From contig JBHIDR010000021.1 of the NCBI GenBank assembly GCA_046760225.1, positions 1 to 13,638 on the forward strand: 13,638 nt of DNA, read 5' to 3'. The position numbers and the translations under genes were made by a program. This DNA comes from Candidatus Aenigmatarchaeota archaeon. Lineage in GTDB: Archaea; Aenigmatarchaeota; Aenigmatarchaeia; Aenigmatarchaeales; JACQIB01. Under the pieces are notes generated by a model. The model had not been told where the DNA came from and did not search any database. It saw nothing but the letters and a program-made list of their open reading frames with translations. The first letter of the stretch is position 1; each line of letters begins with the position of its first letter. Below, one piece after another: positions 1 through 13,638 of the stretch.

Positions 1-867
1 TACTCCAACGCAACTGCAGAAAGTAACGGTGGAGAAGGAGTATATGTGTTCTACGAGGACACAGACAACAAGGTGCAGTATGACTCAGTGACAGATGGAA
101 CTGCAAACGACAACTTTGCTGACGTAACATACCAGGACGTGACACTTGACCTTGAGTGGGCAAACGTCACAGCAGCTGGAGGAGTCGAGCTCTTCGTGAA
201 CGAAGACGGAATGACCCTGACAGGCACAACAGCAGGAAACTACTCAATGGACATAAAGTTCAGTGGCAATGCAATTGACGGACTAGGAACAAACAAGAAC
301 AAGGAAGATGGAGAAGACCTATCTGTTTATGGCACAGAAGTAGGAACCAGGGAAGAGAGTGTCCTGACGCACATTGGTGCTGTCCTAGTGACACCAAAGT
401 CGAACACTGCTTCAGACAAGGTCGTAATCGATGTGCCGTCAGTGCAGGTCAAGGGAATCCTGACTGTTGGTCCAGTTGGTGAAGTAGCAGCAGGAGAAGA
501 GGTAACATACACAGAAGCAATACCAATAACATCGAGCGTTGCTGCACTTGACACCGAGGTCGACAAGACAGCATCTGACCTGATACTGGTCGGAGGTCCT
601 TGTGCAAACGACTTGGTCGAAGAACTTGCTCAGGCAGGCAAGTTCCCATACACATGCGACACATGGCCAACTGACAAGTTCGCAGTTGTCTCTGTGATAG
701 CAGACGCATTCACAACAGGTAAGACCGCGGTTGTGATTGCAGGAACAACAAGAACCGAGACAAACATGGGAACAGATGCTGTACAGCAGGGTCTGCTTGA
801 TGGAAGGACTGAGACACAGGTCAAGATAACAAGTCTGACCACAGCAGGAGTAACAGAATTGGTGTAA
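1..867 (+). CDS. S-layer protein, C-terminal part (5'-truncated by the window), with an S_layer_C-like terminal domain
   Basis: Frame 1 is open from base 1 (YSNATAESNGG...) to TAA 865-867, so GTG46 is internal. The protein is D/E/T/G/V-rich with N-glycosylation sequons NAT, NVT and NYS. Its C-terminal PITSSVAALDTEV...DLILVGGPCANDLV...AVVIAGTTRTET matches the archaeal S-layer C-terminal signature (LILVGGPxAN ... VxVAGxxxxxT). Strong codon bias (ACA, GCA, GAC, AAC, GGA) suggests high expression. Confidence 0.85.
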   Translation, partial: YSNATAESNGGEGVYVFYEDTDNKVQYDSVTDGTANDNFADVTYQDVTLDLEWANVTAAGGVELFVNEDGMTLTGTTAGNYSMDIKFSGNAIDGLGTNKNKEDGEDLSVYGTEVGTREESVLTHIGAVLVTPKSNTASDKVVIDVPSVQVKGILTVGPVGEVAAGEEVTYTEAIPITSSVAALDTEVDKTASDLILVGGPCANDLVEELAQAGKFPYTCDTWPTDKFAVVSVIADAFTTGKTAVVIAGTTRTETNMGTDAVQQGLLDGRTETQVKITSLTTAGVTELV

Positions 868-875
868 ATTCCTAT

Positions 876-922
876 GAGAGGGTGATGGCATGAGCCGTTC
901 CCCTCTTTTTTTCTCTTTTTTT
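876..922 (+). terminator. Stem-loop plus double T7 tract after the S-layer gene
   Basis: GAGAGGGTGATGGC (876-889) pairs with GCCGTTCCCCTCTT (894-907) at 13 of 14 positions, including three G-U pairs, around an ATGA loop. T7 runs lie at 906-912 and 916-922 (CTCTTTTTTT twice in tandem, 903-922). Confidence 0.7.
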
Positions 923-1465
923 AATTCTTCTCGTTTCATGGTCCTAGTGCTGATTCTGGCCGTACTCGTTTCAGGGTGCGTGACGCAGAACCCCTACAAG
1001 GCAAAGATAGGAGGAAAGGAGGTGGACTTCAGGGCAGACCTCAATGAGGCAAGGAAAGTGCCTGTTTATCCTTCTGAGTTCGCCTTGAAAGAGCTCCTCC
1101 TCCATGAAGGCATAGAAAGGGTGAGGATTGCTTTCATTCCGAATGAGCAGGAAAATCCCTTTTATGCTGTTGATGGCTTTGAAATAAGCTTCAAGCTCAC
1201 CACAATCTACATTGTGTATTTTGGTTACCAGATTCCCATTGAATCCCTTGAGGTCAACACCACCTCAGAGGCATTTGCAAATGCCACATATTCAGAACCC
1301 GTTATACTCATCTTGGGGCCTGCAACAGGCGCCAACCAGACTGCCGTGACAGTTGCAAATAATACGGTTGTTGTGGAAGGCCATGATTTGAGCGAGATAG
1401 ACAGGAAGTATACTGACCTTGACCTTGCAGTTGACAAGATGCTGCTCGTGCTCATTGGTGAATAA
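890..1465 (+). CDS. Putative lipoprotein of unknown function
   Basis: Hydrophobic stretch MVLVLILAVL, then lipobox-like VSG|C. Sequons NTT, NAT, NQT and NNT. SD-like GGTGA at 881-885 precedes ATG890; alternative start ATG938. Confidence 0.75.
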   Translation: MSRSPLFFSFFNSSRFMVLVLILAVLVSGCVTQNPYKAKIGGKEVDFRADLNEARKVPVYPSEFALKELLLHEGIERVRIAFIPNEQENPFYAVDGFEISFKLTTIYIVYFGYQIPIESLEVNTTSEAFANATYSEPVILILGPATGANQTAVTVANNTVVVEGHDLSEIDRKYTDLDLAVDKMLLVLIGE

Positions 1466-1466
1466 T

Positions 1467-1483
1467 TATTTAACCTATAAATA
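1467..1483. promoter_or_regulatory. TATTTA-N5-TAAATA palindromic TATA-like element (internal promoter or operator)
   Basis: TATTTAACCTATAAATA lies in the AT-rich gap before ATG1505 and is 16/17 identical to 11971-11987. Confidence 0.5.
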
Positions 1484-1504
1484 CTGATATTGAAAGGGGA
1501 TATT

Positions 1505-2161
1505 ATGAGAATAACAATAACAGATGTACTCATAGTCTTGCTGATAGTGGTATTTGTTTATTTTTCCCTGACAGCACCAAGGTATTTCCAGGTCAAGGGC
1601 AATGAGCTTTTCGGTGCAGTAATGACCTACAAGACACTTGTTGGCAGGGGATATGGGGCAGATGCTGAAATTTCAGGCATTGGTTCTGGATTTGATTTGC
1701 AGAGCATAGAGGGAATTGTAATTGACGCAACATCAACCAGGATGTACATATGGGACAGCAACAGGGTCCATGTTGTTTTCCAGAAGGATGAAAAGAACCC
1801 ACTTGCACATGGCTCAGAGCCACAATCACCCTATATAACCTCAAGCATAATAACACTCAGGCCAACTCAGTCCTATTCACTGGAAGAAACAGGCTGTGAA
1901 GGTGCTGAATTTGTGAGCCAGACATTGTATATTGAGCTTGACAAGGAGACTGACAGCATAGTCTGTGATTATATTTCCAAGAAGTTATGGGACAGGTTTG
2001 GTGGGGAAATAGGCTGCAGGGCCGATGGCAACCATGCCAGGATTAATCTGGCCTTTGCCCATGATTTCAGCTTTGGTGAAATCGAAAACACGTTTTCAGA
2101 TTTCAGATACAAGGTAGAAAGCTATCAAACCCTGTCCACTAAGTGTTTGGTGCTCAAATGA
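1505..2161 (+). CDS. Membrane-anchored hypothetical protein (N-terminal TM, probably extracytoplasmic domain)
   Basis: ATG1505 follows AAGGGGA and is preferred over TTG1490. It starts MRITITDVLIVLLIVVFVYF (one TM) and has four Cys in the C-terminal half. Its stop overlaps the next start (ATGA 2158-2161). Confidence 0.7.
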   Translation: MRITITDVLIVLLIVVFVYFSLTAPRYFQVKGNELFGAVMTYKTLVGRGYGADAEISGIGSGFDLQSIEGIVIDATSTRMYIWDSNRVHVVFQKDEKNPLAHGSEPQSPYITSSIITLRPTQSYSLEETGCEGAEFVSQTLYIELDKETDSIVCDYISKKLWDRFGGEIGCRADGNHARINLAFAHDFSFGEIENTFSDFRYKVESYQTLSTKCLVLK

Positions 2162-3378
2162 TTGGGATTCTTGCAAAGAAGGCTGCCAACCAGATAGAGA
2201 GGCTGGGAAAACTTACGAACTTGATAATAAAGAATTCAACTCAAGAAAAAAGAGCAACCAGAACAAGAAAAAAAGGAATCCGGCTGAATTCTTACCTCTT
2301 GGAAGGTATTGGCAGTTTCCTGGAGCCCTCTGTCTTCAGTGCAGGAAGGATGATGCTCTTAATCTTCCTCCTCTACGTCTTTCTGGGCGTCTTTTCTACT
2401 GTCCCCATGTTATATCCGCTTGAGCTTGCGATGGGCATGATTCTGATTTTCATTGCCATTGCAATGATACAGCTTGGCGGAAAAATGGGCAAGCTACCGA
2501 AGAGGCTTCCTTACCATGTTCCCAATTATGATTTCTGGGGAGGCATATTCCTTCTCGGGACACTCGGTTTGATTTTGAACTATCTTCAGGTCGGGACACC
2601 GCTTTTCAATCCTGACATAAGGCCCTACTATCATAACATGCTCTGGTCTGTTTCAATGATTTTCTATGTGATGGGCATGACAATGACAGCCATAAACCAT
2701 AGGAACAGAAACGTCTTTGTACTGCTTTCTCTGCTTTCCATCATACTTTCGGTCCTTTCAGGTTTCAGGACAGACTTTATAATTTTCCTTTTCCCACTAC
2801 TATTCTTTTTTTACTTCTTCAGGAAGTCAGGAAGGAGCGCATTTCTTTTGGCCCTACTTGTTGTCTCGGTCATTGCGATAATAGGTATAAAATATCTGCT
2901 GATAATTTTCGGGGGCAGTGCCCTTGGTGTTGAGCAGATATCATTTGCACGGGCCGGGTTCAGCCTTTATGTGCTATCGATATTGATTAAGAACGTAGGA
3001 ATTTTGGGCCTTACACATGGTGCTGTATGGCTGAATTCCTTTGTCCTGCAGTTCTTTGGTTTTCCTATTGCTCCAATAGGTGCAATAGTCTCCGAGATGG
3101 TAATAAACATGGCAAAGTCGCATGCCTCAACACTTGTTGGTCCCCTCTACCTTGAGTTTGGCGTTCTTGGCGTAATCATCGGTTCCCTTGTGCTTGGCTT
3201 CCTTTGCGAGCTGCCCCACAGGATATACAAGACGACCAGGAATTATTTTTTCCTTGGTCTTTACTCTATAAATCTTTCAATTCTTCTGGTCTGGGTTGAG
3301 ACCGGTATTGTGCAATACTATCTGGCATTTTTGTTCTTTGTAATAGGGTTTTGGTGTTTGCAATGGCTAAGAAGATGA
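2158..3378 (+). CDS. Oligosaccharide repeat unit polymerase (Wzy-like, PF01901-type), paralog 1
   Basis: Polytopic membrane protein with roughly 10-11 hydrophobic segments. Motifs LSGFRT and STLVGPLYLEFGVLG are typical of the archaeal O-antigen-polymerase-like family. Start placed at the ATGA overlap rather than GTG2143. Confidence 0.75.
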   Translation: MIGILAKKAANQIERLGKLTNLIIKNSTQEKRATRTRKKGIRLNSYLLEGIGSFLEPSVFSAGRMMLLIFLLYVFLGVFSTVPMLYPLELAMGMILIFIAIAMIQLGGKMGKLPKRLPYHVPNYDFWGGIFLLGTLGLILNYLQVGTPLFNPDIRPYYHNMLWSVSMIFYVMGMTMTAINHRNRNVFVLLSLLSIILSVLSGFRTDFIIFLFPLLFFFYFFRKSGRSAFLLALLVVSVIAIIGIKYLLIIFGGSALGVEQISFARAGFSLYVLSILIKNVGILGLTHGAVWLNSFVLQFFGFPIAPIGAIVSEMVINMAKSHASTLVGPLYLEFGVLGVIIGSLVLGFLCELPHRIYKTTRNYFFLGLYSINLSILLVWVETGIVQYYLAFLFFVIGFWCLQWLRR

Positions 3379-4451
3379 GCATTTGTTTGCTTTCGCGTTA
3401 TCCTCCATTGAAAGGGGGCGTATCAGTACATGTACAGGCCTTGGTAAAGGGCCTGAAAGAAAAGGGTCATGATATCACCCTTATAACCTATGGGAAGCTG
3501 AAAAGGAAGGAGAGAGGAACAAGGATAATCGAAGTCCCGATGATAAATTTGTTCTTCCTCCGCGGTCTTGTTTACCTTATCGGTGCAATCCTTGCGCTGC
3601 GTAAAGCAAGGGAGAAAATAGATATAATACATGCACATCCCCTGCATCCTGCAGGCACAGCTGCTGTGATGTTCAAGACATTCAGCAAGGTGCCTGTTGT
3701 TGTAACCTCTCATGGCTCGGACCTTGCAAAGTGGTCAAAGGTGCCATTAGGAAAGGCTTTCTTTTCCAGAATCGCAAATTCATCAGACAAGGTGATTTGT
3801 GTTAGTGATGCTCTTGCAAGGCGCGCAAAGGATATTGGCATAAAAAGAAAAAAGATAATGGTGGTCCCCAACGGCATAGACGTTCCCCATAAAATTAGGA
3901 AGGCAAGCAAGATTCGGCTCAGGCAGCAGCTGAGACTTCCGGAAAAAAAGAAAACAGTTCTCTTTGTTGGAATGATGGAAGATATAAAGAACCCGCAGGA
4001 ACTTCTTGAAGTTGCAAAGCACCTGAAGGATTATCTGTTTGTGTTTGTAGGTGGAGGAAGTCTAGAGAGGCAAATGAGGCAGTACGCAATAACAAACAAG
4101 CTGGGCAATGTGAGATTCACAGGCATGAAAGACCATGAAACCGCGCTGAAATACATCCGCGCTGCTGACATACTTGCAGTACCTTCAAAATTTGAGGGCT
4201 TTGGTATTGTTGCGCTGGAAGGCATGATGCTGGGAACCGCTGTTGTTGCAAAGCCAGCAGGAGCGCTTAAAAACCTCCTTGCCAGGGAGTCGTTGACAAA
4301 AAATTTGAAATCGAGAATCGTACAAGTGATGGAAAGCAAGAGACTGAGGAACAAAATAATAAGGAAAAACAGCAAAATTGCTGAAAAGTTTAATGAAAAT
4401 ACAATGGTAGATGAGATTGAAAGAATATATCAAACAGTTAGTAAGACCTGA
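3363..4451 (+). CDS. Glycosyltransferase family 4 (GT-B, retaining)
   Basis: Motifs YPPLKGGVSVHV, DIIHAH, VVTSHGSD, VVPNGID, LFVG and EGFGIVALE (E-x7-E). ATG3363 follows GGTG; ATG3375 (ATGA overlap) is an alternative. Confidence 0.92.
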   Translation: MAKKMSICLLSRYPPLKGGVSVHVQALVKGLKEKGHDITLITYGKLKRKERGTRIIEVPMINLFFLRGLVYLIGAILALRKAREKIDIIHAHPLHPAGTAAVMFKTFSKVPVVVTSHGSDLAKWSKVPLGKAFFSRIANSSDKVICVSDALARRAKDIGIKRKKIMVVPNGIDVPHKIRKASKIRLRQQLRLPEKKKTVLFVGMMEDIKNPQELLEVAKHLKDYLFVFVGGGSLERQMRQYAITNKLGNVRFTGMKDHETALKYIRAADILAVPSKFEGFGIVALEGMMLGTAVVAKPAGALKNLLARESLTKNLKSRIVQVMESKRLRNKIIRKNSKIAEKFNENTMVDEIERIYQTVSKT

Positions 4452-5616
4452 GGTATTTGTTTTACTTTCCTTGCTTTTTCTCCTTGCAGGAACTTACGTA
4501 ATTTATAATCCATATTTTCTATCAGTGAACCCGAACCTTTCCTTTTCTACTCTCTCCTTGTTTGTGTGGCTTTTCGCTCTCGGCTGCTTCCTCTTAGGTA
4601 TTAAGTACAAGGAATTGTTGTTCAAACTGAAACATCTTCCAGCAGCAATTATATTTTTATTAGCTTCACTTTCAATAAGCTTTTTGTACAGCCTACATCC
4701 CATAGTTGCACTACTCTTTGCTATTTCTGTCTTTGCAGTATCTTACTGTGTTTTGGAGTTCAGGTGGAATTTTCTTTACCTCTTTGCTTTAGGTACATTG
4801 GCTGTCCTGATCAATTTCTTGATTTTCGGTATACCCCTTCTGGATATACAGATTCATGTAGCCTCCTCAATGGCATGGAAGGGTTTATCTGATTTTGTAA
4901 ATCCTTTGTTCATTTTCGGTATCTATGCGATGCTTTATTCTGCAGTACGGCTTTATGGAGAAGGGAGGGTGAAAACTCTTTATGCCAGGAGCATGTTCCT
5001 GGTCCTTATTGTTCTTGCAGCCTTCTCATCGTTCAGGGTTTATGTGGCAATAGCATTTCTGGTCATGCTATTTATGGAAATGAAACAAAAGAAAGCAAAG
5101 GAAAATAGAAACACCTATGTCTTTCTTTCAGCCATGCTTGTTGCGGTCTTGGTTTTCTTTCTCTTGGTGGGGCACACTCTGGAGGTAGTCAAGAACAACG
5201 AGATAGGCGGTCCTATAGAGGTTGCACAATACAGGTTCGGTTTCTCTCTGCATGTTTTTGATGATATAGTAAAAAAGGCGTTTCCGTTCGGCCATGCCTT
5301 TGGGAGCACCTATATGTCTGAAAGCGGGATTGGCATCATGGTTTGTCAGGTGCTTTATGGGTGCAGTTCAAAGCTCACATCAACTGCTTTTGGACAGGCG
5401 ATGCTGGATTTCGGCTTGCTGGGAATCTTTCTCATGGCCTTTTTCCTTGCAGCTGTTCTGGGAAAGCTTTATGAGAGGGACTACCCTCTTTATACAATAG
5501 GAATTGCACATGCCATTGTTGCAATCGAAATAGGAATAAACATATTTTTCCTTTTGTTGTTCGCAATACTTTATTTGAGGCTGGTGGGATGGAATCCATT
5601 AAAAAGGCAGGACTGA
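4411..5616 (+). CDS. Oligosaccharide repeat unit polymerase (Wzy-like, PF01901-type), paralog 2; could be a ligase
   Basis: Polytopic membrane protein with GIPL, SSFRVY, YRFGFSL and LTSTAFGQAMLDFGLLG. These parallel GTPL, SGFRTD, ARAGFSL and ASTLVGPLYLEFGVLG in paralog 1. Confidence 0.7.
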   Translation: MRLKEYIKQLVRPEVFVLLSLLFLLAGTYVIYNPYFLSVNPNLSFSTLSLFVWLFALGCFLLGIKYKELLFKLKHLPAAIIFLLASLSISFLYSLHPIVALLFAISVFAVSYCVLEFRWNFLYLFALGTLAVLINFLIFGIPLLDIQIHVASSMAWKGLSDFVNPLFIFGIYAMLYSAVRLYGEGRVKTLYARSMFLVLIVLAAFSSFRVYVAIAFLVMLFMEMKQKKAKENRNTYVFLSAMLVAVLVFFLLVGHTLEVVKNNEIGGPIEVAQYRFGFSLHVFDDIVKKAFPFGHAFGSTYMSESGIGIMVCQVLYGCSSKLTSTAFGQAMLDFGLLGIFLMAFFLAAVLGKLYERDYPLYTIGIAHAIVAIEIGINIFFLLLFAILYLRLVGWNPLKRQD

Positions 5617-6830
5617 TTTTGCTTGCCGGACTTATATTCTCCCGTTTAGGCGGGACCCTGTTCAAGTTCATTGCAATCTACCATCTGACGCCGCTCGAGT
5701 ATGGAAAGCTTGCGCTCTTCCTCATAATGTTCAACTGGCTTCTCTTGATTGCTACCTTCAATACCACATTAGGTCTGGCAAAGTTCGTTGCAGAAAAGAG
5801 GAGCAAAAAGGAACTGCTTTATGGTTCAGCCCTCCTTGGCTCGACAATAATATCGCTTTTCATTTCAGGACTGTTGATTCTTTTTTCCAACCAGATTTCA
5901 TTGTTTATAGGCCTGGGCAGCATCCCCATAATATTGTTTTTGGCTGCTGTACTGCCGTTTGCAGTGGTATACAACATAACAATATTCTATTTCAGGGGCC
6001 TCTACAGAATGAAGGCCTCAACACTCTCTGATGTCGCGCTTTCAGCAGCAAAGGTAATTCTTTTAATATTCCTTTTTTATGTCGGTTACAACTATCCGCC
6101 TTACTTTGCTTTCCTTATAGCACACATGCTTATTGACCTTGTTTTAATCTTCAAGGGAAAGCTTCCGAAAAGAATTGCTTCAATCAACATGATAAAGATC
6201 AAAAAAGGGCTCATAAACTACAGAATGCTGCTCATTTATTCCTTTCCTATATTCATTGCAGAAATAACAAGATTCTTAGGGCTTGGAATTGACAGGTTCT
6301 TCCTTGCAAAATTTTTCACAACATCTGCAACAGGGATATATGACTTAGGTATATCGTTATGCATAGGATATCTTGTCATAGCCAATTCCTATGCGAATGC
6401 ACTGCTTCCTGTTGCAAGCAGGAACCATAGAAACGTTTCACGGCTCAAAACAAGTCTTTTCAAGTCAACAGGATACGTTGTAGTGCTTTATGTCCTTTAC
6501 ACAATGGCCATTCTTTTCTTCATCGAGCCCCTGGTCAACCTGATAAACCCACTCTATATTGAGGTCACGACATTTGTATTGCCGCTGATGGTTGTTTACG
6601 CCTTAATTGGCTTTCTTTCGCTGCTGACCCACTTCGCAAGTGCCATTGCCTTGCAGAAATACGCCGCATATGCATCAGCGGTGTTCCTTATTCTTGCCTT
6701 TACGTTAAACTTTTATTTGGTGCCTGAGCTAAAGTATTTAGGAGCAGTTGAAGCTCTGCTGGCCTCATCCCTGGCTTCCTTAGTATTGCTCATGTTGATG
6801 ATTTGGAGGGGGTTAAAATCAAGAAGATAA
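5589..6830 (+). CDS. Wzx-like oligosaccharide flippase (MOP/polysaccharide biosynthesis family)
   Basis: About 12 TM segments. Motifs LTPLEYG, LAKFVAE, FRGLYRMK, YSFP, IDRFFLAKF..TGIY, NALLP and LNFYLVP. Confidence 0.85.
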   Translation: MESIKKAGLILLAGLIFSRLGGTLFKFIAIYHLTPLEYGKLALFLIMFNWLLLIATFNTTLGLAKFVAEKRSKKELLYGSALLGSTIISLFISGLLILFSNQISLFIGLGSIPIILFLAAVLPFAVVYNITIFYFRGLYRMKASTLSDVALSAAKVILLIFLFYVGYNYPPYFAFLIAHMLIDLVLIFKGKLPKRIASINMIKIKKGLINYRMLLIYSFPIFIAEITRFLGLGIDRFFLAKFFTTSATGIYDLGISLCIGYLVIANSYANALLPVASRNHRNVSRLKTSLFKSTGYVVVLYVLYTMAILFFIEPLVNLINPLYIEVTTFVLPLMVVYALIGFLSLLTHFASAIALQKYAAYASAVFLILAFTLNFYLVPELKYLGAVEALLASSLASLVLLMLMIWRGLKSRR

Positions 6831-7717
6831 TAATTTTCATGGCACTAGTGTTTTTATGTTCACCTGCATATGCAGCTGAATCCTACGATCTTATCGTGGT
6901 AAGGGCTGACATACCAACAGAATATGTTGTTGCATCGGTTTATGCAAACTCAAAGAACATACCTGTCGTGCTTGTAAGTCCGGATGAGATATCAGAAAGC
7001 ATTTATGAAGAACTTCAGGGGTATGTTGCATCAGGCTATACAAGCCTTCTGCTTGTTGGTGGAAACGAGGCAATAGCGTTTGAGGTGGAAAAAACATTGA
7101 ACAACATGGGATTTAATGTCCGCAGGCTGTGGGACTGGAACAGGGAAGGCACAGCAGCCAGGGTTGCGGTTGAGCTCTGGGAAGAAAGCAAATATGTTGT
7201 TCTTGTCAACGGTGCCAATTACGACAATCTTCTGGCTGCGCAGAGGTTTGCAATGAAAAACAACATACCTGTCCTCTATACCATTGATGGGACTGTCCCT
7301 GAAGAGACAAGGACTGCAATGGAAAAGATCGGTGCTAGAAAGGCCTTTCTTTTTGAAACAGTGAAAGAAGATATGGGCATCGAGACAGAACTAATCAGTC
7401 CAGCTTCTTCTGACATAGAAAAGAAAGTGACCGAATCAGAATTTAGTTGGGTACTTTTTGCAATATTTGCCTTCGCGCTTGTTGCTGTCATCTTTATATC
7501 AAAAGTCAAGCTGCCCTCAAGCATACTTACAAAGGAAGAGAGAAAGATAATCTATGCTGTTAAAAGGAGAGCAGTGAAACAGAACGAGCTTCCTGGCATA
7601 ACAGGTTTTTCCAAGCCCAAGGTCTCAAGGCTTGTCCAGAACCTTGAGAAAAGAGGTCTTGTTTCTAGAAAGAAAATAAAGAAGACCTATCTTGTGGAGA
7701 GCAAGACCAAGATATAA
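6803..7717 (+). CDS. Cell-wall-binding repeat 2 (CWB2) domain / transmembrane helix / winged-HTH fusion protein
   Basis: Signal peptide KKIIIFMALVFLCSPAYA|AE. Two CWB2-like repeats (ASVYANSKNIPVVLV..LLVGGNEAI..RLWDWNREGTA; AAQRFAMKNNIPVLYT). TM segment FSWVLFAIFAFALVAVIFI. C-terminal LTKEERKII..QNEL..TGFSKPKVSRLVQNLEKRGLV wHTH. Start uncertain (TTG6803 or ATC6818). Confidence 0.78.
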   Translation: MEGVKIKKIIIFMALVFLCSPAYAAESYDLIVVRADIPTEYVVASVYANSKNIPVVLVSPDEISESIYEELQGYVASGYTSLLLVGGNEAIAFEVEKTLNNMGFNVRRLWDWNREGTAARVAVELWEESKYVVLVNGANYDNLLAAQRFAMKNNIPVLYTIDGTVPEETRTAMEKIGARKAFLFETVKEDMGIETELISPASSDIEKKVTESEFSWVLFAIFAFALVAVIFISKVKLPSSILTKEERKIIYAVKRRAVKQNELPGITGFSKPKVSRLVQNLEKRGLVSRKKIKKTYLVESKTKI

Positions 7718-7739
7718 CGTTTCAGATGCGTGAAACGTT
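7716..7739. repeat. Perfect 9-bp inverted repeat AACGTTTCA-N6-TGAAACGTT (operator or terminator hairpin)
   Basis: Directly visible at the end of the HTH gene, 21 bp upstream of a TATA-like box. Confidence 0.6.
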
Positions 7740-7760
7740 CCACAACGATTTCGACTGTTA

Positions 7761-7770
7761 TATTTATAGG
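7761..7770 (+). promoter_or_regulatory. TATA box of the GlcNAc-1-P transferase / DUF354 unit
   Basis: TATTTATAGG begins 32 nt before ATG7793. The same 9-mer, TATTTATAG, begins 31 nt before the pth2 ATG on the minus strand. Confidence 0.55.
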
Positions 7771-7792
7771 TCCTGTTTTCTGTAAAATTATT

Positions 7793-8722
7793 ATGTTTGA
7801 ATATTTGAAAGCAGTGCAAATCATCTTCTCCTTAGCCATTGCTCTGTTCTTCCTGACTTACCTTATAATACCAAAAGTCGCCAAGGTACTGAAAGCAAGG
7901 ATAAAGTATGGCATTGATGTCCACAAGCCACAAAGACCGAAAGTTGCAGAATGCGGGGGTATTGTTATCCTGTTTTCAATTTCAATTTTCCTCTTGTTCG
8001 CCTACATGATGCTGGGTGACATAAGGATAGTGTACGTCATGCTCGTAGCAATGATGTTCTCACTTTATGGCCTGGTTGATGACATTGTAAGGCTGGGAAA
8101 GTATCAAAAGCTCATCGTATCCTTTGCAATAGCAGCTGTTGGAACGTTTCTGTACGGGGCAACAGGCCTGTTTTTCATATTGAGCATACTTTTCCTGATA
8201 GCAGCATCAAACATATTCAATATTTTTGCAGGGCTCAACGGACTTGAAATAGGTTTTTCAACAATAATAGCATTCTTCTTCGCAGCCGCATCATTCCTGC
8301 TAAGCCAGGCAGCCCCTTTCTTTATGTCCGTCGGGATGTTTTTAGTCCTTCTTGCGTTCCTGCTGCATAATAAATACCCTGCCAGAATATTTCCTGGTGA
8401 TGTTGGAACGCTTCTGATAGGGGGCTTTTTTGCTTCCATGACACTTTACTATGGAATGTACATAGTCCTTGTTCCTCTGCTGGGCATCCATATCCTTGAC
8501 TGCCTTTTCAAGGGATGCTCTTCAGGATACTTCAGCAGCCACGAGAAAAAACCGACCAAGATTCTTGGGAACGGCATGCTTAAGCCAAGGGATGATTTCC
8601 TTTCTGTGGTAAGGATGCTGTTGAAGATAAAACCCATGACAGAAAAGATGGTAGTAAAAATATTATGGTCTTTTGAGATATTGATAGGCATAGCGACGGT
8701 TTCAATCCTGGTGATAATATGA
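7793..8722 (+). CDS. UDP-GlcNAc:polyprenyl(dolichyl)-phosphate GlcNAc-1-phosphate transferase (GPT/AglH-like; MraY/WecA superfamily)
   Basis: Motifs GIDVHKP..PKVAECGG, GLVDD, NIFNIFAGLNGLE and NKYPARIFPGDVGT; polytopic membrane protein. ATG7793 is preferred over GTG7730, which lies upstream of the TATA box and inside the inverted repeat. Confidence 0.88.
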   Translation: MFEYLKAVQIIFSLAIALFFLTYLIIPKVAKVLKARIKYGIDVHKPQRPKVAECGGIVILFSISIFLLFAYMMLGDIRIVYVMLVAMMFSLYGLVDDIVRLGKYQKLIVSFAIAAVGTFLYGATGLFFILSILFLIAASNIFNIFAGLNGLEIGFSTIIAFFFAAASFLLSQAAPFFMSVGMFLVLLAFLLHNKYPARIFPGDVGTLLIGGFFASMTLYYGMYIVLVPLLGIHILDCLFKGCSSGYFSSHEKKPTKILGNGMLKPRDDFLSVVRMLLKIKPMTEKMVVKILWSFEILIGIATVSILVII

Positions 8723-9804
8723 AGATATGGATAGATGTTACAGCTCCTCCGCATGTGACCTTTTTCAGGGCAATGATGAAGAACATGAACAATATAGTTG
8801 TTACAGCAAGGGACTTCGGTCAGGTAAAGGAATCGCTTGACAGATACGGTGTCAAATATGCTCTTATTGGTAAGCATGGTGGAAGAGGCAGGATGGGAAA
8901 GTTGGTAAAGAGCTCTGAAAGGATAATGGAGCTTGCGAAGTTTGTTGAGAAGGAAAAGCCAGACATAGGCTTTTTCAAGCACGGCATTGAAGGAGCAAGA
9001 GTATGTTATGGTCTTGGCGTGCCTTGTGTAAACCTCATAGATCATGATAGCGCAACAATACAGAACAGGCTGATGATGCCTATTTCAGATGTTATTGTGG
9101 TGCCTTCCTTTGTTTTTCCAGGATACTTGAAGCAGTTCGGGCCAAGGAAGATAAGGCAGTTCTTCGGCGTTTCTGACTATACTCATTTCATAGACTTCAG
9201 GCCTTCAAAGGACGTTCTGAAGCAGCTCAATCTCTCTGGGAACAAGCCCATCATAGTCACGAGGGCAGAGCCCTATCTTTCCTCACATGTGTTCCGCAAG
9301 AGCAAGCTTTACAATGTTCTCGCAGAGATTTTGGACAACATTGATGCACAGATAGTTTTCGTGCCAAGGAACAAGGTTGACAGGCAGCAGTTCTCAAAAC
9401 TGGGTGTGACCATTCCAGAAAAGGAAATAGATGTCTTGAGCCTTTACTGGCATACGAACCTCATGCTTGGTGCAGGATGCTGCATGAACAGGGAGGCCGC
9501 TCTTGCCGGCTGCCCCACAATATCAATGTATCCCGACGAGCTTCCTGCAATGGACAAGTTCATGATAGAGCGGGGCATGATGAAGTTCACAACAGATTCA
9601 AGAAAGGCGCTGAAATGGGGGCTTGACATAATATTGAACGGATGGGAGGATACGAACGGAAAATTAATAAACAAGATGGAAAATCCCTACCAAGTGATGT
9701 TCGAGGAAGCTGAGAAGCTCACTGGCAAGAAGGTCACTGTCCCACCATCACTTTATTCAGCACCACTGTTGCATAGGCCCCTGAAGGCAGAGCAAAGGAT
9801 ATAA
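8719..9804 (+). CDS. DUF354 family protein (predicted GT-B glycosyltransferase)
   Basis: Motifs MKIWIDVTAPPHVTFF, VTARD, IGKHGG, ARVCYGLGVP and MNREAALAGCPTISMYP. ATGA overlap with the upstream gene. Confidence 0.88.
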   Translation: MKIWIDVTAPPHVTFFRAMMKNMNNIVVTARDFGQVKESLDRYGVKYALIGKHGGRGRMGKLVKSSERIMELAKFVEKEKPDIGFFKHGIEGARVCYGLGVPCVNLIDHDSATIQNRLMMPISDVIVVPSFVFPGYLKQFGPRKIRQFFGVSDYTHFIDFRPSKDVLKQLNLSGNKPIIVTRAEPYLSSHVFRKSKLYNVLAEILDNIDAQIVFVPRNKVDRQQFSKLGVTIPEKEIDVLSLYWHTNLMLGAGCCMNREAALAGCPTISMYPDELPAMDKFMIERGMMKFTTDSRKALKWGLDIILNGWEDTNGKLINKMENPYQVMFEEAEKLTGKKVTVPPSLYSAPLLHRPLKAEQRI

Positions 9805-10840
9805 TTGCCTTCTTCTTTCCTTCATTGAACTCATCATCAGCTATTTCTATGAGCTTTAGTTCCTTTGGAACAAGCAAGACCTTTCTCTGGATTCCTGTGC
9901 ATGCTAGTTCTGGCATGCTGCGCATCCTAAAGTCTTCTATCTTTATTCCTTCCTTCTCAAGTATCTGCTTTATTTTCTTGTCAACAGGGCTTTCTTCCAG
10001 TTCTGTGTCATAGCCCGGTAATTTCACGATTTCTGTTCCCCTCTCTGCCACCTGGTTGAATATCCAGGATTGGAACGCATTGATGAACATCTTCCTTAAT
10101 CTTTTTGGAAGTCTTCTGAGTGCTCCTGCGAAATCATTCGGGTGTTTTGAAAGGTAGTCAATCATGTTTCTTTCGTACCTCAGCCTTTTCGGGAAAAGCT
10201 CCAGTGCTTTCAGATAGCCTTCCTTTGTTCCCCATGCATCTGCCAGTGCCTTTCTTGCTTTCCTGGAATCTTCAGGCTCCTTTTCAAAAACATTACACAA
10301 GTAAATTCTGACAGCCCCCTCGAAGTTACTCTTCAGCATTTCCTTTCCAACCAGATGAGTGATAGGCCTTACTTCCCCGAACCTTTGCGGACCGAACAGG
10401 TTCAATATTCCCCTCTCCAGAACAGAAAACACGTCATCCAGCCTTTTTATTATTTCATCCTCACCCAGATCAATATCCCTTATGGTTACAATGAATCTGT
10501 TGCCTTCTGATTCACCCAGGCTTATTCTTTCTCCTGATTTTTCAAAACCATAAAGCTTGAGGTCCTTTATTTTTACCTTTTCCAGCTTATCTGCTTCTAT
10601 GTTCCATGCAGACACCCTCTGTTTTGTGACAGCCCTCTTGTCCTTTGTCCCGGCTATTCCGAACCTCTTTATGCTCACATGCAAGGATTTTGCAATTGCC
10701 CTTATTGCGTTGTTGGTGTCCCAGTTGAATTTCTCGAGCCAGAAAACCGTATACTCGTCTCCTTCAGGAAGCGGTTTCGATATTTCTTCAACCCGGAAGT
10801 CCTCTATCCTCTGCCTTAATCTTCCACCAATGCCTTTCAT
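9734..10840 (-). CDS. truD: tRNA pseudouridine(13) synthase TruD
   Basis: Motifs GIGG..EDFRVEE, AGTKDKRAVTKQ (catalytic Asp), GNRF, FGPQRFG, AFQSWIFN and FALPSGAYAT. Confidence 0.95.
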   Translation of the reverse strand: MKGIGGRLRQRIEDFRVEEISKPLPEGDEYTVFWLEKFNWDTNNAIRAIAKSLHVSIKRFGIAGTKDKRAVTKQRVSAWNIEADKLEKVKIKDLKLYGFEKSGERISLGESEGNRFIVTIRDIDLGEDEIIKRLDDVFSVLERGILNLFGPQRFGEVRPITHLVGKEMLKSNFEGAVRIYLCNVFEKEPEDSRKARKALADAWGTKEGYLKALELFPKRLRYERNMIDYLSKHPNDFAGALRRLPKRLRKMFINAFQSWIFNQVAERGTEIVKLPGYDTELEESPVDKKIKQILEKEGIKIEDFRMRSMPELACTGIQRKVLLVPKELKLIEIADDEFNEGKKKAIISFALPSGAYATVVLNKVMVGQ

Positions 10841-11613
10841 AAGCTCACTGTAAGGAGACCTCTTATTCCGAGTGCGAGCCCGAGAATAAGGATTATTATC
10901 TTAAGGAAGTTGGGGAAGAACTTGTCATCACTGTACCTGTCGATTATCATTAACACAGGCAGCACAACAGCAATTTTAAGGACGAACATGATTCCTGGAC
11001 CGAATATGTTGATAAGGAACGTGGGGAGCACGTGCTGCTCGTAATAACCGAAAAATGTCATTGCAGTGAACGTGGCACTCGCATCAAAAAGGTGCGCAAC
11101 AACTATGCCAGCATTCTCTACGCTCAGGAGCTTTGGTTTGTACTTATGGATCCCAAAGAAAATAATTGCCCAGAAAAATGCAATGCCAAGTATTGTTATG
11201 AACCCTGACCAGTTTGTGACTTGCGTGAGCACGAGGTTGTAAAGCAGGAGCACAGAACCAACAGCAAGCATTAACTTATGGTATTCCAATATTTTTTTCC
11301 TTTGTATCCACAGCCCCATGAGCAGGGAGCCAAGTGCAACTGCAAATACAATGAAATATATTGGAGGCGAACACCACCACCAGCCCTCATAAAGTCCATG
11401 ATCCCTGAGAGCCCTTGTCCAGCCGCCGAATATTATGAAAGGCAAAACCCCAATGAAAAAGCTTTTATCGATACCAACCTTCAGTTTCCTGAGAAGAACA
11501 TATGTGCCATATACAGCAAGAGCAAGTATTATGGCATATACAATGGTGGCTTCAAGAGTGTAGTATCTGCAAAGCGGTTCTATGAATTTCTGGGTAAACC
11601 ATTCAGAAACCAT
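10837..11613 (-). CDS. DUF63 family archaeal membrane protein
   Basis: Motifs TIVYAIIL, PFIIFGGWTRALRD, SPPIYF, AHLFDASATF, YYEQHVLP and LGLALGIR. Confidence 0.85.
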   Translation of the reverse strand: MVSEWFTQKFIEPLCRYYTLEATIVYAIILALAVYGTYVLLRKLKVGIDKSFFIGVLPFIIFGGWTRALRDHGLYEGWWWCSPPIYFIVFAVALGSLLMGLWIQRKKILEYHKLMLAVGSVLLLYNLVLTQVTNWSGFITILGIAFFWAIIFFGIHKYKPKLLSVENAGIVVAHLFDASATFTAMTFFGYYEQHVLPTFLINIFGPGIMFVLKIAVVLPVLMIIDRYSDDKFFPNFLKIIILILGLALGIRGLLTVSL

Positions 11614-11617
11614 GATA

Positions 11618-11956
11618 TCACAATAGTTTCATCTTTCCTGTTATTCTATCAATCTTATCATCGCTTGCAGGCCCAATACCAACAGATGTCTTTGTGCCAG
11701 GCTCGAGCTGTGTCCTTCCTGCATCAGAAACCATGTCAGTGGGCAGCTTGAGTGATTTGGCTTTCCTGTGAACCGTGTTGAGTTCCTTTTCATTGGAAAC
11801 CTTGAGCACTACCTTTTTCATCCCTGTCCTTAACCATAACTCCTTGTCCTTGCCTTTTGTTCTTATAAATGCGCCTATGCTGGCATGTGCGCACTGCGTT
11901 GCTATTTTTCCCTTCCCCATCTTCAGATCAGTCCTCACAACAATGGCCTGTTTCAT
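11618..11956 (-). CDS. pth2: Peptidyl-tRNA hydrolase Pth2 (archaeal/eukaryotic type)
   Basis: Motifs KQAIVVRTDLKMGKGKIATQCAHA, KKVVLKV, DAGRTQ, GIGP and IDRITGKMKLL. Confidence 0.96.
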   Translation of the reverse strand: MKQAIVVRTDLKMGKGKIATQCAHASIGAFIRTKGKDKELWLRTGMKKVVLKVSNEKELNTVHRKAKSLKLPTDMVSDAGRTQLEPGTKTSVGIGPASDDKIDRITGKMKLL

Positions 11957-12023
11957 GCGAACACCATGTCTATTTAATCTATAAATATCTTATTTATTTA
12001 CTATAAAACTGTTTGGTGGATTT
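11957..12023. promoter_or_regulatory. Divergent AT-rich promoter region between pth2 and the tarJ-like gene
   Basis: 67-bp gap containing TATTTATAG on the minus strand (11987-11979), and TATTTATTTA (11991-12000) and CTATAAAA (12001-12008) on the plus strand. SD-like GGTG precedes both ATGs. Confidence 0.65.
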
Positions 12024-13121
12024 ATGGAAGCAAAGGAATACCATGTGGTGGCTCCCAAGAAGATAAATGAGGTTTCTGTAAACCTTCCTGAGCCACAGGA
12101 AAAAAATTACCTCATAAGGGTGACACATGCCCAGGTCTGTGATGCTGATGCAAAATACTACTTCGGATTAAGACCCAAAATTTACAGCATCTTCGGGTTT
12201 GATTATTTCTATGGAATAAGGGACAAGCAGGGGTTCATGAACAAGTACCCCCTTCTTCTGCTGCATGAGGCAGTGGGCGTCATAGAAAGAGCTGGACCAG
12301 GCACGCTGCTAAGACCTGGCACAAGGGTAGTATTAATACCTTCAAGGAGGTGCGACAATCCTGGCTGCGAATTCTGCAGCAAGGGCAATGAAAACAGTTG
12401 CAAGAGGTCCAAGTTCATGTCCAGTAATGCTCCTGGCTTTGCAAGGACACGCATCATCCAGCCTGAGGAATGTGTGGCTGAGATACCGGACAATGTTCCG
12501 AATGAGATAGCAGTGCATACAGAAATGAGCACTGTGGCTTATGGCGCACTGGTTGACTCTGGTATAGAGGAAGGTGATACTGTTGCTGTATTTGGCGACG
12601 GCTACCTTGGATACATACTCTCGGTGATTGCTTCAAAAGCCTTTCATATACCGAAGGAAAGGCTGTACGTGTTTGGAAGGCATGACAGCAAGCTTGAAAG
12701 GTTTTCAGGATTTACAACAACCATAAACTTAAATAAGGAAAAGATTCCTGAGCAGCTCCACAACAAGGCCAACAGGATATTTGAGTGCGTTGGCAAGAGG
12801 AGCGCTGAAAAAATAATAAACACCTCAATAAGCATGATAAGGCCAAGGGGCACCATAATGCTCCTTGGCGTGAGCGAGGAGATGGTGCAGATAAACACAA
12901 GGGACATCCTGAGCAAGGCAATAACAATAAGGGGGCTGAGCAGGAGCCCTGCAAGACATTATCCAGTTATACTTGATTTCATGAAAGATCAGGAAATCCA
13001 AAAACTTTATGCAAAGGTTGCTGGTGAAAGATTAGCAGTCAAGTCAGTTAATGACATGAAGAAGGCCTTTGAAGAGTATATGATTAACAGGAGCAAGATG
13101 CTCCTGGACTTCAGCGCCTGA
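12024..13121 (+). CDS. tarJ: Zn-dependent MDR dehydrogenase, TarJ-like (ribulose-5-phosphate reductase / ribitol-5-phosphate dehydrogenase)
   Basis: Motifs YHVVAP, CDADAKYYFG, PLLLLHEAVG, SKFMSS..GF, TEMSTV, GDGYLGYI, YVFGR...KL..FS, FECVG, LLGVSE..V.INTR and SRS follow the order I recall for Firmicute TarJ. Substrate is not proven. Confidence 0.8.
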   Translation: MEAKEYHVVAPKKINEVSVNLPEPQEKNYLIRVTHAQVCDADAKYYFGLRPKIYSIFGFDYFYGIRDKQGFMNKYPLLLLHEAVGVIERAGPGTLLRPGTRVVLIPSRRCDNPGCEFCSKGNENSCKRSKFMSSNAPGFARTRIIQPEECVAEIPDNVPNEIAVHTEMSTVAYGALVDSGIEEGDTVAVFGDGYLGYILSVIASKAFHIPKERLYVFGRHDSKLERFSGFTTTINLNKEKIPEQLHNKANRIFECVGKRSAEKIINTSISMIRPRGTIMLLGVSEEMVQINTRDILSKAITIRGLSRSPARHYPVILDFMKDQEIQKLYAKVAGERLAVKSVNDMKKAFEEYMINRSKMLLDFSA

Positions 13122-13638
13122 ATATATATTTTCTGTTCTTCCAGAAGAACTCAACTACAGCATAGTATGCAACAACAAGCGTGACTGCCATTATCCAGAA
13201 TAATATTTCAGTTGTATATGCTGTCACTTCTGTCATTATTGCTGAAGCAGCCATTCCAAGGAGCAGCAGGCCGGTGAATATTGTCAGCATCTGGAAACCG
13301 GCCTTGGCCTTTCCGCTCTGTTCAGAGACCAGTATAAGTCCTTCGGACATTGCCATCTTTCTTGTTTCATGGACCGCAAGCTCCCTTGCCAGATTAAGCA
13401 GTACCATCCATGCTGGCAGGAGACCGATGTCCATGAACACGAGCAGCACAAGGTTTATCATTAGCTTGTCAGATAATGGGTCCCAGAAGCTTCCGAACTT
13501 TGTCTTCTGGTTCAGCTTCCTTGCTATCTTGCCGTCAATCCAGTCTGTAAACACAGCAAAAACAAAAAGAGAAAATGCCAGCCATTTTGCCCATTCACCC
13601 TCAATGTAAACAAGGGCTATTATGACCGGTATGAGGGC
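13111..13638 (-). CDS. pgsA: CDP-alcohol phosphatidyltransferase, PgsA-like (5'-truncated by the window)
   Basis: The frame is open from 13638 (ALIPVIIALVY...), so GTG13554 is internal. Signature TDWIDGKIAR...FGSFWDPLSDK, plus RE and GKAKAGFQM motifs. Confidence 0.85.
   Translation of the reverse strand, partial: ALIPVIIALVYIEGEWAKWLAFSLFVFAVFTDWIDGKIARKLNQKTKFGSFWDPLSDKLMINLVLLVFMDIGLLPAWMVLLNLARELAVHETRKMAMSEGLILVSEQSGKAKAGFQMLTIFTGLLLLGMAASAIMTEVTAYTTEILFWIMAVTLVVAYYAVVEFFWKNRKYIFRR

Follow-up and report, generated by a model that had tools for sequence, protein, structure and literature searches.

A conserved gene cassette for a putative second surface glycan beside the S-layer gene of an Aenigmatarchaeota-like archaeon

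The DNA analysed here, below called the window, comprises 13,638 nucleotides and represents one entire contig of a 0.85-Mb Aenigmatarchaeota-like (DPANN) genome, here G000, which is 83% complete. Ten open reading frames, all on the forward strand, occupy positions 1-9804:

1..867, +, S-layer protein, 3' part (288 codons); Pfam S_layer_C E 1e-13, TIGR01564 E 5e-12
890..1465, +, secreted protein of 191 aa with a lipobox-like motif; signal peptide and VSGC, family-less
1490..2161, +, one-TM protein with an outside domain, divergent arCOG03414-like partner of PF01901; one N-terminal hydrophobic segment, profile
2143..3378, +, PF01901 polytopic membrane protein, paralogue 1, arCOG03206 type, Wzy-like; PF01901 E 5e-31
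3351..4451, +, GT4 (GT-B) cytoplasmic glycosyltransferase; Glyco_transf_4 E 1e-34, Glycos_transf_1 E 1e-24
4411..5616, +, PF01901 paralogue 2, divergent, arCOG03207-like; PF01901 E 3e-19
5589..6830, +, Wzx-like flippase of the MOP superfamily; Polysacc_synt_3 E 2e-13, Polysacc_synt E 3e-12
6803..7717, +, protein with signal peptide, two CWB2 repeats, TM helix and DUF7343 MarR-like winged helix (wHTH); PF04122 (CW_binding_2) E 6e-9, DUF7343 E 8e-7
7730..8722, +, polyprenyl-phosphate sugar-1-phosphate transferase, cassette-specific second copy; PF00953 E 4e-23
8719..9804, +, DUF354, soluble enzyme of GT-B fold; PF04007 E 2e-70

Open reading frames, Pfam and NCBIfam confirm the ten co-oriented genes and their families as named in the first-pass annotation. 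Its description of mostly overlapping start and stop codons is correct for six of the nine junctions (4-41 nt, longest-ORF starts), while three are gapped by 12-24 nt. It had listed both Wzy-like genes ahead of the GT4 gene; the actual order is PF01901, GT4, PF01901.

The S-layer gene is truncated by the contig end. Contig C4 of this assembly holds the missing 5' part at its own end: an open frame of 597 aa (C4:2-1792, minus strand) provides the first 597 codons, and its terminal part shares 80% identity with residues 1-169 of the fragment. In the sister genome G001 an intact gene of 702 aa is found in the same place. The fragment shows no hydrophobic segment, i.e., no C-terminal membrane anchor, and carries three N-X-S/T sequons, with six to seven in full-length relatives. 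Positions 6-171 of the PF05124 profile match the 702-aa protein from residue 34 to 673, and thus the N- and C-termini appear to form one domain. Its motif order is that of CWB2, and hhalign places LILVGGPCAN in register with LLLVGGNEAI; this alignment falls short of significance (probability 1-2%, E 0.03-0.06; whole proteins 0.1%). No CWB2 domain was detected in the S-layer protein by Pfam or by hhalign (probability <=2%). The same S_layer_C-like domain also exists as a fusion with an ArsR-type HTH that lacks a TM, and thus is not solely an extracellular docking unit.

The lipobox protein (890..1465) has no Pfam or NCBIfam match, even at E up to 10, and falls into unnamed archaeal clusters only in the Atlas. 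Homologues with 35-37% identity directly adjoin DUF354 in loci L011 and L012; the protein is a cassette member in other lineages, too.

Both "Wzy" genes and the membrane-anchored unknown of the first pass match the arCOG03414/03206/03207 trio. This trio is already a predicted archaeal glycosylation module in section 3.7 of Makarova et al. (2015, PMC5898192), which leaves its "glycosylation pathway" open; it is given there and in Supplementary Table 3 for Euryarchaeota and Korarchaeum, with no DPANN among the genomes looked at. The 1490..2161 protein has no Pfam family match. Combined with position-equivalent ORFs, it yields a profile that retrieves 52 representatives, of which NCBI names two as TrmB sugar-binding domain proteins; among 15 tested representatives, 12 have a partial TrmB sugar-binding domain (PF11495) directly after the TM. 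As in the published module, the one-TM protein lies directly 5' of PF01901 (arCOG03414 is immediately upstream of arCOG03206 in Methanocaldococcus and Korarchaeum), a second 10-TM paralogue is present, and a PMT-type GT-C, often nearby there, has a counterpart in the PMT_2 protein of about 800 aa that takes the position of paralogue 1 in five related loci. In contrast to the module, GT4 separates the paralogues here, and the trio is part of a larger cassette with Wzx, PF00953, DUF354, CWB2-TM-wHTH and S-layer genes, whereas its surroundings in the reference genomes are housekeeping genes. Since the trio also stands in such surroundings where neither Wzx nor PF00953 is close by, polymerisation need not be its function.

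Paralogue 1 shows seven merged hydrophobic stretches and reaches the repeat-unit polymerase model TIGR04370 with E 1.7e-8 and 33.9 bits, under the cut-off of 40. Paralogue 2 is the copy retained beside Wzx in related loci: orthologues with 27-51% identity lie immediately upstream of Wzx in L011, L018, L020 and L022-L028. A polymerising function, as read from the family names, is putative for both. GT4 keeps its cassette position in ten related loci, and the Wzx-like protein has ten hydrophobic stretches.

The 6803..7717 protein, with two partial CWB2 (PF04122) matches, was modelled with AlphaFold (pLDDT 82; ectodomain about 90). Its top PDB matches are Cwp6, SlpA-HMW and Cwp8 (171-210 columns at Foldseek E 5e-8 to 2e-6), with MarR-family regulators coming next, so that the structure search bears out the CWB2 fold proposed for this TM-HTH protein. 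Units 1 and 2 align with an hhalign probability of 76% and contain PVVL and PVLY, respectively, which resemble the P[ILV][ILV][LV] motifs of the Clostridioides difficile CWB2 module (PMC4973711, PMC8881574). Across 19 homologues 66 columns are invariant, and every one of the 19 ectodomains has a net negative charge (-5 to -13), which makes an anionic polymer less likely as ligand. The protein has two CWB2 repeats, not three, on a membrane-anchored chain with a predicted cytoplasmic wHTH. Most genomes of the phylum also encode TM-wHTH proteins (about 300 aa) whose ectodomains are different; one of them, P0021, immediately precedes the S-layer gene. This is consistent with a class of regulators tethered to the membrane.

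The nearest solved relatives of the cassette transferase (7730..8722) are MraY (E 5e-9) and not Alg7, with DPAGT1 reaching E 2e-4 only. The other PF00953 copy of G000, on contig C62, matches human DPAGT1 best (E 4e-14). Among 151 genomes of the phylum, PF00953 proteins fall into two score classes. Most genomes have no more than one copy of the upper class (about 78-132 bits); the lower class (67-85 bits) lies next to DUF354 and is confined to 10 cassette genomes. It had been noted that the window holds no aglB. This is correct for the window, but G000 has two STT3/AglB genes elsewhere, one adjoining a GT2. With an Alg7-like transferase and two AglB elsewhere, the divergent, MraY-like second copy argues for a Wzx-dependent route to a surface glycan that is distinct from housekeeping N-glycosylation.

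In bacteria, initiating transferase and epimerase form wecA-wecB-type pairs. Here, 13 of 14 related loci have DUF354 next to the PF00953 gene. The DUF354 model (pLDDT 93) is closest to UDP-GlcNAc 2-epimerases (Z 28.0, rmsd 3.2, 315 residues), with WecB/MnaA/NeuC structures such as PDB 4NES and 5ZLR ranging from Z 28.0 to 23.5 (Foldseek E 1e-12). Unlike these enzymes, DUF354 has no Pfam Epimerase_2 match, and identity is only 10-17%. The first glycosyltransferase in the fold search is PglA (Z 22.1), and a 44-protein DUF354 profile against the PDB recovers weak GT1/KdtA C-terminal motifs only. DUF354 was predicted as a glycosyltransferase with few catalytic residues retained by Mudgal et al. (2015, PMC4520260).

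The ten-gene block is a conserved cassette. Its gene order is retained at 30-46% identity, and the triad of CWB2 protein, PF00953 and DUF354 is contiguous in 13 of 14 related loci, the 14th contig stopping at the CWB2 gene, as well as in L011. The full-length CWB2-TM-wHTH protein occurs in 11 of the 151 genomes. PF01901 is found in exactly these 11 and is missing from the remaining 140, and DUF354 is found in 12 genomes, 10 with the CWB2 protein and two without, which confirms the expected gene linkage and co-occurrence. Likewise, the adjacency to the S-layer gene holds: it lies immediately downstream and convergent in eight of the 14 related loci, and upstream and co-oriented in the window and G001. 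These counts overstate independence, since the cassette-bearing genomes are mutually related, represent about four families and are partly the same records as the loci (L027 is G129:C7, L018 is G001:C6). Undinarchaeota loci retain the triad at 30-38% identity; neither PF01901 nor Wzx was found within 10 kb of it, so the core triad can presumably function without them, and no adjacent S-layer gene was detectable.

Taken together, we lean towards the view that this patchily conserved DPANN cassette makes a second lipid-linked surface glycan, apart from Alg7-like/AglB N-glycosylation and genetically tied to the S-layer gene. The PF00953 transferase would initiate the chain on polyprenyl (dolichyl) phosphate. 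GT4 and the GT-B-fold DUF354 would follow, the latter adding the second sugar or supplying an epimerised donor, and the Wzx-like protein would flip the lipid-linked unit. Outside, the ancient archaeal trio of one-TM TrmB-like protein, PF01901 and its paralogue would process the glycan: it would polymerise it, hand it over to its final acceptor, or do both. This acceptor would most likely be the S-layer glycoprotein or the underlying cell surface. The CWB2 protein may act as a membrane-tethered one-component regulator whose ectodomain senses the cassette glycan or the S-layer underside, and whose inside domain binds DNA.

By Pfam families, the locus has the components of a Wzx/Wzy-type route, as the first pass had claimed: like bacterial O-antigen, capsule and ECA clusters, the block combines an initiating transferase, cytoplasmic glycosyltransferases, a MOP flippase and Wzy-like proteins. 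It differs from them in that the Wzy-like proteins are an archaeal family of putative function, the lipid carrier is probably of the dolichol type, and Pfam revealed neither a Wzz/PCP-type chain-length regulator nor any known-family export or ligase gene in the window. Bacterial slg clusters (Geobacillus, Paenibacillus, Tannerella) hold an initiating transferase, glycosyltransferases, a transporter and a Wzy_C-type membrane protein beside the S-layer gene; they share the placement of glycan assembly genes next to the S-layer structural gene, but not the archaeal families PF01901 and DUF354. Several points speak against the favoured reading: no chain-length regulator was found among the window ORFs (Pfam), PF01901 reaches TIGR04370 below cut-off only, the trio also occurs in archaeal housekeeping contexts, Undinarchaeota loci show the triad with no PF01901 or Wzx within 10 kb, the DUF354 fold is nearest to epimerases, not transferases, the genomes counted are related to one another, and G000 is 83% complete.

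Alternatively, the locus could be an ordinary agl-type N-glycosylation cluster, its lipid-linked oligosaccharide being passed by an AglB encoded elsewhere to the Asn sequons of the neighbouring S-layer protein, with PF01901 proteins as accessory or outside-acting transferases, not polymerases, and the CWB2-TM-wHTH protein as a local regulator. In archaea, agl genes usually cluster near S-layer or aglB genes, which agrees with this. So do the two AglB genes, the sequons and the pathway left open for the trio in Makarova et al. (PMC5898192), but the cassette occurs in 11 of 151 genomes only, against a widespread housekeeping Alg7-like transferase, its own transferase is a divergent additional copy closer to MraY, and the AglB of G000 has a GT2 neighbour and no linkage to the cassette. 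In Haloferax two glycan routes can both feed AglB, and a second transferase is therefore compatible with N-glycosylation. We hold this explanation to be unlikely.

The first-pass annotation itself had proposed a polymerised glycan resembling secondary cell-wall polymers, which holds the S-layer non-covalently via CWB2, as PS-II does in C. difficile. The clustered Wzx, Wzy-like and initiating transferase genes, the S-layer adjacency, the real CWB2 fold and the anchorless S-layer protein agree with it. Other Aenigmatarchaeota secrete proteins with CWB2 repeats followed by a coiled coil, without a visible TM (Pfam resolves one or two repeats, a third unit is seen by eye), which makes a common surface ligand for CWB2 in the phylum plausible, and in Methanocaldococcus FS406-22 a "cell wall-binding domain" protein adjoins a PMT-type GT-C and a PF01901 paralogue. 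To our knowledge, archaea have neither peptidoglycan nor PS-II. In C. difficile, anchoring requires three tandem CWB2 repeats, and loss of any one abolishes it, according to Willing et al. (2015, PMC4973711). The module here shares the fold and the position next to S-layer gene and glycan locus; however, it has two repeats, a net acidic ectodomain, and as carrier a TM protein with a cytoplasmic wHTH instead of the S-layer protein, and no second CWB2 protein was found in the 83% complete G000. The analogy is therefore not supported, the scaffold idea is only partly supported, and we rate it as decidedly improbable.

Very improbable, finally, is a direct protein anchor, in which the two-repeat ectodomain docks the anchorless S-layer protein, e.g., with the single alpha/beta domain formed by its N- and C-terminal ends as a third CWB2 unit, and the glycan genes are linked only via S-layer glycosylation: the PF05124 match, the CWB2-like motif order and the missing TM anchor would fit, but the profile comparison is not significant, the S_layer_C-like domain also sits on TM-less ArsR-type HTH proteins, and Undinarchaeota retain the triad without a detectable adjacent S-layer gene.

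From a biological point of view, a tiny uncultured archaeon carries, beside its S-layer gene, a conserved set of genes that would assemble and export a second surface glycan, and with it an unusual membrane protein that is predicted to combine a Clostridium-type wall-binding domain outside with a DNA-binding domain inside.

The assembly GCA_046760225.1, from the DPANN phylum Aenigmatarchaeota, comprises 851 kb in 83 contigs and is 83% complete; the window is its entire contig C21. Ten open reading frames, all on the plus strand, occupy positions 1-9804, and Pfam and NCBIfam searches confirmed each family that the first-pass annotation had named in this co-oriented series.

Genes of the cassette (window coordinates, strand, assignment)
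1-867, +, S_layer_C protein (Pfam/NCBIfam); gene cut by the contig end
890-1465, +, lipoprotein-like ORF without family
1490-2161, +, ORF with one transmembrane (TM) helix, without family by direct match
2143-3378, +, PF01901 paralogue 1 (Pfam)
3351-4451, +, GT4 glycosyltransferase (Pfam), between the two PF01901 genes
4411-5616, +, PF01901 paralogue 2 (Pfam)
5589-6830, +, Polysacc_synt-type (Wzx/MOP) flippase (Polysacc_synt_3 E 2e-13, Polysacc_synt E 3e-12, both above cut-offs)
6803-7717, +, CW_binding_2 (CWB2) plus winged helix (wHTH) protein (PF04122, 36.8 bits, cut-off 24.9)
7730-8722, +, PF00953 initiating polyprenyl-phosphate sugar-1-phosphate transferase (E 4e-23)
8719-9804, +, DUF354 protein (Pfam)

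Six of the nine gene junctions are overlaps of 4-41 nt and the other three are gaps of 12-24 nt. Past position 9804, unrelated housekeeping genes follow according to Pfam (TruD, DUF63, Pth2, Zn-dehydrogenase and CDP-alcohol phosphatidyltransferase). Taken as longest ORFs, DUF354 (+) and TruD (-) share 71 nt at their 3' ends (9734-9804). For the lipoprotein-like ORF at 890-1465, family matches were absent even at E-values up to 10, and the Atlas returned unnamed clusters only, with weak SIS/GH20b-like folds at TM scores below 0.5. Two runs of seven T (906-912 and 916-922), 39-55 nt past the stop codon of the S-layer gene, fall within the beginning of this ORF, while the 22-nt spacer directly after the stop is free of T-runs and holds the ribosome-binding-like sequence GAGGGTGAT. 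Oligo-T tracts can stop archaeal RNA polymerase, and the two runs might reduce read-through into the glycan genes.

Two contigs of this genome each carry part of the S-layer gene. Residues 1-169 of the window part are 80% identical to the terminal stretch of a 597-aa open frame on contig C4, which continues past the contig end (window 1-510 versus C4:2-505, locus L038). The contig ends thus share about 170 codons at just 80% identity, which suggests that the assembly broke because the middle of the S-layer protein varies between strains or exists as two alleles. The sister genome carries an intact S-layer gene of 702 aa in the order TM-wHTH protein, S-layer gene, lipoprotein-like ORF, one-TM ORF, PF01901 and GT4. 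Judged by this order and by the 5' part of the S-layer gene on C4, the block most likely begins one gene earlier than the window, with the TM-wHTH protein P0021. Three ORFs with LAGLIDADG homing-endonuclease domains were observed in contigs C4 and C16 (L038:4332-5390, L039:1986-2924 and L039:10615-11784).

Related loci were collected by a pattern search with the alignment of the CWB2-TM-wHTH protein, which yielded 14 loci from Aenigmatarchaeota, Undinarchaeota and unplaced archaeal MAGs. PF00953 and DUF354 genes flank the CWB2 gene in 13 of them, and the 14th contig stops at the CWB2 gene itself. The order GT4, PF01901, Wzx, CWB2-TM-wHTH, PF00953, DUF354 is kept in ten loci (9 of the 14 plus locus L011) at 27-73% identity, and in 8 of the 14 an S-layer gene follows directly after the cassette on the opposite strand. 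The Undinarchaeota loci retain just GT4, the CWB2 protein, DUF354 and PF00953; next come sugar-nucleotide genes, a GT2 with DUF2304, an MprF-type flippase domain and a PMT-type GT-C, and neither PF01901 nor Wzx occurs within 10 kb. The first-pass annotation had proposed a co-occurrence test. Among 151 sampled genomes of the phylum, the full-length CWB2-TM-wHTH protein occurs in 11, PF01901 in exactly the same 11, and DUF354 in 12, ten of which belong to this set. These genomes represent about four families, and some are identical records to the loci; the counts therefore do not stand for independent events. Even so, the distribution is clear and patchy, which fits genes gained and lost as one unit, and the cassette is a conserved unit rather than a chance neighbourhood. 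A rhomboid protease was considered as a further member and rejected, as it adjoins the cassette only in locus L028 and in none of the 14 other loci tested.

The two genes annotated as Wzy-like polymerases are a known archaeal pair, and the trio to which they belong is already in print. According to section 3.7 and Supplementary Table 3 of Makarova, Galperin and Koonin 2015 (PMC5898192), pfam01901 (arCOG03206) is usually encoded together with its paralogue arCOG03207 and the one-TM protein arCOG03414, often near PMT-type transferases. The same parts of that study report a 98% HHpred link of pfam01901 to Wzy, link arCOG03414 to part of the TrmB sugar-binding domain, and predict a role of the trio in "lipopolysaccharide biosynthesis and/or glycosylation". 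Here, the one-TM, TrmB-like protein is encoded directly upstream of PF01901, and PF01901 shares one operon with a second polytopic paralogue (2143-3378 and 4411-5616, with GT4 between them). The window protein 1490-2161 itself has no direct Pfam match; a profile built from it and its positional equivalents reaches 52 representatives, and a partial PF11495 match (TrmB sugar-binding domain) was found just past the TM helix in 12 of the 15 representatives tested. The supplementary table also lists, for Methanocaldococcus FS406-22, a "putative cell wall-binding domain" gene (arCOG00388) beside PMT-type arCOG00563 and arCOG03207, which makes this organism, as listed there, a second and distant lineage with CWB2-type and PF01901-type genes as neighbours.

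Compared with a Wzx/Wzy pathway, the window holds the initiating transferase and the Wzx flippase, while neither a Wzz/PCP chain-length regulator nor a ligase of a known family was detected by Pfam or NCBIfam among its 15 ORFs. Both PF01901 genes match the Pfam "putative O-antigen polymerase" model. Their TIGR04370 scores of 33.9 and 20.1 bits fall short of that model's cut-off (40), and sequence comparison gave no solved-structure match for PF01901. In five loci (L020, L022, L024, L025 and L028), a PMT_2 GT-C protein of about 800 aa, encoded upstream of GT4, takes the place of the one-TM gene and paralogue 1; three of these five proteins show weak C-terminal matches of an (alpha/alpha)6-barrel-like kind. 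The PMT_2 GT-C may be functionally equivalent to the pair that it replaces.

In the phylum, two classes of PF00953 matches can be told apart. Class 1 (about 340 aa, about 78-132 bits) is present in at most one copy per genome in most genomes; class 2 (about 315-330 aa, 67-85 bits) is confined to 10 cassette genomes, where it always adjoins DUF354. In this genome, the copy on contig C62 is most similar to human DPAGT1 (Alg7; E 4e-14), whereas the window copy matches MraY enzymes best (E 5e-9) and DPAGT1 only at E 2e-4. The motifs DD, NxxNxxAGxNGLE and GD of the initiating transferase family are visible in the window sequence. Two AglB/STT3 matches above cut-off lie outside the window, on contigs C63 and C14; one of these genes adjoins a GT2, and the two are the sole matches of a PMT_2 search of the genome. 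In distinction from an agl cluster with its Alg7/AglH-type enzyme, the window thus encodes an extra MraY-like paralogue limited to cassette genomes. With this second PF00953 copy in place, and the Alg7-like copy and AglB encoded elsewhere, the cassette looks, from its gene content, like a route of its own, apart from the standard N-glycan route of the cell. Sequons present in the S-layer protein would permit transfer of the cassette product to Asn by AglB. The designation of the window enzyme as a GlcNAc-1-P transferase is an assumption about the sugar.

The predicted model of DUF354 has high confidence (pLDDT 93, pTM 0.90), apart from the last approximately 25 residues, where confidence is low. 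Its closest solved fold is the UDP-GlcNAc 2-epimerase 4NES of M. jannaschii (Z 28.0, rmsd 3.2, 315 residues), followed by the epimerase folds CapG (Z 25.9) and NeuC (Z 24.8). Against these, the first glycosyltransferase is PglA at Z 22.1, with MurG at 19.0. The Foldseek ranking is in agreement, with UDP-GlcNAc 2-epimerases nearest. The sequence has no Epimerase_2 (PF02350) match in Pfam, and a profile of 44 DUF354 members found only weak GT1-type nucleotide-sugar motifs in solved structures. As no canonical UDP-GlcNAc 2-epimerase was found in the assembled, 83% complete part of the genome, DUF354 could fill this role. DUF354 would either add the second sugar or provide an epimerised donor. Since it is strictly paired with PF00953, it should act at the start of the chain, and this pairing narrows the search for its function.

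In this group, S-layer proteins carry a signal peptide but no C-terminal membrane anchor. The PF05124 profile (177 positions) spans residues 34-673 of the 702-aa protein of the sister genome (L045:3168-5276 (-)), and both ends therefore appear to build one alpha/beta domain with about 450 residues inserted between them. Motifs of this terminal domain resemble those of CWB2; the profile comparison is not significant. No PF04122 match was obtained for the S-layer protein, and its hhalign probability against CWB2 is at most 2%. Homology of S_layer_C to CWB2 was considered and found unsupported (0.1% for whole proteins, 1-2% at domain level). Contig C42 encodes a protein (L037:2-844 (-)) in which an S_layer_C-like alpha/beta domain is joined to an ArsR-type wHTH, with neither signal peptide nor TM helix; Atlas clusters of this design exist in Aenigmatarchaeota and Nitrososphaerota. 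Given this fusion, the end domain also serves inside the cell, perhaps as a ligand-binding domain.

In the predicted fold of the CWB2-TM-wHTH protein (pLDDT 82, about 90 in the ectodomain), two beta/alpha repeat units are followed by a TM helix and then a winged helix. The units comprise residues ~30-101 and ~105-183 and are related to each other (hhalign probability 76%); Pfam gives two partial matches to CWB2. The CWB2 fold proposed in the first-pass annotation is borne out by the PF04122 score above cut-off and by Foldseek, which ranks 11 C. difficile CWB2 proteins first among PDB entries (E 5e-8 to 2e-6, 171-210 columns), with MarR-family regulators next. The ectodomain is acidic in all 19 homologues, with a net charge of -5 to -13, an indirect point against binding of an anionic surface polymer. 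As basic residues follow the TM helix in relatives, the wHTH should be cytoplasmic.

The claim that the protein works as in C. difficile, where CWB2 repeats hold the S-layer non-covalently on a wall polymer, is not supported. For that system, Willing et al. 2015 (PMC4973711) describe anchoring as requiring all three CWB2 repeats, on the anchored protein itself. Here, two repeats are present instead of three tandem ones, and they reside on a protein with its own TM helix rather than on the secreted S-layer protein, in which no CWB2 was detected. Most of the 151 genomes also encode, often in two copies, proteins of about 300 aa in which the profile is matched only over its TM-wHTH part (positions ~208-304). 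These look like a large class, so far undescribed, of winged-helix proteins that are tethered to the membrane and vary in their ectodomains. P0021 (L038:2052-2984 (-), contig C4), encoded directly upstream of the S-layer gene, combines a signal peptide, a beta-rich ectodomain without family, a TM helix and a DUF7343 wHTH, and is kept in the sister genome at 59% identity. In view of the differences from the C. difficile module, the acidic ectodomain, and the wide occurrence of TM-wHTH proteins with other ectodomains, one of them flanking the S-layer gene, we read the CWB2-TM-wHTH protein as a membrane-tethered regulator, one of a class, in which CWB2 happens to serve as the sensing domain. Literature searches found no description of its architecture, nor of DUF7343/PF24034.

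In other Aenigmatarchaeota, CWB2 repeats are found at the N-terminus of secreted proteins of 466-782 aa, namely P0137 (L040:4415-5815 (-)), P0138 (L041:4174-6144 (+)) and L042:2471-4819 (-); Pfam resolves one or two repeats, and a third unit was read by eye. In P0137 and P0138, a long coiled coil follows the repeats and a TM helix is not visible; such proteins resemble stalk or fibril proteins. With these larger proteins in the phylum, a shared surface ligand for CWB2 is possible.

A bolder reading, which we regard as improbable, sees the CWB2-TM-wHTH protein as a new archaeal envelope device. Its two units would dock the anchorless S-layer protein, or the cassette glycan on it, and complete a three-unit CWB2-like assembly with the terminal alpha/beta domain of the S-layer protein. 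In this way the protein would fasten the S-layer to the membrane and, via the cytoplasmic winged helix, signal the state of the S-layer to the chromosome, with a glycan from the Wzx route and the PF01901 trio as glue. If true, archaea would gain a counterpart of bacterial secondary-cell-wall-polymer anchoring, and the trio its first function.

Of the original interpretation, the analysis supports a surface-glycan cassette of the Wzx type that is linked to the S-layer gene and separate from housekeeping N-glycosylation, based on families, synteny and the second PF00953 copy; it does not support the C. difficile-like scaffold. Literature searches found no description of this cassette. New here is the context: a flippase, a dedicated initiating transferase, DUF354 and an S-layer gene form a single conserved block with the trio. 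The cassette also reveals a membrane protein that joins a Clostridium-type wall-binding fold to a DNA-binding domain. The widespread PF01901 "Wzy-like" trio has been without a function since its description in 2015, and the cassette makes a concrete hypothesis testable, namely that a second surface glycan is flipped and linked to the S-layer.

Follow-up and report, generated by a model that had tools for sequence, protein, structure and literature searches.

A putative membrane-anchored transcription factor with a CWB2-type ectodomain at an envelope gene locus of an Aenigmatarchaeota archaeon

The locus and the architecture of the encoded protein

The window, which is the whole stretch of 13,638 nucleotides that was analysed, carries a gene coding for a CWB2-TM-wHTH protein close to S-layer and glycan-synthesis genes:

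1..867, forward strand: 3' part of an S-layer protein gene (S_layer_C / S_layer_MJ), the promoter of which lies outside the window
5589..6830, forward strand: Wzx-type flippase (Polysacc_synt by Pfam)
6803..7717, forward strand: gene of the CWB2-TM-wHTH protein (304 aa; TTG start; stop codon at 7715-7717)
7793..8722, forward strand: AglH/WecA-type initiating phosphosugar transferase (Glycos_transf_4 by Pfam and locus comparison)
8719..9804, forward strand: DUF354 protein (Pfam and predicted structure)

The initial annotation had situated the gene between a flippase and an initiating transferase, in agreement with the Pfam matches to Polysacc_synt upstream and Glycos_transf_4 downstream. The start of the gene overlaps the end of the flippase gene by 28 nt and both are probably co-transcribed. 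In an alignment of 19 sequences, the homologue N-termini MEGLK and METGK align with LEGVK of the window protein, which supports the TTG start; the database copy of this protein is called from M13 and is 12 residues shorter. The probable start of the Glycos_transf_4 gene is ATG 7793 and not GTG 7730. A GT-B-type fold is predicted for the DUF354 protein and is nearest to that of UDP-GlcNAc 2-epimerases. DUF354 also appears in published work, including a glycosyltransferase prediction.

The neighbourhood was compared in 14 genomic loci, covering 13.6-21 kb per genome, from organisms named Aenigmatarchaeota, Undinarchaeota/Naiadarchaeum or plainly 'archaeon'. Glycos_transf_4 and DUF354 genes directly follow the regulator gene in the window and in all 13 assessable loci (L006 ends at the regulator gene), their order being swapped in L012-L014, and S-layer genes adjoin the locus in the window and in eight of the loci. 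Neither the window nor the locus neighbourhoods revealed another HTH protein, the other nucleic-acid-binding match being Alba in L012 only, and no kinase or receiver domain was found in the regulator or in the neighbouring genes of the window and loci.

The encoded protein was divided as follows:

6803..6874, forward strand: signal peptide, residues 1-24 (KIKK n-region, hydrophobic core, AYA followed by AE at the cleavage site)
6884..7114, forward strand: CWB2-type repeat 1, residues 28-104 (model, profile and fold matches; Pfam in relatives)
7115..7351, forward strand: CWB2-type repeat 2, residues 105-183, including the linker strand and helix (Pfam, model, profile and fold matches)
7442..7501, forward strand: transmembrane helix, residues 214-233 (AlphaFold model; hydrophobicity and charge analysis of the family)
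7529..7696, forward strand: cytoplasmic winged helix-turn-helix, residues 243-298 (DUF7343, MarR/ArsR-like; Pfam, model and fold)

This division is the one proposed in the initial annotation (signal peptide, two CWB2 repeats, one transmembrane segment and a basic winged helix-turn-helix), and Pfam, the matches to solved structures and AlphaFold/Foldseek agree on it. The signal peptide was assigned by reading the sequence (K-rich n-region, hydrophobic core, cleavage after residue 24); small residues at -3 and -1, typical of an AxA-type site, recur across the 19-sequence alignment and an N-terminal hydrophobic segment is present in 35 of the 43 family members. The predicted topology fits as well: in the 41 of 43 members with a detected transmembrane segment, the mean net charge of 15 residues is +2.2 after the segment and -0.3 before it.

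The CWB2 profile (PF04122) matches residues 108-169 with 36.8 bits (cut-off 24.9), and the family profile matches the C. difficile SlpA, Cwp8 and Cwp6 chains with E values of 5e-14 to 2e-9. In the AlphaFold model (mean pLDDT 82.1; about 90 over residues 30-200), the ectodomain is built from two beta-alpha-beta-alpha-beta units (about residues 30-101 and 131-183), which a strand (105-109) and a helix (114-125) connect. The CWB2 alpha/beta fold was recognized on this predicted model: the 11 best PDB fold matches found by Foldseek are all C. difficile CWB2 proteins, and their 172-210 aligned columns indicate that the two repeats are superposed together. With BLASTP, repeats 1 and 2 could not be aligned to each other, so that the repeat assignment draws on profile and fold evidence. 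In relatives, positions 19-73 of the Pfam profile fall on repeat 1, which is devoid of the leading 'RLxGxDRYxT' strand and helix. According to PMC4973711, each CWB2 repeat contains a conserved P-[ILV]-[ILV]-[LV] motif. The PILL-equivalent of repeat 1, P54-VVL, matches it in full and that of repeat 2, P156-VLY, matches except at the final position; P54 and P156 show little or no variation in the family alignments. The linker RLWDWNREGT (residues 108-117; 7124-7153) aligns with RLSGEDRYET of SlpA. The two additional tryptophans singled out in the initial annotation are indeed present in the window protein, but they are a clade feature and not a family-wide one, the distant members reading R[IV]xGxxRxxT.

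Two tandem repeats were found here, whereas in C. difficile, as described in PMC4973711 and PMC8881574, three repeats form a pseudo-threefold prism and all are needed for anchoring. In PMC4973711, deletion of any one of the three abolishes wall anchoring.

On the cytoplasmic side, DUF7343 (PF24034) matches residues 243-298 with 29.3 bits (cut-off 27.6), and the tail contains 19 K+R and 5 D+E. The AlphaFold model shows a DNA-binding domain of about 60 residues, made of three helices and a wing, which starts about 10 residues past the membrane helix and does not possess the MarR-type dimerisation helices. The scores for MarR_2 (24.6; cut-off 27) and MarR (17.4; cut-off 24.6) are below threshold and the fold matches are confined to the winged helix, so the protein was not assigned to the MarR family. 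The recognition helix region of the window protein reads FSKPKVSR, and the motif [FY]S[KR]P[KR][VI][ST]R is kept in the window and in 12 of 13 translated loci; L014, the most distant of them, has LSKFKISR instead.

The homologue searches showed that the fusion is conserved. All 20 matches of the homologue search carry PF04122 and 19 also carry PF24034, the other one being a 167-aa entry which covers 54% of the query. Among the best 150 representatives, 42 are full length with a single matched stretch, and DUF7343 is found in 43 and CWB2 in 42 of the 43 full-length family representatives. An assembly chimera, which the initial annotation had named as a possible source of error, or a mis-called ORF has a negligible probability and is refuted by the persistence of the fusion in 43/43 family members, in 14 independent loci and in two Atlas clusters (101 and 121 members) of the same architecture. 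The C-terminal 92 residues, used as a query, retrieved three near relatives only and were uninformative on other ectodomains. The literature searches returned no paper on this architecture or on DUF7343, and the family bears automatic names only.

A conserved element at the promoter of the downstream pair

The promoter of the Glycos_transf_4/DUF354 pair carries a conserved palindrome-like element of the TGAAACGTTTCA type, newly described here, just upstream of its TATA box:

7716..7754, no strand assigned: three operator-like copies, AACGTTTCA (7716-7724), TGAAACGTTCCA (7731-7742) and CAACGATTTCGA (7743-7754)
7760..7768, forward strand: TATA box ATATTTATA of the downstream operon, 30 nt before ATG 7793

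The distance between the TATA box and the ATG codon suggests that the transcript of the downstream operon is leaderless or near-leaderless. The inverted repeat previously claimed at 7716-7739 does exist (9-bp stem, 6-nt loop); it is formed by the AACGTTTCA and TGAAACGTTCCA copies and is part of the operator-like element. On the other hand, no copy of the element was found at 1467-1483, where a second site had been claimed. An RNA hairpin or terminator at 7716-7739 was considered and rejected: its folding energy is -9.7 kcal/mol (z -2.27), a stability equalled by 6 of 200 shuffles, there is no T-run behind it, and the window has no Rfam or tRNA match. Moreover, the segment is not conserved as a hairpin, because L001 has a single palindrome.

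With up to two mismatches, TGAAACGTTTCA occurs five times in the window for 0.85 expected, a count that none of 200 shuffles reached, and the window's own sites are each 1-2 bases off the perfect palindrome. With up to one mismatch, GAAACGTTTC occurs 22 times in 232,066 nt, compared with 6.9 +/- 2.4 in 100 shuffles; eight of these 22 copies are found at most 200 nt past the regulator stop codon, six of them at exactly +104. An exact GAAACGTTTC copy inside the flippase gene (position 6430, and at the same place in L001) is not followed by a TATA box and probably reflects coding conservation.

In alignment A2, the spacing between the element and the TATA box downstream of it is constant. Its specificity was examined on the 61 non-coding TTTATA[TA] sites of the loci, a pattern which did not capture the promoters of the window, L001 and L002. 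GTT[TC]C was found at -22 to -5 of 16 sites, corresponding to eight downstream-operon promoters, seven S-layer gene promoters and one site on the opposite strand of the distal block, and was absent from all the other 45. Thus, in seven relatives, the promoter of the neighbouring S-layer gene has the same element core, and AACTGTTTCA is the form expected beside the TATA box of the S-layer promoter of the window organism, upstream of position 1. The distal conserved block was merely noted by eye, its pattern GGAA[CT][AG][AT]T giving 86 matches with no discriminating power.

No copy of the element was seen upstream of the polymerase, flippase or other genes of the window, nor upstream of the PMT_2-like genes of relatives. 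Together with the result at 1467-1483, this indicates that any feedback would act on the initiating pair and not on the whole cluster; in the relatives, with their copies at the S-layer promoters, it would also reach the S-layer gene. The transcriptional role at glycan-synthesis genes put forward in the initial annotation hence receives comparative support from the sole HTH gene nearby, the constant downstream pair and the conserved element.

A candidate regulator of envelope genes and the competing explanations

In our reading, the gene product is a one-component transcription factor that spans the membrane and acts on envelope genes; with its help, a very small archaeon probably tunes the genes of its surface coat to the condition of its envelope. 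The explanation that we favour, with a confidence slightly better than even, is that of a transcription factor made of one chain and anchored in the membrane of a DPANN (Aenigmatarchaeota-like) archaeon. After cleavage of the signal peptide, the two CWB2-type repeats would lie outside the cell, and a single membrane-crossing helix would link them to the small basic winged helix, some 10 residues beneath the inner surface. The winged helix would work as a dimer or higher oligomer, assembled through the membrane and outer parts of the protein. It would bind the TGAAACGTTTCA-type sites abutting the BRE/TATA region of the promoter directly downstream, which should drive the genes of the initiating transferase (Glycos_transf_4) and of the DUF354 enzyme; in relatives, the like site in the S-layer gene promoter would be targeted too. 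In archaeal promoters, a site just upstream of the BRE points to activation, and the position of the element suggests that the regulator would activate its target promoter. The outer domain would report the state of the envelope, the likeliest signal being its occupancy by glycan from the neighbouring Wzx/Wzy-type genes, as polymer or lipid-linked precursor, and the circuit would match the start of glycan assembly and the supply of S-layer protein to demand. The initial annotation had also proposed feedback from the exported glycan, with oligomerisation as a possible signal.

Several observations stand against this explanation. The binding of DNA and of glycan by the regulator is predicted, and an unlinked factor could bind the element. 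The winged helix is very close to the membrane and without MarR-type dimerisation helices, with MarR_2 below its cut-off. Two CWB2 repeats are found where, in PMC4973711, the deletion of any of three suppresses anchoring, and the outer domain is net acidic (17 K+R and 30 D+E) whereas SlpA, in PMC8881574, is thought to bind the anionic PSII via positive patches. Finally, the sites of the window deviate from the palindrome, the polymerase and flippase genes are not preceded by a copy, and an exact copy lies in the flippase coding sequence. A bolder form of the same explanation seems possible but doubtful to us: a one-protein archaeal envelope-homeostasis circuit in which a two-repeat CWB2 module, re-used as signal input, would gauge on the outer side of the membrane either how much lipid-linked glycan has been flipped or how far glycan covers the surface below the S-layer, the winged helix at the inner face directly controlling the glycan-initiating and S-layer promoters, with these loci held at the membrane where their products insert.

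Four other functions were weighed against the membrane-anchored transcription factor. As an envelope anchor or scaffold, the CWB2 pair could hold a surface glycan or a glycosylated S-layer protein to the membrane, the winged helix merely tethering the nucleoid or a partner with no signal crossing the membrane. Wherever CWB2 has been characterised, it serves for anchoring, S-layer genes often adjoin the locus, and the linkers on either side of the membrane helix are very short in the AlphaFold model; nevertheless, this function is unlikely, as it leaves unexplained both a sequence- and promoter-specific conserved element next to the gene and the strict conservation of the recognition-helix motif. 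These two conserved features also bear on the next case, which we consider quite unlikely: the protein would be a transcription factor with targets elsewhere and the TGAAACGTTTCA-type element would be bound by another, unlinked factor. The pairing of regulator and element derives from sequence comparison, and the 13.6-21 kb covered per genome leave other regulators and sites out of sight, but the regulator is the only HTH gene of the neighbourhood conserved across phylum-level distance, and element and recognition helix are conserved together.

Alternatively, the membrane form could be inactive and an envelope signal could trigger a cleavage freeing the winged helix to reach DNA. The proximity of the winged helix to the membrane and a rhomboid protease gene near the locus in L011 are compatible with such a proteolytic release, which we nonetheless regard as improbable: this protease neighbour occurs in one of the 14 loci, no cleavage motif was identified in the protein, DPANN cells are small, and co-translational insertion of membrane or secreted target products could keep the DNA at the membrane. 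The chances are slimmest for a Wzz/PCP-like accessory of the Wzx/Wzy pathway, controlling chain length or export and not transcription, with the winged helix as a protein-interaction module. The cluster has Wzx- and Wzy-like genes and no recognisable PCP, and an uncleaved signal peptide would give the protein a PCP-like topology; however, the fold is CWB2 and not the helical PCP fold, the AxA cleavage site is conserved, and the scan of neighbouring ORFs in L012 and L013 revealed neither a polymerase nor a flippase (L014 being too short).

Relation to known systems

To our knowledge, little is known on how archaea regulate the production of S-layer and surface glycans, and our literature searches found no paper on this regulation in DPANN archaea. 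The locus offers a compact candidate system consisting of a single protein, a short DNA element and, in several genomes, two target promoters. DPANN archaea cannot be grown alone; in vitro work on the element and on the small cytoplasmic domain would need no culture of the organism. If the bolder reading as an envelope-homeostasis circuit is true, no regulator of S-layer and glycan supply would have been described before this one in DPANN archaea, and its ectodomain would be the first CWB2 domain acting as a sensor. A CWB2 module seen outside bacteria, with two repeats instead of three and joined to a DNA-binding domain, bears on ligand recognition by CWB2 and on the way in which wall-binding domains turn into sensors.

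ToxR/CadC-type bacterial regulators are single polypeptides in which one membrane helix connects an extracytoplasmic sensor with a DNA-binding domain of the winged-helix type. The archaeal protein likewise has the three parts in one chain and no phosphorelay partner domain was found, but the order is reversed, with an N-terminal sensor behind a cleavable signal peptide and a C-terminal DNA-binding domain. Furthermore, the winged helix is DUF7343/MarR-like here and OmpR-like there, the cytoplasmic linker has about 10 residues and the host is an archaeon.

With C. difficile SlpA, Cwp6 and Cwp8 (7ACY, 5J72, 5J6Q), the protein shares sequence homology (E down to 5e-14), a predicted fold match (Foldseek E 4e-8 over the 172-210 aligned columns), P-[ILV]-[ILV]-x motifs in both repeats and a gene position beside S-layer and glycan-synthesis genes. 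It differs from them by its two repeats, the first without the leading strand and helix, by its linker (compared with SlpA) and by the fusion of the module to a membrane helix and a DNA-binding domain in place of an enzyme or lattice domain. We know of no wall polymer in the DPANN host.

ArnR and ArnR1 of Sulfolobus are membrane-bound archaellum regulators and, as here, archaeal transcription factors held in the membrane. In ArnR, however, the HTH is N-terminal and the membrane helices are C-terminal, and a CWB2 ectodomain is not known from it. Other archaeal DUF7343 proteins possess the same small winged helix. Other Atlas clusters with DUF7343, some of them from Aenigmatarchaeota (scores below 0.9, to be taken as leads only), contain proteins of 76-134 aa, or of 210-317 aa without other named domain; the CWB2 module distinguishes the present protein from all of these.

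Architecture and conservation of the regulator

The regulator is a 304-residue protein encoded by ORF 6803-7717 (+ strand). Its TTG start is supported by the alignment of the N-terminus LEGVK with MEGLK, METGK and MEKGK of homologues; the database copy is annotated 12 residues shorter. The signal peptide, two CWB2-like repeats, single transmembrane helix and basic winged helix described in the initial annotation were all recovered by sequence reading, Pfam and an AlphaFold model:

Residues 1-24: signal peptide, read from the sequence (KIKK n-region, hydrophobic core, AYA/AE junction)
Residues 28-183: two beta-alpha-beta-alpha-beta units with strand 105-109 and helix 114-125 between them (AlphaFold model)
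Residues 214-233: strongly hydrophobic helix, the membrane helix
Residues 243-298: winged helix with three helices and a two-stranded wing

Pfam assigned CW_binding_2 (36.8 bits; cut-off 24.9) and DUF7343 (29.3 bits; cut-off 27.6) to the regulator, and MarR_2 scored just under its cut-off. A profile from 19 relatives matched SlpA, Cwp8 and Cwp6 of C. difficile in their CWB2 regions (E 5e-14 to 2e-9). In this alignment RLWDWNR(Y/E)GTA pairs with RLSGEDRYETS, in agreement with the earlier reading of RLWDWNREGT as the CWB2 linker. The W-D-W linker is invariant in the near clade only, and distant members carry R[IV]xGxxRxxT, which is nearer the canonical motif. The AlphaFold model has a mean pLDDT of 82.1 (about 90 over the ectodomain), and its best 11 PDB fold matches, with 172-210 aligned columns, are all C. 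difficile CWB2 proteins, followed by MarR/ArsR winged helices. Profile and predicted-fold matches thus both support a CWB2 fold for the ectodomain. From the extent of the aligned columns, the two repeats are predicted to be placed like neighbouring units of the three-unit prism. No internal repeat was seen in the regulator by BLASTP, which is unsurprising because CWB2 motifs are reported to average 27% identity (PMC4973711). The recognition-helix motif [FY]S[KR]P[KR][VI][ST]R is kept in the window and in 12 of the 13 translated loci, the most distant locus (L014) having LSKFKISR.

The outer part of the regulator is acidic (17 K+R, 30 D+E) and its tail basic (19 K+R, 5 D+E). Of 43 family members, 41 have a detected membrane helix; in these the mean net charge of the 15 flanking residues is +2.2 after the helix versus -0.3 before it, an asymmetry that fits a cytoplasmic tail.

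PF04122 was found in all 20 word-index matches and PF24034 in 19 of them, the remaining one being a 167-aa entry aligned to 54% of the query. An exhaustive profile search with the regulator family collected 20,182 proteins (E <= 1e-3). Of the 150 top-ranking ones, 42 are full-length proteins (289-359 aa) matched over one stretch; three are shorter fragments, and nearly all the rest are longer proteins with two or more matched stretches (mostly three), as is usual for three-repeat CWB2 proteins. The 43 aligned members, down to 21% identity, all carry DUF7343, and 42 carry CWB2. In the Atlas, two clusters (101 and 121 members, 100% archaeal) bear automatic names for this architecture. The 14 loci of relatives (L001-L014) come from MAGs titled Aenigmatarchaeota, Undinarchaeota, Naiadarchaeum or only 'archaeon'; by labels as recorded, one protein match is Asgard and Methanobacteriota is the commonest phylum in the Atlas. 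The search for PF04122, membrane helix and winged helix in relatives therefore revealed a conserved fusion, and its recurrence across family members, Atlas clusters and the 14 loci rules out an assembly chimera. Automatic database names of the family are MarR family regulator, putative cell wall-binding protein and CWB2/DUF7343 domain-containing protein; no publication on a CWB2-TM-DUF7343 family was found in our literature search.

Gene neighbourhood

The genes of the window are, in order:

S-layer protein gene, 3' end
890-1465 (191 aa) and 1490-2161 (223 aa): ORFs lacking a Pfam or NCBIfam match
2143-3378: PF01901 (O_anti_polymase) polymerase-like gene
GT4 gene
4411-5616: second PF01901 gene
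Polysacc_synt flippase gene
6803-7717, + strand: regulator
7793-8722: Glycos_transf_4 gene
8719-9804: DUF354 gene
Rest of the window: unrelated housekeeping genes

The regulator gene lies, as initially annotated, between the flippase and the initiating transferase. Glycos_transf_4 and DUF354 genes directly follow the regulator homologue in 13/13 assessable loci (L006, which ends at the homologue, was left out), in swapped order in L012-L014. The flippase is directly upstream in 9 of the 13 loci having upstream sequence; a GT4 gene replaces it in L012 and L013, and L005 and L009 show broken or over-extended ORFs. In these two loci (L005 5756-7159, L009 9509-10933) the regulator ORF, extended upstream, reaches 467-474 aa, and the flippase ORF seems interrupted, which could be due to frameshifts, assembly errors or over-called starts. 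In 8 loci DUF354 is followed by an S_layer_C gene of opposite orientation. Two PF01901 paralogues are also present in L009 and L010.

An operator-like element beside the downstream promoter

The element TG(A/C)AA(C/T)GTTTC is found just upstream of the TATA region of the Glycos_transf_4-DUF354 pair; GAAACGTTTC is perfectly palindromic, and the window has three copies of the element:

7716-7724: element copy 1, AACGTTTCA
7731-7742: element copy 2, TGAAACGTTCCA
7743-7754: element copy 3, CAACGATTTCGA
7760-7768: TATA box ATATTTATA, between the regulator stop and Glycos_transf_4

The inverted repeat noticed initially at 7716-7739 is formed by copies 1 and 2; as a conserved RNA hairpin or terminator it was rejected after comparison with relatives' sequences, folding against shuffles and an Rfam scan. 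Since the TATA box lies only 30 nt before ATG 7793, like the spacing in relatives (TATTTATAT, 32-33 nt before the ATG), Glycos_transf_4 probably starts at this ATG and not at the first in-frame GTG (7730). The same spacing suggests a leaderless transcript of the downstream operon.

With at most one mismatch, GAAACGTTTC has 22 matches in 232,066 nt versus 6.9 +/- 2.4 in 100 shuffles. Eight of these occurrences are less than 200 nt past a regulator stop, six at exactly +104. The 12-mer with at most two mismatches is present 5 times in the window versus 0.85 expected. At the corresponding place, the distant loci L012-L014 contain direct repeats of TGAAA(A/T)CGT or TTGCAACTG. Before the proximal element, about 30-60 nt after the regulator stop, L003-L011 share a second conserved block, (C/G)GGAATGATA(A/G)GAAA(C/T)G(A/T)TA, which includes the half-site in inverted orientation; a degenerate pattern for this block was too unspecific to discriminate. 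Exact GAAACGTTTC also occurs within the flippase coding sequence (window 6430-6439, L001 2379-2388; both -1287 from the regulator stop), followed in neither sequence by a TATA box, and may reflect coding conservation or an internal site.

In seven relatives, the S-layer gene promoters (- strand: L003 15509, L004 10765, L005 11946, L007 15538, L008 15439, L009 15567, L010 15856) show AACTGTTTCA at a distance of seven to eight bases before ACCTTTATATA, and another conserved block, TTTGGAACAATT, about 95 nt farther upstream; the L011 S-layer promoter was not located. The ATG is preceded here by a long leader of about 80-90 nt with a GGAGG ribosome-binding site at its end. As control, the 61 non-coding TTTATA[TA] sites of the loci were scanned for GTT[TC]C at -22 to -5. 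Of the 16 positive sites, eight belong to downstream-operon promoters and seven to S-layer promoters, and the last is the opposite strand of the distal block; the remaining 45 had none. The promoters of the window, L001 and L002 end in TATAG and fall outside this pattern.

The second site proposed initially, 1467-1483, turned out to be a TATA-like stretch devoid of the element. This AACCTATAAATA (about 1470-1481) is so near TTG 1490 that the true start of ORF 1490-2161 may be further downstream.

Proposed function of the regulator and associated genes

The simplest account makes the regulator a transmembrane transcription factor of the one-component type. The element would be bound by its winged helix, giving control over the glycan-initiating pair and, among relatives, over the S-layer gene as well; the input would come from the CWB2 ectodomain. 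In view of archaeal promoters in general, an element abutting the BRE would suggest activation. For the ligand we favour a compound of the neighbouring Wzx/Wzy-type pathway, either its product or an intermediate, by analogy with the CWB2 role described in C. difficile (PMC4973711, PMC8881574) and in view of the short tether that keeps the domain at the membrane face. Such a protein is proposed to work like ToxR-type regulators, but domain order and DNA-binding fold differ from the ToxR definition.

Alternatively, the element could be bound by another factor: it is a candidate site whose pairing with the regulator we infer. No other HTH protein was found in the window or the relatives' neighbourhoods. 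Several features count against the proposed account, namely the gap of only about 10 residues between membrane helix and winged helix, the lack of an evident dimerisation element, the acidic ectodomain and the repeat number: the regulator agrees with CWB2 proteins in sequence and predicted fold, but it has two repeats whereas three are needed in C. difficile. Cluster-wide control is disfavoured by the other cluster promoters of the window and relatives, where no element copy was seen.

For DUF354, PMC4520260 predicts a glycosyltransferase whose catalytic residues are poorly conserved. Sequence search gave no solved relative of the DUF354 protein, and its model (pLDDT 88.5) is nearest to UDP-GlcNAc 2-epimerases (WecB, MnaA, NeuC; TM-scores about 0.6-0.7). 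In L011 only, a rhomboid protease gene (14467-15279, - strand) adjoins a shortened S_layer_C ORF (456 aa). Giant proteins (1545-1685 aa) adjoin the S-layer gene in L003 (15669-20306), L007 (15728-20752) and L008 (15630-20687), all on the - strand; a domain scan of those of L003 and L007 highlighted TSP3 and cohesin domains, with dockerin also in L003.
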